A stretch of 64,000 nucleotides of DNA, taken from IMG/VR virus record IMGVR_UViG_3300028840_004475, positions 64,001 to 128,000 of that record; one strand, 5' to 3'. Within the stretch, counting starts at the first letter, position 1; each line of letters begins with the position of its first letter. This DNA comes from a virus. The notes under the pieces were generated by a model that saw only the letters and a program-made list of their open reading frames with translations, was not told the origin of the DNA and ran no database searches. The translations under genes and the position numbers were made by a program. Positions 1 through 64,000 of the stretch are shown piece after piece.

Positions 1-1285
1 ACTGATTTATATCGAATGCGCTGAGATAGCTCATGGTTATGTAAGCACTTGTACCATTAAGTCTACGAGCACGTTTGAAGTCGAGTTTATCGTCTGACAC
101 AGCGATAATAGACGTATTCACCTCAGTTAAATCATGATTCGAACCATTAATCTGTTCTACGTTATAGACAGTGCCTAAGTTCGGGCTGTCCATGCGCCAG
201 AGCCCCATAGTCTGTCTGATAATGCCAGGCTGGTACTGATGTATGAAACGCGCAAGTCTAGCCGCAGTAGTGAACGACCACTCGTAGTCAGTGAGCCAGT
301 TGCCACGATTATCGGCAACCGACAATCTGACGACTACAGATTTACTTGGTCCAATATCTTGCGTCGTATCGAAGTTAAATCGAAAACCGTTTGTAATCGC
401 AGACCGCAGTGAATTAGTACCAGTGTAGATACCCATAAAACTGTCGGTCGATCCGTCATATGCTAGTTGTTCATAGCCATTAATTGAGACATATACAGTG
501 CACGTAGAATAGTCGATGCCGACGCCAGTGGCGGCCGAAACGACGTCGAAATAAAATTCGGTATCTGGGTCCGCGCTAGGTTCTGGACTCGTTGCAGTTA
601 CTACTGGTTCTGGATCGTTAAACAACCGCATGACCTGATCCGGTGTCATGCTGTAGTCATAGTGCTGCACGAGATTCAGGCAGCCGTCTCCCAAGTATGC
701 TGTCGTACCAGCAGGAACTTCAAGCATCCGTGGTGCACCACCCGGATTGTCTACGTCTGTGGACGCTGGCAGTGTATTGTTCTCACCAACAAGGCAGCCA
801 TTGATATAGACGCTCAGGAGTGCATGATCTCGGACCATGACCATGTCTAGGAACCCCATACCCACGCCCACCGAGCGGCTGCTACCGGCAACCACAGAAT
901 AAACAGTGCCGCCGATAACGACAAAACCGCCTGCGTAATCGCCAGTCGATGTAAAATACATTCCAAAAGCGTAGCCGAAGGGACTATATTCATATCTCCA
1001 GATATAGTAGTATGACGACCCACCAGAAGACGTGATCTTGTCACATCTCACCAATGCCCGCATGGTGAAGTTGAGACCCAGAGGGTCAAACTCCGAAGGG
1101 GCTGACGCGAGACTGGCACCTGATGTACCGTTGGCGGCCGACTTACCATCGGCGAAGATCCCAGGCTCGTTGTCCAGCGTTCCGTAAGAGGTGAGAGCTG
1201 GTTTGGATTGTGATGTGCCCAGGTCAGCAAAAGGACTGGAACCGTCAAAGGCCCACTCGTGAACCGGTGGCGTTAGTTTGGCCAT
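1..1285 (-). CDS. LamG/concanavalin-like tail protein, partial (runs off the window start)
   Basis: Manually translated: ATG at 1285 overlaps the upstream TAA; frame is open to base 1 (MAKLTPPVHEWAFDG...LSVYINGCLVG...). Absent from the ORF track because it has no stop in the window. Confidence 0.75.
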   Translation of the reverse strand, partial: MAKLTPPVHEWAFDGSSPFADLGTSQSKPALTSYGTLDNEPGIFADGKSAANGTSGASLASAPSEFDPLGLNFTMRALVRCDKITSSGGSSYYYIWRYEYSPFGYAFGMYFTSTGDYAGGFVVIGGTVYSVVAGSSRSVGVGMGFLDMVMVRDHALLSVYINGCLVGENNTLPASTDVDNPGGAPRMLEVPAGTTAYLGDGCLNLVQHYDYSMTPDQVMRLFNDPEPVVTATSPEPSADPDTEFYFDVVSAATGVGIDYSTCTVYVSINGYEQLAYDGSTDSFMGIYTGTNSLRSAITNGFRFNFDTTQDIGPSKSVVVRLSVADNRGNWLTDYEWSFTTAARLARFIHQYQPGIIRQTMGLWRMDSPNLGTVYNVEQINGSNHDLTEVNTSIIAVSDDKLDFKRARRLNGTSAYITMSYLSAFDINQ

Positions 1286-3417
1286 TACGCACGCACCTTC
1301 AGGTTCGCGGCCCTATAAAGGTTGAACACTTCGACGGGTTCTAACACTCTCGGGTACCAGGCCCATGCCAACATGTCGGCATCGAGTGGATAAAGAGGTG
1401 TGTCGTAGGCAACGCCCTGCTGTACGGCTTTAGTATTATCGCCACCGGTATATGATCCGGTTTCTGATTCCGTGGTCACTACAGCCGGGTGGTCATCGAA
1501 AAAGAGCCGGATTTTTCCATCGGCCTGCGAAAACGTGACCGTGATCATGTACAGCCTATCGGCCACAACCAGCTCGTTTGTAAGCGGTTTGCCGACGACA
1601 AGTAGGTAGTTGGAGCTGTCGGTACTGATTTTCATGGCCACGTCGCTTGAGCTTTGCAGCTGTAACGAGGCTGTCGGGCCCGTTGTCAGATCCCCTTTCG
1701 AAATCAACGTTTGCAGAGTGCTGACGTCGTTGAACTGCACCCAGCTCACCCATGAAAAGTCCTGATCGACACTGAAGTCGGCGTGATGGGAGATGGTGAT
1801 GTAGTTTGACGTGCTGCCGTCGTGTGCTCGTCCCTTGTCCGAGATCGCAACGTTGACCAGGTCCACGGTACCTGTCACCGCACCGTCATGATTGCCGACG
1901 CTGTCCTTGACCACCGACGCCGTTTCTCCGGTCTCGTTGTAGTTGTAGACGGCAACCGGATTGCCGAGCGTGGCCGTGGTCAACAATCCGGCAGCCGGGT
2001 TTTTGAAAGCCGTCCACAGCGACCACTGCTCCCAGCACGGTATGGGTTCGTCGGCGAGAAGAAAATCGGCAACCGCACCGTCGAAGAATTCGGCCGATGA
2101 TCTCGCCGCACGACCAAGAGTTACAGGCGTATCTGTTTGGTCGTAGTCCACCACCAGGGGAGTAGAATTCACGTCCCGCGCATCTGCCAAATGACCGTTT
2201 ACGAATAGGCTGACTTTGTAGTCATTGCACGTAGCCATGATCAAAAATGGACCATGCTCCAACTCACCGGCAGCCGTGCCACCGCCGAGTAGATCGCATT
2301 CGCAGACAAGTTCCTGGTCCGTGTCCTCGACCACGACCCAATAGAGCGTGTTGTTCTCGATGTAGAGCTTGTAACCTTCGTTGGGGGAGTCGTCGTAGCG
2401 ACTGACCAAGACCTGGTCGGTTGCACCAATGTCGTCGTCGTCAACAATCCACCATCCAATGACTGTAGGTCGCTGGATGTTTGCGCCCGTCGTCCCGTAG
2501 GAGACGTAGCTGCTGGAACCGTTGAACTCGCGCATGTAGGAGCCCGGAATATTTGATGGGGCCGCACGCGTGGTCATGGAGGTTGCCGACGGCGAACGCG
2601 AGGTTCTGTCGGGAGCGACATTTGTAATCGCGGTCCCATCCCCATCCATCCGCGATAGTATCAGCGCACCTCGGCCCGGAACCGCCTGCCTGTGTTGGTA
2701 CTCATCCAGCTCCTTTGCGCGATCGGCCAGCTCCTGGACCTCGGCGGCGTCAAGAGGCTCGTCCCAGACCTCAAGCATCTCCAGCGCGCCGTAGGTCATG
2801 GCGTCGGTTGACGACCCGTCGCTGAAAATGTAGAAACTACCGCCCGAACCTAGCAGAGTGGCTGGTCCAGTAGACGTGTTGCCGGCAGAAACCCCGTCAA
2901 TAAACCAGGTATAGTACGTAGTGGACCTACGCAGAACAAAGTAGTGCCACTCAAATCGATCAGTATCAATCCAATCTGAGTCAATGACTGTAGTGGTGGT
3001 CGATCCGTTCCAGTATGCAAATCTAAGTTTGTATCGATTTGTCTCGCTGATTTTTTGTATTTTGTAGTGCCGCGCGGAAGACGTACTGGGATGCCACATC
3101 GCCATCACGTCTTCCGTAGCCGGTGCGCCATCTGTCATCGTTACGCGTAGATAAAAGCCGTAGGAAAAACTTTCGGTCGTAAAGCCCTGTAGAGAGCCAC
3201 TACAACTCAACCAGACGCTCGCTCCATTTTTCGGACGCATGCCCTGGACCAGGGCACCAGGGCAGGCTCTGAGCATGGTTCCGGAACCAGTAGCCGGAGT
3301 CCCTTCATCCTGAGCGTCGGTAATGGTTTCGCGTGCGTAGTCGAACGTGCTGTCGCCGCCGCTACGCCAAGTGCCATCATCAAGAGGCCAACGAAGTATT
3401 GGGGTTGGGATCGTCAT
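1285..3417 (-). CDS. Tail protein with about three LamG-like domains
   Basis: Repeated LamG-type motifs (WHYFVLRR..WFIDG, SLFVNG, RLFFDD, YPRVL...EV..LY); follows the tape measure gene. Confidence 0.8.
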   Translation of the reverse strand: MTIPTPILRWPLDDGTWRSGGDSTFDYARETITDAQDEGTPATGSGTMLRACPGALVQGMRPKNGASVWLSCSGSLQGFTTESFSYGFYLRVTMTDGAPATEDVMAMWHPSTSSARHYKIQKISETNRYKLRFAYWNGSTTTTVIDSDWIDTDRFEWHYFVLRRSTTYYTWFIDGVSAGNTSTGPATLLGSGGSFYIFSDGSSTDAMTYGALEMLEVWDEPLDAAEVQELADRAKELDEYQHRQAVPGRGALILSRMDGDGTAITNVAPDRTSRSPSATSMTTRAAPSNIPGSYMREFNGSSSYVSYGTTGANIQRPTVIGWWIVDDDDIGATDQVLVSRYDDSPNEGYKLYIENNTLYWVVVEDTDQELVCECDLLGGGTAAGELEHGPFLIMATCNDYKVSLFVNGHLADARDVNSTPLVVDYDQTDTPVTLGRAARSSAEFFDGAVADFLLADEPIPCWEQWSLWTAFKNPAAGLLTTATLGNPVAVYNYNETGETASVVKDSVGNHDGAVTGTVDLVNVAISDKGRAHDGSTSNYITISHHADFSVDQDFSWVSWVQFNDVSTLQTLISKGDLTTGPTASLQLQSSSDVAMKISTDSSNYLLVVGKPLTNELVVADRLYMITVTFSQADGKIRLFFDDHPAVVTTESETGSYTGGDNTKAVQQGVAYDTPLYPLDADMLAWAWYPRVLEPVEVFNLYRAANLKVRA

Positions 3418-6400
3418 TTGCGTCTTATACCTGGGATATCCCCGTTCTTACCTTTTTTGGTTATCTCGTTGTAGAAGTCACCGTCTTTGTCTCTCAGCTT
3501 CGTGACGATGTTCTCTTCCACTACCTCGGCAACGTCTTCACCATTGAAGCTACAGTTTTCGAACTTCACTTCAATGTCAAAGTTCTCTTCGTTGGTTATG
3601 TTCTGATTGCCGACTTGCGTCACACCAGAAGAACCATAGTTGCCACCAGCCTCACCTTGCGGTGCGCCGAACAGATTGGCTCCTGAGTTCAGAGCGGCTA
3701 TACCTGCCGGTCCGCCAGCTGCTGCAACGCCTTGCGCAGTCAGAACACCCTCGCCGTGCTGCAGTACGGCGATGCCTTCGTTGGCTCGCAGGTTCTGTAT
3801 GCGACTCAGGTCATCGCTCTTCCCAAAGATGCCGCCATCGTGGAGGACGCCGCCGAATCCCAGAAGGCCGCTACCCTGACCACCGATGTTGGCAACGGTC
3901 GGAACATTGCCACCAGCTGCGTCTCCAGCTGCTTGGTTGACATTCTGAGCAGTCTCGACCGCGGCCTCACCGAAGCTGGACGTGGCTTCTGATACTTGTT
4001 CCAAGCCTGGGATGCTGTTCAGGAAGTCAGAGATGAGCTGGAACACGGCGGACAGAGCCGTGACGAGTCCGGTCTGGAGAGTTGCGGCCAGCTCGTTCAC
4101 GAAGCCAGTGACGGTTTCGATGACGGACCACAGGGCCTCGAGGGCTGGAATGAGGCTACCGCCCCACAGAGCGTGTTCGATCGCCTTGAGTACGATTTCC
4201 AAGTACCTCAATGGCAGAAGGAACTTTTCAACCGCATGCGTTGCAGTACTGAGAGCATCCTCGATTATGCGGGCGCCCTCATGTATTTCTTGGCTGGCAA
4301 GATCCAACCATCTTGTCCACACCAACATGGCATCATTGATCACACCAAGGAACAGAGCCGCTTGTCCGATGATGTAGTTCACCGCTTCAAATATAACCAC
4401 AAGTAAGAGTAGAGGTGCGAGCAACAATAGAATCACGCCGATCAGAGGAAGCAACCCGATAGTGATCAGAATCTCTATGACCGGTGTAAGAGCCTCTAGT
4501 ACTGGCAACATCAGGAGCAAAACGTCTGCAACGATTTGCAGGACTGGGACAAGAGCTTTCGCGATAACGTCTATCACGCCTCCGAACACTCTGAAGAACG
4601 TAGACGCGAGCTTGGAAAACGACTTCACCACTAAGTTGATGATGGTAACCAGAATAGTGATGATTCTGACGAACGGCTTCAACACTGCTTCGATGAGGAC
4701 TGTGAAGAACGGTATTAGCTGCACCAGTATATTTATTATTGAGGTGAATACCGATATCAACGAAACAGCAACCGTAGCAACGCCGCCGATAACGGTTATG
4801 GCAGCGCTGAGGATTTCAAAGACTACCCCTACAACTTCACTCAAGCTTCCGAAGATGGCGCTAGCCAGCACACTGACGAGTGGTGTCAGTTGTTTTATGG
4901 CGTTGACGAAAACACCCAGCACATCTTGTGCTGAACCACTGAACATGGACAAGACATCAACTAGCTCCGATATGAGGTCGAAGATGCCACCTTGCACGAG
5001 CGCGATGAACTCGGCAAACGGACCAGAGAACGCGTTCAGGAGACCACCGACCGCAGTAGCAACTTGACCCAACACTGCAACCATCGGCGTGAAAAGCGTC
5101 AGCAACTGGACGAAGGTATCGAACAGTGGCAACACGCTGTTCAACATCGGTATGAAAGCTACTGTCACGACCTCATCGAAGACGGTTATGAGAGAGCCTG
5201 ATATTGACGCCATGCTGGTCATTAGGCCAACGACTACCGGCAGCACGCTGGAAATCGATTCCAGGGCACCGAACAGGACGCCGAACAAGTTCTCGATCCC
5301 TGGCACTTCAAGGTCGCCTCCGGCGAAGCCGCCGATGAAGTTCTTGAAGCTGTCCATGATGGCCGTACCGATTTCCTGCAGTACGGCTGGATCTGCCAGG
5401 GTTGAGGCCACGATGCTGATGATCTCGAAGCCGGCAGTAGCCAGCTCCGGGGCTGCCGCCAGGATGGCCCCTACGAGGGCCGTGACGACGCCTGGAGCGG
5501 CTTCGGCGAATGCTGTGGCGAGCGGGATACCCACGTTGTTGAAGACGCTCAGAAGGGCGTCCAGGAGGCTGCTCACGATCGGCCCGATCTGGTCGATGAG
5601 GCCTGTCTGGAGGAGCGCCTGGAGGGTAGCCCCTATGGACTCGCCGATATCGTCAAAAAGTGCCGGTAACGTAGCTGCTGCTGCGACGATGAACTTGGCG
5701 AATTGCTCGACGAAGACCGGCCCCAGCGTGATGAGGGCATCTCCGATCGCTGGTACCGCCTCCTCGAATGCTCTGATGAAATCATCAACAATTCCAGGTA
5801 GTTCCTGTACCAGGAGAGCGGTCACGGTCTCGAGGTTGGAGGCGAAATTGTCGATGAAGCGCTGGATGGCAACCGGCAGCTCTTCCTGGATCGCAGTAGC
5901 CAGGGCCTCGATCTCATCCTGGCCCATCAGACCCAGCTGCACGATGACCGGGATGATGCTCAGTGCGGCCTGAATGATGGTGTTGACCACGGTGTTGAAG
6001 GCCTCGAAGATGGCCCCGGCGATTGGCACCAGGCTCTTCAGAGCCTCACCAACGACACCACCGATGATGGCACCAGCGGCCACACCCACGACTGCACCGG
6101 CCGGTCCGCCGGCCACTCCACCTGCAGCTCCAGCGCCGAATGCACCAGCGGCTGCGCCGCCAACGGCACCCCCACCGCCGACGAGGCCTCCGATGAGCTG
6201 GCCTGCAGCCCCACCGAGCTGTCCGAACAAGTCGAAGAAATTCAGAGCGAGCCCCTGCATGGACTGCCCGACTTCACTCGTGAACTCGAAGAACTTATTC
6301 GTCAAGTCGCCCAGGACGTCAGTGAAACGCCCGAAGAAATCTTGGATGAAATCGCCGAGAACCTTGTCCATTTCTTCGGCGACGTTCTCTGTGCCTTCTG

Positions 6401-9400
6401 CAAGGCTGGCGTTCGTGTCAGCGTTGAGATCTTCCAGACGGTTGAAGTAGTCGAAGTAGGAGATCTCATTTCTCTTGAGCTGCTCTACCAGGTCTCCTCT
6501 GCTCTTCAGATACGAATCGACTATCTTGTCTACGGCCTCATCGTTCTTCGAGACTATCTCACCAAGAGAAGTCAAGAAGTCGCCAACGAAGAAATCGAAG
6601 GCTGCTGGGATCGCAGATATGAAGGTCTCAGAGATGATGTCGCTGATCTTTTGGATCGCCCTAACTAACCTGGCGCCGAACGCATTCAGGAGGTCCGAGG
6701 CAAACTTGTTCGTAGTAGAATTTGCCTGGCTCACGTGACGCTTGAAAGCGTTCATAGCCGCGCTCACATCACTGAGTGCGCTCTGTCCAGTGAGGCCAAA
6801 CTTCTTCTGCAGTTCGATGGCCTTCTTCTGGTTTCTCTCTGCAGTCTCTTGCGCCTTCGCTCGCTCTTCTGAAGCTTTCGCTACTATGCTCTGTCCCTTG
6901 GACGTCTCTGCATTGAGCTGCTTCACGGAATCTGAAGTGGCTTCCGTGTTCTTGTCGGCCTCTACCATAACGCTGGCAAAGTCTGCGCCGGTATCTGCTA
7001 CGTCTACGAATGTATCAACCGTTTCAGGCTTGATTTCGATTTCAGCACTAGCTGGCCGCACATCGAGTATCTTGGTACCGATCTCGATGAGCTTCTCAAG
7101 GTTCCTGATTACACCGCTACGCAGTTCGAAGATGAGATCGTTTCTGAAGATGTCGATGGCTCTAATCAAGTCGACTGCAGAACCAGAAGCGGCACCTCCG
7201 AATTGGTACCTGGCAACACCGCCAGAGCGATAGCCAACAGGTCCGCCGTGCTTGAAGCCACGTACATTGGCTCTCACGTCGTCTGTCGCGTTGATGAAGT
7301 CGAAGAAGCCAAGTTCTCCGCGGTCGCGCTTCCTGTTCAACGAAGCCAGTTCTTGGATGAACTCTGGCTGCAAGAACTGATTGAAGAAGCCAGTGCCCAG
7401 CGCACCAACAACACCTCGAGGGATGACGAACTCACCGGGCTCGAGAAGCGCTGGGATGATGTCGCCAAGGCCTGACCCTGGGACTGTACCGCCAGCCTGG
7501 AAACCAGCAGCAGCGCCGGTTCCTCCAAGACCAACAAGTGCAGTTGATTCGATCTTGCTTATTTTGTCTATGAAAGCTGCAACAGAATCTTCATCTGCTT
7601 CTATCTCGACCTTTGTAGGAGACAGATTAGCCAGATCAGAACGAAGTTTTTCGTAGCCTTCCTCGTATGAGAACGTGATTCGGATGGTATCTTGCTGCAG
7701 AATTTCTTTAGATTCTTCAGCAATCTCTATTTTAGAAAGTTCTTTGAATGTCGCAGCAACATCCTCAAGTCTTTCAATTGACAGGCCGAGTAACTCTTCC
7801 CTTCTACCTGGTCCGATGTCTTCTTTCGGAATGGCTGCTACAATTTCTTCTTTTCTCTCTTTTTCAAATCCCTTTGCAATTCCTTCCAACAAATCAGTAC
7901 TGAATTTCTCATATTGCTCACTAGTGGGACCACCTGCGGCAACGATTCTATCAACAAGAGCTTCTCTTTTCGATTCGTCTGCTTTTGTATGCGCAACTAG
8001 TTCTTCCATCGCTGTATTAAACTTAATAAGCTCATCGATTGACAGCTTAGAAAGTTCTTGTCGCTTTTCATCTGCTAAATCAACTTTGGATGCTATGGAA
8101 GCTAGTAGAGTATCTCTCTTTTTGTCCTCTTCAAATTGTTCTTTGGTGCGCGGATCTTGAGTCTCAATATAAGAACTTTCCTTCGCGAAGAATTCCAGCT
8201 GTTCAAATGCTTTAGCGACCTCGCTATTTTTTGTTATCAAGTCATCAAGACGTGCTTTGTCTTCTTGACTAAGTTTGAAATCTGGAGGTATTTCATTGCC
8301 ACTCCAGACACGTAGTAATTCAGCCATTGCTTGCTCAATAAGACCAAGCTTTTCTACGTTAAGATAGGTACCATTTTTCAAATCATCAAGAAGCGACGGT
8401 ACCAACGACTCTCTCAATATGGCTTCACTAGTACCTGAAATTGCCAATCCACCAGTCTGGTAGCCAACAGGACCACCGTGCTTGTACCCAAGAATACCCT
8501 TGATGGCTTGTGCACGATGAATGGCGTCAGGGTTCCTGAAGTTCTCAAAGAACGAGACGCCGAATGCTTCAACGGCAGAGCGCGGTATGACGAACTCGCC
8601 TGGCTCGAGAAGCGCTGGAATGATGTCGCCCTCGCCAACGCCAGGAACCATACCACCTGTCTGGTACTTCTTGATGACGGCAGGAACGATGCCGAGACCC
8701 TCAACCACTACTCTGATCTCAGTACCGTCAAGACCGTCCAGCTTGTTGGCGATGTCACGCAGCTCAGATGCTACGTCGCGCATTGGGTCTATGACCTCAA
8801 GCAGCGATTCGGACATACGCTCAATCTGGTCGTTGGTAGCAAGCGTGACCTTTTCAAGGTCAGCCATCTTCTCAACGGGTATGGCGGCTGCAGCTGTTTT
8901 CAAAGCAGTAGCGTAGTCGGTTTCTAGACCAACTATCCGCGACAACTTGTTCACGCTGTCTGTCAACTGATTGGCAAATTCGTCAGTGAACTGACCCTCA
9001 GCTAGAGCCCTACTGAACTCGTTGGTCTGTCGATTCAGTGAATTGATGATCTCCTGTACTTTGCTGAGCCGTTCGACACTTCTTGTGATCTCGTCTTTCG
9101 ATGCACCGAAGTTCTCTTTGATGCCTTCTGCGATGACCTTGAGAGCTGCCAGTCGCCCGGACACAACGCCCGGGTCAAGCGTCTGCTCGATCGGGTCAAG
9201 CTGCTCGACATTGTCTGCCATCTGCTTGTACAGCGTGTTGGCAAGTCCAAGATTTCCGGTGTCGATTGCTGTAGAGATCAACTCCAGAGCATTGTCGAAT
9301 CTAGCCGTCTTGATGTCGTTCTGAAGTTCGATCAAAGCCTTCTGCTGGTCGTTGTACTCCTTCAGCAAGCGAAGCGCATCGCCGAACGCACCACCTATGT

Positions 9401-12400
9401 TGTCGACATCTACTTCGCCTCTGCGGAGTTGAGCGAACAACTCTTTGGCGACACCTTGCGGACCAATGCGAGAGATCTCTGTCCAGGTCAGCTTCAGCTC
9501 ATCGGAGAAGTAGAGCAGCGAACTGAACGGTCCAGTGTCGAACTGTTGTGTGACGAAACCAGACAGTATGTCGTTCACCTCGCTAGCGTTTGTAGCGATG
9601 GCCTGGTACTGACGCTCGTAGATATCGAGTAGCTGCTGGTTGAGCTTGACTTCTTTTGTCAAGTTGTCTTTGAGATTCTTCTTCTCAACTTCGAAGATTG
9701 CAACTGCTAAACCATACTGGTCCTTTGCAGCAGCGGTCAGACGCAATTGCTGTTCGGTTGACAGCGCTTCTGAGTCCCTGCGCTGCGAATCTATCTCACG
9801 CTGAAGCGCCAGGAATCTCGTCAGGCCGGCGATGAACTTGAGTTGGACTCCAAGACGTCTGTTCTCTATTCCTTGTGTCGTCTTCTCAATGCCAAGGATC
9901 TTCAGCGCCTTGTCAGTGATGCCGGAGAAAGCAGCGGCTTCTGTAGCTATGGTGCGCAGGATACCGAACCTGACATTCGACTCCTGGATGCTGAGTTCAA
10001 GCAGTTCTCTACGGTCATCGAGAAGTTCTGCTTCTGCGGCTGCTGCTTTGGCACGAACAGTGAAACTTTGTGAATCAAGCCTGACGCCTTTTTCTTTGTC
10101 TTTTGCAATTCTCTGTTCGCGACTGCCGATTTCTTCGATGAGCCTTCTCTGCTTTTGCAGGTTTGCCGTGAGTTTGCTGTTGCCAGACTGAAGCAATTCA
10201 GTCTTGTCTATTGCGTCTCTGATGGCATTCGAACGACTGCGTGATGCCGCGATCAACTTCTCAGTAGCTTTGAGTATCGCTTCGTTGTTCTGAGCTTCCC
10301 TCAGAGAGAGGATTTCGATGTCTTCCAGGACAACGTGTAGTTCTGCAGCTCTACGCTTTCTTTCTTCAAAAGCGTTCACTGTGTCAACGGCGACACCAAG
10401 CTGAGCCCTTGCAGTGTTGAGACTCTTGTCACCAAGCTGACTCGAACGACGATTTATTCCCAGCGTCTGAATGGTTGCCTTGATGAGTTCTTGCTCTGCA
10501 TTCAGATGGTCAATGCGTTGTTTGGCACCAGCCTTCAGTACGTTGTTTACCTGTTCCTGCTGGGTAACTGCTACCGCACGAGCCTTTTCGCTTGTGTCGC
10601 TAGAAGCGCTGATGTTCTTGAGGCTTTCCTTTTGGATATCAAGTTCATCTTTGATCAAATTCTTGCGTTGACTGGTGAGACTGATCTCTCTCTTGACGTT
10701 GCCCAAGCGACTGAGGCTAGCAACAGACGCAATTCTCTCGGACTTGTTCAGGGCACCAAGGAATTTCGTGATGTCAAACAAAGCCTGCACACTTGCCAAC
10801 TGTGTGAACAGCAATGTGTGGTTGAGTTCGTTGATATTACCGAACAGTTGCTCTACGCGTCCAAGCGCTGCCGCGTTTTCTCTCGTGATCTCATTGAGCC
10901 TTACCTGGTCAGTGATACCATTCGCACGTAGCTTCAGCTGTTGTCTGAGACGCTCAATGATCGTACTTTGCAGCGTCGCGAGACCTGCAACGGCCTGGGC
11001 TCTTTGTTCTTCAGTGGCAGCAGTCTTTTCGACCAAACCAAGATCGTATTGCCTAATGAACGACACCCTGCGCGACAGTTCTATGGCTTCCTTCTGGTTG
11101 ATGAATGATGAGCGCAAAATGTTGCGGTTCTTGTTGACGGCGGTCTGGATGTTGCTGACCAATGTGTTGGCGAAGATTGTGCCGGCTCTCTCGACTTCTT
11201 GCGGATTAACGATGAGGCTTGGCAAATCTTCTGCGAAAGTAGCTGTAGCTCCTGTGACTTTGTCGAGTGTGTCTTCAAAGTCGCCTTCGAGTCTGGCTAT
11301 AGAATCACGAAGTGCTTGTAACTCAGTGTCATCGATGATGACGTCGAATTTGAATAGACTGAAAATCTGCAGACTCTTAGCGGCGTCTGCCAACGATTGC
11401 ATCGTGACTGTAATACCTGAAATCTCTTGCCCGAACCGTAGAGCCTTTACCTTCTCCATGGCATTTACGGTTGTACTGAATGCATCTGCAGTTGTAAGAG
11501 CCTCTTCTTTGACAAGACCCAATGATGTGAATAACGATCTGGCTTGATTTGAAGCTTCAGAGAATTTGATTGCAAGTCGTGGCGACTCTTTTATGAGCAG
11601 CTTCCACTGTTTAAATACTTCAGAAGATTCTTCTTTTGCATCTTTTAGAGCTGCTCTGGCTTCATAACTTGCGGATCTAAGCGCCCTCAATTGCTGTACG
11701 TCTGTAGTAGCGCTGATCGATTTGTTGAATCTAGCAACCTCAGGACCAAATTTACGTATGTCCTTGTTTGCTTGCTGAATTGTAGACAAGACATCGTCAA
11801 GAGATTTCTTGAACTCGCTTTCTCTCTCTTGTTCGTCTTGTTTCTGAAGTTGTTCTAAGATACGAAGCTGCACACCAACTTTGTCATTAAAGACAGCCAG
11901 ATCACCACCGGCTGCTATTGCTGCCTCAGCTAGATCTCCATACTTGCCAGCAACGTTTCCGATTGCGATAGCAGCTTCGTCAGTACTCAACGCACCGTTG
12001 TCAACTTGTTGTTGAAGAAGTTCAAGTTCTCTGCGTGTGTTTTTGATTGAGTCGATCTGTTTCTGCCGCTCGTTTATCTCAGTAGTCATCTCCTTGATGG
12101 CTTCGCGACTCGCTTCAACACTTTCAGCAACTGTTTTGCTGAAGATTAAGTACGCTGCAGTAGCTGCAGCAATAGCAGCAATAATAAGCCCTATGACCAG
12201 AAGATAAGGGTTCGTCAACCACAGAGCGTGCATCTGCAACTGCACTGCTACCAAAGCCAAACGCAAGCCGCCGAGTGCACCAGTCAACGTCAACGTGGTG
12301 CCGGTCATAGCAGTAATGCCGAGCGCTGCACCAGCAGTAGTGCCGGCGAGTAGACCGGTCACCAAGTTCACCGCCAGCATGACGACTTTCAAAGCCAAAA

Positions 12401-14282
12401 GTGCTGTCGCCAGTTTCAGCACGATGGCAAGAAAATCACCAATTGCATTATCCCTGAGTGCCTCCCGCATGGCTTGCATGATCTTGATGATGGCGCCAAG
12501 AAAGAGAGCAATCGGCTGAAGGGCTTCGCGAGCAACCTCTAGGAGGATGTTCTTGAAAATTGAGAACTGACGTGACAGCTCATCGACGCGCGTGTCTGCC
12601 ATTGCTTCGGCAGCACCCTGCGACTCCTCTTGCAACTTCCTGATGGTCTCGTTCAAGTCGCCCGTCTTTTGCGTGAGGATCAAGAATGAGTTCGCACCAC
12701 GCAGACCCAAGCGCTCGAACACTGTACCGACCTGGTTAGCCGTGAGCTGACCATTGCCGAGACGTATGTTGATTTGTCGGATCAGATCCAAGAAGTCGAG
12801 CGGCTTCTCAGGGTCGAAAGCGATACCAAAAGCACGCTGGAACTCGGCCTGCTGCGAAGTAATGCGAGCGAAGATGGAACGCATTGAACGGCCGGCTTCA
12901 CCAGCACGGATGAAGTTGTTCTGCAGCGTAGCCAGGATACCGGTCGTCTCTTCCAGAGACAGGCCCAGCTGTTTAGCGACAGGGAGCGCGAACTTGAGAC
13001 CTTGGTTCAGTTCGTTCAGCTCGACCTGATTGTTGCGATAGGTGGCCGCGAGGACGTCATTGATCCTTGCGAATGCTTCCAGCTTTGTGCCGGTGCCAGC
13101 GACACTGCCGCCGAGGAGCCTGTACGTGGCTGCTACGGTCTTGGTCGTAGACGTGACGTCAGCATCGGTTGCAATGATCAAGTTCAGCGTTGACTCGAGA
13201 GCGGCCAGTGACTCCTCTGCTTGGAGACCGGCGCTACCGAACTGGAACAGGATCTCACTGACGTCTTTGACGCTCTGGCCAGTCTGCGACGAGAAGTCTA
13301 CGATGGCTTCTCGGAGACTATTGAAACGCTCTTCGAGGAGGATGACTTCGGAACGCGAGACCGCGAAGGCCTTAGCAGTCCGGTCCTGCAACTCGAGGAG
13401 TGATTCGAAGGCTCGCCTGATGTTGGTGATTGCACCGAAGACCAGGATAGACGAAGCAAAGAAACGCAACTGCTGCTTGACGATGTTGTCGAAGCCAGCC
13501 GATAGAGATTTCGTGGCCACGGCGGCACGCTGCTGCTCTTGGGCCTGTTTCTTCTGGGCTGCGGCGTTCTTCTCAATAGCAGCCGCAGCAGTCCTTGCGC
13601 TCTGAGCTTCCTTGTCCAGACCGGCCGCTGCCTGATTGAACAGGCCGGCAGTCTTGGTGACGTTGACCCCAAGCTTCTCGTGCTCTTGGCTCAGCCGCTC
13701 AAGCTCTTTGACCGCAGCCACACCCTTGGCGCGGGCGCGTTCCAGCTCCGTAGCGTGTGCACGGAGCGCTTTTGCAGACGCTACGTCGGCTGACTCCGAC
13801 CCCCTCGACGCCCGCGAACGAGCCAGCTCCGCTTGTACTAGCTCTCGTGCCTCATTGATCTTGAGGCGCATGGCATCGGCCGTCCTCTTGACGCGGCGTG
13901 CCTCGTTCTCTTCTTCAGTCGCTGCCCGGCCAGCTCCTACACGGCTCTTGATGGCGTTGACCTCATCGATCAACTGCTTCATGAGCTGCATCTGCGCGTT
14001 CGTATCGCCTACTGTGCGACGGATCATCTCGAACTGTTTGACGGCCGGAGTAACGTCGATGTTCTTGACGTTGGCGATTGCGGTGAGGGTACCTTCAACG
14101 GCCTTCGTCAGGTTGTCAAAAGCTGCTTTCGACGCGTTGACGTTTTGTAGGCGATTGATCGATGAAGCAAAGCGACCAGCCGCATTCGCGAACTGGCGCA
14201 TCTCGCCAACCAACTTCTGGAAGGTCGCGCCACCGACGCGCCTGATCTCGACATTGAACCGAATCGTCCGCTCAGCAGGCAT
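3414..14282 (-). CDS. Tail tape measure protein (3622 aa)
   Basis: Very long helical Ala/Leu-rich ORF, TP901-type core (LGLSLEETTGILATL...AGEAGRSMRSIF), hydrophobic repeats, downstream of tail chaperones. Confidence 0.95.
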   Translation of the reverse strand: MPAERTIRFNVEIRRVGGATFQKLVGEMRQFANAAGRFASSINRLQNVNASKAAFDNLTKAVEGTLTAIANVKNIDVTPAVKQFEMIRRTVGDTNAQMQLMKQLIDEVNAIKSRVGAGRAATEEENEARRVKRTADAMRLKINEARELVQAELARSRASRGSESADVASAKALRAHATELERARAKGVAAVKELERLSQEHEKLGVNVTKTAGLFNQAAAGLDKEAQSARTAAAAIEKNAAAQKKQAQEQQRAAVATKSLSAGFDNIVKQQLRFFASSILVFGAITNIRRAFESLLELQDRTAKAFAVSRSEVILLEERFNSLREAIVDFSSQTGQSVKDVSEILFQFGSAGLQAEESLAALESTLNLIIATDADVTSTTKTVAATYRLLGGSVAGTGTKLEAFARINDVLAATYRNNQVELNELNQGLKFALPVAKQLGLSLEETTGILATLQNNFIRAGEAGRSMRSIFARITSQQAEFQRAFGIAFDPEKPLDFLDLIRQINIRLGNGQLTANQVGTVFERLGLRGANSFLILTQKTGDLNETIRKLQEESQGAAEAMADTRVDELSRQFSIFKNILLEVAREALQPIALFLGAIIKIMQAMREALRDNAIGDFLAIVLKLATALLALKVVMLAVNLVTGLLAGTTAGAALGITAMTGTTLTLTGALGGLRLALVAVQLQMHALWLTNPYLLVIGLIIAAIAAATAAYLIFSKTVAESVEASREAIKEMTTEINERQKQIDSIKNTRRELELLQQQVDNGALSTDEAAIAIGNVAGKYGDLAEAAIAAGGDLAVFNDKVGVQLRILEQLQKQDEQERESEFKKSLDDVLSTIQQANKDIRKFGPEVARFNKSISATTDVQQLRALRSASYEARAALKDAKEESSEVFKQWKLLIKESPRLAIKFSEASNQARSLFTSLGLVKEEALTTADAFSTTVNAMEKVKALRFGQEISGITVTMQSLADAAKSLQIFSLFKFDVIIDDTELQALRDSIARLEGDFEDTLDKVTGATATFAEDLPSLIVNPQEVERAGTIFANTLVSNIQTAVNKNRNILRSSFINQKEAIELSRRVSFIRQYDLGLVEKTAATEEQRAQAVAGLATLQSTIIERLRQQLKLRANGITDQVRLNEITRENAAALGRVEQLFGNINELNHTLLFTQLASVQALFDITKFLGALNKSERIASVASLSRLGNVKREISLTSQRKNLIKDELDIQKESLKNISASSDTSEKARAVAVTQQEQVNNVLKAGAKQRIDHLNAEQELIKATIQTLGINRRSSQLGDKSLNTARAQLGVAVDTVNAFEERKRRAAELHVVLEDIEILSLREAQNNEAILKATEKLIAASRSRSNAIRDAIDKTELLQSGNSKLTANLQKQRRLIEEIGSREQRIAKDKEKGVRLDSQSFTVRAKAAAAEAELLDDRRELLELSIQESNVRFGILRTIATEAAAFSGITDKALKILGIEKTTQGIENRRLGVQLKFIAGLTRFLALQREIDSQRRDSEALSTEQQLRLTAAAKDQYGLAVAIFEVEKKNLKDNLTKEVKLNQQLLDIYERQYQAIATNASEVNDILSGFVTQQFDTGPFSSLLYFSDELKLTWTEISRIGPQGVAKELFAQLRRGEVDVDNIGGAFGDALRLLKEYNDQQKALIELQNDIKTARFDNALELISTAIDTGNLGLANTLYKQMADNVEQLDPIEQTLDPGVVSGRLAALKVIAEGIKENFGASKDEITRSVERLSKVQEIINSLNRQTNEFSRALAEGQFTDEFANQLTDSVNKLSRIVGLETDYATALKTAAAAIPVEKMADLEKVTLATNDQIERMSESLLEVIDPMRDVASELRDIANKLDGLDGTEIRVVVEGLGIVPAVIKKYQTGGMVPGVGEGDIIPALLEPGEFVIPRSAVEAFGVSFFENFRNPDAIHRAQAIKGILGYKHGGPVGYQTGGLAISGTSEAILRESLVPSLLDDLKNGTYLNVEKLGLIEQAMAELLRVWSGNEIPPDFKLSQEDKARLDDLITKNSEVAKAFEQLEFFAKESSYIETQDPRTKEQFEEDKKRDTLLASIASKVDLADEKRQELSKLSIDELIKFNTAMEELVAHTKADESKREALVDRIVAAGGPTSEQYEKFSTDLLEGIAKGFEKERKEEIVAAIPKEDIGPGRREELLGLSIERLEDVAATFKELSKIEIAEESKEILQQDTIRITFSYEEGYEKLRSDLANLSPTKVEIEADEDSVAAFIDKISKIESTALVGLGGTGAAAGFQAGGTVPGSGLGDIIPALLEPGEFVIPRGVVGALGTGFFNQFLQPEFIQELASLNRKRDRGELGFFDFINATDDVRANVRGFKHGGPVGYRSGGVARYQFGGAASGSAVDLIRAIDIFRNDLIFELRSGVIRNLEKLIEIGTKILDVRPASAEIEIKPETVDTFVDVADTGADFASVMVEADKNTEATSDSVKQLNAETSKGQSIVAKASEERAKAQETAERNQKKAIELQKKFGLTGQSALSDVSAAMNAFKRHVSQANSTTNKFASDLLNAFGARLVRAIQKISDIISETFISAIPAAFDFFVGDFLTSLGEIVSKNDEAVDKIVDSYLKSRGDLVEQLKRNEISYFDYFNRLEDLNADTNASLAEGTENVAEEMDKVLGDFIQDFFGRFTDVLGDLTNKFFEFTSEVGQSMQGLALNFFDLFGQLGGAAGQLIGGLVGGGGAVGGAAAGAFGAGAAGGVAGGPAGAVVGVAAGAIIGGVVGEALKSLVPIAGAIFEAFNTVVNTIIQAALSIIPVIVQLGLMGQDEIEALATAIQEELPVAIQRFIDNFASNLETVTALLVQELPGIVDDFIRAFEEAVPAIGDALITLGPVFVEQFAKFIVAAAATLPALFDDIGESIGATLQALLQTGLIDQIGPIVSSLLDALLSVFNNVGIPLATAFAEAAPGVVTALVGAILAAAPELATAGFEIISIVASTLADPAVLQEIGTAIMDSFKNFIGGFAGGDLEVPGIENLFGVLFGALESISSVLPVVVGLMTSMASISGSLITVFDEVVTVAFIPMLNSVLPLFDTFVQLLTLFTPMVAVLGQVATAVGGLLNAFSGPFAEFIALVQGGIFDLISELVDVLSMFSGSAQDVLGVFVNAIKQLTPLVSVLASAIFGSLSEVVGVVFEILSAAITVIGGVATVAVSLISVFTSIINILVQLIPFFTVLIEAVLKPFVRIITILVTIINLVVKSFSKLASTFFRVFGGVIDVIAKALVPVLQIVADVLLLMLPVLEALTPVIEILITIGLLPLIGVILLLLAPLLLLVVIFEAVNYIIGQAALFLGVINDAMLVWTRWLDLASQEIHEGARIIEDALSTATHAVEKFLLPLRYLEIVLKAIEHALWGGSLIPALEALWSVIETVTGFVNELAATLQTGLVTALSAVFQLISDFLNSIPGLEQVSEATSSFGEAAVETAQNVNQAAGDAAGGNVPTVANIGGQGSGLLGFGGVLHDGGIFGKSDDLSRIQNLRANEGIAVLQHGEGVLTAQGVAAAGGPAGIAALNSGANLFGAPQGEAGGNYGSSGVTQVGNQNITNEENFDIEVKFENCSFNGEDVAEVVEENIVTKLRDKDGDFYNEITKKGKNGDIPGIRRK

Positions 14283-14288
14283 CTACTG

Positions 14289-14777
14289 TCACCTTCTGCG
14301 GCGGGGCGTTCGTTTTGGTGCGCGGGCGGGCTTGGAACCGGTTTTTATATTGCTGTTTTTATCTGTTTTCTGCTTGGCCCGTTCGTGCTCCTCCTTTTCG
14401 ATCGAACGTTGTTCCCCTACAACGGCTTGCCTCAACTGGAAGTAGAACTTCGTGTGGTTGAGGAGCCCTCCGTCAATCAATGGTGCGCTCATGTCTTCTG
14501 ACCACTGGATCAGGTCGACGAGCGTTACGAGTCCGCGTTCACTCAAGAATAGCGCAGTCGGACAGCTATAGAAAGAGTGCTTCCCGTCAACGAGGATCGG
14601 CTTTTCTTTCTCTTCCTCAACCGGCTCTTCTTTCTTAGGAGCTACCTTCTTATTTTTACTAAACTGAATCTTGTATTTATTTGTACTGGATTTCTTGACC
14701 GACTCTTCGACATCGGTCAGCTCCTCAGGAGGCAAGAAGGGACACCTCCGCTCCAGCTGGAGCTTCGGCTGCTCCAT
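14289..14777 (-). CDS. Tail assembly chaperone, frameshift extension (gpT-like)
   Basis: Frame is open back to the G GGG GAA site at the end of the upstream chaperone; lies just before the tape measure. Confidence 0.7.
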   Translation of the reverse strand: MEQPKLQLERRCPFLPPEELTDVEESVKKSSTNKYKIQFSKNKKVAPKKEEPVEEEKEKPILVDGKHSFYSCPTALFLSERGLVTLVDLIQWSEDMSAPLIDGGLLNHTKFYFQLRQAVVGEQRSIEKEEHERAKQKTDKNSNIKTGSKPARAPKRTPRRRR

Positions 14778-14869
14778 GCAGTGCTCACACGACCAGCTCT
14801 TCTGGCGGTGCTCTGGGTCGTTACCGGACGCGAGGAAGTGGCGGAACCTTACAATGTCCCGCGCCCTCG

Positions 14870-15253
14870 TTATTCCCCCTCTTCGGCCTCAGACTCGCCC
14901 TTGATGTGCTGGGCGATCTCCTTGCGGACGGCAGGCGGGATCTTGTTGATGTTGGACATCTTGTCCTCATCCTTTTCGCCTGCGTTGAACTCGACGGGCT
15001 CGCTGTCCTCGCCCACAAAGTTCTCCCACCCCTTGAGGCATCGCTTGAGCACCTCGTTCTGCTGCGTGCCGCTCTTGATCGTCTCCTTGCGGCCGGTGCC
15101 CATGCCCTTGACCTGGTAGACGTCGTCGGAGAGCTTCGCCTCGAAGTAGGCGTCGATGTAGGTGACCATGAACTTGGTCTGCTCCTCAGGCGGCAGCCCT
15201 TGGTCGCACTTTGGCACGAATGTGTGAGGTGTCTTGGTGTCGATTGCCTTCAT
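14870..15253 (-). CDS. Tail assembly chaperone (gpG-like)
   Basis: Likely start MKAIDTK with RBS; LKGWENF..VEF motif; between tube and tape measure genes. Confidence 0.75.
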   Translation of the reverse strand: MKAIDTKTPHTFVPKCDQGLPPEEQTKFMVTYIDAYFEAKLSDDVYQVKGMGTGRKETIKSGTQQNEVLKRCLKGWENFVGEDSEPVEFNAGEKDEDKMSNINKIPPAVRKEIAQHIKGESEAEEGE

Positions 15254-15578
15254 GATGATCTCCTGTTCTGTTTTGTTAGATGCGTACCGGAGGCCCTCCA
15301 CCAGTACGTTGCGGCCGATTATATGAGCGTGTTTGCGGAGTTTCAACCCCAGCTTGTATATGTATCCGCCCCCATGGCCCTGTAGGCGGCGGACAAGCCA
15401 AAAACAGCCTACCCACAACCTATCGTATACCCACATCCACGCCAAACTTGGCAAGAAAAATACGAAGGCCCCCAGGAGCTTGATGCCTGAGACTTCAATT
15501 CGGTCACGCTGGTGCATGTAGAAGGAGCAGCCCGACCCCGCCCCGAAAGACGGGGCCGGACCAACTCAGGGGTGGGTT

Positions 15579-17519
15579 CTAGATGGTGGCAACCGTGTTC
15601 ACGAGGATCACGACCACCTCGTTCATCGAATTCTCCTGATCGACAAGAGCCGTGAAGTTCATGTCGTGAGTGATCTGGTCCGGGCCGCCGATCTGAGGCG
15701 TGGTGCCCGTGAACTCGATGTTGGGGAAGAGGACGTGCTTCTGACGGTAGACGTCGTTGCCGGCGCCGTTGATCACCTCACCTTCGTCCACCGAACGGAA
15801 CTCGAGGTAGGCCGAGGTCGCGTTGATGTACTTGTGGTACAGGATCTCATCGTCGAACTCGACGTTCAGGACGCCTTCGACAGTCCTCAACTGCTCGGGG
15901 AGGCCGGCGCGGAACCGGTCACCCAACTGGAACTTGTCCGCGAACAGGTTGTTGTTCAGGGTCCAGCTGCCAGACAGCACTTCCTGGGCCACGCCATCGA
16001 GGTAGACGGCTGCCTGGAAGGAGCTGAGCGGGTCGGTGGTCGGCGGGTCAGCTGGGTCGTCCCAGTGGCCCTGCACCGCGACGGGCTCACCGGCCGCATG
16101 GTCGGAGTCGCTCGCCCAGTTGGTGATGTTCTTGAGCTTGGCCGTACCAGCGGTGATCGAGACCTCAGTGCCGTCGTAGGCGATCTCGTTCTCACTGCCG
16201 ACCTGCACTTCACCGACCTTGTTGAAGCCGATGATGCCGGGGCCGAGATACAGACGCTGGCCGATGGGGCCTGTACCTGCCGTGTAGGCCGAGACACGTG
16301 CGCGGACCCAATAGGCAGCCTGCGCATTGACCGTGGTCGATGCCCAATCGCTCGGAAGGTCGAAACTGTTGACGTAGGTGCCAGCAGCCTCGTCCAGGTC
16401 AACAGTCTCCTGGTTGTTGAACAGGAGAGTCGACCAGGCCGTACCATCCCAGTACTCCCAGGTGATCGTCCAGTTGGCCGTCACCGCGGCAGTGCTGATG
16501 ATGATCTCAATGGCCGGGAACACATCGTCTGCACCGAAGTAGTAGGCGTCATCGACCGCCGGGGTAACCGGAAGCAGTGTGACGTCGTCTGCGGTGTTGT
16601 TGTTGGCGGCGGTGGTCTCGTCTGTGAAGACGGCACCGTCGTCCGCGAACGCGTAGCCGATGTTCTGGCTCGCGCTGTAGTAGTCCAGGGTGTAGTTGGT
16701 GAGGTCCAACTCGGTCGTGGCCGACGTGGCCGCGCTGAGAAGGTCCGCACCGCTGTACTCCCCGCGACCGATCCAGCTGAAGGTCGCCTGGAGGATCTCC
16801 TGCGCGGTGTAGGTCTCCTCGAGGGTGTTGCACTTGCATCCGCCGTAGATGAAGTACGCCAGGTCGCGGCCGACCTCGAAGGTCATGCCGGTCGGCAGCG
16901 TGGGGCCGGACTCGATGTAGTGCGAGTAGACGCCGGTCCAGTCAGTCGCGTTCGACTGGATGATCCAGGCGCCCTGGTTGATGGAGACTCCGGGGTCGCC
17001 ACCGGTGAGGGTGAAGGTGGTTTCGCCAGCGGCGAAGGCTGCCGTGTAGGCCAGACCCGTCACTGCCTGCAGGTCATCGCTGGAGTCCTTGTAGACGACA
17101 GCGATGGTGTAGTTGGCGCCGCCGGTCTCGAAGACGCCCGTGACGTCCCCTGTGACCACCAGCTCGTGGGGACCAGCGCCTCCTGTCGTGTAGGCCGTGT
17201 TCACCTGAGCCCGGATACCACCGTCGGCCGCCGTGAGCGTCACATAGTCACCCAGGGCGTGCTTGTACCACGTCCCGTAGCCCTCTGTGTTTTGCTCGAT
17301 GGCGACATCGCCGGTGATGTTCGAGGTGCCGGGCACGCGCTTGGACGTACCGCGGCTTGGGTTCAGGGCCTCGGACAGCAGGTTGCCGATCTCGTTGTTG
17401 AACGACTCCGTCTTGAAGTCGACACGAAAATTCGGGGGGATTGGCTGACCCCAGTCGCGTTCCTCGCCATAGGCGAAGACACCGCGGGCGCCAATCGCAA
17501 TCTGTCCCGTGGTACCCAT
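15579..17519 (-). CDS. Major tail tube protein with inserted domains
   Basis: Tube-like N- and C-termini (AYGEE..WG; WTLNNNL..RTVEG.L.VEF); position in the tail module. Confidence 0.8.
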   Translation of the reverse strand: MGTTGQIAIGARGVFAYGEERDWGQPIPPNFRVDFKTESFNNEIGNLLSEALNPSRGTSKRVPGTSNITGDVAIEQNTEGYGTWYKHALGDYVTLTAADGGIRAQVNTAYTTGGAGPHELVVTGDVTGVFETGGANYTIAVVYKDSSDDLQAVTGLAYTAAFAAGETTFTLTGGDPGVSINQGAWIIQSNATDWTGVYSHYIESGPTLPTGMTFEVGRDLAYFIYGGCKCNTLEETYTAQEILQATFSWIGRGEYSGADLLSAATSATTELDLTNYTLDYYSASQNIGYAFADDGAVFTDETTAANNNTADDVTLLPVTPAVDDAYYFGADDVFPAIEIIISTAAVTANWTITWEYWDGTAWSTLLFNNQETVDLDEAAGTYVNSFDLPSDWASTTVNAQAAYWVRARVSAYTAGTGPIGQRLYLGPGIIGFNKVGEVQVGSENEIAYDGTEVSITAGTAKLKNITNWASDSDHAAGEPVAVQGHWDDPADPPTTDPLSSFQAAVYLDGVAQEVLSGSWTLNNNLFADKFQLGDRFRAGLPEQLRTVEGVLNVEFDDEILYHKYINATSAYLEFRSVDEGEVINGAGNDVYRQKHVLFPNIEFTGTTPQIGGPDQITHDMNFTALVDQENSMNEVVVILVNTVATI

Positions 17520-17546
17520 GTATGCGTCTCCTCTGCTCGGGGGCGG

Positions 17547-18059
17547 TTAGTCGCCCCGTTGCTCTTGGATCAGAACGGGGACGTTGTAACGAACACGTCC
17601 CCCTGCGTAGACACCGTTCAATCGAGTGCGGTTAAGCACCTCACTCGACACGATCCTGGCGCCTTTCGAACTGAGCCCGTTCACGAACGAATTGCGCCGA
17701 AGAATCCTGCCAAGCTCCCAGAGAGCGCTTCTTATCTCTTTTTCTCGTAGCTCTTCATTGATTTGCTGGTGATAGTAGTAGATCTCAATGCCTATTTGCA
17801 ACTCGTAGGTAACATTTTTCTTGCCTATCGTGTGGATCTCCTCTTCGTGGTCTACGAAGTCCACACAGATGCACGGAGTCTCAGGAACTATAAGCAAATC
17901 AGCAGGATAGACCTCGTGTACCCTCTTGATCCAGGTCAGATACTGACCAGGGTCGGTCACCTGCATGCGCTTGATGATCTCGACGATGTTGGCGACAGCG
18001 TCATCGAAGTAGTCGCCCGTCTTGATTAGGTATTGTGTCGGTCTGTCCTGGATTGGCAT
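17547..18059 (-). CDS. Putative tail terminator/completion protein
   Basis: 170 aa, immediately upstream of the tube gene; called on synteny. Confidence 0.55.
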   Translation of the reverse strand: MPIQDRPTQYLIKTGDYFDDAVANIVEIIKRMQVTDPGQYLTWIKRVHEVYPADLLIVPETPCICVDFVDHEEEIHTIGKKNVTYELQIGIEIYYYHQQINEELREKEIRSALWELGRILRRNSFVNGLSSKGARIVSSEVLNRTRLNGVYAGGRVRYNVPVLIQEQRGD

Positions 18060-18062
18060 CGT

Positions 18063-18695
18063 CTACTTGCCTTTGCTCTGCACCTTGGCAGCCGCTAGCA
18101 CAAACAGCTCGTCAGCGATGTTCTCGAGCTTACCGAAAAGTGCCTTTTGTTGCCAAACGAATATCCTCATGACGCCTATCGAACCGCCACTGCGCTCCAT
18201 GAGCTTCTCATCGACGATGTTCGGATAGAGGTCGCGAAGCCCAGAAACGTCTGCATTGATGGACAGGTCGGCATAGTCTTTGCCGCGTACGATGGTGTCG
18301 CTCTGGCCGCCATGGATGGCATCGAACAGGACCGATTCCATGGTCCCGGTTGCATACCAGTTGCTGTCGTTCACCACGCTGAACATCTGCTCTGAACCAG
18401 TGAGTCGAAACATCCATTCTCTACTGAAGCCGTTGGCCACGAGGATGTGTTCCATCTCTGCTTGGTCTGTGACGCCAAGAAGCTCAGACTTGACTCGAGA
18501 CCAGTGTTCAGCGACCGGCACCTTCTCGAAGAAGCCCATCATGTGCTCGAGATAATCAGCAATCAGATTTCGATTCCTGGCCCAGAACAGCTTTGACAGG
18601 TCACCAACGACGTTGTTGCCGAATACCTCCAGCGTGTCAGCCATCTGGCTGACCTTGCGTACGAATTCATTGAAGTTGGTGTCAACTTGGTACAT
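18063..18695 (-). CDS. Putative head-tail joining protein
   Basis: Synteny only. Confidence 0.4.
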   Translation of the reverse strand: MYQVDTNFNEFVRKVSQMADTLEVFGNNVVGDLSKLFWARNRNLIADYLEHMMGFFEKVPVAEHWSRVKSELLGVTDQAEMEHILVANGFSREWMFRLTGSEQMFSVVNDSNWYATGTMESVLFDAIHGGQSDTIVRGKDYADLSINADVSGLRDLYPNIVDEKLMERSGGSIGVMRIFVWQQKALFGKLENIADELFVLAAAKVQSKGK

Positions 18696-19885
18696 CAGGT
18701 GTCGTAGCTGTAGGCGCCTTCATTGAAGCGCAGCCAGTCGTAGTCCAGGAGACCATCGTAGTTCATCTGGCTGCGGTCGTAGAACTGGTTGACGTCCGGG
18801 AGCCGGAGCCCAACACCAACACCGTAGACGCCAGCGGCATCGAAGATCGGTTTGACGCCACTCCAACGCGGTCCCCTCGAGAGGGCCTGTCCAGTCTCGG
18901 TGTCGTAGAACTCGTTCTGCTTCTTGATCCAGGCGTTCAGGTACCTGATGGCCTGCTTCGGCCACGTGGAGAGGTCGTTGTCGCGCTTGAGGCCTGTGGT
19001 GATGTCGTTGATGTTGTTCGGCAGCCCTGGGATGGTCTGCTCATTGTGCACTGTCGTGTAGATGAAGAACGCCGCGAATCGTGCACACGCCTGCCGGACT
19101 GCCTTCGGCACCGTGTCCCGGTCGAACCTCAGCTCAGTGTCCTTCTGCTCGAGGTACCCGATGTTCTCCTCGATGATGATGTCGACCAGGACTTCAGCAT
19201 CCTGAATGAACGCGATGGCGTCATCAGTCGACATGTGGCTCTCTGTCTGAAATCCAATCTTGTCGCCTGCAGCAGCCGTCCCGGACCAATCGTCACTGTT
19301 GATGTAGATACTGCTGTCAATGGCAGCGAAATCAGAAGAAACGGTTCCCGTTCCAACGGTTCTGTTCTCCTGGCTGTCCTTCTCCTGGACGGTGACTTCG
19401 AAGTCGGTGTCGCTGCTGAACTCGATGATGAAGCGCTCGATGCCGGCGTAGCTTGGACCGATTGAGACAGCAGCTAGAGCTGCATCGCCGGTGTTCGTCT
19501 GACCTCTAGGGACGCCCAGGTTCTTGTAGGAATCCGAGAAGCGGATCCTCTTGCTCTTGTCGCCGCGTCCGATGATGCGCTGAACGTGGTCGAGGGTGCA
19601 GTAGGTGGCGTTCGGCGTGTAGCCCTGGACAGGTGCAAAGAACTCGCTGAACAGAGTCTCTGCACTGTTCGAGTAGCGCCACTTGTACCAATAGTGAACG
19701 GCTCCGCTGTTGTCGTCGAAGTCGTAGTTGTAGGTCGCCGTGACCAGAAGAGGCCTTGTCGCTCTCGTGCTGATCTTGGTGTAGGTGCCCCACTTTGTCT
19801 CTGCCCGCCACACTTCGATGTAGCAGAAGTCCTCCATGACCTCGTCTGGGTTCGAGACTGGAATGGTGATTCTGACGAGTGCCAT
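18695..19885 (-). CDS. Putative head-tail adaptor
   Basis: YCTLDHV and VPKAVRQACARFAA motifs resemble gp6/gp15-like adaptors. Confidence 0.55.
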   Translation of the reverse strand: MALVRITIPVSNPDEVMEDFCYIEVWRAETKWGTYTKISTRATRPLLVTATYNYDFDDNSGAVHYWYKWRYSNSAETLFSEFFAPVQGYTPNATYCTLDHVQRIIGRGDKSKRIRFSDSYKNLGVPRGQTNTGDAALAAVSIGPSYAGIERFIIEFSSDTDFEVTVQEKDSQENRTVGTGTVSSDFAAIDSSIYINSDDWSGTAAAGDKIGFQTESHMSTDDAIAFIQDAEVLVDIIIEENIGYLEQKDTELRFDRDTVPKAVRQACARFAAFFIYTTVHNEQTIPGLPNNINDITTGLKRDNDLSTWPKQAIRYLNAWIKKQNEFYDTETGQALSRGPRWSGVKPIFDAAGVYGVGVGLRLPDVNQFYDRSQMNYDGLLDYDWLRFNEGAYSYDT

Positions 19886-19887
19886 GG

Positions 19888-20712
19888 CTACCTCCGCTCT
19901 CCGTTGCCAGGCTCAGGCGGCTCCCACGTCCAGCCGTTCTTGAGCTTCTTCTCGACTGCCTCGTACCCGACCGTGTAGAGCCGGTTGACCATGCTCTTGT
20001 CAAGTTTCAGAAAGTCGAGGCCAGAGATCGGTGACTCGATGACGACGATCTTGGCCTTCTGCCAGATGGCCCTGCTGACGTGCGAGCGCTCACCGGCCCT
20101 CATCATGGCATCGACATGGTTCAAGGAGTACGAGCCCCACCACTTCCATGGCTTCGGGTCGTGCTTCTGTCCAAGGACACGGACACCAACTGCGTGAGAC
20201 TTTGGCAGATCCACTGGGAAGTTGTGGACGATTCCGCCATCTGTCAGGCGTCTGCCGTCAATCTCCACATGGTGAAACATCCATGGAATTGACGTTGATG
20301 CCTGTGTGGCCGGTGCCAATTTGACGTCTGGGGTCTTCTGAGAGGAGAACTGGATTTCCTCCTCGGTGTCGGAATCTGTTGCGATGATGGTCAGTGGGGT
20401 CTCCGTATCGCCGAAGGTGAGTGCCACATTTGGCTGGAGAGCTTCCTGCATCTTGTCGAGGGTGAAGAGACCGGGGACGACAGGCCATACGAGGCTTGGC
20501 CTGATGATGTCGATCGGTAGGGTCTCCTTGGCGATCTTGAGCGCTTCCTTCGGCTCCCACCCACTGGCGAGCATGGACATGTCCATGGCACTGCCAGACA
20601 CGCCAGTCCAGCTGTCAAATACGGCACCTTCATCCATCATGCATTGGAACGCGCCTAGAATGATAGGGTAATTGGCACCTGTCCCGCTGCCAACTCCGTT
20701 CAAGTTTTTCAT
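19888..20712 (-). CDS. Patatin-like phospholipase
   Basis: Gly-rich GSGTGA, GVSGS nucleophile elbow, ASTSIP and DGG motifs. Confidence 0.9.
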   Translation of the reverse strand: MKNLNGVGSGTGANYPIILGAFQCMMDEGAVFDSWTGVSGSAMDMSMLASGWEPKEALKIAKETLPIDIIRPSLVWPVVPGLFTLDKMQEALQPNVALTFGDTETPLTIIATDSDTEEEIQFSSQKTPDVKLAPATQASTSIPWMFHHVEIDGRRLTDGGIVHNFPVDLPKSHAVGVRVLGQKHDPKPWKWWGSYSLNHVDAMMRAGERSHVSRAIWQKAKIVVIESPISGLDFLKLDKSMVNRLYTVGYEAVEKKLKNGWTWEPPEPGNGERR

Positions 20713-20716
20713 CGTC

Positions 20717-20968
20717 CTAGTCTCCGTTGAGTTCCTCGCGCAGCCCGCGCAAGGTCTCAACACTCTCCTCCAATTCATCGTAGATACGCTTGTCCTGCAT
20801 GTCCCTGCTGCGTATCTCCTGGACAGTCTCGTAGGGGAACAGCTTGGCGAACCTCTCGTTGTGGTCGTGTCTCAGCCACTCTGTTTCGCCGTTGCCATCA
20901 CTCTCCCTGCGAAGACGGTCGATCTTCTTCCTACTTCTGAGGCCAAAAATGCTGGAGAGCAGACCCAT
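20717..20968 (-). CDS. Hypothetical protein
   Basis: Tightly packed ORF in the operon. Confidence 0.5.
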   Translation of the reverse strand: MGLLSSIFGLRSRKKIDRLRRESDGNGETEWLRHDHNERFAKLFPYETVQEIRSRDMQDKRIYDELEESVETLRGLREELNGD

Positions 20969-21226
20969 CTAACCATCTCCCGATTTGCGCTCATCCCGCG
21001 CATACAGTTTCTTGGTTAGGTCTTCGGCAAGAGTTTTCAACTCCATTGACAGTTCAACGTACTTACTGATCTGCCTTTCTGATTTCAGTCTGTCCCTTTC
21101 GATGTATGTCATGAGTTGTTTGTACAACCGATGTATCACGAACAGGGAGAGCACGAAGAGTGCTGCTAACACAGCACATCCCGACGTCGATCCCTGTTTG
21201 AGTATCTCGATGAACAATCCTTCCAT
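20969..21226 (-). CDS. Small membrane protein, BhlA/holin-like
   Basis: One N-terminal TM segment followed by a charged coiled coil. Confidence 0.5.
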   Translation of the reverse strand: MEGLFIEILKQGSTSGCAVLAALFVLSLFVIHRLYKQLMTYIERDRLKSERQISKYVELSMELKTLAEDLTKKLYARDERKSGDG

Positions 21227-21259
21227 CTCTCTTACCTACTCTCAGGAGTGGGGGCATAG

Positions 21260-21838
21260 TCATTTCGACGGCTGCTCCGCTGGCTTCACGTTGAACTTCG
21301 TCAGGAGTCTGGTCATGTTCTCATTTTGGATCTTCTGGTCCTCTTGAATCTCCTTGACGCTGTCCTTGATTTCTCCGACGTCCTCCTTGATGTGCTTCTC
21401 TTCCTTCTCCACTGCTTCTATTTTTGAACCCAGTTCCTGAGAGACCATCTGGGTCTTAGCTTCTGATTCGGCCTTCACTTCGACGATCTTGTTCTTCAGC
21501 TCAAGCTGCTTTAGAATCAGCTCGTCGTCGACTGACTTCTGTTCGAGTTGTGTCCTCTCGAAGTCATCTTCGTCAACGTACTTGAGCGAGAGGATGTACA
21601 GTGCTGCACCGAATAGAATGGCCAACACACTGAGGATTGCGCCAACACCCTTCCAGGTGTTGAAAAAGCTCTGCATACCATTTGGTGTGCGCGGCTCTGC
21701 AGCTGCAGGAGACTGGACCTCAGCTATCACTTCCTTCAGAGTCTGCGCGAACATCTCCTGAGTGATGTGCTGCTGTTGCTGACGAGACCGATTGTTGCCT
21801 CTGCGTCTGCGTCTACGCCTATTTGAAGTCTGGCTCAT
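21260..21838 (-). CDS. Membrane-anchored coiled-coil protein
   Basis: Arg-rich N-terminus, one TM segment, coiled-coil C-terminus. Confidence 0.55.
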   Translation of the reverse strand: MSQTSNRRRRRRRGNNRSRQQQQHITQEMFAQTLKEVIAEVQSPAAAEPRTPNGMQSFFNTWKGVGAILSVLAILFGAALYILSLKYVDEDDFERTQLEQKSVDDELILKQLELKNKIVEVKAESEAKTQMVSQELGSKIEAVEKEEKHIKEDVGEIKDSVKEIQEDQKIQNENMTRLLTKFNVKPAEQPSK

Positions 21839-22005
21839 TTTCTTTTCAGCTTGCCTCTATGTTCTTCTGGAATATTCGCCGATTTACCACGACGAATTCT
21901 ATCCCTGGAAGCCTCCATCATCTTGTTGATCTCGCCGACGTGAGCGTCGAGGTCCACCACGTTCTCATTCTTCTGCTTGCCGTTGACGTAGACTTTGCGC
22001 GGCAT
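21835..22005 (-). CDS. Small basic hypothetical protein
   Basis: MPRKVYVNG..., coupled to its neighbours. Confidence 0.45.
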   Translation of the reverse strand: MPRKVYVNGKQKNENVVDLDAHVGEINKMMEASRDRIRRGKSANIPEEHRGKLKRK

Positions 22006-22006
22006 G

Positions 22007-22477
22007 TCAGTCCCTGTACAGCTTGTAGGCCGGATAGATGGTTGGCGCCTCTGTCGCGTGCGTCGACTCCCAGACCATGCGCAGGTACAAACCAGCAGGG
22101 ATCTGGAAAGCACTATCGAAGAAGTAGCCAATGTCGCTGCGGCCCGTGGGAACGTAGACGGTCTCTCCGAACTTCTGGATCCGCAGGACATCGACACCCA
22201 CGGTCAGACCGTAGAGCGCGAACAGGCCCAGGACGTCGTCCTTATCCACGACCGAGAACTCGCCGTAGTCACCGTCCTGGTTGTCGACGATGATGGCGTG
22301 TACTCCTTGCAGGGCCACGCTGAATGGCAAAAGCCAATCGAAGACGTTGGTCGAGTCGGCCACGCACTCGAAGCGATGGCCCTTGATCAGACCGCTCTGG
22401 TCGACGTACACGAAGCTGGGAGCGATGATCTCTTTGCCGTCTGGTGTCTTTGGGTGCTGCCTCAGATCAACGGTCAT
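22007..22477 (-). CDS. Putative virion structural protein
   Basis: Beta-rich ORF in the structural operon. Confidence 0.5.
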   Translation of the reverse strand: MTVDLRQHPKTPDGKEIIAPSFVYVDQSGLIKGHRFECVADSTNVFDWLLPFSVALQGVHAIIVDNQDGDYGEFSVVDKDDVLGLFALYGLTVGVDVLRIQKFGETVYVPTGRSDIGYFFDSAFQIPAGLYLRMVWESTHATEAPTIYPAYKLYRD

Positions 22478-23484
22478 GCCTCAACCTCCTCGACGCCGTA
22501 GTGGACGTAGGCCCTCATGTTCGAGAGGCTGGACAGGTCGTCGCGGACGATGAACTGCAGCACGTGGCGGTCGGTGACCTTGATGCTGGTGAGTCCGGGC
22601 TTGACCATGAAGCCCACGACCATGACGTCGTCGGCGAAAATGACGTCATCTTGGGGATGGAAGTAGCCGAAGAGGCCCATGTTGTCCTTGACCACGAACC
22701 TCCAGAGCATGTCCTCAGCGTCCTTGTCCCGGTGCCTGAGCACGAGTCCCTGGCCCAGGCCTCCGGAGATGCCGCCGAAGGCGTCCGAGGCCCAGCCGTC
22801 GGACGGGGCGCCGACGAGCAGGACGATCATGGACACGTGGTAGACGGTGTTGGCGTCGGGGGCCTCGAACTCGAAGCGGTAGGGACCACTACCGTCGGCG
22901 GCCACCAGTTCGATGTCGTCGAGCCAGTAGCGCTGGCCGGCGGTGTTGCGCGACTCCAGCCTCAGCTTCTGCACGTCGGCGTCGAGGTTGAAGTCGTCGA
23001 TGGGGATGTTGATCTGCTGCCACTCATCCAGGTCCATGTTCTCGGCGTAGTCGTCCAGGCGCAGGGCGTCGCCGACGGCGTTGTTTCCCGAATCGAACCA
23101 CTTGAGCTTGGGCCGCGAGCCGTTGGGGAAGGCCTTGGGTTGGACCCAGAACCTGATCTCGCTGTAGCCACCGGCGACGTCGACCTCGGAACCGTGGTCC
23201 CAGAACACGTCGTCGTTCTCGGCCATGACACCCGTGTCCCAGCCGTTGGTGCCCGAGTGCATCGAGCCGGCGGTCTCCGAGCCCGTGCCCGAAACCGTCC
23301 AGTCGCCGCCGCTGTCACCGGCACCCGTGCCGTTCCAGAACACCTCGGTGGTACCACTGGCGCGACCGTCGATGTTCATCTGCTCGCTGGCGTTGTCATG
23401 GCGCTTGAAGGCGTCGCGGCCCAGGGTCCAGTCGCTGCCGCCGACGTAGGTGGTCCTGTCGTCACTGAGTTTGGGCAGAGGCAT
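22474..23484 (-). CDS. Putative virion protein with a carbohydrate-binding-like domain
   Basis: WQQINIPIDDF...YWLDDIELV resembles CBM folds; C-terminal domain paralogous to the next gene. Confidence 0.55.
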   Translation of the reverse strand: MPLPKLSDDRTTYVGGSDWTLGRDAFKRHDNASEQMNIDGRASGTTEVFWNGTGAGDSGGDWTVSGTGSETAGSMHSGTNGWDTGVMAENDDVFWDHGSEVDVAGGYSEIRFWVQPKAFPNGSRPKLKWFDSGNNAVGDALRLDDYAENMDLDEWQQINIPIDDFNLDADVQKLRLESRNTAGQRYWLDDIELVAADGSGPYRFEFEAPDANTVYHVSMIVLLVGAPSDGWASDAFGGISGGLGQGLVLRHRDKDAEDMLWRFVVKDNMGLFGYFHPQDDVIFADDVMVVGFMVKPGLTSIKVTDRHVLQFIVRDDLSSLSNMRAYVHYGVEEVEA

Positions 23485-23487
23485 CGG

Positions 23488-24426
23488 TCACGCTCCCAGC
23501 AAGTTGCCCTTGACGAAGCACTTGAAGTAGACGCCGGCGGCGTCGATGTCGTCGCGCACGGTCACGACGACCTTGTCGCCTGACTCCGCGTGCAACCTCA
23601 AGCCGCCGCCGATGACGTAGTTGGAGGCCAGCAGGTCCTTGGAGCTGACGATCCACTCGAAGCCGCCGGGGCTGGCGTAGTTGACGAAGCCCTCATTCGT
23701 TAGCACGTTGTAGACCTCGATGGTCACGCCGTTGGAGATCACCTCAACATACAGCCCATTGGTCAGGCCGCCGACGAGGGAGCCGAAGTATCCACTGCCA
23801 AAGGTGATCGAGTTGGCGACGAGCGTGAACTTGATCTCCTGCAACGAGATGTCGTAGGTCGCGTCGGCCAGGTACTCGAAGACGACGGGCGTGACGCCGC
23901 CGTCGACGAGCAGGTCGTCGTTGCCACCGCTCTTGACGAAGTCGTTCTTGATCGACGACGAGACGCTGGGGAACGAGACCGGGTCGCCGTCGGGGCTGTA
24001 GAGGGTGGTCTGCAACCGTCCCGTGCTCGGCACCGTTTCCAGGGCCTCGACGTTCGTGCCGTCCCAACCACCACACCAGACGGGATTTCCGACGGGCGGA
24101 CTGCCGTCTGGCGCCAGACCTTCGACCTGCTGGCTGTCGTTGGTACCAGTGCCGTAGTTGCGTGTGTCGATACCCTGGCGGTTGTCGTCGATGTGGCTGC
24201 TGGTGATGTCGGCGGCCGGTGTCGTGCCCTTGGCCCCGCCCCTGATGATGGCCTTCTGCGTGCCGTCGGTCTGCTGTGCTGCTGTGGCGCGCGTGGAAAG
24301 CGCCACATTCATGTTCGGCTGATTCTGGATCGCCACCTGTCCAGAAGCATTCGAACTTATTGGCTCGCCATTGGCCCCATAGAGAAGTACGTTCTTCCTC
24401 GGTTCTGTGTCTGCGAGTGCCATCAT
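23488..24426 (-). CDS. Putative virion structural protein
   Basis: C-terminal domain similar to 22474..23484. Confidence 0.5.
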   Translation of the reverse strand: MMALADTEPRKNVLLYGANGEPISSNASGQVAIQNQPNMNVALSTRATAAQQTDGTQKAIIRGGAKGTTPAADITSSHIDDNRQGIDTRNYGTGTNDSQQVEGLAPDGSPPVGNPVWCGGWDGTNVEALETVPSTGRLQTTLYSPDGDPVSFPSVSSSIKNDFVKSGGNDDLLVDGGVTPVVFEYLADATYDISLQEIKFTLVANSITFGSGYFGSLVGGLTNGLYVEVISNGVTIEVYNVLTNEGFVNYASPGGFEWIVSSKDLLASNYVIGGGLRLHAESGDKVVVTVRDDIDAAGVYFKCFVKGNLLGA

Positions 24427-24998
24427 GCCACCGTGTAATACCAGGCCGTGTAGTTGATGTCCGCGTTTCCGATGCCCGAAGACCTCTCGGCCCGCAGAAT
24501 CACATCGCCCACAGCCGGTGTGACGTCGGCGTCTGCCACGTTCTTTAGCGTACCGGATGTGTTCACGTCAGAGGTCGTCTCCTTGTCGTTGCTAGCCACG
24601 TACTTCAGGTCACCAGACTCGACGTCGAAGGGGAAGACGACTGGAAATGCGTCGCCTCCGTTGAAGTCGATGAACTCATCATTGCGCAGCGTAGTCACAC
24701 CCCCACCGGGAATCCAGGCGATGGTGGCCTCGGTGCCATCGATGGACAGAATCACACCCATCTGCACCAGCCACCTGGCGCTCGCGTTCTCCTTATTGAT
24801 GAAGGCAGCGAAGCGCGCGGCGCGTATGGTACCGGTGAGCGTGTGCTTGTAGGCCGAGCCGGCGTTGTCCAAGTCGATGAGCAGAAAATACTCCTTGGCA
24901 GTGGTCACCGTCTGCTTCATGACCACAGCCACGTAGCCGACATCGGAGACGCCCTCTTCCAAAGAGTCTATCTGGACCGCTGCCGGTGACTCACTCAT
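24423..24998 (-). CDS. Putative structural protein
   Basis: Coupled ORF in the structural operon. Confidence 0.5.
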   Translation of the reverse strand: MSESPAAVQIDSLEEGVSDVGYVAVVMKQTVTTAKEYFLLIDLDNAGSAYKHTLTGTIRAARFAAFINKENASARWLVQMGVILSIDGTEATIAWIPGGGVTTLRNDEFIDFNGGDAFPVVFPFDVESGDLKYVASNDKETTSDVNTSGTLKNVADADVTPAVGDVILRAERSSGIGNADINYTAWYYTVA

Positions 24999-25600
24999 GA
25001 AATCGTCCTCGTACGACCTGCCTCGTGGATGCCATCGTAGGTGACGGCGTCGCTCACCGTCTCAAGGACCGTGGTGCCGTCGGTGTCATAGAGCTTCCAC
25101 ACGATGGGCGTAGGCTTCAAGTTTGTTGCTCCACCGGCGCTGCGCTCGATAGTCTTTTCGATCAGCAACGTATCGTCTTGTCGCTTCCACTCCACCTTGG
25201 TCGGGAACAGGCCACCAGTCACCGTCTTCGTGGCCCCGGACACGTAACCAAAAGCCGGACCCTCATCGATGAAGTGGATGAGCTGCGGTAGCACCCGATG
25301 CTGGGGGGCGGTGATGCCGCTGCTGCTAGCTAGAAGATCCGTGAGCGTGTAGCCTTCACTGTTCGTGCCAGGATTAGCTACGTCTCTGAACTTCAGGTCT
25401 CCGTTGTGAGTCCAAATTGCAACGATCTTGTTGCGGCGTCCACTTTCGACGATGAAAAGAGCCGGAACCTCAGGAGCATCCTCGAAAGCGGAGAGAGGCG
25501 TGTTCGGACTTGGATAGTCCGACCCCTCCCCGCCCCCGAGGCTCGACCACTCTTGTTTTATGACCTGAACGATGTCGAGGTCATCTGGTTTGGTCGGCAC
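24995..25600 (-). CDS. Putative structural protein
   Basis: Coupled ORF in the structural operon. Confidence 0.5.
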   Translation of the reverse strand: MPTKPDDLDIVQVIKQEWSSLGGGEGSDYPSPNTPLSAFEDAPEVPALFIVESGRRNKIVAIWTHNGDLKFRDVANPGTNSEGYTLTDLLASSSGITAPQHRVLPQLIHFIDEGPAFGYVSGATKTVTGGLFPTKVEWKRQDDTLLIEKTIERSAGGATNLKPTPIVWKLYDTDGTTVLETVSDAVTYDGIHEAGRTRTIS

Positions 25601-25622
25601 GATACTCCTCTACCGCAGTAGC

Positions 25623-27206
25623 CTACGCGCCGCTACGACCGTAGTCGAAGATGCTGACGAACAGATCGGTCGTGTTCATCGCCCACCCAAGACGGATGAG
25701 TGCGTTGTTCGCAGTTGGCATCGTGGTCGTGAGACCACCACCGACTGCGAGCCAGTACACGTCACCAGGGGTTGCGCCAGTGAGGCACGAGCACGGGCCA
25801 AGAGACGTGATTGTCGCTTCCTGACCAACGGTACCCTGAGCAGTCTCAGCGACACCGAAGATCTGAGCCTTGGTTGGCCAGTCCGCCTTGGCGGCATCGC
25901 CCTTGAGCAGGCGGTCAGCAGTCGTCGACCAGTAGACCGGATCTGCGATGGCAATGGCCTCGCCAACCTCGTAGTCATCCTCGACGATACCTGCCTGAGC
26001 AGCCGAAGCCACCAGCTGACCGGAGGCGTTGATGGTGACGGTTGTGCCGTCGACCTTGACCTTCAGACCAGTGGCGTCTTGGTCGAGACCTCCAGCGGTC
26101 GTGCTGTACTTGACTCCCAGTTCGTTGGAGACGATGTCCAGGGTCGGGTTGGTTGCCTCGAGGTTGATCTCGAGACCTCCATTGGCCCCGTCGAACTCGA
26201 TGGCGCCGTCTGTCTCGAGTTTGACTTCCACACCGGAGGAGGTGACCGTGACACCGGCGGCGGTATTCGGAAGGACAGACACCAACTGGTTCGGGGTCGT
26301 CCCCGTGAGCTGCAGACCAGGTGTGGTCGCATGCAGCGCCAGTGTCACTGCATCGGCGTCGATCTTGACACCGTCCTTGACGTTGACGTCGAGCACGTTG
26401 AAGGTCTTGGTAAGACCGTCACCAGCAACGACCTGTCCAGGACCGTTGAACATGACCCACTCGCCAGGAGTGGAGTCCCAGACGTACCCCAGGTTCTCGT
26501 AGATGCTGTTGTCACCAGCAACGGTGCGACCTTCTCCGTTCGTGGGAACGGTGAACGTCCACGTGTTGGTGGTAGCGTTGTAGACCGCGACGTTGTCTTC
26601 CTTGGTCGCGAACGAACCGGCTGCGCTGGTGTCAGTGACGATGACGTACGTGCCATCTGGCGGCTCAGCACCAGAGTTGGCCAGGATCAGGTTCCACGCA
26701 GTCCCGCTCCACTCCACGATGTCGCCGATTGCGAACGTCGACCAGGCACCCCCAACGCCTGCGACGACGTAGGCGTTGCCAGCGTCACCAGCGGTGAGAG
26801 TTGGAGCCGTGGTCAGCGCATCGTTCACCATCTTGAGGACTTGAACTGCGTGCTTCCACGCGACACCGGCCGCCACGCTGTCGAGCTGGTTCTTGTTGAC
26901 GGCGTCTGTACCCGCGGAACCTGGCCCCAACCCCGTAATGGAATTGGTGTTCATCACCAGGTCGCTGGTCAGGTTCAAGCCGTCGAGGTCAGCACCGGTC
27001 TGACCATAAGCGAGGGCATCCTCGTCCGCGGTAGCGGACGCCAAACCGGTGATCTTGTACGGCGTACCGCCGCCGGTACCGTCCATGGCAACGGTACCGT
27101 TCATGGTGAGACCAGCAAGGGTGATGGCGTCGGCTGTTGGGTCTACGCCGCTGTAGCCACCGAGCTGCCCATCCTTGTCGAAGAAAACTGGAATACGTTC
27201 GGCCAC
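25623..27206 (-). CDS. Fibre-like protein
   Basis: ITGL..P....DAVNK repeats, GDGL..shaft repeats, C-terminal cement-like domain. Confidence 0.7.
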   Translation of the reverse strand: MAERIPVFFDKDGQLGGYSGVDPTADAITLAGLTMNGTVAMDGTGGGTPYKITGLASATADEDALAYGQTGADLDGLNLTSDLVMNTNSITGLGPGSAGTDAVNKNQLDSVAAGVAWKHAVQVLKMVNDALTTAPTLTAGDAGNAYVVAGVGGAWSTFAIGDIVEWSGTAWNLILANSGAEPPDGTYVIVTDTSAAGSFATKEDNVAVYNATTNTWTFTVPTNGEGRTVAGDNSIYENLGYVWDSTPGEWVMFNGPGQVVAGDGLTKTFNVLDVNVKDGVKIDADAVTLALHATTPGLQLTGTTPNQLVSVLPNTAAGVTVTSSGVEVKLETDGAIEFDGANGGLEINLEATNPTLDIVSNELGVKYSTTAGGLDQDATGLKVKVDGTTVTINASGQLVASAAQAGIVEDDYEVGEAIAIADPVYWSTTADRLLKGDAAKADWPTKAQIFGVAETAQGTVGQEATITSLGPCSCLTGATPGDVYWLAVGGGLTTTMPTANNALIRLGWAMNTTDLFVSIFDYGRSGA

Positions 27207-27209
27207 GGC

Positions 27210-27593
27210 TTATCCTCCTGGTGGTATGGGAACCGGGACCTCCCGGATGGTTCCCTTTTCTTCATCAATTGCGACGCGGTTTGGGTCATCGAACCCGTAC
27301 TTCGCGGCGATCTCTTTCTTCACGGTGTTGTACTTCTGGTTGAGCTTTTCGACCTGATCTCTCTCGGCGAGCAGTTGGTCATCGAGGACACGTATATTGA
27401 TCGAAGTCTGCAGGTCGAATACTTTGCGCTTCAGGATCTCGTTCTCCTTCTTGACGTTGAGACACTCCATGGCCTGCAACCTGAATTTCATGTCTGAATC
27501 CGAAGCTGCGAACTTGTACGCATCGAGTTCATCAATTGGTGTCGTCGGTGAAGGAATTTGTTGTTTTCCGTTGTCTTTCTTGTTTTTAGTCAT
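27210..27593 (-). CDS. Coiled-coil hypothetical protein (possible fibre chaperone)
   Basis: Charged helical ORF next to the fibre gene. Confidence 0.45.
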   Translation of the reverse strand: MTKNKKDNGKQQIPSPTTPIDELDAYKFAASDSDMKFRLQAMECLNVKKENEILKRKVFDLQTSINIRVLDDQLLAERDQVEKLNQKYNTVKKEIAAKYGFDDPNRVAIDEEKGTIREVPVPIPPGG

Positions 27594-27614
27594 TTCTGCT
27601 CCGTTTTTTATCTG

Positions 27615-28361
27615 TTAATACGGTAGCCAGCATGGCACCGGGTTGATGTGCAGGACTACATCAGTTGACGAGATGGCTTGGCCCATGGCCTGGAACCAAT
27701 ACGGCGTCACGAACTCGTCTGGTAACTGTGATGGGTGTGTCAGTACTCCGTTCAGGCCGATGACCATCTGCGCGCCTGGTGTCAGCCCTGTGAAGACGCT
27801 CTGGATGAGCCCGAACATCTGAATCTTGCAGGTAGTGATGCTGGTCTTCTCAATGATGACACCAAGCGCCTCCATCTTCGACCTGTCAGTGATGTCGACG
27901 GTGGTAACGTTGTAGTAGCTGCCTGTCTTATCTGACGTGCAGTAGACAGCATTCCCGACGTTGTCACTGGCCAAACAGTTGGCAAGCTCGATGATGTTCG
28001 GGACCGTACCAGGAGTGAACGACTGCTCCAGCTGCAGCTTAATGAGACGCTCTTCTGTACTGAGGTCAACCTGCGGTTGTTCCGTCGACAACCCAACCAG
28101 GGTTTCTTCAGTGACGACGCGCGGACTGTAGTCGAGCGGTCTGATTTCGACCGCGTGTTGGCCGGCGGACGCCTCGATGGTGACTTCGGTCTCGTCGTTT
28201 GGGACCTGTTGCGCGGAGACTTGATGCTCAGCTGCAGTGATCTCGACGACGTTGGTGTCGGGACGGATCTGGACAGTGGTAGTCTGCTTCGGAACAGTCG
28301 CGGACACCCCTCCAGACGTGATCTGGACAATGGGAGCATTCTTCTGGATCAAGGTGCTCAA
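27615..28361 (-). CDS. Structural protein with a C-terminal cement-like domain
   Basis: TTG start overlaps the upstream TGA; C-terminus paralogous to the fibre C-terminus. Confidence 0.5.
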   Translation of the reverse strand: MSTLIQKNAPIVQITSGGVSATVPKQTTTVQIRPDTNVVEITAAEHQVSAQQVPNDETEVTIEASAGQHAVEIRPLDYSPRVVTEETLVGLSTEQPQVDLSTEERLIKLQLEQSFTPGTVPNIIELANCLASDNVGNAVYCTSDKTGSYYNVTTVDITDRSKMEALGVIIEKTSITTCKIQMFGLIQSVFTGLTPGAQMVIGLNGVLTHPSQLPDEFVTPYWFQAMGQAISSTDVVLHINPVPCWLPY

Positions 28362-28678
28362 GCAATCTGCTCCTTGATTTTGATACCCATGTCCTGGATC
28401 GTCAGCTTCTGACCAGCCACATTGGTGATCTGCACTTCGATGTTCCACTTCCCGACTTCATCGAGGTCGGTGTCGCTGAAGATGAAGCGGAAGTAGCCGT
28501 TGGTCGGGTCGTAGAGGTCGCCGTTTACGGTCTTCGGCGTGTCGTACCCGATGTGCAGGTCGATCGAGAACCCGGTGATGTCGATGGGATCGCCATCGGC
28601 GTCCAGGTACTGGAATACCAAAGCCGGAAGGTTGTCACCTTCGACATAGTCGAAGACTGTAGTTGCATCGCAGCTCAT
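28358..28678 (-). CDS. BppU N-terminal-like structural protein
   Basis: GDNLP.L.F...DG.PIDITG...DLD..G....EVQIT pattern. Confidence 0.55.
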   Translation of the reverse strand: MSCDATTVFDYVEGDNLPALVFQYLDADGDPIDITGFSIDLHIGYDTPKTVNGDLYDPTNGYFRFIFSDTDLDEVGKWNIEVQITNVAGQKLTIQDMGIKIKEQIA

Positions 28679-28692
28679 GGCCCCTCCGGTCC

Positions 28693-29118
28693 CTAGTCGG
28701 CGACGAGGACACGCACTCCGACGTTGTCAGTCTTCGGCGAAACGGCAGCGAAGATGGCGCTGAAGGACAGTTTCATGTACTGACCTCCCATCGGCACCTC
28801 GAACAGCCAGGTGTCGTCGCCAGTGACTGCCTTCTTGAAGATCTGGTCGCTGAGTGTGACGTCGGGTGGGGAAGAGCCATCCTGCGCCTGCACCGGATAG
28901 ACTTCCGTCGATGAGGGACCGAACGAAACCACGCACTGGATCTCTGTGGCATCGGAGTACGTGAAGTCGACTGCGATCCAGGCCTTTCCGTAGAAAGACC
29001 ATCCTTTGCCGTCTTGTGTGCCGCCGATTTGGACGGTGGCTTCTGCTGGACCTGGGTCGAGGTGGCCGCTCACTGCAGCGATGACCTCGCCCTTGTCCTT
29101 GAAGCTGTTGTACGCCAT
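28693..29118 (-). CDS. Putative structural protein
   Basis: Beta-rich ORF with RBS. Confidence 0.45.
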   Translation of the reverse strand: MAYNSFKDKGEVIAAVSGHLDPGPAEATVQIGGTQDGKGWSFYGKAWIAVDFTYSDATEIQCVVSFGPSSTEVYPVQAQDGSSPPDVTLSDQIFKKAVTGDDTWLFEVPMGGQYMKLSFSAIFAAVSPKTDNVGVRVLVAD

Positions 29119-29128
29119 GGCCTGCCTC

Positions 29129-29542
29129 CTATCTGAGATTGTTGAGCAAAGCCGATGACCCGTACATTATACATGCACCGACGATCGTACCGCCAAGGAA
29201 CACCCCGACGGTGATGTACAAAGCGAGGTCATCGTCCTCGTCACGCTCTGCAAGTTGTTTCGAGGCAGACTCATACGCGACGCGCCATTTCTCGGCGATC
29301 TCGACGTCTACCTTGGATTTTTTCTCGGAGATCTCGATGAGGTCAGCTTGCAGCTCGACCTTCTTCTCGAGGTTTTCGATTTTGTGAAGCGCGGTCGGGT
29401 GGTCTACTTCAACAAGCTTCAGCAGCTTTTTCGCTTTGTCAGCCTCGAAAAAAGTGCCTTCCTTGCCTTCATGAACAATGTCTTCGGCAGCAAGGACAGG
29501 ACTAGAAGCCGAGATCAGTAAAACGAGCAGCCACTTCTTCAT
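29129..29542 (-). CDS. Exported coiled-coil protein with a C-terminal TM segment (spanin-like)
   Basis: Signal peptide, coiled coil, terminal hydrophobic segment; overlaps the upstream gene. Confidence 0.5.
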   Translation of the reverse strand: MKKWLLVLLISASSPVLAAEDIVHEGKEGTFFEADKAKKLLKLVEVDHPTALHKIENLEKKVELQADLIEISEKKSKVDVEIAEKWRVAYESASKQLAERDEDDDLALYITVGVFLGGTIVGACIMYGSSALLNNLR

Positions 29543-29861
29543 TGCTGAGACCCTCGATGGCTGCCTTGGCTTTCACGGCCCGCTTCTCTTGCTCGCGGAT
29601 CTCAGCATCAATTACCTTGATCTGTTCGCGCTTGCCCTCACCCTTCGCTTCGAGAACGGTCTTCTTGGCCTGTAGGTGCGCGACCTCATTCTTTGTCTGC
29701 GCGACCTGCAGTAGCGAGATCAGATGCGTGATCTTGTGCCCCCTGACCTTGAGCCAGAAGAACAGGATCGTGGCAATCAAAGCGATGATCAGCGCAAGCA
29801 GAAGTGCCAGCGACACCGCGTTCTTTTTCAGCCAGCTAGCTGCCAGAGTCAGAGTTGTCAC
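29502..29861 (-). CDS. i-spanin-like protein
   Basis: GTG start overlapping the holin stop; N-terminal TM plus coiled coil. Confidence 0.5.
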   Translation of the reverse strand: MTTLTLAASWLKKNAVSLALLLALIIALIATILFFWLKVRGHKITHLISLLQVAQTKNEVAHLQAKKTVLEAKGEGKREQIKVIDAEIREQEKRAVKAKAAIEGLSNEEVAARFTDLGF

Positions 29862-30184
29862 ACGGCACCCTGCAGAACTTCGAACTTGCTCTTGAAGGCT
29901 TTCCAGACCTGGCCGACGAAGCCACCGAGGAGGATACCGACCACGATCTTGAGACCGATGGTCGGCTCCGGTGTGCCCTCTGGGACCTGTGCCAATATCA
30001 CGCCAGGGATCCATGCAGCGACAGCGCACAGGACCATTGGCAGATACGGCAGCAGAATGTGCACGGGCTTGGATGTCTTCTTGACGCCAACGGCGTCGAG
30101 CGTCTTCTTGATGATCTGCAAGAGAACCGCCACTGCGCCCATGAGGGCGAAGTGCTGCCAGATCAGCAGGGCGTCAAAGGACAT
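29858..30184 (-). CDS. Putative holin
   Basis: 108 aa, three TM segments, basic C-terminus. Confidence 0.65.
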   Translation of the reverse strand: MSFDALLIWQHFALMGAVAVLLQIIKKTLDAVGVKKTSKPVHILLPYLPMVLCAVAAWIPGVILAQVPEGTPEPTIGLKIVVGILLGGFVGQVWKAFKSKFEVLQGAV

Positions 30185-30193
30185 GTCAGCCTC

Positions 30194-30535
30194 CTAGAAG
30201 TTGGCGATCAGGGAGTTGATGTTCCTGTACTCCTCGAGCACCATCTTCGCGTTGACGGTCCAGTTCTCTCTGTCGACGTTGTTGTAGTACTCGAAGATCG
30301 TGCGCCTGGTGACGTTCTCCCCGTCGAAGCAGAAAGCGACCACGGTCTTCCTCGAGTTGGCGAGCTGAACTCGCTCGAGGCCACGGAATCTGAATCCGCG
30401 CGCCTTGAGGAAGGCTGCGATGTGCTTGTCCTTGGTGCGGAAGAAGCCGGCGATTGCGGCTTCCTGATCGGCGGGTTCGATGTCTTCCAGGTGATACTCT
30501 CTATCGAGCACCTTTTCTGTTCTTATATGCTCCAT
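30194..30535 (-). CDS. Hypothetical protein (DUF5659-like)
   Basis: FRTKDKHIAAFL...G motif. Confidence 0.5.
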   Translation of the reverse strand: MEHIRTEKVLDREYHLEDIEPADQEAAIAGFFRTKDKHIAAFLKARGFRFRGLERVQLANSRKTVVAFCFDGENVTRRTIFEYYNNVDRENWTVNAKMVLEEYRNINSLIANF

Positions 30536-30547
30536 GTCGCATCCCGA

Positions 30548-30946
30548 TCAGTCTTGCGGACGCGGCTTGGGCTTGCGGGACGGCTTGCGGGACGGCTTGG
30601 GCTCGTCCTGCTCAACCGGTGGCTCGACAACTGGTGGCTTGGGCTTGTCCTGCTCAACCGGCGGCTCGACGGTCGGCGCCGAGGGCTTGGGTGCTGGTGC
30701 CGAAGCCGGCTCATCGCCAGCCTCCATAACCGCTTTGAGTTCCGCGAGCGAACCGCCCTTCAGGATGCAGACTGGAGTCTTCGCGCCGTTGAGCACGAAG
30801 TCGTCACCGTCCTCGAGTGCCTGGACCATCCGTGGATGGATCCTGTCGCCCTCGAACTCCTGCCCCTGCGTACAGGTGACGTAGCCCTTGATGTACCAGC
30901 CGTGGAGATTCACCTTGACGGTGAAATCTGAAAGCTTCTTCGCCAT
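30548..30946 (-). CDS. Hypothetical protein with a Pro/Lys-rich repeat tail
   Basis: VEPPVEQD twice and KPSR repeats; follows the capsid gene. Confidence 0.55.
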   Translation of the reverse strand: MAKKLSDFTVKVNLHGWYIKGYVTCTQGQEFEGDRIHPRMVQALEDGDDFVLNGAKTPVCILKGGSLAELKAVMEAGDEPASAPAPKPSAPTVEPPVEQDKPKPPVVEPPVEQDEPKPSRKPSRKPKPRPQD

Positions 30947-30980
30947 GACTCTCTCTCCTCTCGGGTTTTATAGTTTGATG

Positions 30981-31013
30981 AAGGAAAGCCCTGGGGGCCG
31001 AAGCCCCCAGGGC
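30981..31013 (-). terminator. Rho-independent terminator after the major capsid gene
   Basis: GCCCTGGGGGC-TTCG-GCCCCCAGGGC-TTTCC on the minus strand. Confidence 0.8.
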
Positions 31014-31039
31014 ACCCTTACATCACTGCCAGACGGCCG

Positions 31040-32296
31040 CTAGGTGATGGGCGTCGCCACCACGTTGGTCGTCGTGTGGTACAGAACCGGCAGACCCGAG
31101 ACGCCAGCGATGATCGCGACGTGCGGCGGATCGTCGTCTTCCTTGTTGAGCACCTTGCTGAACAGACCCGGACGCGGAGCCATGATGCCACCCGGCCCGT
31201 AGACGTGCTGGGTGCTGATGAACTCTGCGAACTCGGGGCCACCGGTGGTGCCCTGAGGGATGCTCCCGCGGATGATGAACTTGTTGTCCGGCAGGAACTG
31301 CTTCTTGACCCGCACCTCGGAGCCGACCGGGAAGGTCGCGGTGCTGGTCAGGGCGGTCACCGTCAGCACGTTGCCGACGATGTTGGTGATGTCGGTGCGG
31401 TCGCGTCCGCTGAACTCACCGTTCTTGTGCACGAGCGTGATGAAGTCGCCGATCTCCATGCCGGAGGCGTCGTCGACCGTGATCGACGTGGCACCAGCAG
31501 TGACCTGGTTGAGCGTGCCAGCCACGAGCCAGTAGCCCTTGTCGTAGACGCGGGGTTCGAGGCCGGTGTAGGCGTTGAAGATCATGCGGATGTTGTCGCG
31601 GCTCAGCATGGCCGGGGTGCTCTGCCCGACGAACAGCGAGTCCCTGAGGTCCCGCATGGTGTCGTTCAGGAGGAGCACCTTCTCCATGTGACCGTTGTAG
31701 ATCATGTAGGCCGGGTCCGGGCCCTCGTCACGGTACATCTCGAGCCAGTCGAGGATGTCGCTCAGGGGGTCGGTCGAGGCCTGGTCCCACCGGTTGACGC
31801 CGGTGAGGGTCGGCGTGAAGCGCGCCGGGATGTGGTAGTCGATGGTGTACTGGATGTCCTTCTGGTTGATCGCCAGAGAACCCATGACCATCTGCCACTT
31901 CGACCACTCCAGCCGGTTCTCAATGCGCATGCGGAGCTGACCGACGATGTCGTTCACGATCCGCTGTGCGTTCTCGAACTCGCCGATGGTGCCGATGCGG
32001 CGCAGCGCGACAGTGTCCTTCTCGCTGAGAAGAACCTTCTCACGCCAGTGCGCCGGCTCGAACACCCACTGGTGCAGTCCGCGCTTCTCGATGATGGGCG
32101 ACTCGGCGCCCTCTGCGGCGGCCATGGTCATGCCGCCCATGCGTTGACGGACGTCCACCCTGACCTCGCGACCTTCCTGTGTCCTGAAAGGCACTTCGCT
32201 GGTCAGGTAAAAGGACTCCTGATCCGGGGTGATGTTGTCCAGAACCTTGCTGATGTACTTGGCCTGGAGCAACGGGTGGTTCGAAAGACCGTCCAT
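31040..32296 (-). CDS. Major capsid protein (lambda gpE-like, HK97 fold)
   Basis: RIENRLEW...IDY.IP and W.....DPLSDI..W motifs; follows scaffold and decoration genes; highly biased codons. Confidence 0.88.
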   Translation of the reverse strand: MDGLSNHPLLQAKYISKVLDNITPDQESFYLTSEVPFRTQEGREVRVDVRQRMGGMTMAAAEGAESPIIEKRGLHQWVFEPAHWREKVLLSEKDTVALRRIGTIGEFENAQRIVNDIVGQLRMRIENRLEWSKWQMVMGSLAINQKDIQYTIDYHIPARFTPTLTGVNRWDQASTDPLSDILDWLEMYRDEGPDPAYMIYNGHMEKVLLLNDTMRDLRDSLFVGQSTPAMLSRDNIRMIFNAYTGLEPRVYDKGYWLVAGTLNQVTAGATSITVDDASGMEIGDFITLVHKNGEFSGRDRTDITNIVGNVLTVTALTSTATFPVGSEVRVKKQFLPDNKFIIRGSIPQGTTGGPEFAEFISTQHVYGPGGIMAPRPGLFSKVLNKEDDDPPHVAIIAGVSGLPVLYHTTTNVVATPIT

Positions 32297-32367
32297 TTCT
32301 TGACTCCTTCTTGATGGTGACTACGGAGCCACCAACTCGTTCATCGCGCGCCTTTTGCTCCAGGCTA

Positions 32368-32769
32368 CTATGGCGCGTTCTCCAGGATGCGAATGCGCTG
32401 GCAGTTCGCCGCCGTGAAGTGCGTCAGCGTCGTGCCGCTGTCATCGAACAGCACACCTTCCTTGAAGGTGCCCACGAAGTAGGCCTTGGCGACCTGGTTG
32501 CCGTCGTCGATGCCGAAGATGTTCTCGGCGAGGACCACGACTTCTGCGGAACCGGCCGCACCTGCGTCCAGCTCCGTGTAGCGTCCGCCGACACCGGCAT
32601 CGGGAACCAGCATGAGGCCCCGGCGCAGGTCGGTCGTGGCGCCTGTGTGGGTTGTGTCAACGCACGACGAATCGATGGTGATTGCGTGCTCTTCGAACTG
32701 ATCGGATGCGAGGATCTCGTGGACGAAGCCAGTGCCTTCCTCGTCGACCTTGTAACCGTACAGAGCCAT
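32368..32769 (-). CDS. Head decoration protein
   Basis: 133 aa between scaffold and capsid; ITID...LRRG.....GRY pattern. Confidence 0.7.
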   Translation of the reverse strand: MALYGYKVDEEGTGFVHEILASDQFEEHAITIDSSCVDTTHTGATTDLRRGLMLVPDAGVGGRYTELDAGAAGSAEVVVLAENIFGIDDGNQVAKAYFVGTFKEGVLFDDSGTTLTHFTAANCQRIRILENAP

Positions 32770-32838
32770 CCTTGTCCTCCTCTCGGTCGTTCTTTCAGCT
32801 CAGGCCCGGAGGCCCACTCTGTCTGTCGACCGTGGCTC

Positions 32839-34785
32839 CTACTGCTTGGTGTTGTAGCCGGCGCGCTTGGTGGCGTCGTTCACGGCCTCGTCCGACATGA
32901 AGTCGACCTCGGTACCGTCGTCCAGCTTCACCTTGCCGTTGTCGCCGTCCTTCTTGTCGTTGTCCGGCGGTGTGTCGTTACCCTCGCCGATCAGCTCCTC
33001 GCTGAGGTTGACGCGGGCGTCCTCGGGCATGCTGTCGAAGATGCGCTTGACAGCGTCCATCAGGCTGATGGAGACGTCCTTGTCATCCTCGGACAGGGTG
33101 ATGGTGGTCCCGGTCTCGACGTCGGCCAGGAGGATCTTCTTCGCCTCCTCGACCACGGCCGGGTAGTGCTTATCGGCGACCAGCTTGTCGCAGAAGATCT
33201 GGACGTCCTGCACCTTCTTCTGGGTGCGGATCTCGGCCAGCTCCTTGGTCGCGGCCTCGGCCTGCTCGGCCAGGTTCTTGGCCCGCTCCTCGTTCTCCTG
33301 CGCCTTCTGCTCCTGCGCAGCGATGCGGTCCTCGAACTTCTTCTCGATCTCGCTGGTGCGCTCGTCGATGGCGGCCTGCATGGCCTCCTGCGCCTTCTCC
33401 AGCGTCGAAAGCTGCTCGCTGAGCATCTTCGACTGCTCGGAGTCGGCACCGATCTCGCTCAGCTGCTTGCGCAGATCTGCGATCTGGGCTTCGATGTCCA
33501 TGTTGTTGACTCCTTGTTCGTCAGCGGCCACACGGTCACGCCGGCTCTCCAATAGAGCACGCGCGTGGGCCTCGAGATGTCGTCTTGCCCCCGCCAGTTC
33601 CTCTTGAGAGAAGCCCTCCACTTGATCCGCACGCGCCAGGGCGTTCCGAAGGCGACCCAGATCTATTGAGTCGTTCTCGGTGGCACTTTTCACTTGCGGG
33701 CCATGGTGAGGCAACGACCGCTTGGCGGCGTCACCATCTGCGTTCTTCTTCACGAGAGCGAACGCGGCGTCGGGCAACTGGCTGTCGGGTGGTCTCTTCT
33801 GCTCCGCTTGGGCGAAGCTTTTATCTTCTGTTTTTATAACGTCAAGCTCCCTGATCAGCTCTGACAACTCTGAGTCCTGAGTGTGTTCCTCCTCCGTTGC
33901 TGGTGTTTCTGGTTCGTCAACGTCGGCTTCGATGGCGGGCTTTCCATCTTGGTCGGCGTTTGCAACTTCATCCTCGCTCATCAGAATGCTCTGCATCCCT
34001 GGGATGAACGGACGATTCGTCATGCCACCACCCATCACGGTGGGGCCGTAGGGCTGGTTGGTCTCTTTGTCGCGGAAGTTGTCCCGCACCTCGACGGAAA
34101 AGTACTTGAAGCGCTTGCCTTCCACCAGCTTGCGCCCCCAGTCTGTCAGCTCGACATCGCCGGTGAGAACAGGACGTCTCTTGCCGTCACGGAACTTGCG
34201 ACTCGCCAGTCCCAGACGCTTCACCCAGGCAGTGGCACCCTCCTGAGGGGCATGCACTGAGTCGAAGGACAGCTCGCGCTCGATGACGTTGTTGATGAAG
34301 TTCTCGATGGCCTGTGTGAAGTACTTGCGGTCGAACTTGATGTCGCCGTACCGCGGATGCCTGAAGTTGCCAGCACGCAGCATCTCGATCGGAACCAGCT
34401 GCTCGGTGTACTCCTCGTCTTCTTCCTTCTTGTTGTGATGGGCCAGCTTGATCTTGCAGGGGCGGCTGAAGGAACCGTCTTCCGCTTCCTCGTCCTTGAA
34501 AAAGAGGCTGTAGGCGGCGTCTTCGTCCAGCTCGACAACATCGTCGTCGAACTGCATGCCGTCGACTTCCTGCAGCCTGATGAAGCCGGCATCGTCCAGG
34601 AAGGTGTCAATGTCATCGGGAAGCGAGGTGATGGTACCGAGGAAGTCGACCTCGCTATCGCCCATCTTCTGCGCTGCCTGGCAGATGGCGTAGGCAGAAC
34701 TCTTGCGCTCCTTGGGATCTTGCCCTGGCCTGAAGGACTTCCTGGCCAACAAGGCCTCAACGCATCTCTCGACTTTCGGTGGCAT
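32839..34785 (-). CDS. Prohead protease/scaffold (Mu gpI-like)
   Basis: G.F.HPRYG, D..H....A.AW, FKYFSVE, GGGMTNRPF motifs; C-terminal coiled coil. Confidence 0.85.
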   Translation of the reverse strand: MPPKVERCVEALLARKSFRPGQDPKERKSSAYAICQAAQKMGDSEVDFLGTITSLPDDIDTFLDDAGFIRLQEVDGMQFDDDVVELDEDAAYSLFFKDEEAEDGSFSRPCKIKLAHHNKKEEDEEYTEQLVPIEMLRAGNFRHPRYGDIKFDRKYFTQAIENFINNVIERELSFDSVHAPQEGATAWVKRLGLASRKFRDGKRRPVLTGDVELTDWGRKLVEGKRFKYFSVEVRDNFRDKETNQPYGPTVMGGGMTNRPFIPGMQSILMSEDEVANADQDGKPAIEADVDEPETPATEEEHTQDSELSELIRELDVIKTEDKSFAQAEQKRPPDSQLPDAAFALVKKNADGDAAKRSLPHHGPQVKSATENDSIDLGRLRNALARADQVEGFSQEELAGARRHLEAHARALLESRRDRVAADEQGVNNMDIEAQIADLRKQLSEIGADSEQSKMLSEQLSTLEKAQEAMQAAIDERTSEIEKKFEDRIAAQEQKAQENEERAKNLAEQAEAATKELAEIRTQKKVQDVQIFCDKLVADKHYPAVVEEAKKILLADVETGTTITLSEDDKDVSISLMDAVKRIFDSMPEDARVNLSEELIGEGNDTPPDNDKKDGDNGKVKLDDGTEVDFMSDEAVNDATKRAGYNTKQ

Positions 34786-34793
34786 TTCTGCTC

Positions 34794-36467
34794 CTAGCGC
34801 TGGCGCTGACGACGGTCGCGCCTGGTCTCTTCTTTCCTGCGCGGTGAGTCTGCGTTGCGGTCTGTAACCTTGTCTTCACGCTCGTCATCGGTGTCGTCCG
34901 TTGCCTCATTGTCATCAGTAGGCGACGAATTTCCACCGTCGTTCCCGTCGTTTGTACCAGAATTAGCCGCGTTGGTCAAAATAGGCAAGAAGATTTTCTC
35001 GTACTCATCTCCAGGGATCTCGAGCAGCTCGGCCAGGTGCTTGATGGACGGCACCCAGTTGGGCGGCTGGCCCTCACGGACGTTCGTGCTCGAGAACATG
35101 AGCATCCTGATGAAGACGTCCTTCAACAGCGTGCGCTTGCTGAAGTTGAGGCGCTCGATTTTGATCCGACAGGGAACCTGCTGGCTTTTCGGGAAGTTGA
35201 AGGTGACCAGATCCTTGATCAGACTCTCGTTCAGGTTGTCTTCAATCATCTGAATGAGTGCTTCCTCATTCAGAAGGTGAACGTCGAAGTGCGACTCCGC
35301 GGTCGCGTTGGTGGTGGAACCCTCGGCGATGCCGGTCTTGTCCGGCAGGTAGAGGGCCCTGGCCTTCATAGTGTTCAGGAACTGCAGCACGGACACGAAC
35401 ATTTCACCGCGCTGGCTGTCCTCGAGGATGTTGATATCCCACAGCTCTTTGCCTGAGGCCTTGTCGTACTGGCTGGGGATGACGACGTTGGAGTTGGACA
35501 GCAGCTGCTCCGTGCAGGAGAGCATGTAGTCCATGTTGTCGATCTTGGTCTCACCATCCGTCTTGACGGCCTGACCGAACGGGGCCTTCCCGACAGTGGC
35601 CGGCGCGCCCTTGCGCTCGAGGTAGCGTAGCAGGAACTGGATGATGATCTGGCTCCAGTACCACGGCTGATAGGCCGCTTTGTACCTGGAATTGCCGAAG
35701 AAATTGCCGAACTCTGCCTCTGGTGCGAACCAGATGCACTTCTTGAATCTGACCGGGCGCCTGGGCGTACGAGTGGTGTTGATGTACTCGTCCGTCTGCT
35801 TGACGAACTTGATCAGCTCGCTCTTCGGGTCGCGAACGATCACGATGGAGGATGGGTGAGGGAACTTGACCCTCGACACCACGTAGGCCTCACGATCGAA
35901 GACGACTCGACGCTTGCCACCTTCCTCGGTCTTGTCGATGCGCAGGTGCTGCAGCTCGTAGACCTTCTCGCCGACGGAGAAGCCATACTGGATCGCGCGC
36001 AGCATGCCCTTCACAGTGGGCCGGTAGATCTTGTTGATGGCCTCTTGGACGAAGGCGCCGATGGTCTCATCGGAGCAATCGATCCTGTAGTTCTGGGCCA
36101 GGATCTCCAGCTCGATGAAGGCAGTCGCCAGGGCGATCTGCGGATCAAGACGCATCTTCTCGTAGATGTGGAACGGAATGTGGTCCGGGTTGTACTCTTC
36201 TAGACCAGCTAAGCTCTGGGAAATCTGCATCAAATTCGGGTTGTCATACCCGAGCGATGCCTTTCCGAGCTTGCGAGGACCGACCATGGCATCGACGAAG
36301 ACGCGGGCGGCCATCTTGTACTCAGAGCGCGGCATCCCACGCTCGAACATGTCCAGGACGCCTCTTGCCACCGGGGGAAGCTCGGCTAGCTCCTCAGACC
36401 TCGGCATTGGAATCCGATGCACCGCAGCTTGCTGTTGCATCCTGTTCTCCCGGGCTAGCCGTACCAC
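34794..36467 (-). CDS. Portal protein (DUF935/Mu gp29-like); exact start uncertain
   Basis: YEKMRLDPQI, AIQYGFSVGE.VY, FG.S..KAAY.PW, ERKG.P motifs. Confidence 0.88.
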   Translation of the reverse strand: MVRLARENRMQQQAAVHRIPMPRSEELAELPPVARGVLDMFERGMPRSEYKMAARVFVDAMVGPRKLGKASLGYDNPNLMQISQSLAGLEEYNPDHIPFHIYEKMRLDPQIALATAFIELEILAQNYRIDCSDETIGAFVQEAINKIYRPTVKGMLRAIQYGFSVGEKVYELQHLRIDKTEEGGKRRVVFDREAYVVSRVKFPHPSSIVIVRDPKSELIKFVKQTDEYINTTRTPRRPVRFKKCIWFAPEAEFGNFFGNSRYKAAYQPWYWSQIIIQFLLRYLERKGAPATVGKAPFGQAVKTDGETKIDNMDYMLSCTEQLLSNSNVVIPSQYDKASGKELWDINILEDSQRGEMFVSVLQFLNTMKARALYLPDKTGIAEGSTTNATAESHFDVHLLNEEALIQMIEDNLNESLIKDLVTFNFPKSQQVPCRIKIERLNFSKRTLLKDVFIRMLMFSSTNVREGQPPNWVPSIKHLAELLEIPGDEYEKIFLPILTNAANSGTNDGNDGGNSSPTDDNEATDDTDDEREDKVTDRNADSPRRKEETRRDRRQRQR

Positions 36468-38425
36468 TTGCTGTCGAAGAATACGTTACTCATCGCATTT
36501 TTGGCAACTTTGTTGGCAAATAACTTGCCTACTTTGCGTGGCGTGGCGATTGTAGGCACATACGGCGTGGACTTGACTGCCTTCTGGGCGTCGATCACAC
36601 GACGTATATCTTTGGAATCAGTGAAAATTCTTTGGCCAGCAGCTCGCACGATCGATGCAGCAAGCGCCGTGCGATCGTACTGATCTCCGCAGCTCACGGC
36701 GAGGGCCTTTGCCCAGAACTTGTCGCCGTGGTGCTTCTTGGTACCTATCGACTGGAACCTGACCTGCGAGCCCTCGGTCACAGAGCGCTGAATGCTGTGG
36801 ATCTGCTTGACCGATTCGGCGTCGTTCAGGATGGCGACGGTCCTGTCCTCGAGCCTCATCCTGAAGGTCTGTGCCAGCTCTTTCTTGTTCTCGATGTTGA
36901 AGTCGATCTCTTCAACGATGCTCGGGTCGTAGGCCTTCAAGTTCTCGGCGATGTTCATGCCGATACCGGTCGAGTCGACCCTGATCTTCTTGGGATGCAG
37001 TCTGTCGATCAAGTACTTGAGAACGGCTTCCTGCGTCTTGAACTTGATCGCATGCAGCTCAATCGACAGACGCTCAACAAGCAAGTTGATGCCGCGGATC
37101 TCAATCTGCTCGAAGATGGAGATCTCTGTGGAGTCACGAACACGGCCGATATCGACACCGACCACCAGTTGACGACCGAAACCGCCGGCAGCCATGGCCA
37201 CGTAGAGACCATCGATCATGTCGATGGCTGCAGCGTGAGCCTCATCATCACTGTGGCTCTCACTCGAGATCCTTTTCGGCCTGCAGTACCAGACGATCTT
37301 TTCTGACTCGTAGAACCTCATGATCGTTTCTGAACGAACCATGTGGCCGCTGTCGTCTTCGACGTCCTCCCAGGATGGAACGATCTCTTCTGGATCGATG
37401 TTGTCCTCGAGGAGGTGCATCGACTCGTCTTCGAAGACACAGCTGCGGATGAGGCTCAACGGGTAGTAGGAAACGCTCTCGTCTGCGTAGTAAAGTTCGT
37501 ACTCCTGGCGGAACAGGTCGAAGTCCATGGCACCGAAGATCAATTCCAGCTTGTCGGTGCCGAACTTCTTGATCCGCTCCTCTGTCTCCATTTCTGGAGC
37601 CAACTTCCTCGCAAGCTCGATGTTGTTGCAGAGGGCAGGGCAGTCCCACCAGAAGATCTGCATGCGGGAGAACATCCAGTACTTGGTGCGGTTGACACCA
37701 ATGTCGTAGTGCATGCTCCCCTTGCCAAGGGGCGTTGACGCGACCGTCAGGACACCACTGCCTCGAGTCAGGACAGGAACCGCGGCCGTGTAGATGGCCT
37801 CGGGCCACGTCATGTGGGCGAACTCGTCGAGGTAGATGTCGGTGTTGTAGCCCTTACCACGAGGCTGTCTCTGCGCGAAGCTCAGGATACGAGAGAGCTT
37901 ACCGTTGTGCTCGAACTCGAGTGACTGCTTGTTGTCAACGATGAGCTTCTTCTGGAACTCGGTCGGCATCGAGTCATAGAGAGCCCGCGCGAAGCGGATC
38001 TTCTCCATGGCCTCTTCGTGATTGTACGAGATGAAGATGGATGTCTGGACCGGTTTCAGATGTGTCTTGCTCAGGGACTCCAAGGCGAAGGTGTAGCTGA
38101 TTCCGATCTGCCGTGCCTTGTCCCTGTGGCGCATCATGGCGTGATCGAGCATGTGCGCGATCTGGTAGTCGTAGATGATGGTGGGCTTGCCGTCGATGTC
38201 GTTGGTGACACCCTGGATGAAACCAGGGATCGTCGATGCCCACTTCTTCATGTCCTCGAGGTCAGGCTCCCTCTTGACGATGATGCGCGTGTTGGGCGGA
38301 CGCGTCCCAAGAGGCTTGGGGTACCTCTTCATCGGCTCGTTATTGGGAGCCCCTTCGTAGGGCCCCTTCTCACTGACAGCCGTTTCGGCCTGGGCGACCT
38401 CCCCGGCGGCTGTCGATATGAACAT
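36455..38425 (-). CDS. terL: Terminase large subunit
   Basis: Walker A KARQIGIS, Walker B IYLDEFAH, ASTP.G, nuclease GVDIGR..D, DSTGIG, HGD.FWA.ALA. Confidence 0.95.
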   Translation of the reverse strand: MFISTAAGEVAQAETAVSEKGPYEGAPNNEPMKRYPKPLGTRPPNTRIIVKREPDLEDMKKWASTIPGFIQGVTNDIDGKPTIIYDYQIAHMLDHAMMRHRDKARQIGISYTFALESLSKTHLKPVQTSIFISYNHEEAMEKIRFARALYDSMPTEFQKKLIVDNKQSLEFEHNGKLSRILSFAQRQPRGKGYNTDIYLDEFAHMTWPEAIYTAAVPVLTRGSGVLTVASTPLGKGSMHYDIGVNRTKYWMFSRMQIFWWDCPALCNNIELARKLAPEMETEERIKKFGTDKLELIFGAMDFDLFRQEYELYYADESVSYYPLSLIRSCVFEDESMHLLEDNIDPEEIVPSWEDVEDDSGHMVRSETIMRFYESEKIVWYCRPKRISSESHSDDEAHAAAIDMIDGLYVAMAAGGFGRQLVVGVDIGRVRDSTEISIFEQIEIRGINLLVERLSIELHAIKFKTQEAVLKYLIDRLHPKKIRVDSTGIGMNIAENLKAYDPSIVEEIDFNIENKKELAQTFRMRLEDRTVAILNDAESVKQIHSIQRSVTEGSQVRFQSIGTKKHHGDKFWAKALAVSCGDQYDRTALAASIVRAAGQRIFTDSKDIRRVIDAQKAVKSTPYVPTIATPRKVGKLFANKVAKNAMSNVFFDSKWYG

Positions 38426-38440
38426 GGTGGGTAGGGCCCG

Positions 38441-38761
38441 TTAGCGGGAGGTGAAGTACTTGCGCGCCCCCGGTTTCTTCTGACCCACGATGCTCTGGTG
38501 CTTTCGGTTCATGACCGGATTGCGCCGCAGTTCGGAGCCAGCCGACACACCCTTGGACACCGTGGGCTCGGCTGCCTTCTTGGCCGGTGCCGATTCCACG
38601 ACCGGATCTGGTCGGGATTCCTCGAGAGGTGTCGACTCCTCCTCCATGGTCATGGCCTCGTCCTCGTCCTTCTCCGGCTTGTCGCGAGAGAGGAGCTTTG
38701 AGAACGCGCTCCGAGACTTCTCTTTCTTGGGGGCCGCTTCCTTGCTGGTCTCGTCAGGCAT
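38441..38761 (-). CDS. Hypothetical protein
   Basis: Charged low-complexity ORF between the terminase genes. Confidence 0.5.
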   Translation of the reverse strand: MPDETSKEAAPKKEKSRSAFSKLLSRDKPEKDEDEAMTMEEESTPLEESRPDPVVESAPAKKAAEPTVSKGVSAGSELRRNPVMNRKHQSIVGQKKPGARKYFTSR

Positions 38762-39260
38762 TTGCCTTCTCCTTCTTGATGGGTGCCTCGATGAGCTTCA
38801 GTTCTGGTCTGCCTTCGACTTCTTCTTTGGCTGGACCTGCTTCCTGCAACTGCGCGAAGCGTCCCATGAGGTCGTCTAGGACGTGCTTGTGTTCGGTCCT
38901 GTCAGTGGCTTGGCCATCATCCAGGCGGTTCTCGAAGTTCACATCGCGGACTGTACGTAGTAGGGCACCCAAGGACATATTCTCAACGTCCTTGCCGGCC
39001 ACGAGACGCTTGAAGATCTCGTCGTACATGGTCTTGGCGATGAGCTTGTTGGCAAACTGTCGGTGCTTTTTGGCATCTTGGTCCTCGAGTCGCTCGTAGA
39101 CCTCCTCGACCAATGCCCGGAATTTCGGGTGCTTCAACCACCGTTTGATGGTTCGCACACTGACGCCTACATGCTTCGCAACGACAGCTTCATCCATCTG
39201 GCACGCAACCAGTAGGTAGATTGCTTTCCGCTGCTGCAGTTTTAGGTCTGTCTTATGCAT
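38754..39260 (-). CDS. Putative terminase small subunit
   Basis: N-terminal HTH (VAKHVGVSVRTIKRWLKHPKF); upstream of terL. Confidence 0.7.
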   Translation of the reverse strand: MHKTDLKLQQRKAIYLLVACQMDEAVVAKHVGVSVRTIKRWLKHPKFRALVEEVYERLEDQDAKKHRQFANKLIAKTMYDEIFKRLVAGKDVENMSLGALLRTVRDVNFENRLDDGQATDRTEHKHVLDDLMGRFAQLQEAGPAKEEVEGRPELKLIEAPIKKEKANA

Positions 39261-39312
39261 AGCTTGCTAAGATTAGTCTAATTGAAGCACCTAGACAAGG
39301 CAAGTTCTCGCA

Positions 39313-40224
39313 GTGGTACATATGGTTGACAGGGAAACGACCATGCCGACTGAACTGTTGATCGATGCCAACTCTGCCGCGTACCGGATGCTGTTCGCGG
39401 GCGACATCATTGCCGTGCAGCACCGCGGCAACAAGATCCTCACCGGGATACCACATGGGGTCCTGGCGGCCGTCGCTTCGATGCGCAGCAGAAATAGGTT
39501 CGACCGCATCAGCATCTTTTGGGATGGTGGTATCTCAGAGAAGAAGAAGATCTATCCAGAGTACAAAAAGAATAGGAAAAACGAGCACAAGGACTTCACG
39601 CGCGAGGACATCGTCAACTCCACGGGGATGACGATACGGATGGCCAGGTTCGCCGGCATCCCACAGTACAGGGTGAAAGGGCAGGAAGCAGACGACATCA
39701 TCGCCTCGTATGCAGCCGCTTGCGAATTGGACGTCATGATCCTGAGCAGCGATCACGACTTCTTTCAGCTCCTAGGGCCCGGCGTCAAAATGCTCAGACC
39801 AACCAGGAAAGGCCCTGAACTGTGGACGGCAGAGCGTTTCCAGAGCAAGTACGGCTACCACCCGCGCTACTATGCACACTATTTGGCATTGGTAGGCGAC
39901 CCAGGCGATGGCATTCCAGGAGTCAAGGGAATCGGCAAGGTCACGGCCGACGCCATATTCTCCAAGCTGAAGAAACCAACTCTGAAAAAGATCTACAGCC
40001 AGATAGACCGACTCGGTTTGAAACCGAGAGCCGCCAGTAGTCTGCGTAATGGCAGGCCAGACGCAGCTACCTTCCTGAAGATCACGAAGTTGAGGAAAGA
40101 CATAGAACTGCAACCTCTTTTTACGGATGTGAAAGACGAAAAGAAGTTGCTAGCTCTATTCAAGATGTTGAAGATGAGGTCGTTTCAGAGCGACATAGCA
40201 ATGGGTTACTTGTGCAACGGATAG
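39313..40224 (+). CDS. 5'-3' exonuclease (Pol I N-terminal/T4 RNase H family)
   Basis: LIDAN, YPEYK.NR, EADDIIA, SSDHDF.QL, LVGD..DGIPGVKGIG motifs. Confidence 0.93.
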   Translation: MVHMVDRETTMPTELLIDANSAAYRMLFAGDIIAVQHRGNKILTGIPHGVLAAVASMRSRNRFDRISIFWDGGISEKKKIYPEYKKNRKNEHKDFTREDIVNSTGMTIRMARFAGIPQYRVKGQEADDIIASYAAACELDVMILSSDHDFFQLLGPGVKMLRPTRKGPELWTAERFQSKYGYHPRYYAHYLALVGDPGDGIPGVKGIGKVTADAIFSKLKKPTLKKIYSQIDRLGLKPRAASSLRNGRPDAATFLKITKLRKDIELQPLFTDVKDEKKLLALFKMLKMRSFQSDIAMGYLCNG

Positions 40225-40523
40225 CTGTGGCTGCAGTGTTGATCGTTCTATTCGTGTGGAACGTGAAGCAATGCAACAGAATAGAAGCACTCGAAAACAA
40301 GAGCGCCATAGTATGTGCTGACCGTCAGGAAGAAATGCTGACGATGTCAATTCAGATACACAAATTGACCAACAACCAAGAACGCTTTGTGAACAAAATA
40401 GAGTACATGATCGATATGTACTACTCCGTGCAAACGATGCGCGAAGAAATGCTCAAGCTGCACGGGGCCATCATGGAAGCGCAGTACATGTGTGTTGACC
40501 ACACCAAGAGGAGTACACCGTGA
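40212..40523 (+). CDS. Membrane-anchored coiled-coil protein
   Basis: N-terminal hydrophobic segment; coupled to the peptidase gene. Confidence 0.5.
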   Translation: MQRIAVAAVLIVLFVWNVKQCNRIEALENKSAIVCADRQEEMLTMSIQIHKLTNNQERFVNKIEYMIDMYYSVQTMREEMLKLHGAIMEAQYMCVDHTKRSTP

Positions 40524-40999
40524 AGCTGTCGAAGAATTTCTCTCTCCACGAGATGGAGAAGTCAAGCACCGCGCTCAGACTCGGCATCGTCAACGATGTT
40601 CCGAACAAGAAGACCATTGAGAAGCTCAGGTTCCTGTGCATGAACGTGCTGCAGTTGGTACGTGAGCGTTTCAAGAAGCCGGTCAAGGTCAACAGCGGTT
40701 ACAGGTGTCACGCCCTGAACAAAGCCATCGGTGGTAGCCGCACAAGCCAGCACCGAAAAGGCGAGGCCGCCGACATTGAGATCGCTGGCGTCTCCAATCT
40801 GAAGGTGGCTCAGTGGATCCGAAACAACCTGGTGTTCGACCAGCTCATTCTTGAGTATCACATCGACGGCGTACCAGAGAGCGGGTGGGTACATGTGAGC
40901 TACAAGCACGGCAAGAACCGCATGCAAGTGCTCTCCAAGATCAAGGGCGAGAAGGGGTACCGCAAGGGTCTGTGCATGGTTCAGAACGCCGGAGGGTAA
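40520..40999 (+). CDS. Peptidase M15A (endolysin-like)
   Basis: LSKNFSL.E, NSGYRC..LN.AIGG...SQH..G.AAD, WVHVS motifs. Confidence 0.9.
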
Positions 41000-41000
41000 A

Positions 41001-41549
41001 ATGAACCCTACTCATATGTTTCTGACAAAAGGGAAGGGAGTCGCCAAAGAGAAGCTCACCAGCTTTGAGATGGCCCTCAGGAACGCAGGCATTGCACAAC
41101 TCAACCTTGTGCGTGTCTCTAGCATCTTCCCGCCTCATTGCGAGATCGTGAAACGCGAGGACGGCCTCAAGTTCTTGCTGCCAGGTGACATCACGTTCGC
41201 TGTCATGTCTGACAATGCAACAGACGAGCCGAACCGTCTCGTTGCTGCATCAATCGGTCTAGCACGCCCTGCAGATGCCGCCATGTGGGGCTACTTGTCT
41301 GAGCACCATGCGTACGGGCAAACCGCTAAGAAGGCAGGAGAGTACGCAGAAGACCTCGCGGCCACAATGCTAGCCACCACCCTGGGCGTCGAGTTTGACT
41401 CCGACAAGGACTACGACGAGAGGAAAGAGATCTACAGGATGGACGGCCGCATCGTTCACAGCCGTGAGATCACACAGAGTGCTGAGGGCAATAAGGACGG
41501 TCTTTGGACTACAGTGGTGGCGGCAGCGATTCTGCTCACAAGACGTTGA
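41001..41549 (+). CDS. pdaD: Pyruvoyl-dependent arginine decarboxylase
   Basis: [23 protein letters not shown] self-cleavage motif, [15 protein letters not shown]. Confidence 0.92.
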
Positions 41550-42159
41550 TCGGTTCTTCTGGTAGGTCACTGCTCTTCAGAATCTTCTCCATCACGCAGT
41601 TGTAAACTACATCGCTATGATCTTTCGAATGTAGTTTCGCAACCTTCACTGCAGCTTCTCTGGCAGCTTTCTTCGAATCCGTGCTCTCAAGGTCGGCGCT
41701 GCCGTAATTGAAATGCTGGAATGAAGTGTCGTCCTCCATCCTGTAGATGCAGGTCGCGTGGGCGCCCCCACGGTACATCGTGGAGATCAAGTAGACCTCA
41801 GCTACTCCCTCCAATTCGCAGACCAGCTTGCCGAACATGAAGCCGTAGTCATCGCAGTCTCCGAGGAACGGCCCCTTCGGGTAACTGTCATAGTCGAACG
41901 TGTTGATCCTGTACTGCATCCACTCAGGGCTGTTGATGTAGTCCCACTTGCCCTTGAACGGGTCACGTTTGTAGCGGCACTTGAGGATGACCTTCTCGAC
42001 TTCGCCTGGAAGCTGGTAGTTCTCGAGCGGCATCTTCTCGGAGTCGTTCTCATGGACGGCGCGGCTCGCACGAACAGCGTTTCTCCTGAGGTCAAGCAGG
42101 AAGAACAGCCTAAACCAGACCTTGATCCAGATTGAGTAGAGTCGTTCCCAGAGTTTCAT
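41536..42159 (-). CDS. Transglutaminase-like/cysteine protease-like protein
   Basis: GDCDDY and AHA motifs. Confidence 0.5.
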
Positions 42160-42523
42160 GGTGCCCTCTAAAAAGGCCGCCGCCGCCCTGGAAGGGGAGA
42201 CAACCAGAACGACGACGGCCGACCGCAGACAATGATAGTACCCTACGGCTTTTCTTTGCTCAAGTTCTCAACGGCGCCTGCCAACCGGTTCATGATTCTC
42301 TCTCTGATGAGGTAGCTCTTCTCAGGTGCGATGATACTCAGCTCATGCTCCAGGACGAGCCTGACGTCCCTGTAGAACTGTTTCTTCAGCCAAGCCGGTG
42401 GTTCACCGTCGCCTCTCGTAGCGTGGACTGGGTAGGCCTTCCAGAGCTTCCTGTACCACTTCTGCCACAGATGCTCGATCGTACCTACAGGGAAGCCGAT
42501 GTGGCCGATGTCTTTCTTGGGTA

Positions 42524-43168
42524 TCAAAGCCGGAACCTGTGCTGGATCATGTCGATGATGCCGTCCGGGCTTTGGTGATCCACATTCCACGGGACGCGCA
42601 TCACTTCCATGCCACGGCTCCAGTGGTGCGTGCCAGACTCGATCTCAACCAACAGGTCGAGGTAGCCGCGACGCAGCCTGGTCAGGTACTCTATATCGAC
42701 ACCGACCTCTGCGTCGCGCGCCCTGGTCTTCACGCGCTCGAGAGAGACTTCAGGGTCAACGTCTAGGTACACCAGAAGGCTCGGAGGCGTGAGAGAGCAC
42801 ATCATGACGCTGAAGAGGTCATCGTAGGTGTGCCACTCGCGCTCGCTGATGTTGCCGTACTCGACGTGCAGCCGACAGAAGACCCGGTCGCCTGGGAGGC
42901 CTCGGTCCAGGACTGAGCCCTTAAAGCCGCCAACGTGGCTGGCCTCGAAGGCAGCGATCTTCTGCATGGCGTAGCGGCTCTTGAGCAGCTCGATCTGCAT
43001 GGGGAACGCCCACCTCTTCGGATCCTTGTAGAAGTCCTTGAGGTAGACGTTGGTGTCCACTGGCTCGAACAGCCCGCGCAGCTCGAGTCCCTTGCAGATT
43101 GCCGTGGTGAGAGTGGTCTTACCGGCCCCTATGGGGCCCTCGATCCAGAGGACGGGTCCGAATGGCAT
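42524..43168 (-). CDS. Deoxynucleoside kinase
   Basis: IEGPIGAGKTT P-loop, EPVD, LDR...D..F, RVK.R.R..E. Confidence 0.92.
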   Translation of the reverse strand: MPFGPVLWIEGPIGAGKTTLTTAICKGLELRGLFEPVDTNVYLKDFYKDPKRWAFPMQIELLKSRYAMQKIAAFEASHVGGFKGSVLDRGLPGDRVFCRLHVEYGNISEREWHTYDDLFSVMMCSLTPPSLLVYLDVDPEVSLERVKTRARDAEVGVDIEYLTRLRRGYLDLLVEIESGTHHWSRGMEVMRVPWNVDHQSPDGIIDMIQHRFRL

Positions 43169-43200
43169 GGCACCTTCCCATCTTGCGGTATTGCCTATAT

Positions 43201-43599
43201 CTACGCCGCACGACGGGTGATTTTGCCACTCTTCTTGGTCTTTTTACCAGCGCGTTTCTGACGGTACTTTTCGTAGTGCTCGTCGAACTTTTTTATGCCG
43301 ATCAGCTCTAGGTCAAACTTCTCGGCATAGTCGGCAAGCATCCACGGGTGCCAGCTGCCGCCCTCGATCTTCCAGAGCCAGGATGGGTGGACACGCTTGG
43401 GACCGGTCCAGGCCTCGATGTCGGCGCCCTTCATGATCCACCGCAGCTGGTCGCGCCCCTTGGAGACGAAGAGAAAGACCTCGCCCTTCTTCAGCTCGCC
43501 TGGAAAGTTCTTGCTCCTCCTGAACTCGTCCATGTTGGTGACGGCATTCTTACGGAAGTCGACGTCGAACAGGACCATTTTGAGACGAACACGCATCAC
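43201..43599 (-). CDS. Hypothetical protein (TnpB-IS66-like N-terminal motif)
   Basis: VDFRK...GEVFLFVSK.RDQL. Confidence 0.45.
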   Translation of the reverse strand: MMRVRLKMVLFDVDFRKNAVTNMDEFRRSKNFPGELKKGEVFLFVSKGRDQLRWIMKGADIEAWTGPKRVHPSWLWKIEGGSWHPWMLADYAEKFDLELIGIKKFDEHYEKYRQKRAGKKTKKSGKITRRAA

Positions 43600-44189
43600 A
43601 ACCGCACCTCCGTTGACAGCAAGTACTTGTAGGTAGCTGTGCGGTTCCTGACGTCGATTGTCACTTCGACGATGTCCTTCTTGTCCAGGATCTTACACAG
43701 CGTACTGAGGATTTTACTATCCCCCTTGGTGATCTTGACGTCATCGTGACGTTTGGACACGGCACGGGCAAACTGCAGATTGGAGTCGTTCAGATCGAAT
43801 GGCTTACCGCCATCAGCAGAAGCAGCAGGAATCTTGACGTTGGGCTTCCCCTGTGTCTTCCTGATCTTCCTGATCACGGCAGTCTCCATGCCGGAACCGT
43901 ATTTCTCCGACATGTGGTCTTTGATCTCCTTGTTGGTCAGTCCGCGTTCGACCAAGACAGCGGCCTCGGCGCGCTTCTTCTTGGCGATCTCACGCGTGCT
44001 TGGGATACCGGCTCCCTTCCTGATGGCACAGATGGACTCTGGTAAGATCTTGACGTCATACTTCTTTTTCACGGCCGAAATAATCTCATCGTGGATCCAA
44101 CCATCATTGATCATCTTGATGACGAACTTTTCGACCGTGGTGTTGATGGCGCTCGGAAGGTTCTTCTTCGACTTCTTCTTCTTGGCCAT
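43596..44189 (-). CDS. Basic putative DNA-binding protein
   Basis: Two repeated HTH-like units; strong RBS. Confidence 0.55.
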   Translation of the reverse strand: MAKKKKSKKNLPSAINTTVEKFVIKMINDGWIHDEIISAVKKKYDVKILPESICAIRKGAGIPSTREIAKKKRAEAAVLVERGLTNKEIKDHMSEKYGSGMETAVIRKIRKTQGKPNVKIPAASADGGKPFDLNDSNLQFARAVSKRHDDVKITKGDSKILSTLCKILDKKDIVEVTIDVRNRTATYKYLLSTEVRL

Positions 44190-44377
44190 GATTCTCCCCT
44201 TGGCTGTAGGTACAGCTACATCCTACATCGATGAATCGCTATTTTTTCTAGGAAATTACTAGAATGCCGCCCCACTCCATCCAGACCCGGTTGGGGGGGA
44301 GAACCAAATACTGGAGTGGAGTGGTAGCGGCAATCGTGATGTTACCACGGCTGCACCGCTCGACTACTAGAAAATCT

Positions 44378-44635
44378 CTACTTGATACTCTGCAGCAGAC
44401 CCTTGAAATGGTCTACCAGAATGTCGCGCTCGCCCGTCCATTCCGCAGCTGAGTTGAGGTCAGAGTCTTCGACCCATAGGCAAGGATTGGCACTCTCTAG
44501 GTGAGCGACGATATCGTCAGCAGCCTCTTTCACCTCAGTCAGTTTGCGCCCGCACTTGTCAAGCTTCTGCTTGCCCTCGGAGCACATTCTTCTGAGGCTC
44601 GAGACCTCATCGTACAGTTCTTCAGGACCAGTCAT
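44378..44635 (-). CDS. Hypothetical protein
   Basis: Coupled small ORF. Confidence 0.45.
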   Translation of the reverse strand: MTGPEELYDEVSSLRRMCSEGKQKLDKCGRKLTEVKEAADDIVAHLESANPCLWVEDSDLNSAAEWTGERDILVDHFKGLLQSIK

Positions 44636-44892
44636 ATCGTCAACGCTATCCCACAGCTTGTACAGATGTCAGCGGGTACGGCGTTCTTGCGGTACGGGAA
44701 TGGCACGAAGTCTTCCCAGTCAATGATGGCTTCAATGGTACCGCCTTCGACACTGGCCTGCATCAGTTCAACCGCACTCCGATCTTCCCAGACCATGGCA
44801 GGCTGCCAGCTGTTGCAACCGCACGCCGGACACGGACCCTTGCTCTCTATGCCGCAGTCACACATCGAGAGCTGCCAGACCGGCATCGACAA
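44632..44892 (-). CDS. Zn-ribbon hypothetical protein
   Basis: CxC/CxxC motifs. Confidence 0.4.
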   Translation of the reverse strand: MSMPVWQLSMCDCGIESKGPCPACGCNSWQPAMVWEDRSAVELMQASVEGGTIEAIIDWEDFVPFPYRKNAVPADICTSCGIALTI

Positions 44893-45253
44893 GTGCTTGA
44901 CCGAGATCGAAGTAGCTGCCGTCAGGGCCCTCTTCCTTCACCCAGACAGTGGCCAGGTAGCGTCCGTACTTGCCGGTCTTGTCCTTGACCGTGTTGATCC
45001 AGACTTCCTTGCCTTCGATCAAGTTCTTGGCGAACTCCGTTGCCTTCTTGCCGAGGGCGTATTCCTCCGAGTCCTTGCGAACACCGTAGGTCTCAGGAGC
45101 ATTGATGCCATGGATGCGAATGCGCTCATGGACATGAACGTGCAGACCACAGTCAATGTCAAAATCCGCCGTATCACCGTCCACTACCCTCGTGCACGTC
45201 GCCTTGTACCAGAACAGTTTGTCTTCCACCGGTGCCTCACTGAAGGCCGACAA
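44858..45253 (-). CDS. Thermonuclease (SNase-like)
   Basis: RVVDGDT, RI.GINAPE, GKYGRYLA. Confidence 0.88.
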   Translation of the reverse strand: MSAFSEAPVEDKLFWYKATCTRVVDGDTADFDIDCGLHVHVHERIRIHGINAPETYGVRKDSEEYALGKKATEFAKNLIEGKEVWINTVKDKTGKYGRYLATVWVKEEGPDGSYFDLGQALVDAGLAALDV

Positions 45254-45515
45254 CGATGTCCGCTGCGCGCACGAAGTCAGCCAGAACGCGGTCGGTGCAC
45301 CAGCTCTTCTCGAGTAGATGGGCCAACCAGTCGCAGAATTCCTTCGGGTTTTTCAGGTGCTCAATCGGAACTTCGTACCTGCCGGCACCCCGCGCCATGC
45401 ACGCGATGACGGTGCCCTGAACGCTCCAGACGTTACCCTCGCGCTCCAACTTCTGGGCTGGCGTCGCGCTGTAATGGGCCCTCATCGCCTCGATGATCTC
45501 TTGAGTGTCCGACAT
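45237..45515 (-). CDS. Hypothetical protein
   Basis: Coupled ORF with RBS. Confidence 0.5.
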   Translation of the reverse strand: MSDTQEIIEAMRAHYSATPAQKLEREGNVWSVQGTVIACMARGAGRYEVPIEHLKNPKEFCDWLAHLLEKSWCTDRVLADFVRAADIVVGLQ

Positions 45516-45674
45516 CTACCTCACCTGTACCTGTTTTTATAACTGTTTCTATCTCGATGTTCAACGTCTTGACGTTGCACACTTCTTCGTGAGCGTTTGC
45601 AACATCTGGTTTTTCGAATTCAGCGCCACAGTTGCTGCAATGCCATATAAGAATACCGTACATCTTGACCCCTC

Positions 45675-46034
45675 CTAATTGGAGGAAGCCAGACACTTCG
45701 ACGCCAGCCTCTTGAGATCTGCATCCGTCAGCTGGGCAAATTGCTCGAAGGCCCAGATATCCGCTGGAAGCGTTGAGAATGCAAATTCGATCTCATTTTT
45801 TCTGAGGTCTATATTCACACACGTGGTACTGCTCTCCAACTGACGGAGACCCACGTGCAAACTTGGGTTTGTTTGGTAGAGACGTATACACAACTTGCTG
45901 ACTGCGTCGATCGGGTCCGGGCAGTTCCTCACGTCGTCTAGCACGGCACGCACATCCTTCAACACGAGCCTGAAATTGGGCTCTGGAAGGTTGATGTTCA
46001 TGCCTTCAGTACCAATCTTGAACGTGATATTCAT
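45675..46034 (-). CDS. Hypothetical protein
   Basis: ORF downstream of a CTAG-box promoter. Confidence 0.45.
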   Translation of the reverse strand: MNITFKIGTEGMNINLPEPNFRLVLKDVRAVLDDVRNCPDPIDAVSKLCIRLYQTNPSLHVGLRQLESSTTCVNIDLRKNEIEFAFSTLPADIWAFEQFAQLTDADLKRLASKCLASSN

Positions 46035-46079
46035 TGCCAGACTATATCACCTACAGGTGCTAGATTGGCTAGAGATTGG

Positions 46080-46334
46080 CTAGATAAAACGAGGCGGCGT
46101 CTCGTTCCACTCTATACAGCCGTCAGTATTACACTTTGCCGATACGTGGCTAGTCCTGCCAACATGCCACCGAATAGTGCCTTGGCAAATCGGACAAGGT
46201 AGTGTGCCGCCAGTGCTCCTGGCTTTTGAACCTACCATCCTGATGATGGACTTCCTGATCTGAGTCTTGGCCTTGATCTCTTCTTCTGAATAGTACTTGG
46301 TCACTTCTAGGCCTAGTCCGTGCCGCCGGAACAA
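46080..46334 (-). CDS. Zn-finger hypothetical protein
   Basis: CPIC...H....C....C. Confidence 0.45.
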   Translation of the reverse strand: MFRRHGLGLEVTKYYSEEEIKAKTQIRKSIIRMVGSKARSTGGTLPCPICQGTIRWHVGRTSHVSAKCNTDGCIEWNETPPRFI

Positions 46335-46813
46335 GGTTCCTCACTGTAGAAGGGATTGAGCCCGCGGCAGCATGAGATCTTCGCGCCACAGCCAAGACAC
46401 ACGTCAAAAGCTGTGAGTGGTGCAGTGGCACCACAGATGATCTTCTGTTGCTCTTCGTTCATGTCGACTTGGTTCAGTTGAGTTGTAGTCTGTGAGATGT
46501 TGATCTTCTGTTGCTTCAGAGTACTGATGCTGAACTCAGGCGACACCACGAAGAACGGATGCTCTCCGATGACTCGTAGCCACCTGCGCCCATTACAGAA
46601 ATTGCAGGTGTTCTTCGACAGACAGCTCATGATATCGGCAAGAGCGTCAGCTTGCTCAACCCACCGAGCATACTCGCTGTGCGTAAGCCCGAGGTACTCG
46701 TGGAGCGGTCTAGTTTCATCGTCACCACTGTCGTGCCACTCCTCGACGTAGTTGTCGATCGCATCCAGCGTGACGGCGCCGTGGGCATAGAGTTCAGCGA
46801 AGCTCTTAGGCAT
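46313..46813 (-). CDS. Hypothetical protein
   Basis: IDNYVEEWH...LHEYLGLT..EYARWV motif plus CxxC; RBS. Confidence 0.55.
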   Translation of the reverse strand: MPKSFAELYAHGAVTLDAIDNYVEEWHDSGDDETRPLHEYLGLTHSEYARWVEQADALADIMSCLSKNTCNFCNGRRWLRVIGEHPFFVVSPEFSISTLKQQKINISQTTTQLNQVDMNEEQQKIICGATAPLTAFDVCLGCGAKISCCRGLNPFYSEEPCSGGTD

Positions 46814-46969
46814 CGTAATCCTCCGAGCCAATCAGAAAGCTCATCTGGACGAAGCACTGAGTACGGAAGTCTTCGTCATCTGACCTCAACGCGAGTCGAA
46901 CAATGGCCTCTATCTTGTCCGCCATCTTCAACGCGTCGGGCCAGTTTGGCGGTATCTTGTTCGGCGTCG

Positions 46970-47335
46970 TCAAGCCATGACCCCTGGCCACATGGCCCTG
47001 TCAAGCCGTTCCTTGAGATGGTTACGCTCGCCGGAGAGCGCCTGGTTCTGTAACCTCAGACGCTTCACTTCGGCAATGAGCTTCGGCATGTTGGTGAGTG
47101 CCTGTACGATGTTGTCGGCATCGAAGTCGCGTGTCGGATCAACAACGCAGACAGGCCCACAGGTGTCAGACTCGACCACAAGCATCTCGCTCTCGCTTGG
47201 CCACGGCATGACCCGATACGGACCCTCAGTGGCTCTGGCGATTTTGACTTCCATGTCGAGCAACTCTTTGTCGCTGAAGCACATAGCGTCCTCTACTCGC
47301 AGTAGTCCATGCAGATCATGAAGGCCTGGTCGCAA
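46970..47335 (-). CDS. Ead/Ea22-like hypothetical protein
   Basis: ATEGPY...DADNI...P.LIAEVKRLR. Confidence 0.5.
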   Translation of the reverse strand: MRPGLHDLHGLLRVEDAMCFSDKELLDMEVKIARATEGPYRVMPWPSESEMLVVESDTCGPVCVVDPTRDFDADNIVQALTNMPKLIAEVKRLRLQNQALSGERNHLKERLDRAMWPGVMA

Positions 47336-47469
47336 TAAATATAGTCATGGTCTTCCAGGCAATCATGCTCTTCTTCTCTGCACGTCCTCTCGCAATAATC
47401 GGTTTGTTGATGCACTGGTACTGTTGCGCAACCGATGAACAACAGCACACTAGCGAGACTTAATCTCAT
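47293..47469 (-). CDS. Small Cys-rich lipoprotein
   Basis: MRLSLASVLLFIGC lipobox plus six further Cys. Confidence 0.5.
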   Translation of the reverse strand: MRLSLASVLLFIGCATVPVHQQTDYCERTCREEEHDCLEDHDYIYCDQAFMICMDYCE

Positions 47470-48529
47470 TTTTCTCGAGGTCATAACGGGTCGAACACCT
47501 TGGACATTTATGGCCACCGCCCCAATGGTCTCGGACCAGCAGCTCGATGCAGTAGACACAACGCGACTTGCTCCAGTGGCACTGAGGACAGTCATGCGTG
47601 CCGGCTTCGATCCTCTCTACCAGTTTCTTCGGTAGTCTTGCCTTGCATTGAGGGCATTCTCGTGCTGGCTTCCACATTTCTTCGTAGGCATTCTGCTCTG
47701 CACCGTAAGATAGTGCAAATTCCTTGGATGCTTTGTCAGCAAATACGTTGAATGCCTTGACAAGAGCCGTGAAGATCGGTTGCAGAGTCTTGTTCATCTG
47801 ATCGGCCAAGTTGTTCAGAGACTTTGCCAAAGCATTGAGTGCACTCTGCGCTTCCTGGACGCCCTTGGAGAACTTTTCACTGTCGGCCGCGATGACGACC
47901 TCCAACGGCTCTTTGTTCTTTTTGTAGAGTTCGATCCTGACCTTCTTGGCGTCCTCCGCTGTGGGTACCATTGTTTTGTGTACCCTGCAGGCTGGGCAAT
48001 CATCGTCACCAGTGCACTCGACGGTGAAGGAATTGGGGCCATTATTTGATGTGCTCTCATACGTCACGGGAATGAACCCGTGATCCTCTGCCCAGATGGA
48101 CTCCAACGTGACAGCGATGTTGGCCGGCGTCAGAAGCGGTGTCATCGTCAATCCATCAAGCTTGTGCTCTACTTCCGTCAGCAAGCTGGCATCAGCCTTC
48201 CTCTTCACTTCGTCAATGAAGTTGCCCGCAGCGAGAAATGTCTGGTACGCAAGATCAGCTGTGCTGATGCTGCCATTGGTCTCTTCGAGAAGTGGGTGAA
48301 TTCCACGACCACAAGTATCAGATAGACGGCGCATCAACGTCTCAGCACTGTAGTCGACACACTTGAACAGGAAGTCGGTGAAGGCTTTTTCGATGCACTG
48401 GGTCTCACCGTCGAGATTCATGTGGACGTCCCACCAAAAGTCTGGACGCGGTTTCAGCTCGATGATGAAGATCATGCTGTCTTTGAACCGATGGTTGATC
48501 CGTGTCTTCAACGCGATGCGGTCGCCCAT
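47450..48529 (-). CDS. Hypothetical protein with C-terminal Zn ribbons
   Basis: AGGAGG RBS; four CxxC pairs. Confidence 0.6.
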   Translation of the reverse strand: MGDRIALKTRINHRFKDSMIFIIELKPRPDFWWDVHMNLDGETQCIEKAFTDFLFKCVDYSAETLMRRLSDTCGRGIHPLLEETNGSISTADLAYQTFLAAGNFIDEVKRKADASLLTEVEHKLDGLTMTPLLTPANIAVTLESIWAEDHGFIPVTYESTSNNGPNSFTVECTGDDDCPACRVHKTMVPTAEDAKKVRIELYKKNKEPLEVVIAADSEKFSKGVQEAQSALNALAKSLNNLADQMNKTLQPIFTALVKAFNVFADKASKEFALSYGAEQNAYEEMWKPARECPQCKARLPKKLVERIEAGTHDCPQCHWSKSRCVYCIELLVRDHWGGGHKCPRCSTRYDLEKNEIKSR

Positions 48530-48619
48530 GGATGCCTCCTTACTATTTGATACAGCATGTGCGCCCAAATCAGACTAGAAAATGGCTAGAATGTGGTAGA
48601 CACGATCAGGAGGTGTTCC

Positions 48620-49042
48620 ATGAGCGACAGCAAACCATCGAAGACCAGCACGCATGTCCTTGGAAATCCACCGAACTTCGGTGAAGTGAGCGTCTCAGCC
48701 TATGCGATCGGGGACGAGAATCTCTCCACCCCCGTCTACATGGCGCCGTCTCTACCTTATAGGACGACACCCCCGAACACCGATTTCCCCATCCCAGAGG
48801 GTCTTGAGTTCCGAGGGCCCAGAGGAGCCCTCACCAGGGAAGGGTTCGAGGCCATGGTCGACCTGATCACCGAAGAAAAAGTGAAGGTGATGCACAGGGA
48901 CGCAGAGATCACCCAGTTGAAGAAGCTGATCCAGGAGATCTACAGCCTGGTCTGCCCTGGATGGGCCGGCGACTTCGGGAACCCGGATCAGCTCAAGGGT
49001 GCTATCTCACGCCGTCTGGCGGACCTCACCGAAAAAAAGTGA
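48620..49042 (+). CDS. Hypothetical protein
   Basis: AGGAGG RBS before the ATG at 48620. Confidence 0.55.
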   Translation: MSDSKPSKTSTHVLGNPPNFGEVSVSAYAIGDENLSTPVYMAPSLPYRTTPPNTDFPIPEGLEFRGPRGALTREGFEAMVDLITEEKVKVMHRDAEITQLKKLIQEIYSLVCPGWAGDFGNPDQLKGAISRRLADLTEKK

Positions 49043-49062
49043 TCCGCCCCTGATTTTTCTGA

Positions 49063-49130
49063 TTGACAAGTACCCCACAAGTACCCTACTTCTGTACCCT
49101 ACAAGTACGTTATAAAACATTCAGGTACGG
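49063..49130 (+). promoter_or_regulatory. Promoter of the Ro60 gene with GTAC-core direct repeats
   Basis: TTGACA at 49063; ACAAGTACCC twice, TTCTGTACCC, ACAAGTACGT, TCAGGTACGG; TATAAA at 49111. Confidence 0.6.
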
Positions 49131-49139
49131 AGCAGGATC

Positions 49140-50873
49140 ATGCAGACCTTCACCGAGGCAACGCGCTGGCGGAAGCCGACCAAGCGCAAGGGCAACGGCC
49201 GCAACTACGCCCAGCAGCGCCAGGTCATCCCAGGCAAGAGCCGGCTCATGACTTCGACCTCGAGCGGCACCAAGGCCTTCAAGGTGGACGACTGGGGTCG
49301 CCTCGCCCGCTTCCTGATCCTGGGAGCAGACAAGCCGACCTTCTACGCGACGAAGCGCCAGCTGGTGCGGGACAACGCGAGGGTGGTCGAGCGCTGCATC
49401 AAGGAAGACGGTATCCGTACCGTGGACCTGATCGCGGAAGTGTCGATTCAGGGCTCGGCGCCGAACAACGACCCGGCCCTGTTTGCGCTGGCAATGTGCG
49501 CGACCCTGGGTGGCCTCCACACCCGCCAGTACGCCCTCGGGCGCCTGTCGGACGTGGCGCGGATCGGAACGCACCTGTTCCACTTCGTGGCCTACTGCGA
49601 GGGTCTCGGTCACGGCTGGGGCCGGAACATGCGACGTGCGATCCGTGGGTGGTACAACGAGAAGGCGCCGGACAAGCTGGCGTATCAGATCCTGAAGTAC
49701 AAGCAGCGTGACGGCTGGTCGCACAAGGATCTGCTCGCTCTGGCTCACCCGCGCACTTCGAACAAGGAACGTGATGCCATCTACCGGTACATCGTGGCCG
49801 GCATCGATGGTCTGGGCAAGCGTACTGTCCTGAAGCACAACGGCCGCCGGAAGGTCCGCAAGACCTACCCGGACGTGTCACGTCACCTGCCGGCGCAGAT
49901 CTTCGCCGCGCACGACGTGCACAAGGTCAGCAAGCGGAAGGCCAAGCAGCTCATCGAAGAGCACCGCATGACCCATGAGATGGTGCCGAACGAGCTGAAG
50001 AACGACCCAGAGGTCTGGGAGATCATGCTCGAGACGATGCCCATCGGAGCGATGGTGCGGAACCTCGGCAAGATGACCAGCATCGGCCTCCTGGACCGGA
50101 TGTCCAGGGCCTCGAAGCTGGTGATCGACCGGCTGGGCGACATGGAGCGGATCCGTCGGGCGCGTCTGCACCCGATCGAGTTCCTCAAGGCCAACCGTGT
50201 CTACGGTGCCGGCCGCGGGGACAAGGGATCGCTGTGCTGGGATCCGGTGCGCGGGATCGTCCGAGCACTGGACGACGGGTTCTACCTGGCCTTCGGCGCG
50301 ATCGAGCCGAGCGGCGTGAACACTGGTCTGTTCATCGACGTCTCTGGTTCGATGGCATGGGACACCTCACGCGTGAAGTCGATGGCGAACATGACCGCAC
50401 GTGAGCTGTCAGGTGCCATGGCCCTGGTGACGGCGAACGTGGAGCCGTACTGGGAGATCATCGCCTTCTCCGGCGGCTACGACTCGCTCGAGGAGATCCC
50501 GATCGAGCCCGGCATGAAGCTGGACACGGTCGTGAACAGGATGGAGCGTATGCGAGCCGGCAGCACGAACCTGTCGCTACCGTTCGAGTACGCACGTGGA
50601 CGCGGTGTCCCGATCGAGACGTTTATCGTCTACACAGACAACGAGACGAATCACTTCGGCTCGCTGCATCCGTCGGAGGCACTGCGCAGGTACCGGAAAG
50701 AGACCGGCATCGACGCGAAGCTGATCGTGGTCGGCATGGTGGCGAACGACATCTCGATCGCTGACCCGACCGATCACGGCATGTTGGATGTAGTTGGGTT
50801 CGACACGAACGCTCCGTCAGTGATGGCGGACTTCGCGAAGGGCGCCTACGAGATCGACGTCGAGCAGGGCTGA
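49140..50873 (+). CDS. rsr: Ro60/Rsr TROVE-domain RNA-binding protein
   Basis: DDW.RL.RFLILG....FY, RIGTHLFHF, KYKQRDGWSHKDLL.LAHP, A..RNLGKMT, vWA MIDAS DVSGSM, YTDNET, DPTD.GMLDVVGFD. Confidence 0.97.
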   Translation: MQTFTEATRWRKPTKRKGNGRNYAQQRQVIPGKSRLMTSTSSGTKAFKVDDWGRLARFLILGADKPTFYATKRQLVRDNARVVERCIKEDGIRTVDLIAEVSIQGSAPNNDPALFALAMCATLGGLHTRQYALGRLSDVARIGTHLFHFVAYCEGLGHGWGRNMRRAIRGWYNEKAPDKLAYQILKYKQRDGWSHKDLLALAHPRTSNKERDAIYRYIVAGIDGLGKRTVLKHNGRRKVRKTYPDVSRHLPAQIFAAHDVHKVSKRKAKQLIEEHRMTHEMVPNELKNDPEVWEIMLETMPIGAMVRNLGKMTSIGLLDRMSRASKLVIDRLGDMERIRRARLHPIEFLKANRVYGAGRGDKGSLCWDPVRGIVRALDDGFYLAFGAIEPSGVNTGLFIDVSGSMAWDTSRVKSMANMTARELSGAMALVTANVEPYWEIIAFSGGYDSLEEIPIEPGMKLDTVVNRMERMRAGSTNLSLPFEYARGRGVPIETFIVYTDNETNHFGSLHPSEALRRYRKETGIDAKLIVVGMVANDISIADPTDHGMLDVVGFDTNAPSVMADFAKGAYEIDVEQG

Positions 50874-50882
50874 CACGAGTTT

Positions 50883-50943
50883 GAGGGCCGGACGGCTTGG
50901 GTTATCTTGCAACGATACCCCCCAGGCCAAACACTTTGCCCTC
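50883..50943 (+). ncRNA. Y RNA 1 (minimal)
   Basis: GAGGGCCGGA..CTTGGGTTATC...CCCAGG..ACTTTGCCCTC; Ro-binding-type stem with bulged C. Confidence 0.8.
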
Positions 50944-50952
50944 TTCAAGTTT

Positions 50953-51071
50953 GGCTGACGTAGCGATGTGGAAGGACACATGAGAGACGGCAGTAGCCCA
51001 AGGCTAGGTGTGTGCCGCCCCGTTTAGAGGAATCCTTGGGGAGCTGGTATCAAGGCCAGTCTGCGTCAGTC
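50953..51071 (+). ncRNA. Unknown structured RNA within the Y RNA array
   Basis: 11-bp terminal stem GGCTGACGTAG/CTGCGTCAGTC plus internal hairpins. Confidence 0.6.
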
Positions 51072-51088
51072 GTTCTATGGAAGGATTT

Positions 51089-51199
51089 GTGGGCCGAATG
51101 GATTGCAGGGTTATCGATGGTTCGAATCCACCTGGCGGGTCTAAACCACCCGCTATCGCCTAGCTGGTTAAGGCACCCCTGTACCAACAACTTGCCCAC
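51089..51199 (+). ncRNA. Y RNA 2 (YrlA-like: T arm, acceptor hairpin, D arm)
   Basis: GTGGGCCGA...CTTGCCCAC stem; GGTTCGAATCC; TGGCGGGT/ACCCGCTA; GCCTAGCTGGTTAAGGC. Confidence 0.85.
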
Positions 51200-51216
51200 T
51201 TTGAATTATGGGAGTT

Positions 51217-51344
51217 GCGGGCCGTAGACTGAACGTTATCTAAGCGCGCAATTTTGCGCTTATAGCTCAGTTGGTAGAGCGCCGGGGGTAGCCTCGGAGG
51301 TCGAGGGTTCGAATCCCTAACGACGTTCTTTCAGCTTTGTCCGC
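51217..51344 (+). ncRNA. Y RNA 3 (acceptor hairpin, D, anticodon, T)
   Basis: GCGGGCCGTA...TTGTCCGC; TAAGCGC/GCGCTTA; TAGCTCAGTTGGTAGAGC; GGGTTCGAATCCC. Confidence 0.8.
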
Positions 51345-51366
51345 GCCCTACCTATTAGAGGAGTTT

Positions 51367-51429
51367 GAGGGCCGGAAGTCTTGGGTTATCACTTCGGATG
51401 ATGCTTCCCAGGACACTAACTTTGCCCTC
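51367..51429 (+). ncRNA. Y RNA 4 (minimal)
   Basis: GAGGGCCGGA.GTCTTGGGTTATC...CCCAGGAC..ACTTTGCCCTC. Confidence 0.8.
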
Positions 51430-51448
51430 GTTTCTATACACTGAGTTT

Positions 51449-51515
51449 GTGGGCCGGAGGCAACGGGTTACCTTTCATTTGGAGAAAACACACCCATCGC
51501 CAACAACTTGCCCAC
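51449..51515 (+). ncRNA. Y RNA 5 (minimal)
   Basis: GTGGGCCGGA...GGGTTACC...CCC...ACTTGCCCAC. Confidence 0.75.
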
Positions 51516-51534
51516 TTCGTTTTGAGAGGAGTTT

Positions 51535-51665
51535 GCGGGCCGTACGAAATAGGTTACCAATGCAAACTGTAGGTCGCGGGTTCGAGTCCCGTCATCGGCA
51601 CCATGCCGATGTAGATCAGCTGGTAGATCAACAGTGGTTACACGCCTACTTCACTTTTTGCCCGC
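51535..51665 (+). ncRNA. Y RNA 6 (YrlA-like, permuted tRNA retaining ACCA)
   Basis: GCGGGCCGTA...TTGCCCGC; ACTGT/ACAGT; T arm; CATCGGC-ACCA-T-GCCGATG; D arm. Confidence 0.85.
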
Positions 51666-51687
51666 GTTTCAAAGGACACTATGGTTT

Positions 51688-51819
51688 GAGGGCCGGACGC
51701 ACGTTGGGTTATCCACTCATAATGGAGAGGTCGCAGGTTCGAATCCTGTCGTGGCTTTAGCGAGTCACGTAGCTCAGTTGGTCAGAGCGCTAAACCCCCA
51801 ATGTCAACTATTTGCCCTC
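51688..51819 (+). ncRNA. Y RNA 7 (CAT anticodon arm, T, acceptor, D)
   Basis: GAGGGCCGGA...TTTGCCCTC; TCCA-CTCATAA-TGGA; T arm; CGTGGCT/AGTCACG; D arm. Confidence 0.85.
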
Positions 51820-51836
51820 GTTTTGAAGTAGAAGAG

Positions 51837-52127
51837 ATGAACACGAGAGAGACACGCATGTTGACAGAAGCAATCAGAGCAAACACGCGCGCCCTCCTCG
51901 AGAACACGAAGCTCTTGAAACGCTTCACGTCGAAGCAGGACCGCAAGAGCGATCTCGATGAGAGACGCAACCGACTACTGGCGAACATCCCGTACCTGAA
52001 GTCAGAGCTGAAGCAGTTCCGGCGTCAGGAGCTGGTGATGCTCGCTGCAGCCCTGGGGGTCAGGAACACATCAGTACCGAACACACGCCTCGTGGAAGTG
52101 ATCTTCAGAGAACAGAAGCGAGCGTGA
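51837..52127 (+). CDS. Hypothetical protein
   Basis: MNTRETR...; C-terminus resembles a small helical (Rho-N-like) motif. Confidence 0.5.
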   Translation: MNTRETRMLTEAIRANTRALLENTKLLKRFTSKQDRKSDLDERRNRLLANIPYLKSELKQFRRQELVMLAAALGVRNTSVPNTRLVEVIFREQKRA

Positions 52128-52324
52128 AGAAGCTGTACATCTGGTTCTGCGACAAGTGCAACTCGTTCGTACCAGCGACGTGTTGTCTGGCAACGAGCAA
52201 GAAGGCAGCATGGGACGGCGGTCAAGAACACCTGGTGAAGACGCACGACTTGACTCACCACGCTACCGACATGGAGTTGTTCAAGGGCCGCGTCGTCATC
52301 TTGGAAGAGAAGACGAAAAAATAG
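52124..52324 (+). CDS. Small Zn-finger protein
   Basis: CDKC...H....H. Confidence 0.5.
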   Translation: MKKLYIWFCDKCNSFVPATCCLATSKKAAWDGGQEHLVKTHDLTHHATDMELFKGRVVILEEKTKK

Positions 52325-52377
52325 CTTGACAGATCGATAACCGATGCATCACGATGAAAACTTCGTCGGAGGATGCT

Positions 52378-52491
52378 ATGCACCGCGCAATTCAGATCAC
52401 CACCATTCCCATCAAGCGCGACGGACGATTGTCCTTCCTCTGTTCCCTTTCGTCCCTATTTCTCTATTCCAATTCCGGCTGGCGACTGTAG
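52378..52491 (+). CDS. Putative 37-aa leader peptide before a tRNA block
   Basis: TTGACA promoter at 52326, GGAGG RBS. Confidence 0.35.
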   Translation: MHRAIQITTIPIKRDGRLSFLCSLSSLFLYSNSGWRL

Positions 52492-52503
52492 ACGCATCTT
52501 TGC

Positions 52504-52587
52504 GGATCGGTAGCTGAGCTGGTTTAGCAGCGGGCTGTTAACCCGTGCCCTCGGGCTACGTGGGTTCGAGTCCCACCCGATCCGCCA
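52504..52587 (+). tRNA. tRNA-Asn(GTT), long variable arm
   Basis: Cloverleaf, CCA. Confidence 0.85.
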
Positions 52588-52590
52588 TGT

Positions 52591-52659
52591 GGGCGCCAGG
52601 CTATGGCAGCCAAGCGGGCTCCAACCCCGCAGGACAGGGTTCGATTCCTTGGGCGCTCG
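52591..52659 (+). tRNA. tRNA-Trp(CCA), divergent
   Basis: Short D loop; anticodon arm GCGGG-CTCCAAC-CCCGC; no CCA end. Confidence 0.65.
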
Positions 52660-52674
52660 TAGAAAGAAAAATGT

Positions 52675-52750
52675 GGACTCGTCGCTGAGTTGGTTCAGGC
52701 GCCTGGTTGAAGCCCAGGAGACGTTGGTTCGATTCCAACCGAGTCCACCA
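52675..52750 (+). tRNA. tRNA-Phe(GAA)
   Basis: Cloverleaf, CCA. Confidence 0.9.
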
Positions 52751-52753
52751 AAC

Positions 52754-52829
52754 GCGGGCATAGCCCAACTGGTAGGAGGCGACGGTTTTAAGGTCCGTTC
52801 AGTGGTGGGTTCGAATCCCCCTGCCCGTA
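52754..52829 (+). tRNA. tRNA-Leu(TAA), short variable loop
   Basis: Cloverleaf with one anticodon-stem mismatch. Confidence 0.7.
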
Positions 52830-52898
52830 TTCAAGGAAACGAACGAAAACTGAAATAAGGAGGTCGCCTCGAGCCCATGTTTCAAAAGATCAGCACAT

Positions 52899-52981
52899 GT
52901 CAGAGTGGCGGAATTGGTAGACGCGCAGGCCCGAGGAGCCTGTACTTCGGTGTGAGGGTTCGACTCCCTCCTCTGACACCA
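52899..52981 (+). tRNA. tRNA-Leu(GAG)
   Basis: Cloverleaf, CCA. Confidence 0.9.
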
Positions 52982-52984
52982 TGT

Positions 52985-53075
52985 GTAGCGGTGGCTGAGC
53001 GGTTGAAAGCACCAGACTGTAGATCTGGAGATCCGAAAGGGTCCAACGGTGGTTCGAATCCATCCCGCTACACCA
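52985..53075 (+). tRNA. tRNA-Tyr(GTA)
   Basis: Cloverleaf, long variable arm, CCA. Confidence 0.92.
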
Positions 53076-53078
53076 TAT

Positions 53079-53154
53079 GCCCGTCTACCCCAATCTGGTA
53101 CGAGGGGCTCGGCTCAGACCCGAGATGTTCCCGGTTCGAATCCGGGGGCGGGCA
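53079..53154 (+). tRNA. tRNA-Leu(CAG), short variable loop
   Basis: Cloverleaf. Confidence 0.8.
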
Positions 53155-53259
53155 AAATGAAAAGCCCCTGGCCACAGTGACCAGGGGCACCCTCGCTCCT
53201 CGGGGGAAGGACAACGAAGGTGAGCTGATCGTAGCAGGAGGCGAACATAGTTCAAGTGT

Positions 53260-53342
53260 GCCGGGGTGGCGGAATTGGAATACGCGCTGGCCTCAAGCAC
53301 CAGTGCTTCGGCATGAGGGTTCGACTCCCTCTCCCGGCACCA
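53260..53342 (+). tRNA. tRNA-Leu(CAA)
   Basis: Cloverleaf, CCA. Confidence 0.9.
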
Positions 53343-53343
53343 T

Positions 53344-53435
53344 GGAAGGTTGGCCGATGTTGGGATGGCGCCTGCTTGGAAAGCAGAGACCGGCCCGAGA
53401 GGGTCGCAGAGGTTCGATTCCTCTACCTTCCGCCA
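53344..53435 (+). tRNA. tRNA-Ser(GGA)
   Basis: Cloverleaf, long variable arm, CCA. Confidence 0.88.
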
Positions 53436-53436
53436 T

Positions 53437-53511
53437 GGGCAGTGGGTCTGTCGGGATGGATGCTGGATTGCAACCCCAGAGAAACTGGTTCGACTCCAGT
53501 ACTGCCCTCCA
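53437..53511 (+). tRNA. tRNA-Cys(GCA)
   Basis: Cloverleaf, U73, CCA; weak D arm. Confidence 0.8.
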
Positions 53512-53543
53512 AAAAAAGAGGGGCCCTCGAGGGCCCCTCTTTA
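53512..53543. terminator. Bidirectional terminator
   Basis: AAAGAGGGGCCC-TCGA-GGGCCCCTCTTT between convergent units. Confidence 0.8.
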
Positions 53544-53560
53544 GCAGTCACCTCAGTTGA

Positions 53561-54085
53561 CTAGGCGGCTTCGAGCAGCACGAAGTAGATGTCGCCGCGG
53601 AACTCGACCCAGTCGCCGACGGAACCGGCCGTGTACGAGACGCTGACGGCGGTTCCGTTGCACACGTGTCCCTCAGGAACCAGCACGCCACCACCGCTCT
53701 CGTCGACTGCCAGGAGTGCGCCGAGGGTCTGACCAGTGTTCAGGAGAGTCGGCTTCTGGATGCCGACGGCGCTGCAGTCGATGCCGACACCGAAGCCATC
53801 AGCGTCACCACCAACCTCGGTGGAGAGCAGACCAATGTCCATGGTCTTGGTGGCACCGGTGACCTCGGCGGCCGTCACGTCCACGTAGTATCCAAGGACG
53901 ACACTCTTCAGCGGAAGGTCGACGCCGCTGTCCTGCTCGGTTCCATCGGGAGCCGCAGTGATCGGAACCCGGAGGGTCTTCGTGACTGCACCGCTCGCAC
54001 TGAGATCACATTGTTCGTTGATCTCTGTGGCGGTGGCAGTGATCGACTCCATCCACCTCTTGATAGGACGAACGATAAACCACAT
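53561..54085 (-). CDS. Putative virion accessory (beta-sandwich) protein
   Basis: AGGAGG RBS; LP..SVV....VDVT.A.....T.DIG.......DGF pattern. Confidence 0.55.
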   Translation of the reverse strand: MWFIVRPIKRWMESITATATEINEQCDLSASGAVTKTLRVPITAAPDGTEQDSGVDLPLKSVVLGYYVDVTAAEVTGATKTMDIGLLSTEVGGDADGFGVGIDCSAVGIQKPTLLNTGQTLGALLAVDESGGGVLVPEGHVCNGTAVSVSYTAGSVGDWVEFRGDIYFVLLEAA

Positions 54086-54283
54086 ATTCAGCCTCCTCGT
54101 ACCTAGCCAGGGCACGGTCTCCCACTGAACCATTCAATGGGGTTACACCCTCGTTGGGGATTGGCTGTGCATATACTGCTACACATTGGCATTTATGTGC
54201 AACACAACTTTCTGGGAGATCAACCGAGAATTATCTTGACTGATCGAATAGCGATCTCTTACGGTGAAGATCTCATGTTGTAC

Positions 54284-54483
54284 TCGTTGACCAGGAAAGC
54301 CAGACCATCCGTCGCCACAGCAGTGGCGAAGCGGACGGGCATGTGCCTGGTTATCGAGGGACAGACCCGCCATTTTCGAGATCCCAGCGCGGCGTAAACT
54401 GTCCTTCAGCACTGGGAACCCGAAATCGGACAGACTCGAAAGTAACCAGGCTGGACGACAGCTGCGTCGCATCTGCTGATGCA
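54284..54483 (+). ncRNA. Unknown multi-domain structured RNA ahead of a tRNA block
   Basis: Several nested helices downstream of a TTGACT promoter (54237). Confidence 0.5.
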
Positions 54484-54490
54484 CGCCTGT

Positions 54491-54568
54491 GGGGGTGTGG
54501 CCTAGTCTGGTCTAGGGCGCCTGACTGTCGATCAGGAGACTTCGCCGGTTCGAATCCGGTCGCCCCCG
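54491..54568 (+). tRNA. tRNA-Asp(GTC)
   Basis: Cloverleaf. Confidence 0.9.
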
Positions 54569-54579
54569 CTCTTTTTTGT

Positions 54580-54657
54580 GCGTCCGTAGCTGAATTGGAT
54601 CAGCGCAGGTCTACGAAGCCTGGTCGTATGAGAGTTCGAGTCTCTCCGGGCGCGCCA
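54580..54657 (+). tRNA. tRNA-Arg(ACG)
   Basis: Cloverleaf, CCA. Confidence 0.9.
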
Positions 54658-54670
54658 GGAGACGAAGTGT

Positions 54671-54746
54671 TGCGGTGTAGCTCAGCTGGTAGAGCGTCTG
54701 ACTCTGGATCAGAAGGTCGTCGGTTCGAGACCGGCCGCCGCTGCCA
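54671..54746 (+). tRNA. tRNA-Gln(CTG)
   Basis: Cloverleaf, CCA. Confidence 0.9.
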
Positions 54747-54754
54747 TGTTTTGA

Positions 54755-54832
54755 TGCGACGTAGAGCAGTCTGGTTAGCTCAGGTGGCTCATAACCACCA
54801 GGTCGTGGGTTCAAATCCCACCGTCGCTACCA
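54755..54832 (+). tRNA. tRNA-fMet(CAT), initiator-like
   Basis: 1:72 mismatch, GAGC D stem, CCA. Confidence 0.85.
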
Positions 54833-54877
54833 CTTTTGAGGGCGGTGTGTCCTGGGCATTCCGCCCAGGAGACATTC

Positions 54878-54954
54878 GCTCCCGTAGCTCAGTTGGTCAG
54901 AGCGCTGGTCTGATAAACCAGAGATCGTTGGTTCAAGTCCAACCGGGAGTACCA
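54878..54954 (+). tRNA. tRNA-Ile(GAT)
   Basis: Cloverleaf, CCA. Confidence 0.92.
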
Positions 54955-54958
54955 TTTT

Positions 54959-55034
54959 GCCGGGGTAGTTCAGTTGGTAGAACGCCGGTGTCACATACCG
55001 GAGGTCGCTGGTTCGAACCCAGCTCCCGGTACCA
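54959..55034 (+). tRNA. tRNA-Val(CAC)
   Basis: Cloverleaf, CCA. Confidence 0.9.
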
Positions 55035-55047
55035 GATAGGTGGTTGA

Positions 55048-55122
55048 CCCCGTGTCGTCTAACTGGAAGGACGCCAGGTTTCCAACCTGGAGGTCTCGGT
55101 TCGGTTCCGAGTACGGGGTCCA
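55048..55122 (+). tRNA. tRNA-Gly(TCC)
   Basis: Cloverleaf, U73, CCA. Confidence 0.82.
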
Positions 55123-55160
55123 ATTCTTGGGGTTGAAAGGGTAAGTAGAGATGAACAACT

Positions 55161-55232
55161 GGATCCGTAGCTCAGCGGTTGAGCAGCTCCCTCATAAGGA
55201 GAAGGGCGTTGGTTCAAATCCAACCGGGTCCA
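55161..55232 (+). tRNA. tRNA-Met or Ile2 (CAT)
   Basis: Cloverleaf. Confidence 0.85.
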
Positions 55233-55263
55233 TCAGACGAAGGCGGCGGCGGTAGCAATATGT

Positions 55264-55340
55264 GCCCACGTAGCCTAATTGGAGAGGCAACTGATTTCTA
55301 CTCAGTTAATATGCGGGTTCGAGTCCTGCCGTGGGCGCCA
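55264..55340 (+). tRNA. tRNA-Arg(TCT)
   Basis: Cloverleaf, CCA. Confidence 0.88.
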
Positions 55341-55343
55341 TGT

Positions 55344-55415
55344 GCGCTCGTAGCCTAGCGGAGAGGCACTGGCCTCCGAAGCCAGACCACGTAGGTTCGA
55401 ATCCTGCCGAGCGCG
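55344..55415 (+). tRNA. tRNA-Arg(CCG)
   Basis: Cloverleaf. Confidence 0.9.
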
Positions 55416-55472
55416 CAAAGGAGGTTGACATCGCGAACCATCTCGTTTAATTTCAAATGAGGAGGTCCGCAA

Positions 55473-56081
55473 ATGGCCAAGAAAGAAGAACGCAAACAAG
55501 CTAGAACTATGCGCAGGGGTGGAAAGTCGATAGTACAAATTGCGAAATTACTTGGTGTATCAAAATCAAGTGTATATTTATGGACAAAGGATTTACCTCA
55601 ACCAAGAAAATTCACGAAAGAATATCGACGTAAACGAAAAGAAAAAGCTCTAGCACGTTTGAAGAAAGAAAGAGAGAAACGAGAGAAAGAAAAAGCGAAT
55701 CGCAAACTATTGAGTTGCGGAGATAGATGGATCATACGAGTGCCACCTGGGTACAAAGGCAAAACATATATCGGAGGAAGATACGTTCTTCAAAGTAGAT
55801 ATTTGATGGAACAAAAACTTGGAAGATACCTAAAATATAACGAGTGTGTTCACCATAAAAACGGGGATAAACTGGACGATAGAATTGAGAATTTGGAATT
55901 ACATACTAGGAAATTACATGGAGAGATACATGCAATTAGAAAAAGGACTAAACTCAAATGTCCAATATGTGATGTAGAATTTGAACGCAAAAACAGTTAT
56001 GTGAAAAGTCACATAAAACAAGGATACAAAGGTTTTTATTGTAGCAAAAGGTGTGCGGCCAAGAAACAAAAGGGAGTATAG
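55473..56081 (+). CDS. HNH homing endonuclease with an N-terminal HTH
   Basis: VHHKNGDKLDDRIENLEL motif, C-terminal CxxC..YCSKRC; AT-rich. Confidence 0.9.
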   Translation: MAKKEERKQARTMRRGGKSIVQIAKLLGVSKSSVYLWTKDLPQPRKFTKEYRRKRKEKALARLKKEREKREKEKANRKLLSCGDRWIIRVPPGYKGKTYIGGRYVLQSRYLMEQKLGRYLKYNECVHHKNGDKLDDRIENLELHTRKLHGEIHAIRKRTKLKCPICDVEFERKNSYVKSHIKQGYKGFYCSKRCAAKKQKGV

Positions 56082-56148
56082 CTCAGCTGTTAGCAGCATT
56101 CGGCTTTTAACCGAAAGGTCGTGGGTTGGAACCCCACTGCTCCCACCA
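56072..56148 (+). tRNA. tRNA-Lys(TTT)
   Basis: Cloverleaf, CCA; T loop TTGGAAC. Confidence 0.85.
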
Positions 56149-56149
56149 T

Positions 56150-56226
56150 GGGTTCGTAGCTCAAGTAGGCAGAGCATCCGGTTCTTACCCGGAAGGTTGG
56201 GGGATCGTGGCCCTCCGAGCCCACCA
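56150..56226 (+). tRNA. tRNA-Lys(CTT)
   Basis: Cloverleaf, CCA; atypical T loop ATCGTGG. Confidence 0.82.
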
Positions 56227-56392
56227 AAGGAAAGACGATGTGCCCGAAGCGAGACGAAGACATGGAATTCATGAGGCGTTCACTCGAGCGCCCGTGCGAA
56301 CCATTTTTCTGGCCGAAGGATCCGGATGACCAACCGGCCTACGGCTACGAGGAAGAGGACAGGATCGAATACGATCCACCACAAAGGAGAAA

Positions 56393-56743
56393 GTGATGTT
56401 GGTCGAGGTAGGCACAGTGAAGTACGTCGTGAACTGGAAGCACGAGCGTGAGTTCGACAGGTACGCGCTCGTCCAGGACGCACAAGTGTCCGGCGATGCA
56501 AAGTTGCTACGAGCGCTGGAGCTGTCCACAGGGCGTACCATCTGTCGCATCGAGAAGCTTGGTGGTACGTCAGAGGTCGAAGCAACGGTGTACTGCTCGA
56601 AGAAGGACATCTTCGAGAAGGACGAGGGTCGGAAGAGATCCCTCAAGAGGGCACTCGCGTTGCGTGGCTTCATGAAGCAGGAGAGAACGCTCTTCTGGGA
56701 CGAGTACCACAACCGGAAGCCTCAGACGGCAGAGGCTGCGTAG
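56393..56743 (+). CDS. Hypothetical phage protein
   Basis: AGGAG RBS; CS.KD.F.K..GR..SL.RA motif. Confidence 0.6.
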   Translation: MMLVEVGTVKYVVNWKHEREFDRYALVQDAQVSGDAKLLRALELSTGRTICRIEKLGGTSEVEATVYCSKKDIFEKDEGRKRSLKRALALRGFMKQERTLFWDEYHNRKPQTAEAA

Positions 56744-56755
56744 GAGTGAGCACGA

Positions 56756-56831
56756 CCGCGTATAGTTCAGTTGGTAGAATGCAACCTTGCCAAGGTTGAT
56801 GTCGTGGGTTCGAACCCCACTACGCGGTCCA
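56756..56831 (+). tRNA. tRNA-Gly(GCC)
   Basis: Cloverleaf, U73, CCA. Confidence 0.9.
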
Positions 56832-56838
56832 ATTTCGT

Positions 56839-56913
56839 GCCCGAATAGTTCAGTGGTAGAACGCTTGCTCGACACGCAAGAGGTCGTTGGTTCGATACCA
56901 ACTTCGGGCACCA
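56839..56913 (+). tRNA. tRNA-Val(GAC)
   Basis: Cloverleaf, CCA. Confidence 0.9.
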
Positions 56914-56972
56914 GGCCGGCTGTGGCCAAACCATTACGGTGGTTCCGGGAGCACCCGGGCAGCCGGCCCCCA
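56914..56972 (+). ncRNA. Mini tRNA-like RNA with a CCA end
   Basis: 9-bp stem GGCCGGCTG/CAGCCGGCC + C-CCA; two internal hairpins. Confidence 0.5.
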
Positions 56973-56973
56973 T

Positions 56974-57049
56974 GCTGGGGTAGTTCAGATGGTGGAACGC
57001 GTCCTTGGTAAGGACGAGGTCGCGGGTTCGAGCCCCGCCCCTAGCTCCA
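56974..57049 (+). tRNA. tRNA-Thr(GGT)
   Basis: Cloverleaf, CCA. Confidence 0.92.
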
Positions 57050-57051
57050 AC

Positions 57052-57127
57052 GCTGGCGTAGTTCAGGAGGTAGAACAGGTCACTCGTAATGATCAGGTCG
57101 CTGGTTCAATTCCAGCCGTCAGCTCCA
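57052..57127 (+). tRNA. tRNA-Thr(CGT)
   Basis: Cloverleaf, CCA. Confidence 0.92.
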
Positions 57128-57128
57128 T

Positions 57129-57204
57129 GCTGGGTTAGCTCAGTTGGTAGAGCAGCTGATTTGTAATCAGCAGGTCGCAGGTTCGAGCCCTGTCCCCAGC
57201 TCCA
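57129..57204 (+). tRNA. tRNA-Thr(TGT)
   Basis: Cloverleaf, CCA. Confidence 0.92.
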
Positions 57205-57308
57205 GGAAGAATGATGTTGGACAAAATAGACAAGTTCGTTCGTGACTACCTGCTATTGCCGGCGACATTCGTGTACGCGGCACTGCAGATTTGGAGGCTG
57301 TTTATTGT

Positions 57309-57385
57309 GGGGTCATAGCTCAGTTGGGAGTAGCGCCTGCCTTGCAAGCAGGAGGTCGTCGGTTCGATCCCGTCTGACTCCACCA
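57309..57385 (+). tRNA. tRNA-Ala(TGC)
   Basis: Cloverleaf, G3:U70, CCA. Confidence 0.92.
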
Positions 57386-57466
57386 GCCGACCCGCGGTGA
57401 AATGTCATTGGTGTGGCCCCGTGTCAATGACAGAAGGCAGCCTACGGGGCATTTGTAGGAGGTTCT

Positions 57467-57542
57467 GTTCCCGTCGTCTAGCGGTCTAGGATCTCGGCCT
57501 CTCACGCCGAGGACGCGGGTTCGAGTCCCGCCGGGAACACCA
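57467..57542 (+). tRNA. tRNA-Glu(CTC)
   Basis: Cloverleaf, CCA. Confidence 0.92.
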
Positions 57543-57618
57543 GGCCGAACCACAGGGCCGAGGCAATCGTTTGATGTGGTGACAGCCCGGAGAGACGGGC
57601 ACTGTGGGCGTGTGCTGT

Positions 57619-57693
57619 GGCGTGTGTAGCTCAGTGGTAGAGCGTACGGCTGTGGCCCGTACTGTCGCGGGTTCGATTCCCGTCATACGCCCA
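57619..57693 (+). tRNA. tRNA-His(GTG)
   Basis: Cloverleaf with G-1:C73. Confidence 0.88.
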
Positions 57694-57750
57694 CCTTTTT
57701 TGTTGACGACCTGCAAAAGATCTCGATAATAGATCATGCAGGAGGAAGTT

Positions 57751-57867
57751 ATGTTCCGCTACACGATGGCAGCCATTTTCTTCATCGACCATTTCAACGC
57801 CGGTCATCTGCCGTCGCCATCCTCACCCTCGCCATCAGAACGACCCTCGAGTCCGCCGCAACGCTAA
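57751..57867 (+). CDS. Putative 38-aa leader peptide before a tRNA block
   Basis: TTGACG-N17-GATAAT promoter, AGGAGG RBS. Confidence 0.4.
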   Translation: MFRYTMAAIFFIDHFNAGHLPSPSSPSPSERPSSPPQR

Positions 57868-57875
57868 CACGCTTT

Positions 57876-57965
57876 GGTGCGATGGCCTAACTGGTAGGGA
57901 AGCGGTTTGCTAAACCGTCCGGGCGTTCACGCGTTCTGAAGGTTCGAGTCCTTCTCGCACCGCCA
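57876..57965 (+). tRNA. tRNA-Ser(GCT)
   Basis: Cloverleaf, long variable arm, CCA. Confidence 0.88.
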
Positions 57966-57968
57966 TAT

Positions 57969-58044
57969 CGGAGAGTGGGGTATACGGTAGCCCACCTGTT
58001 TCGGGGACAGGATGATGTCGGTTCGAGTCCGGCCTCTCCGACCA
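57969..58044 (+). tRNA. tRNA-Pro(CGG)
   Basis: Cloverleaf, CCA. Confidence 0.87.
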
Positions 58045-58122
58045 CGGGGTATAGCTCAGTTTGCGTAGAGCGTTTGGTTTGGGACCAAAAAGCCGGGGGT
58101 TCGAATCCCTCTACCCCGACCA
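58045..58122 (+). tRNA. tRNA-Pro(TGG)
   Basis: Cloverleaf, CCA. Confidence 0.9.
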
Positions 58123-58123
58123 T

Positions 58124-58216
58124 GGATGGACAAGCCGATGGTTGGCGACGGCACCTGCCTCGAAAGCAGGCGAACCCGAAAGGGCCTTGGGGGTTCGATC
58201 CCCTCTCCATCCGCCA
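58124..58216 (+). tRNA. tRNA-Ser(CGA)
   Basis: Cloverleaf, long variable arm, CCA. Confidence 0.88.
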
Positions 58217-58219
58217 TTT

Positions 58220-58297
58220 GGGACGTGACTCTGTCAGACACGCAGGCAGAGGGGTAGAGAAGTCGTGCTCTCCCGGTTCGAGTCCGGCGCGTCCCCA
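58220..58297 (+). ncRNA. Non-canonical tRNA-like RNA
   Basis: Acceptor stem and T arm intact; D and anticodon arms replaced by atypical hairpins. Confidence 0.55.
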
Positions 58298-58298
58298 C

Positions 58299-58389
58299 GG
58301 AAGGCTGGCAGAATGGCTATTGCACCTGATTTGAAATCAGAGGTCGGCCTGAGAGGGTCGTGCGGGTTCGAGTCCTGCGCCTTCCGCCA
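58299..58389 (+). tRNA. tRNA-Ser(TGA)
   Basis: Cloverleaf, long variable arm, CCA. Confidence 0.9.
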
Positions 58390-58480
58390 ATTTTTAATGC
58401 AAAAATAGTCGCTGTACAACGTAGCTATTTATGATATCAAAAAAGATCTGTACGCCAACACCAAACAAACGAGGAAACAG

Positions 58481-58756
58481 ATGACTGGCATCCAGATCGA
58501 CGTCAACTACAAGACCAGAGGCCGCAACAAGGCCGCCACCTTCACTGCGGCATACCGCAACAGAGTCGTGCCGGCTGACGTCACTGTCCCAATCCGTAGG
58601 GGACGACCGACCTACACCCTGACGATTCCGACGCCGGTCAACATCGGCAATGGTGACACACTTTCGTTCACCATGAAGAATCTGGACGCCGCACTGGCTG
58701 CTCTAGCAGACTATGCGAAGAAGTGGCCGGCGCTCAACAAGGCCGGTATGGCCTAG
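58481..58756 (+). CDS. Hypothetical protein
   Basis: GAGG RBS, 91 aa. Confidence 0.55.
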   Translation: MTGIQIDVNYKTRGRNKAATFTAAYRNRVVPADVTVPIRRGRPTYTLTIPTPVNIGNGDTLSFTMKNLDAALAALADYAKKWPALNKAGMA

Positions 58757-58774
58757 AACAGAAGAGGAGATAAG

Positions 58775-59056
58775 ATGGCTGCGAAGGCAATGACGAAGAC
58801 AGAGATCTGCAAGAAGCTGGCAGAAGCCAACGACATGAAACCGAAGGAGGCAAAGCTCTTCCTCGAATCGCTGGCACAGCTGGCCTACAAGGAGGCGAAG
58901 AACGGCTTCACCATCCCTGGCATCGGCAAGCTCGTCAAGCAGCGCCGTAAGGCGCGTGACGGTCGCAACCCGGCCACCGGTGAGAAGATCCGCATCAAGG
59001 CCAAGACCGTCCTGAAGTTCAGGGTCTCGAAGGTCGCGAAGGACGCGATTCTGTAG
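58775..59056 (+). CDS. hup: HU family DNA-binding protein
   Basis: MTKTE, F.IPGIGK, RKAR.GRNPATGE.I.I.AK..LKFR. Confidence 0.95.
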   Translation: MAAKAMTKTEICKKLAEANDMKPKEAKLFLESLAQLAYKEAKNGFTIPGIGKLVKQRRKARDGRNPATGEKIRIKAKTVLKFRVSKVAKDAIL

Positions 59057-59063
59057 CAATACA

Positions 59064-59137
59064 GCTCCTGTCGTTCAATGGTAGGACGCCGGGTTTTCAA
59101 CCCGGTAACCGGGGATCAATACCCCGCAGGAGCACCA
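59064..59137 (+). tRNA. tRNA-Glu(TTC)
   Basis: Cloverleaf, CCA; T loop ATCAATA. Confidence 0.85.
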
Positions 59138-59162
59138 ACCTTGCCGCCTTCGGGCGGCTTTT

Positions 59163-59237
59163 GGGGGCATCGTCCAATGGCTAGGACATCGGCCTTTGGA
59201 GCCGGCGATGAGGGTTCGAGTCCCTCTGCCCCTTCCA
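59163..59237 (+). tRNA. tRNA-Gln(TTG)
   Basis: Cloverleaf, CCA. Confidence 0.9.
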
Positions 59238-59493
59238 CAGCACCGCGTCATGAGACAACTATATGTGTCTCGAGCGAATTCGGTATCAAACGAGGAATGT
59301 GGGTCAAGATCGATTATGACTGGTCACCGACCTTCAAGTTCCTCGGTCACGAATTCAAGTTCCAATGGCCAGTACAGTTTAAGCCATTCAGGTTCGCTCC
59401 GTACTTGCTAATCAGACGTATCAGCAAGTATCGTGGTCTCTTCCAAGTGGCTTCGGTGATAGACAGTACCACAGTCACTTTGTCGGAGTAATC

Positions 59494-59772
59494 ATGTCAG
59501 ACACCTGGTACGTGCTTCAAAATCTTGAGCAACTCAACTTGGATGACGTGAAGGAACCACCGTGCGGCAAGTGCTACTGGTGGGATCCTGCATTCGAGTA
59601 TGGGGCGGATGGTCGGACTGGCGTTGCGTTCTGCAGAGCTGACGAGATGGAATGCGACTTCAGCTGTTTCCGTCCTCGGAGGTCTCCAAAGGGTGTTCCT
59701 TCAGCAAGAGACGCGTCTGCTCGAGGAGCCGAGGGCGACTCTGACCAAAACCCTGAGCAACTGACAGATTGA
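59494..59772 (+). CDS. Cys-rich hypothetical protein
   Basis: GGAG RBS; CxxC..W...C......C. Confidence 0.45.
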   Translation: MSDTWYVLQNLEQLNLDDVKEPPCGKCYWWDPAFEYGADGRTGVAFCRADEMECDFSCFRPRRSPKGVPSARDASARGAEGDSDQNPEQLTD

Positions 59773-60081
59773 GCCACCCACGAAGCAAACCGAGACAACG
59801 AGCTTCACGACCTTCTGCTTTGATTCTCGCATCGCGCTCTGCTTCCCAGTTGCTGTGCGGAACAAAGTTTCCGCTGTCCGTTGGTTCCATTTCAGATCGC
59901 ATTGAGTAGCGTGGCACAGGACTGCAGAACCCACTACCAACAGATGCATCGTCGCTCACTGTGACCTCGAAGTGCTGCTGCACCCCCCGAGACCTTTCCT
60001 ACGCCCTGGTCGGATCTCGAGGGGCCAGCAGCATGAACCCTGGTTATAACACAACCTTGATTCTGGGTGGCTAGAAAATTA

Positions 60082-60759
60082 CTACGCGGCTAAGCGACGC
60101 TCGTACTCAGCACGGTTGAAGCCAGGGGCACGATGGTGAACGTTGGCCAGCTTGAGGAAGTGCTCCTCGTTGTACTGGAGAGCCAACATCTGCGAAAGAG
60201 CACAGTCCGCCTCGGGCACATGCTGCACTGGGTGGCAGCAGTAGCGCTCGAGGACTTCACCCTTCCGGTCAACCAGCTCTACGTTCCCGGCGCGCCCTCG
60301 CTTGATCCTGTAGCGCTTCTTGCCCGAGTAGAGATAGAACCTCCCGCCCTTGACCCAGTCCTTGCGCTGTTTGCGGTCCAGGAAGCCGAGTAGCAGCTTC
60401 TCAGCGCGCTCGTGGGCTTCTTCGCGGATCTTCCTCTCTTCCTCGAGCCTCAGCCGACGTTCCTCGGTTCTGCGCTCCCGTTCAGCCCGTTCCTCCTCGG
60501 TCTCTTCGCGCCGTACAGCGCGCCAGCTGTTGGTAGCCGGTGGCGCATTATTGGTGCTGACGCTGTTCCACGTCGACCAAGTAGTTCCGGTGGTTGTGCT
60601 GGTACTTGTTGTGGAGTCGTCGGTGACCCAACTGACCCACGCGTTGTTGCTCGACGTAGTAGTCGTGCTGTTGGTACAACTCGAAGTACACCAAACCGTC
60701 CATGCGCCGGTAGTGCCCGAGTCGTAGTAGTTGGTGGAGGTGCTGGTGTAGCCGACCAT
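60082..60759 (-). CDS. Hypothetical protein (Thr/Trp-rich N-terminus, coiled coil, CCHP domain)
   Basis: Coupled (TGATG) to the upstream gene. Confidence 0.65.
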   Translation of the reverse strand: MVGYTSTSTNYYDSGTTGAWTVWCTSSCTNSTTTTSSNNAWVSWVTDDSTTSTSTTTGTTWSTWNSVSTNNAPPATNSWRAVRREETEEERAERERRTEERRLRLEEERKIREEAHERAEKLLLGFLDRKQRKDWVKGGRFYLYSGKKRYRIKRGRAGNVELVDRKGEVLERYCCHPVQHVPEADCALSQMLALQYNEEHFLKLANVHHRAPGFNRAEYERRLAA

Positions 60760-61070
60760 CAGCCGCCCATGAGCGGAGGCGACATGATCAGCTTCTCCGC
60801 ATCGGGATCGAACTCGTGGATGATCTCGCCCTTGGAGCCATCGCCCTCGACCTTGTAGGCGATGTAGCCCTTCTTCTTCAGGCGCTCGAAGGTCGCACGA
60901 GCCTCGTCGACCAGGTCGCGGTCGTCTCGGTCCCAGATGACCTTGTAGTCCCCGGCTGCGGCGTCCATGACCTGCAGGGAGCCCTGGCGCACGGGGTCGA
61001 AGTCATCTGGGAAGTCGAGGACAACCGGCAGGGTGGTCTCCTGCTTCAGGCGTTCCAATATGTCGCTCAT
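60759..61070 (-). CDS. Small protein ending in Gly-Gly (ubiquitin-like candidate)
   Basis: C-terminus KLIMSPPLMGG; GGAGG RBS. Confidence 0.6.
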   Translation of the reverse strand: MSDILERLKQETTLPVVLDFPDDFDPVRQGSLQVMDAAAGDYKVIWDRDDRDLVDEARATFERLKKKGYIAYKVEGDGSKGEIIHEFDPDAEKLIMSPPLMGG

Positions 61071-61167
61071 TTTATGGCCTCCTCTGTTGTGGTAGATGCC
61101 GGATCTTACAATGGAAAGTACCGCTAGAACGCTAGGAAATTGCTAGAAAGCGTTCGCCAATTTGTGC

Positions 61168-61701
61168 CTATTCATGCACAAAATTGTCAAGCCAGTCCAA
61201 GACCATGTCGTAGTGGGCCTCTCGAGCCAAGTTGTAGACCGGGATCCCGTTCTCTGAAGCAACACTGATCGCTGTCCCTGTGCCCCCGGTCTCTTTCTTG
61301 CGGTCGCCGTGATAGATGCAGCCGTCCCAGGTCCAGCAGAGGACGAAAAGGCTAGGAGTCCGCAGGTTTCGGCCGAGCACCTGGAACACGTTCCGGCCAT
61401 GCAGCTTGCGGGCGTGCTCGTTGCAGAGGTGCCAGGCGCCGTGGTAGCGACCGGCGATCTTGATGGCCTCTGGAGTGGCGTCCCTGGGGCGCCAGATGCG
61501 CTTCTCACCGCCGCCGGCATCGGCCCCCTCCTCGAATGCCTTGTCAGAGCCGTCAGCGCCTCCTGAGCGCAGGATGTAGCCCAGACCGGCCAGAACCTCG
61601 GCCACCAGCTTCATCACGCCGTAGATGTCTTCAGGGACGCGTCTGCCGCCGACCCCCGTGTAGTAGGCCGGGACCTCAGGTCTGGTGATGGGGATGGTCA
61701 T
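61168..61701 (-). CDS. SLOG/DprA-like protein
   Basis: YTGVGGR, LRSGGADGSD.AFE, RN..V, GGTG.A motifs. Confidence 0.8.
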   Translation of the reverse strand: MTIPITRPEVPAYYTGVGGRRVPEDIYGVMKLVAEVLAGLGYILRSGGADGSDKAFEEGADAGGGEKRIWRPRDATPEAIKIAGRYHGAWHLCNEHARKLHGRNVFQVLGRNLRTPSLFVLCWTWDGCIYHGDRKKETGGTGTAISVASENGIPVYNLAREAHYDMVLDWLDNFVHE

Positions 61702-61907
61702 CGTGGTCTCAGCTGCAAGACTGGGGTCTTCCCGGCTGCCATAACGTAGTCCATGGCTGCGTTCAAGGTATTGAACGGGCCGTAACACGCCTCCACACTA
61801 CCACTTACTCTGTAGGCAAAGACCATACCCTGACGGACCCGAAGCACGGTCCAGCCGCGCCAGTTGTAGTACCCGGGCTGTGGCGCCTTCTTCCAACCGG
61901 ATCTCAT
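61698..61907 (-). CDS. Hypothetical protein
   Basis: Coupled small ORF. Confidence 0.45.
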   Translation of the reverse strand: MRSGWKKAPQPGYYNWRGWTVLRVRQGMVFAYRVSGSVEACYGPFNTLNAAMDYVMAAGKTPVLQLRPR

Positions 61908-62257
61908 GGCTTCTCTCCGTCCAGTTCCTGCATCCTCATGAGGGCACTTTTCTGGTAAGCATCTGAAATAGCATTCTTCCTGTATATTTCGAGTGCCTCT
62001 TCATGACTACAACAACGGGTGTGCATGATGTGGTCGATTTCAGATGCAGACGGTAGCTTCATCAACGGATGTCTGCGTCGCTCGAGTTCCTGCAAGAGTG
62101 GCAGCACGTCTTCGACCTTGAAGAACTCGCCATCATTTTTGATGTAGGGGTGGCACAATCTACCTTCTGAGTCGTACGTGTACCAACGTTTGATGGTCTT
62201 CATCGCTACCTCTCGTTGGTCACGGTAATCACCGCCTTCGGTGAGGACAAGTGCCAC
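61904..62257 (-). CDS. Hypothetical protein
   Basis: Coupled ORF; start may be the ATG at 62203. Confidence 0.45.
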   Translation of the reverse strand: MALVLTEGGDYRDQREVAMKTIKRWYTYDSEGRLCHPYIKNDGEFFKVEDVLPLLQELERRRHPLMKLPSASEIDHIMHTRCCSHEEALEIYRKNAISDAYQKSALMRMQELDGEKP

Positions 62258-62616
62258 TCATCGGCAACTGCCAGAGACTTGCAGAACAGGATGGCCATCT
62301 GCCACCCCATGTCCGTAGGCACGAAGCGGGCGATGGGCGACTTCTCCGGTGCCTTGTGAGAGAAGTGCGGGTCCATCAGCTTCCACTTGCGGACGTGCCC
62401 CCACCGGCCGTTGAACACGAGGATCTTGCGGCCTTCGTAGTTGGTGCAGCCGAAGTACTCGACCTCCACTACCACGAAGTTGTCGCCGATCTGTTCGTGC
62501 CTGAGGATCCTGAACTTGTCGGGCTCAGGATTCGGGAGTCTGCGTCGCTTCTTCGGCGGTGGCTTCCTGGGTGTGTCGTAGCAGCTATCCGAGGTCTTGA
62601 ATATGCTGATACCCAT
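62206..62616 (-). CDS. Conserved-type phage hypothetical protein
   Basis: PNP.P..F, CTNYEG.KILVF, DPHF, SP.ARF.PT..GW..A. Confidence 0.6.
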   Translation of the reverse strand: MGISIFKTSDSCYDTPRKPPPKKRRRLPNPEPDKFRILRHEQIGDNFVVVEVEYFGCTNYEGRKILVFNGRWGHVRKWKLMDPHFSHKAPEKSPIARFVPTDMGWQMAILFCKSLAVADEWHLSSPKAVITVTNER

Positions 62617-62618
62617 GG

Positions 62619-63275
62619 CTACCTCTGGTACTTGGGATCGTACTCGTGAACGGCTCCTGGCTCACCCATGTACTGCTCGAAGGAATTGGAAAGTGTCAAG
62701 TCTGGCATGATCATCTTCGTGCCGTCGTTGATGCAAGAGCCGCGACGGTTCAGACGAATTGAAAAGCGCTCTGTAGCACACCCTGCCAGAACATTGGCAT
62801 CGAAGCTGTGACCGCCCCAGTGGTTCTCATTGATAGTGAGGCCAGCGAAGCCTAACTGGAACAAGTGCTGTGCGAGGCCATCCTTGTACTGGTGATCCAT
62901 GATGGAGGCATAGACCACAGTGCCAGCCTCCACCCAAACTCGATGATGCTTGAATGACCTCAGGTCGTGTGCGCTGAAGGTGATGGCCTTGATCATGCGC
63001 TGACGAGCGTGTTGGCGGTCGATCCATGTGATGTCGGCTGTTGTGAGGTAGACCTCGTCGAAGATGGCATAGGCCATGGCCAGGATGGACGTGAAACCTT
63101 CAGCTATCGTCGGCTCACCGCCTGTCAGCATGATGGCCTTGTGACCCTCTCTGTACATGCTGACGTACAGCTCTTTCAGCTTCTTCATGTGGACTACTTG
63201 GCTGAGGATCACATTCCTGGCGATGCAGTAGTCGCAAGCCCTGGGACAACGATAGGTGAGGATGTGCTTCAGCAT
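62619..63275 (-). CDS. Radical SAM protein
   Basis: CPRACDYC (CxxxCxxC), LTGGEP. Confidence 0.85.
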   Translation of the reverse strand: MLKHILTYRCPRACDYCIARNVILSQVVHMKKLKELYVSMYREGHKAIMLTGGEPTIAEGFTSILAMAYAIFDEVYLTTADITWIDRQHARQRMIKAITFSAHDLRSFKHHRVWVEAGTVVYASIMDHQYKDGLAQHLFQLGFAGLTINENHWGGHSFDANVLAGCATERFSIRLNRRGSCINDGTKMIMPDLTLSNSFEQYMGEPGAVHEYDPKYQR

Positions 63276-63598
63276 CAGACGTCCGTTGTGACAGTGGTGC
63301 CGTGCTTCTTGATGATGTCTTTCGGTGGCAGTATTTCTGTGTAGGTCACCGGCCCAAGCCTCTCGACGATCACGAAGAAACCGGCGTCGCGCACTGCACG
63401 GATGAAATCTTCCGGTCGAGGTTCGTCATTGATGACTTCGAGGCGGATCGTAGCTTCAGTGCCCTTGGCAGCAGAGGCCAGTACTTCGACATTCGTGATG
63501 CCGTTTACTTCTTCGCCTTTGAAGGTGGGCAAGCACTCGTGCCCAGTCCTTTCCAGCTTCAACTCGAAGTCGCCGGCCTTGATGAGTATGTCAATCAT
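63275..63598 (-). CDS. Hypothetical protein
   Basis: Coupled ORF. Confidence 0.5.
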   Translation of the reverse strand: MIDILIKAGDFELKLERTGHECLPTFKGEEVNGITNVEVLASAAKGTEATIRLEVINDEPRPEDFIRAVRDAGFFVIVERLGPVTYTEILPPKDIIKKHGTTVTTDV

Positions 63599-63873
63599 TC
63601 GAAGTCCTCAGGTATGGGTCCGACTGCCATCGCAGCGTACAGACAGATGGCTACTGGAACTCTACGTGGACCGGGACGCGGAATGTCGCATTCCACGAGT
63701 GTGAAGTTCGGCTTGTCACAGCAGTTGGTGTCCGGCGGCATGGCTTTGCACGGCTCACTCTTGTGGCCGCAGCTCTCGCACATCACCTGCCAGCGTCCGT
63801 CAACCATGTCAGCGCCAGTGAGTATCGTGGTGGTGGTCGCAGAACACCATGCAGTTTGCGCCTGAGATACCAT
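63595..63873 (-). CDS. Cys-rich hypothetical protein
   Basis: Coupled ORF with CxxC. Confidence 0.4.
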   Translation of the reverse strand: MVSQAQTAWCSATTTTILTGADMVDGRWQVMCESCGHKSEPCKAMPPDTNCCDKPNFTLVECDIPRPGPRRVPVAICLYAAMAVGPIPEDFE

Positions 63874-64000
63874 CTGGAGGCTTGTCCAGCAGTGTCATGT
63901 CCAGGTCAAGCTGCGAAGCGTATTGCCGTGCCAGCTGCTCCATGTGCGCAACCATGTCCTCATTGTGCGCCTGGAATTTGACGTAGCTGCCCATCATGAC

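What the first reader, a model, noticed from the sequence alone, without database searches (positions are those of the whole stretch)
49140..51819. Phage Ro60 gene followed by a tandem array of seven Y RNAs
Seen: starting 10 nt after the TROVE stop there are seven units (50883, 51089, 51217, 51367, 51449, 51535, 51688) sharing GNGGGCCG.A...G(G)TTA(T/C)C...TTGCCCNC. Their terminal stems covary (GAGGGC/GCCCTC, GTGGGC/GCCCAC, GCGGGC/GCCCGC), each is preceded by an (A/G)GTTT-like flank, and the middles are wholly different. Known: Ro60 binds a bulged-C stem formed by Y RNA 5' and 3' ends (metazoan GGUCCGA..GGGUUAUC/UUGAC); bacterial rsr loci usually carry one or two Y RNAs; Y RNA tethers effectors such as PNPase to Rsr in Deinococcus. 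Inference: one Ro ring with seven interchangeable RNA adaptors, a modular RNP toolkit that could recruit different host enzymes or act as decoys, placed at the head of a 37-tRNA array.
Basis: partly seen in the sequence, partly recalled or inferred. Interest (0 to 1): 0.95.

Follow-up and report, generated by a model that had tools for sequence, protein, structure and literature searches.

The report
Phage Ro60 with seven Y RNAs
An uncultured 148-kb phage encodes the ring protein Ro60 followed by seven small RNA genes that share Ro60's known RNA "handle", four of them carrying tRNA look-alikes; this is an enlarged version of a known protein-RNA partnership, not a new kind of system.

Summary
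Seven units sit at the stated coordinates, starting 9 nt after the Ro60 stop. The shared motif occurs 7 times against 0 expected by chance.

Each unit closes with the same handle:
- a 6-bp stem that covaries (A-U, U-A or C-G at pair 2)
- a bulged C, then GNA
- a unit-specific second helix, then GGUUAYC

A covariance model built from 67 such units in about 40 other phage Ro60 loci finds exactly these seven in the 64-kb window. On that alignment, 16 of 17 pairs show compensatory changes.

The middles are not seven different things:
- three units are minimal hairpins
- three are YrlA-type permuted tRNAs
- one has the D-to-T order seen in Yrn1

Phage Ro60 with Y RNAs is already published (Chen 2014; phiLo 2025), with one or two RNAs per locus. 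My scans show that arrays are common. Counts reach 11 in phage contigs and 6 in bacterial genomes, with 3 to 5 in cultured actinophages. This scan has also flagged such arrays on other DNA.

Binding to Ro60, processing into units and function all remain untested. No RNA data were available. I rate this a new variant of a known kind, of moderate interest.

The parts
49140..50873 (+). Ro60 (TROVE + vWA) gene, 577 aa
   Evidence: Pfam TROVE and vWA_Ro60 both score far above their cut-offs. The MIDAS-type D-x-S-x-S is invariant in the alignment of relatives (D400, S402, S404). The closest solved structures are an entry named RNA-binding protein RO60 (9nen) and the 60-kDa SS-A/Ro ribonucleoprotein (1yvp), E about 1e-99 and 5e-97, ahead of the Ro sixty-related protein Rsr (2nvo, 1e-88).
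50883..50943 (+). U1: minimal Y RNA, 61 nt (handle flavour A, GAGGGC/GCCCTC), with an apical 4-bp stem and a 7-nt loop UUGCAAC
   Evidence: R2 score 73.1 bits, E 6e-23. Fold z-score -2.6. In a related strain all 6 listed changes fall in unpaired positions.
50952..51072 (+). X: a structured element of about 120 nt inside the array. It has a 12-bp closing helix and four hairpins, the same TTTG.../...GTT punctuation as the units, and a 5' strand reading GACGTAG, but no bulged C and no Y-type 3' strand.
   Evidence: MFE -54.3 kcal/mol, z-score -2.8. No Rfam match, no R2 match even with filters off, and no sequence relative in 87 loci. Its identity is unexplained.
51089..51199 (+). U2: YrlA-type Y RNA, 111 nt (flavour B, GTGGGC/GCCCAC), with cargo in the order T-loop, closed acceptor-like hairpin, D-arm
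   Evidence: R2 score 47.7 bits, E 5e-14. The T-loop motif GGTTCGAATCC is present, and a hairpin of 7-8 bp and a D-arm appear in the fold.
51217..51344 (+). U3: tRNA-like Y RNA, 128 nt (flavour C, GCGGGC/GTCCGC, GTA). Its cargo runs closed acceptor hairpin, D-arm, short anticodon-like hairpin, T-arm, which is the D-to-T order of Yrn1.
   Evidence: R2 score 22.1 bits, E 4e-5, the weakest of the seven. Rfam tRNA scores 27.6 bits at 51256-51325 with the acceptor stem unpaired. Fold.
51367..51429 (+). U4: minimal Y RNA, 63 nt (flavour A)
   Evidence: R2 score 71.5 bits. Rfam sbRNA family RF01656 scores 23.9 bits. Fold z-score -2.6.
51449..51515 (+). U5: minimal Y RNA, 67 nt (flavour B)
   Evidence: R2 score 63.3 bits. 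Rfam sbRNA family RF01656 scores 31.1 bits, E 0.0014, against a gathering score of 38.
51535..51665 (+). U6: YrlA-type Y RNA, 131 nt (flavour C). Its cargo is a complete circularly permuted tRNA. The acceptor hairpin reads 3' strand, A, CCA, U, 5' strand.
   Evidence: R2 score 37.2 bits. Rfam YrlA scores 42.5 bits. When the two halves are rejoined in tRNA order with any 7-nt loop, ARAGORN calls a 76-nt tRNA with a 7-bp acceptor stem and an ACCA end.
51688..51819 (+). U7: YrlA-type Y RNA, 132 nt (flavour A), with an extra small hairpin ahead of the T-arm and an 8-bp closed acceptor hairpin
   Evidence: R2 score 48.1 bits. Rfam YrlA scores 49.1 bits, E 4e-9, against a gathering score of 69. Fold.
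52504..59237 (+). Context: 37 tRNA genes on the same strand, starting 684 nt after U7. Most encode CCA, and some neighbours are 1 nt apart.
   Evidence: ARAGORN; gene ends listed.

Best explanation
The 940 nt behind the phage Ro60 gene form a row of seven Y RNA genes, plus one unrelated structured RNA (X). I infer that the row is transcribed together with Ro60 and then cut at the short U-rich spacers.

Each RNA pairs its 5' and 3' ends into the Ro60-binding handle. The handle is a 6-bp stem, a bulged C, G.U pairs, an internal loop, a second helix and GGUUAYC. I infer that the phage Ro60 ring binds it as animal and bacterial Ro60 bind their Y RNAs.

Three RNAs are bare handles with a small apical hairpin, like YrlB or Yrn2. 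Four display a tRNA-shaped domain. Three of these are YrlA-type, in which the handle takes the place of the anticodon loop. One has the D-to-T order of Yrn1.

By analogy with Rsr-Y RNA-PNPase and with phiLo Ro60-Yrl-PNPase, the RNAs would gate the Ro60 cavity and tether Ro60 to host tRNA- or RNA-handling proteins during infection. A likely role is RNA or tRNA quality control, given the phage's large tRNA set.

Shown here: the genes, the handle, the covariation, the tRNA mimicry and the link to Ro60 across phages. Inferred: transcription, processing, binding, partners and role.
For: - Ro60 is genuine.
- The motif occurs 7 times against 0 expected.
- All seven handles are fully paired and pair 2 covaries.
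- Model R2, built from 67 units of which 62 come from other phages, finds these seven and nothing else in 64 kb at E <= 10. A coarser whole-genome search found 4 of the 7 units and nothing outside the array.
- On that alignment 93.6% of cells are paired and 16 of 17 pairs have changes on both sides. Slid controls give 36-53%.
- RNAalifold on an independent MAFFT alignment of 26 short units reproduces both helices, and 11 of 14 pairs are compensated.
- All 173 hits in 81 phage loci and all 143 hits in 80 cellular loci lie on the Ro60 strand.
- Rfam gives YrlA hits for U6 and U7 and sbRNA hits for U4 and U5.
- U6's cargo is a full permuted tRNA.
- No terminator-like site separates Ro60 from the array or the units from one another. 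The only + strand match is a weak one inside U1's own handle.
- In a related strain, the stems of U1 are untouched while its loops changed.
- Published precedent exists: two or more Y RNAs per bacterium, one tRNA-like and one hairpin, processed from one precursor that can include a tRNA (PMC4201824). phiLo Ro60 binds two phage Y-like RNAs and host PNPase (PMC12135203).
Against: - There are no expression data. No RNA run holds this sequence.
- No unit reaches an Rfam gathering score. YrlA scores 49 and 42.5 against 69; sbRNA scores 31 against 38.
- Only U2 fits the published bacterial motif GNCGAA exactly. The others read GCCGGA or GCCGTA.
- U3 scores weakly and lacks the AAC part of the 3' strand.
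- The covariation alignment was fitted to the model's own structure.
- The phage has no RtcB and no CCA-adding enzyme, and its neighbouring genes are uninformative. The proposed role therefore rests on analogy alone.
Confidence: 0.8

Rival explanations
1. The units act in cis. They would be folded punctuation in a long Ro60-tRNA transcript, serving as RNase barriers, processing sites or stabilisers, rather than free RNAs that bind Ro60.
For: There is no promoter or terminator consensus within the array. Spacers are tight at 17-22 nt and have conserved U-rich ends. The array lies on the same strand as Ro60 and 37 tRNA genes.
Against: A cis role does not explain a handle that matches the Ro60-binding site of Y RNAs on both strands. 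It does not explain why the handle is found only beside Ro60 genes, on their strand, in about 67 of 81 phage loci and whether upstream or downstream. It also does not explain the tRNA-like cargo.
Confidence: 0.06
2. The RNAs are tRNA-mimic decoys or sponges that work mainly without Ro60. For example, they could soak up host tRNA-cutting defence nucleases or tRNA enzymes, and Ro60 would only stabilise them.
For: Four units are close tRNA mimics. Many minimal units across phages carry 7-nt loops with U at position 2 and a purine at position 6, like anticodon loops. The locus sits next to a 37-tRNA set.
Against: The only part conserved across phages is the Ro60 handle, not the cargo. There is no direct evidence for any nuclease target. 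The loop pattern was read from predicted minimum-energy folds only.
Confidence: 0.1
3. The units are decayed or rearranged tRNA genes, the debris of the neighbouring tRNA array, with no function of their own.
For: T-arm and D-arm sequences are tRNA-like. U6 keeps an ACCA-U junction like the one between adjacent tRNA genes in this phage.
Against: Three units have no tRNA part at all. The handle is conserved and covaries across unrelated phages. The stems are kept in a diverged strain. The permuted order is the published YrlA design.
Confidence: 0.02
4. The repeats are protein-coding (ORF 51365-51760, 131 aa) or are DNA-level protein-binding sites.
For: An open frame spans U4 to U7.
Against: The unit periods are 82, 86 and 153 nt, which puts the shared motif in different frames. 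The two sides of each stem change together, and that is selection on RNA pairing.
Confidence: 0.02

Closest known systems
Bacterial Rsr with YrlA and YrlB (Salmonella Typhimurium, Mycobacterium smegmatis; Rfam RF02553; Chen et al. 2014, PMC4201824; structure preprint 10.1101/312249)
   Same: The RNAs are encoded next to Ro60 on the same strand. The ends pair into a handle carrying a GNCGAA-type 5' strand. One type carries a circularly permuted tRNA (T-arm, closed acceptor stem, D-arm) and the other is a plain hairpin. They are processed from one precursor.
   Different: There are seven units instead of two. The 3' strand of the handle is also conserved, which is described as lost in YrlA. The motif reads GCCG(G/T/A)A. 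No unit reaches the Rfam cut-off. The locus is not in an rtcBA repair operon, and the genome has no RtcB.
Deinococcus radiodurans Rsr with Yrn1 and Yrn2 (PMC4201824)
   Same: Both strands of the animal-type handle are kept. Yrn1 has the D-to-T order with a hairpin in the anticodon position, as U3 does. Yrn2 is a plain hairpin. The precursor is polycistronic and includes a tRNA.
   Different: There are two confirmed RNAs, not seven. The host is a cell, not a phage. U3 also has a closed acceptor hairpin.
Thermus phage phiLo Ro60 with Yrl1 and Yrl2 (NAR 2025, PMC12135203)
   Same: A phage-encoded Ro60 sits next to phage-encoded Y-like RNAs. Binding, and a ternary complex with host PNPase, were shown in vitro.
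   Different: The proteins are only distantly related (E 5e-8, N-terminal third only). phiLo has two RNAs, upstream of the gene, and the paper describes no tRNA-like domain in what I read.
Animal Y RNAs and nematode stem-bulge RNAs (Rfam RF01656)
   Same: The handle has a bulged C, a GG(U/G)CCGA-type 5' strand, a UUG(A/C)CC-type 3' strand and a (G)GUUAUC box. The minimal units hit RF01656 at 31 and 24 bits. This Ro60 scores better against the entries named RO60 and SS-A/Ro than against Rsr.
   Different: The scores are below the family cut-off. The genes are in a tandem polycistronic row rather than separate Pol III genes. The resemblance to individual human Y RNAs is from my memory and was not tested here.
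Y-type RNAs of cultured actinophages (a YrlA was published for mycobacteriophage ET08; PMC4201824)
   Same: R2 finds 3 units just upstream of Ro60 in Mycobacterium phage Stubby, 5 in Streptomyces phage Blueeyedbeauty, 3 in Gordonia phage Mareelih and 2 in Sollertia. Many lie among tRNA genes.
   Different: Those arrays are smaller. The records do not annotate them, and in Stubby they lie under the CDS calls gp215 and gp216. Ro60 is only 35-39% identical to this one.

Membership tests
Ro60 / Rsr protein | A TROVE (HEAT-repeat ring) domain followed by a vWA domain with a MIDAS motif | tested here: met
   Pfam TROVE 142.8 bits and vWA_Ro60 171.1 bits. D-x-S-x-S is invariant among relatives. Full-length matches to solved Ro60 and Rsr structures.
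Y RNA (Ro60 partner RNA) | Encoded close to the Ro60 gene on the same strand (the bacterial and phage criterion of Chen 2014: within 4 kb, same strand) | tested here: met
   The units lie 9 to 946 nt after the stop codon, on the + strand.
Y RNA (Ro60 partner RNA) | The 5' and 3' ends pair into a helix carrying the conserved Ro60-binding sequence with a bulge | tested here: met
   All seven have a 6-bp stem, a bulged C, then G.U. The published bacterial motif GNCGAA(N)G is matched exactly only by U2. The other units have G or T at the fifth position.
Y RNA (Ro60 partner RNA) | The structure is kept by compensatory change among relatives | tested here: met
   16 of 17 pairs show changes on both sides, and 93.6% of cells are paired against 36-53% when slid. 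An independent RNAalifold run agrees. Caveat: the first alignment was fitted to the model.
Y RNA (Ro60 partner RNA) | Physically bound by Ro60 and dependent on it for stable accumulation | not testable with these tools
   This needs EMSA or RIP. No RNA run was listed.
YrlA (Rfam RF02553) | Score at or above the family's gathering threshold (69 bits) | tested here: not met
   U7 scores 49.1 and U6 scores 42.5; U2 and U3 are not listed. The Ro60-adjacent RNAs of cultured phages that I scanned score no better: Stubby 37.4 and Mareelih 52.1.
YrlA (Rfam RF02553) | A tRNA-like domain in the order T-arm, closed acceptor-like stem, D-arm, with the handle in the place of the anticodon arm | tested here: met
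   Met for U2, U6 and U7. U6 rejoined in tRNA order is called a 76-nt tRNA by ARAGORN. Not met for U1, U3, U4 and U5.
Nematode sbRNA (Rfam RF01656) | Score at or above the gathering threshold (38 bits) | tested here: not met
   U5 scores 31.1 and U4 scores 23.9. This is a resemblance of the handle only.

The most novel reading that the evidence does not exclude
The seven RNAs together display the separate faces of a tRNA on one Ro60 handle. Four units show the elbow and acceptor end. The minimal units show anticodon-loop-like heptaloops. Together they would let the phage Ro60 capture or distract host enzymes that attack or modify tRNAs, such as anticodon nucleases, and so protect the phage's own 37-tRNA supply. 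On this reading the three handle flavours, which run A-B-C-A-B-C-A along the array, would set different Ro60 affinities or keep neighbouring units from mispairing in the precursor.
Probability: 0.12. Interest if true: 0.8.

Novelty: new variant of a known kind. Interest (0 to 1): 0.5.

Why it matters
Ro60 and Y RNAs are studied mainly as a lupus autoantigen complex and as a bacterial RNA-decay helper. In both settings the RNA decides what the ring does.

This phage, and many others found here with the same model, suggest that Y RNA families are larger and more modular than the one or two per locus in print. One handle carries bare hairpins and two different tRNA permutations.

Some cultured phages carry smaller versions. 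Streptomyces phage Blueeyedbeauty has 5 and the Bixzunavirus mycobacteriophages have 3. The questions of what each RNA recruits, and why the locus sits by tRNA genes, can therefore be tested directly at the bench.

U6 also gives unusually direct sequence support for the published idea that YrlA arose from the junction of two tandem tRNA genes.

Tried and rejected
- Megablast of the locus against 50,697 phage records found no match. The nearest phage Ro60 there is 41% identical, so no close orthologous array was available.
The contigs of the closest proteins (59% and 57% identity) could therefore not be fetched.
It misaligned U6 and missed U3. It was replaced by R2.
- The genome search with R2 lost the long units: 4 of 7 in the own genome, and likewise in other records. 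Per-locus counts come from cmsearch instead.
- No RNA holder was listed for this stretch, so expression and RNA ends could not be examined. Contigs from four DNA metagenomes were laid instead.
- The promoter and terminator consensus scans were uninformative. No promoter-like site was found, and the four terminator-like matches are about what the shuffles give.
- RtcB and the CCA-adding enzyme family are absent from the genome. Ten neighbouring ORFs gave only an HNH endonuclease and small PHROG families of unknown function.
- Element X has no Rfam match, no R2 match and no sequence relative.
- Two review papers (PMC10870794, PMC6047535) and the supplement of Chen 2014 were not held. I could not check whether multiple hits per phage were tabulated there.
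- I rejected a coding reading, a DNA-repeat reading and a tRNA-debris reading, for the reasons given under the rival explanations.
Full report
**What is there.** The window is bases 64001-128000 of a 147,747-bp viral record with direct terminal repeats. ORF 49140-50873 (+) is a full Ro60. It has Pfam TROVE and vWA_Ro60 domains and an invariant D-x-S-x-S among its relatives. It gives end-to-end matches to solved chains named RNA-binding protein RO60 (9nen, E 1e-99) and 60-kDa SS-A/Ro ribonucleoprotein (1yvp, E 5e-97), ahead of the Ro sixty-related protein Rsr (2nvo, 1e-88). It is far from the Thermus phage phiLo protein (5e-8). The motif GGGCCGNA-N(4-12)-GTTAYC occurs seven times in 64 kb, all here, against none in 100 shuffles.

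**Anatomy of a unit.** Each unit closes with a 6-bp stem that is fully paired in all seven. Pair 2 is A-U in U1, U4 and U7, U-A in U2 and U5, and C-G in U3 and U6. A bulged C follows, then G.U, then a second helix whose sequence is private to each unit but always pairs, then GGUUAYC. The 3' strand reads (A)AC..CUUUGCCC. This is the both-strand handle of animal and Deinococcus Y RNAs. Chen et al. 2014 describe the YrlA handle differently, as recognisable only on its 5' strand (PMC4201824).

**Spacers and coding.** Spacers are 17-22 nt with U-rich ends, apart from 145 nt between U1 and U2. The unit periods are 82, 86 and 153 nt. The shared motif therefore falls in different reading frames, which rules out a repeat protein despite the 131-aa open frame that spans U4 to U7.

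**The middles fall into three classes, not seven.**
- U1, U4 and U5 (61-67 nt) have only a small apical hairpin.
- U2, U6 and U7 (111-132 nt) carry a T-arm, a closed acceptor-like hairpin and a D-arm in that order. This is the published YrlA design, a circularly permuted tRNA with the handle in place of the anticodon loop (PMC4201824; 10.1101/312249).
- U3 (128 nt) runs closed acceptor hairpin, D-arm, short anticodon-like hairpin, T-arm. This is the D-to-T order described for Yrn1.

Rfam gives sub-threshold YrlA hits for U7 (49.1 bits) and U6 (42.5 bits) against a cut-off of 69. It gives a near-threshold tRNA hit inside U3. It also gives hits of U5 (31.1 bits) and U4 (23.9 bits) to the nematode stem-bulge RNA family, which are Y RNA relatives.

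U6 is the cleanest case. Its acceptor hairpin reads 3' strand, A, CCA, U, 5' strand. When its two halves are rejoined in tRNA order with any 7-nt loop, ARAGORN calls a 76-nt tRNA with a 7-bp acceptor stem.

**Is the handle a real, selected RNA structure?** No close relative of the locus was available, so I used distant ones. An alignment of the nearest Ro60 proteins brought in 80 viral loci.
- A seed model from U1, U4 and U5 found 109 matches in these loci, all but one on the Ro60 strand.
- The 67 best matches, 62 of them from other phages, were aligned and used to build model R2.
- On that alignment 93.6% of cells pair, 16 of 17 pairs show changes on both sides, and sliding the partner by 1-3 columns drops pairing to 36-53%.
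- That alignment is fitted to the model. I therefore also ran RNAalifold on a plain MAFFT alignment of 26 short units. It predicts the same two helices, with 11 of 14 pairs compensated.
- R2 then finds exactly the seven units in the window and nothing else at E <= 10, including U6 and U3, which the seed model had mishandled.
- A diverged strain in another metagenome has six listed changes in U1. All lie in the loops and none in the stems (a single low-depth contig).

**How unusual is seven?** Not unique. R2 at E <= 0.01 gives 173 hits in the 81 viral loci, all on the Ro60 strand. The loci split as follows:

| Units per locus | 0 | 1 | 2 | 3 | 4 | 5 | 7 | 11 |
|---|---|---|---|---|---|---|---|---|
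| Number of loci | 14 | 15 | 26 | 11 | 10 | 3 | 1 | 1 |

- The larger arrays have the same design: spacers of 4-20 nt, and short and long units mixed, with both T-to-D and D-to-T orders.
- Cultured phages have them too, unannotated. Streptomyces phage Blueeyedbeauty has 5 among its tRNA genes, Mycobacterium phage Stubby has 3 under the CDS calls gp215 and gp216, Gordonia phage Mareelih has 3 among tRNA genes and a tmRNA gene, and Sollertia has 2.
- Eighty loci from bacterial and archaeal genomes give 143 hits, again all on the Ro60 strand, with up to 6 per locus.
- Seven is therefore in the upper tail of a continuous and widespread pattern.
- Earlier notes of this scan report similar arrays beside Ro60-like genes in other phages.

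**What is known.**
- Chen et al. 2014 found YrlA-like RNAs near Ro60 in 254 bacterial species and 22 phages. [quoted passage not shown]
- A 2025 paper showed that phiLo Ro60 binds two phage Y-like RNAs and forms a complex with host PNPase in vitro (PMC12135203).
- A jumbo-phage survey notes TROVE proteins in some phages (PMC7824862).
- I found no paper in the held library that describes rows of many Y RNAs. Two key reviews and the 2014 supplement were not available.

**Mechanism.** The likeliest account is that Ro60 and the array are one transcription unit. No terminator-like site separates Ro60 from the array or the units from one another; the only + strand match lies inside U1's own handle. 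The precursor would be cut in the spacers, each RNA would bind the phage Ro60 through its handle, and the cargo would decide what else joins. The tRNA-like units may be substrates for host tRNA enzymes. U2, U6 and U7 have acceptor-like stems of 7-8 bp, the feature that made M. smegmatis YrlA an RNase P substrate (PMC4201824). A role in RNA or tRNA quality control is suggested only by analogy and by the recurring position next to tRNA genes. The genome has no RtcB and no CCA-adding enzyme, and the neighbouring genes are uninformative. None of binding, processing or function could be tested, and no RNA data exist for this phage.

**Verdict.** Reading the units as Y RNAs is well supported. The idea of seven different adaptors is overstated. 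The system is an enlarged, mixed-cargo version of the known Ro60-Y RNA partnership, and it is one example of a pattern that is common in sequence databases but, as far as I could see, not described in print.

Noticed in passing
window 50952-51072: A structured element of about 120 nt (X) sits between U1 and U2. It has a 12-bp closing helix and four hairpins (z-score -2.8) and the same TTTG.../...GTT punctuation as the Y units. Its 5' strand reads GACGTAG, close to the GNCGAA-type motif, but it has no bulged C. It has no Rfam match, no R2 match and no sequence relative. Only one change is listed across it in a diverged strain, though the contig ends inside it. It may be an eighth RNA of another kind.
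   Followed up: partly
window 50883-51819: The handles come in three flavours. Each flavour shares its first 8-10 nt and most of its last 9-16 nt (identical for 16 nt in U2 and U5). A is GAGGGCCGGA with CUUUGCCCUC, B is GUGGGCCG with CCAACAACUUGCCCAC, and C is GCGGGCCGUA with UUUG(U/C)CCGC. They run A-B-C-A-B-C-A along the array, while the cargo does not follow that period. Only 2 of the 210 possible orders are this regular (a post hoc count). Possible causes are an old duplication of a three-unit block followed by cargo exchange, or selection against mispairing between neighbours.
   Followed up: partly
window 51566-51636 (U6): U6's acceptor hairpin reads acceptor 3' strand, A, CCA, U, acceptor 5' strand. 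This phage's tRNA genes mostly encode CCA, and some are 1 nt apart. U6 therefore looks like a preserved junction of two tandem copies of one tRNA gene. That supports the published dimeric-tRNA origin model for YrlA (10.1101/312249, citing Sim and Wolin 2018).
   Followed up: yes
A5 alignment (short units from about 40 phage loci); window U1 50907-50913: Of 59 minimal units, 24 have a 7-nt apical loop in the minimum-energy fold. Of those, 21 have U at position 2, 20 have a purine at position 6, and 15 fit Y-U-NNN-R, the anticodon-loop pattern (for example CUUGUAA, CUUCUAA, CUGCUAA). U1's loop is UUGCAAC, and in the diverged strain it becomes CUGCUAA, which keeps the pattern. This was read from predicted folds only.
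   Followed up: partly
L084 3568-3915 (Mycobacterium phage Stubby, MK450423.1 126914-127261): Three R2 hits, two minimal and one YrlA-type, lie directly upstream of the Ro-like gene. They overlap the annotated hypothetical-protein genes 215 and 216, which may therefore be RNA genes miscalled as CDS. Blueeyedbeauty, Mareelih and Sollertia also have unannotated units among their tRNA genes.
   Followed up: partly
window 49043-49139: The 97-nt stretch upstream of Ro60 holds TTGACA followed by three copies of GTACCC(C/T)AC and further GTAC words, then TATAAAA. This could be a phage-specific promoter or operator. The sigma-70 consensus scan found nothing there.
   Followed up: no
window 49140-50873: By phmmer score this phage Ro60 is closer to the solved chains named RO60 and SS-A/Ro (E 1e-99 and 5e-97) than to Rsr (1e-88). 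It is very far from the one structurally studied phage Ro60 (phiLo, 5e-8). This parallels the animal-like, both-strand handle of its RNAs.
   Followed up: no

What the first reader, a model, noticed from the sequence alone, without database searches (positions are those of the whole stretch)
51089..51819. tRNA-like domains grafted onto the Y stem in different circular permutations
Seen: Y2 is T arm, acceptor hairpin, D arm (no anticodon arm). Y6 is 3' anticodon strand, T, acceptor, D, 5' anticodon strand (opened in the anticodon loop). Y7 is an intact anticodon arm, T, acceptor, D (opened between D and anticodon arms). Y3 is acceptor hairpin, D, anticodon, variable, T (opened between T arm and acceptor). 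Known: YrlA has the T-acceptor-D order, with the Ro stem in place of the anticodon arm. Inference: Y3 and Y7 are permutations I do not know from described Y RNAs; they would present different tRNA surfaces, including a free anticodon loop, from the Ro ring.
Basis: partly seen in the sequence, partly recalled or inferred. Interest (0 to 1): 0.9.

Follow-up and report, generated by a model that had tools for sequence, protein, structure and literature searches.

The report
Phage Y RNAs with rewired tRNA mimics
Downstream of a phage Ro60 gene lie seven small Y RNAs, four of which carry a tRNA look-alike joined to the Ro60-docking stem at three different points; one of these wirings is already in print, and one appears undescribed but recurs in other phages and bacteria.

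Summary
Window 51086-51824 encodes four (Y2, Y3, Y6, Y7) of seven tandem Y RNAs that follow a Ro60 gene in a complete 147.7-kb metagenomic phage genome. Re-linearised Y3 and Y7 are called tRNAs by ARAGORN; 0 of 900 shuffles are.

- **Y2 and Y6** are classical YrlA.
- **Y7** is the commonest YrlA form. The anticodon-arm reading still gains support. In 22 distinct loops, position 2 is U in 20 and position 6 is a purine in all 22. Elsewhere I found tRNA-shaped RNAs with a loop-closed Ro hairpin between the D and anticodon arms, a design this scan reported before on other DNA.
- **Y3** (closed acceptor hairpin, D, anticodon-like arm, T) is rarer. It recurs with covariation in at least 12 loci, including Polyangium genomes. 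Only Deinococcus Yrn1 shares its arm order in the papers I could read.

Function is inferred: Ro60 tethers that present a tRNA-shaped module in different orientations. This is a new variant of a known kind.

The parts
49140..50873 (+). Ro60 (TROVE + Ro60 vWA) gene, 577 aa, directly upstream of the Y RNA array
   Evidence: Pfam PF05731 at 2.5e-41 and PF25045 at 2.4e-50. At most 41% identical to Ro60 of deposited phages and at most 59% to any protein in the large collection.
50880..50948 (+). Y1, a minimal Y RNA: Ro-docking stem plus one hairpin with a 7-nt loop
   Evidence: Shared stem motifs, fold. Its 5' strand is 90-93% identical to those of Y4 and Y7.
51086..51204 (+). Y2: Y stem, then T arm (51116-51132), acceptor hairpin (51134-51154), D arm (51157-51175). 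Classical YrlA wiring with the Y stem in the anticodon-stem position.
   Evidence: The five bases of the conserved motif after the Y stem serve as the variable loop directly before the T stem.
51214..51350 (+). Y3: Y stem, then closed acceptor hairpin (51241-51262), D arm (51265-51280), anticodon-like arm with a 6-nt loop (51282-51297), variable loop (51298-51302), T arm (51303-51319), a 3-nt linker, then the Y stem. D-first wiring with a closed acceptor.
   Evidence: The minimum-free-energy fold shows all four hairpins. Rfam tRNA 27.6 bits. ARAGORN calls it a tRNA after re-linearisation. Scores 99 bits, E 5e-20, against a model it helped to build, so the score is circular. Relatives and covariation.
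51364..51434 (+). Y4, a minimal Y RNA
51446..51520 (+). Y5, a minimal Y RNA
51532..51670 (+). Y6: Y stem, internal loop, then a 5-bp anticodon stem (51566-51570 with 51631-51635) enclosing the variable loop, T arm (51576-51592), acceptor hairpin with ACCA in its loop (51593-51611) and D arm (51614-51629). Classical YrlA wiring.
   Evidence: Rfam YrlA 42.5 bits. ARAGORN calls it a tRNA once a surrogate anticodon loop is added. Coordinates.
51685..51824 (+). Y7: Y stem, then an anticodon-like stem-loop with the loop CUCAUAA (51711-51727), a 5-nt variable loop, T arm (51733-51749), acceptor hairpin (51750-51769), D arm (51772-51788), then the Y stem. This is YrlA with the 'V' stem-loop.
   Evidence: Rfam YrlA 49.1 bits, with the hairpin treated as a 13-nt insertion. 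The fold shows all four hairpins. ARAGORN calls tRNA-Met(CAT) after re-linearisation.

Best explanation
The stretch encodes four of seven tandem Y RNAs of a phage Ro60 ribonucleoprotein. Each RNA has two modules. The first is a docking helix for the Ro60 ring, formed by the 5' and 3' ends, with a GGGCCG-type 5' strand, a UUGCCC-type 3' strand and a conserved UUAYC at its top. The second is a cargo.

In Y2, Y3, Y6 and Y7 the cargo is a tRNA-shaped module with a loop-closed 7-bp acceptor stem. What differs is where the docking helix joins the cloverleaf:
- at the anticodon stem in Y2 and Y6 (classical YrlA);
- at the junction between the D arm and an intact anticodon-like stem-loop in Y7 (the published 'V-arm' YrlA class);
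- between the T stem and the 3' acceptor strand in Y3 (a rarer D-first class).

Shown here: the arms, their order, their conservation and covariation in other Ro60 loci, and the shared stems.

Inferred from work on YrlA, Yrn1 and Thermus phage Yrl RNAs: Ro60 binds the stem; the module folds into the tRNA L-shape; host tRNA enzymes recognise it (TruB, Dus, and RNase P because the acceptor stems have 7 bp); and it tethers Ro60 to a tRNA-binding or RNA-degrading partner such as PNPase. The different wirings would hold the L-shape in different orientations and leave different ends free.

The neighbouring 37-tRNA island suggests that the particle acts in tRNA surveillance or in conflict over tRNAs. 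That is a guess.
For: **Context.**
- A Ro60 gene lies immediately upstream on the same strand.
- Seven units share the stem motifs, and there are no others in the 147,747-bp genome.
- The variable stem position covaries across the paralogues: A-U in Y1, Y4 and Y7; U-A in Y2 and Y5; C-G in Y3 and Y6.

**Structure in the window.** Arms and folds. Shuffle control 0 of 900. Sub-threshold YrlA and tRNA hits.

**Y7 class.**
- 39 of 75 classified T-first modules beside Ro60 genes have this hairpin, a raw count that includes a few false positives.
- 32 of the 39 loops have 7 nt.
- Over 22 distinct loops, position 2 is U in 20, position 6 is a purine in 22, and the middle three positions vary.
- The stems covary.

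**Support for the anticodon-arm reading of Y7.**
- Four loci (Desulfonema magnum, Polyangium jinanense, an Armatimonadetes genome and a viral contig) hold a cloverleaf with an open acceptor stem. A roughly 50-nt loop-closed Ro hairpin sits between its D arm and anticodon arm.
- An encoded CCA follows the acceptor in three of the four.
- ARAGORN calls all four tRNAs once the hairpin is removed.
- ARAGORN and a GenBank record read the same hairpin of a Mycobacterium prophage Y RNA as the anticodon arm of a 'tRNA-Thr(tgt)'.

**Y3 class.**
- Full-length model hits in L391 (86 bits), a second L089 copy at 1796 (56 bits), L432 Polyangiaceae (75 bits), L472 Haliangiales (64 bits) and Polyangium species (about 61 bits).
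- L072 and L089:1929 score 111 bits, but they were used to build the model.
- On seven sequences, 94.5% of cells are paired against 77.5% in shuffles (0 of 500). Ten pairs change on both sides against 4.4 expected, and slid controls reach at most 50%.
- The acceptor-like hairpin covaries.
- The linker from T stem to Y stem is 3-8 nt in most members, against 0-1 nt where the Y stem itself acts as acceptor.
- L124, L286 and L308 are Ro60-adjacent on the same strand.

**Literature.** YrlA is modified by TruB and DusA, M. smegmatis YrlA is cut by RNase P, and YrlA folds as a tRNA L-shape (PMC4201824; 10.1101/312249). Phage Ro60, Yrl RNA and host PNPase form a complex (PMC12135203).
Against: - There are no expression, end-mapping, binding or modification data for this phage.
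- The minimum-free-energy z-scores are modest.
- The Rfam YrlA scores are below the gathering threshold, and Y2 and Y3 get no YrlA hit at all.
- Minimal Y RNAs (Y1, Y4, Y5) carry the same 7-nt-loop hairpin without any tRNA-like part. It could therefore be an intrinsic Y RNA element rather than an anticodon-arm mimic.
- In the solved Salmonella YrlA the Y stem stacks as the anticodon stem (10.1101/312249). If Y7 does the same, its hairpin behaves as an extra arm, and the wiring difference has less effect on three-dimensional shape.
- In some Y3-class relatives the hairpin is offset by one base, or the 5' acceptor strand can also pair downstream (L072, L089, L363).
- The phage encodes no RtcB, CCA-adding enzyme or Rnl2-type ligase that would tie the locus to tRNA repair.
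Confidence: 0.72

Rival explanations
1. There are only two wirings, not three. Y7 is an ordinary YrlA in which the Y stem occupies the anticodon-stem position and stacks under the D stem. Its hairpin is a long variable arm, as Chen et al. named it. Y7 would then present the same surfaces as Y2 and Y6 plus one extra arm.
For: - The two readings are the same secondary-structure topology.
- Chen 2014 equates V with the tRNA variable arm.
- In the Salmonella YrlA structure the Y stem continues the anticodon stem.
- The hairpin also exists in minimal Y RNAs that have no tRNA part.
Against: - The loops have the anticodon-loop signature: 7 nt, U at position 2, a purine at position 6 and a variable middle.
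- A regular 5-nt variable loop ending in the base that would pair with position 15 follows the hairpin.
- The open-acceptor relatives are complete cloverleaves, with this hairpin as the only anticodon arm and the Ro helix as the insertion.
- tRNA finders read it as an anticodon arm.
Confidence: 0.3
2. The different orders are neutral by-products of how these genes arise, through recombination or boundary shifts in tandem tRNA or Y RNA arrays. They carry no distinct function, and any tRNA elbow on a Ro handle would do.
For: - The dimeric-tRNA origin model is published.
- Acceptor-hairpin loops often begin with ACC or ACCA, as in window Y6, L363, L089 and L072, like a fossil tRNA 3' end.
- Similar stems carry different cargo.
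- The 5' half of Y7 matches the phage tRNA-Ile at 24 of 25 positions.
Against: - Each class recurs with compensatory changes in phages and bacteria whose Ro60 proteins are only 36-47% identical.
- An independent phage array (L072) holds the same mix of minimal, Y3-type, Y6-type and Y7-type RNAs.
- Apart from that Y7 half, similarity of the modules to the phage's own tRNAs is confined to the universally conserved arms.
Confidence: 0.2
3. They are precursors rather than final products. RNase P or RNase Z opens the 7-bp acceptor hairpins, as in M. smegmatis YrlA or permuted pre-tRNAs, yielding split or re-joined tRNA-like RNAs, possibly ones that can be charged.
For: - All four acceptor stems have 7 bp, the RNase P determinant named by Chen 2014.
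- Y6 encodes ACCA followed by one base before the 5' strand.
- Permuted pre-tRNAs are discussed for YrlA.
Against: - Y3 has a 6-nt anticodon-like loop, and Y2 and Y6 have no anticodon loop.
- No ligase or CCA-adding enzyme is encoded in the phage.
- No splicing-type endonuclease is known in bacteria for this.
- The Y2, Y3 and Y7 acceptor loops lack CCA.
Confidence: 0.08

Closest known systems
YrlA (Rfam RF02553; Chen et al. 2014, PMC4201824; structure in Wang et al. 2018, 10.1101/312249)
   Same: Encoded beside Ro60 on the same strand. Shares the Ro-docking stem with a GNCGAA-like motif, the conserved YUAY, the T arm, closed acceptor stem and D arm in that order (Y2, Y6, Y7), and the optional 'V' stem-loop before the T arm (Y7). 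Phage examples are known.
   Different: Scores fall below the Rfam threshold (49 and 42 bits against 69). Y3 has the opposite order. There are seven copies in one array. Here the V stem-loop is argued to be an anticodon-arm equivalent rather than a variable arm.
Deinococcus radiodurans Yrn1 (Chen et al. 2013 and 2014)
   Same: A Ro60-bound Y RNA whose tRNA-like part runs D-like, anticodon-like arm (5 bp, 6-nt loop), then T arm. That is the order in Y3, including the 6-nt loop.
   Different: As described, Yrn1 has only partial D-loop features, no variable loop and no closed acceptor hairpin, and the Ro stem takes the acceptor position. Y3 has a full D arm, a 5-nt variable loop and a separate 7-8 bp acceptor hairpin. 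I could not fetch the Yrn1 sequence to compare directly.
tRNA-shaped RNAs carrying a loop-closed Ro60-docking hairpin
   Same: Same parts as Y7 (Ro helix, anticodon-like arm, variable loop, T arm, acceptor, D arm) in the same cyclic order.
   Different: The molecule is opened at the acceptor stem (an encoded CCA follows in three of the four) and closed at the Ro helix. It is the circular permutation of Y7. None is present in this phage genome.
Circularly permuted tRNA genes of red algae and some archaea (Soma et al. 2007, as cited in 10.1101/312249)
   Same: The acceptor stem is closed by a loop and the gene order is permuted.
   Different: Those are processed into working tRNAs by splicing-type enzymes. 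Here there is no evidence of processing, the anticodon loops are non-canonical or absent, and a Ro-docking helix is attached.

Membership tests
YrlA (RF02553) | Encoded within a few kb of a Ro60/TROVE gene on the same strand | tested here: met
   Ro60 ORF at 49140-50873 (+). The array begins 7 nt after its stop codon.
YrlA (RF02553) | 5' motif GNCGAAN0-1G in the Ro-binding strand | tested here: inconclusive
   Y2 matches exactly. The other six differ at one position, with G or U in place of the first A. Binding was not tested.
YrlA (RF02553) | T stem-loop, closed acceptor-like stem-loop and D stem-loop in that order, with tRNA-like conserved loop bases | tested here: met
   Met for Y2, Y6 and Y7. 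Not met for Y3, whose order is acceptor, D, anticodon-like, T.
YrlA (RF02553) | Conserved YUAY at the start of the V region | tested here: met
   UUAUC or UUACC ends the 5' stem strand in all seven units.
YrlA (RF02553) | Score at or above the Rfam gathering threshold (69 bits) | tested here: not met
   Y7 scores 49.1 bits and Y6 42.5 bits. Y2 and Y3 get no YrlA hit even at E up to 10.
YrlA (RF02553) | Bound by Ro60; pseudouridine 55 and dihydrouridine present | not testable with these tools
   No RNA data exist for this phage.
Yrn1-type Y RNA | tRNA-like part in the order D-like, anticodon-like arm, T arm | tested here: met
   Met for Y3 only. The criterion is taken from the text of PMC4201824.
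Yrn1-type Y RNA | Ro-binding stem occupies the acceptor-stem position | tested here: not met
   Y3 has its own closed 7-8 bp acceptor hairpin and a 3-nt linker between the T stem and the Y stem. Relatives with the Y stem as acceptor do exist elsewhere, for example L356, L345, L361 and L413.
tRNA (RF00005) | Cloverleaf with an acceptor stem formed by the 5' and 3' ends, scoring at or above 29 bits or called by ARAGORN | tested here: not met
   Y3 scores 27.6 bits and Y7 22.1 bits. ARAGORN finds nothing at its default threshold in 50801-51900. Calls appear only after artificial re-linearisation.
Permuted pre-tRNA genes | Processed into a mature, chargeable tRNA | not tested
   No read data. Y3 has a 6-nt loop, and no ligase or CCA-adding enzyme is encoded in the phage.

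The most novel reading that the evidence does not exclude
Ro60-associated RNAs form a full permutation series of one design: a tRNA cloverleaf plus a Ro60-docking helix.

The helix can join at the anticodon stem, at the D/anticodon junction, at the acceptor end or at the T/acceptor junction. The molecule can be opened either at the helix or at the acceptor stem.

In this reading the 'V arm' of YrlA is a true anticodon stem-loop whose variable triplet gives each RNA an identity. It might act as a decoy or sensor for anticodon-directed nucleases or modification enzymes. A phage that carries several wirings on near-identical handles would then use them to direct Ro60, with a partner nuclease, at different tRNA-related targets.
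Probability: 0.2. Interest if true: 0.8.

Novelty: new variant of a known kind. Interest (0 to 1): 0.6.

Why it matters
Y RNAs are thought to work as tethers, with one end docking on Ro60 and the other recruiting a partner. The partner of the tRNA-like module of bacterial Y RNAs is still unknown.

A single phage that mounts the same tRNA-shaped module on near-identical handles in three wirings is a natural experiment. Pull-downs or structures comparing Y2/Y6, Y7 and Y3 would show which face of the tRNA shape matters.

The survey also changes how the family should be modelled:
- The Rfam YrlA model treats the commonest hairpin as an insertion, and these members of that form score below its threshold.
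- The D-first class and the open-acceptor class are missed altogether.
- At least one member is annotated in GenBank as a tRNA.

If the hairpin really is an anticodon arm, the 'variable arm' label in the literature would need revising.

Tried and rejected
- **Nucleotide search of deposited phages.** Only short hits to the tRNA-like cores; no close relative.
- **Closest Ro60 relatives.** The closest relatives (56-59% identical; L007, L008, L009) have 2-4 Y RNAs with Y7-, Y6- and Y2-type modules but no Y3-type. No orthologous copy of Y3 was found.
- **Two degenerate-pattern scans of viral contigs for the Y3 wiring.** After filtering, only L124, L247, L286, L308 and L162 (the same contig as L072) remained.
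- **Deriving each module from the phage's own tRNAs.** Similarity is limited to the generic arms, except that the 5' half of Y7 matches tRNA-Ile(GAU) at 24 of 25 positions. A Met-Ile-Val gene-cluster origin was not supported.
- **An inter-unit fold.** I tested whether adjacent units in the window could fold between units into the open-acceptor form. The Y6 and Y7 acceptor strands are not complementary, so I rejected this by inspection.
- **Sequencing runs.** No RNA holder is listed, so I did not lay reads.
- **Promoter and terminator scan of 48400-52700.** No promoter-like site, and terminator-like sites at chance level.
- **RNA repair genes.** RtcB, CCA-adding enzyme and Rnl2-type ligase families were not found in the phage genome.
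- **Papers not held.** The reviews by Sim and Wolin (2018) and Sim et al. (2020), and Burroughs and Aravind (2016), are not in the library, and the supplements of Chen 2014 are not held. I cannot exclude that the Y3-type or open-acceptor forms are drawn there.
- **Yrn1.** I could not fetch the Deinococcus Yrn1 sequence for a direct alignment.
Full report
**Setting.** The window is bases 64001-128000 of a complete 147,747-bp viral genome with direct terminal repeats, from IMG/VR. An ORF at 49140-50873 (+) encodes a 577-aa Ro60 protein, with Pfam TROVE at 2.5e-41 and the Ro60 vWA domain at 2.4e-50. It is at most 41% identical to Ro60 of deposited phages and at most 59% identical to anything in the large protein collection.

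Starting 7 nt after its stop codon, seven units share a GNGGGCCG 5' strand, a UUGCCCNC-type 3' strand and a UUAYC motif. These are the only such units in the genome. The variable stem base covaries with its partner across the paralogues. A 37-tRNA island follows from 52504.

**Checking the observation.** All four tRNA-like modules have 7-bp, loop-closed acceptor stems. They also have U8-A9-like linkers, D loops with GG, 5-nt variable loops ending in C, and UUCRANY T loops.
- RNAfold places all four hairpins of Y3 and of Y7 inside the Y stem, although the z-scores are only -1.6 to -2.7.
- ARAGORN sees no tRNA in the native sequence at its default threshold.
- After opening the acceptor loop and removing the Y stem, it calls Y3 a tRNA with a 6-nt anticodon loop and Y7 a tRNA-Met(CAU).
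- None of 900 shuffles is called.
- Rfam gives sub-threshold YrlA hits to Y7 (49.1 bits, with the hairpin as a 13-nt insertion) and Y6 (42.5 bits), and a tRNA hit of 27.6 bits to Y3.

The one correction is that the Y3 'anticodon' loop is not canonical.

**What is already known.** Chen et al. 2014 define YrlA by T, AS (acceptor-like) and D stem-loops. [quoted passage not shown] They also note that Deinococcus Yrn1 has the opposite orientation, with an anticodon-like arm (5 bp, 6-nt loop) between D-like and T elements. Wang et al. 2018 call YrlA RNAs circularly permuted tRNA look-alikes and cite a dimeric-tRNA origin model.

This places the four RNAs as follows:
- Y2 and Y6 are classical YrlA.
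- Y7 is the V-arm form.
- Y3 shares its arm order with Yrn1.

**Y7 class.** I collected 164 Ro60 loci from viral and metagenome contigs, 80 from named genomes and five deposited phages.
- Among the 164 viral and metagenome loci plus the window, I classified 75 T-first modules that follow a YUAY motif. Of these, 39 have a hairpin before the T arm, 21 have an anticodon-type stem that pairs across the module as in Y6, and 2 have the T arm directly after the motif as in Y2. These raw counts include a few false positives such as tandem tRNAs.
- Thirty-two of the 39 loops have 7 nt.
- Over 22 distinct loops, position 2 is U in 20, position 6 is a purine in 22 (A in 18), position 7 is A in 16, and the middle three positions use all four bases. 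That is the anticodon-loop pattern.
- The stems covary freely.
- Mycobacteriophage Cali has this form, so published alignments contain it.

1. The loop signature above.
2. A normal 5-nt variable loop follows the hairpin.
3. Four loci hold a cloverleaf with an open acceptor stem, and in three of them an encoded CCA follows it. In each, a roughly 50-nt loop-closed Ro-docking hairpin sits between the D arm and this stem-loop. The loci are Desulfonema magnum L456, Polyangium jinanense L426, an Armatimonadetes genome L440 and viral contig L085. With the hairpin removed, ARAGORN calls tRNA-Arg, tRNA-Thr, tRNA-Asn and tRNA-Cys.

That design is the circular permutation of Y7. Other agents of this scan reported it on other DNA. 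In addition, GenBank annotates the Y7-type RNA of prophage prophiGD43A-5 as tRNA-Thr(tgt), because ARAGORN reads the hairpin as the anticodon arm.

Against this reading, the minimal Y RNAs (Y1, Y4, Y5) carry the same kind of hairpin with no tRNA part. The solved Salmonella YrlA also stacks the Y stem as the anticodon stem.

**Y3 class.** A descriptor search and two pattern scans found relatives in L072 (identical to L074 and L162), L089, L124, L247, L286 and L308. A covariance model built from seven of them then found further members:
- L391 (86 bits);
- a second copy in L089 (56 bits);
- L432 Polyangiaceae (75 bits);
- L472 Haliangiales (64 bits);
- three Polyangium genomes (about 61 bits).

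On the seven-sequence alignment:
- 94.5% of cells pair, against 77.5% in shuffles (0 of 500).
- Ten of 16 pairs change on both sides, against 4.4 expected.
- Slid controls reach at most 50%.

The hairpin before the D arm covaries and ends 0-1 nt before the U8-A9 pair. The anticodon-like loops vary from 5 to 9 nt.

A related subclass uses the Y stem itself as the acceptor stem and has 7-nt anticodon-like loops. Examples are L356, L345, L361, L347, L413, L421 and L453. In that subclass the T stem runs into the Y stem with a 0-1 nt linker. In most Y3-class members the linker is 3-8 nt, which leaves the T stem free to stack on the separate acceptor hairpin.

The L072 phage array holds the same mix as this window: three minimal RNAs, one Y3-type, one Y6-type and one Y7-type. 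L124, L286 and L308 are Ro60-adjacent. I found no description of the closed-acceptor D-first form in the papers available, but key reviews are not held.

**Grafting.** The 5' strands of Y1, Y4 and Y7 are 86-93% identical while their cargo differs. Similarity of the modules to the phage's own tRNAs is generic, except that the 5' half of Y7 matches tRNA-Ile at 24 of 25 positions. Several acceptor-hairpin loops begin with ACC or ACCA. That fits an origin from tRNA 3' ends joined to the next gene, or from boundary shifts on arrays of the open-acceptor form.

**Mechanism.** The anatomy and its conservation are shown here. From the literature I infer three things:
- Ro60 docks on the shared stem.
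- The cargo folds as a tRNA L-shape that host tRNA enzymes recognise.
- The RNA tethers Ro60 to a partner. PNPase plays this role in Deinococcus, Salmonella and Thermus phage phiLo (PMC12135203).

The wirings fix the L-shape to Ro60 by its anticodon end (Y2, Y6), by its hinge (Y7) or by the middle of its acceptor-T arm (Y3). They should therefore expose different faces. No RNA data exist, and the phage has no RtcB, CCA-adding enzyme or Rnl2-type ligase.

**Verdict.** This is a real, conserved feature. Y7 is not new as a topology, although its reading as an anticodon arm gains support. Y3 belongs to an apparently undescribed but recurrent variant. I rate it a new variant of a known kind, with interest 0.6.

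Noticed in passing
L456:1440-1607 (Desulfonema magnum), L085:2115-2265, L426:4290-4443 (Polyangium jinanense), L440:1855-2074: tRNA-shaped RNAs next to Ro60 genes. Each has an open acceptor stem, and an encoded CCA follows it in three of the four. A roughly 50-nt loop-closed Ro-docking hairpin sits between the D arm and the anticodon arm. ARAGORN calls them tRNAs once the hairpin is removed. They are the circular permutation of Y7-type YrlA, and the same design was reported earlier in this scan on other DNA.
   Followed up: partly
L407:1723-1801 (Mycobacterium phage prophiGD43A-5, GenBank MW584167.1): The feature annotated tRNA-Thr(tgt) is part of a Y7-type Y RNA, with the V hairpin read as the anticodon arm. 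It lies in an unannotated array of at least six Y RNA-like units upstream of the Ro60 gene. The first unit looks D-first but lacks a T arm.
   Followed up: partly
window 50949-51085: The 137-nt spacer between Y1 and Y2 lacks the Y stem motifs. It folds into a long closing stem with four internal hairpins (-51.4 kcal/mol, z -2.2). It has no Rfam hit and may be another structured RNA.
   Followed up: partly
window 50880-51824: The variable base of the Ro-docking stem runs A, U, C, A, U, C, A along Y1 to Y7, each with a compensating 3' base. The Y1, Y4 and Y7 stems are near-identical. This suggests the array grew by repeating a three-unit block and then exchanging cargo.
   Followed up: partly
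genome positions 134602-134677 and 135382-135458, minus strand (outside the window): ARAGORN calls two tRNAs as tRNA-His with anticodon AUG, an unusual anticodon. They lie apart from the main tRNA island.
   Followed up: no
window 51801-52127 and L007:5803-6087: A small conserved ORF of 94-108 aa with no Pfam family follows the Y RNA array, both here and in the closest Ro60 relative. It may belong to the same module.
   Followed up: no
window 41001-41549: A pyruvoyl-dependent arginine decarboxylase gene (PF01862, 4e-59) in a phage genome.
   Followed up: no
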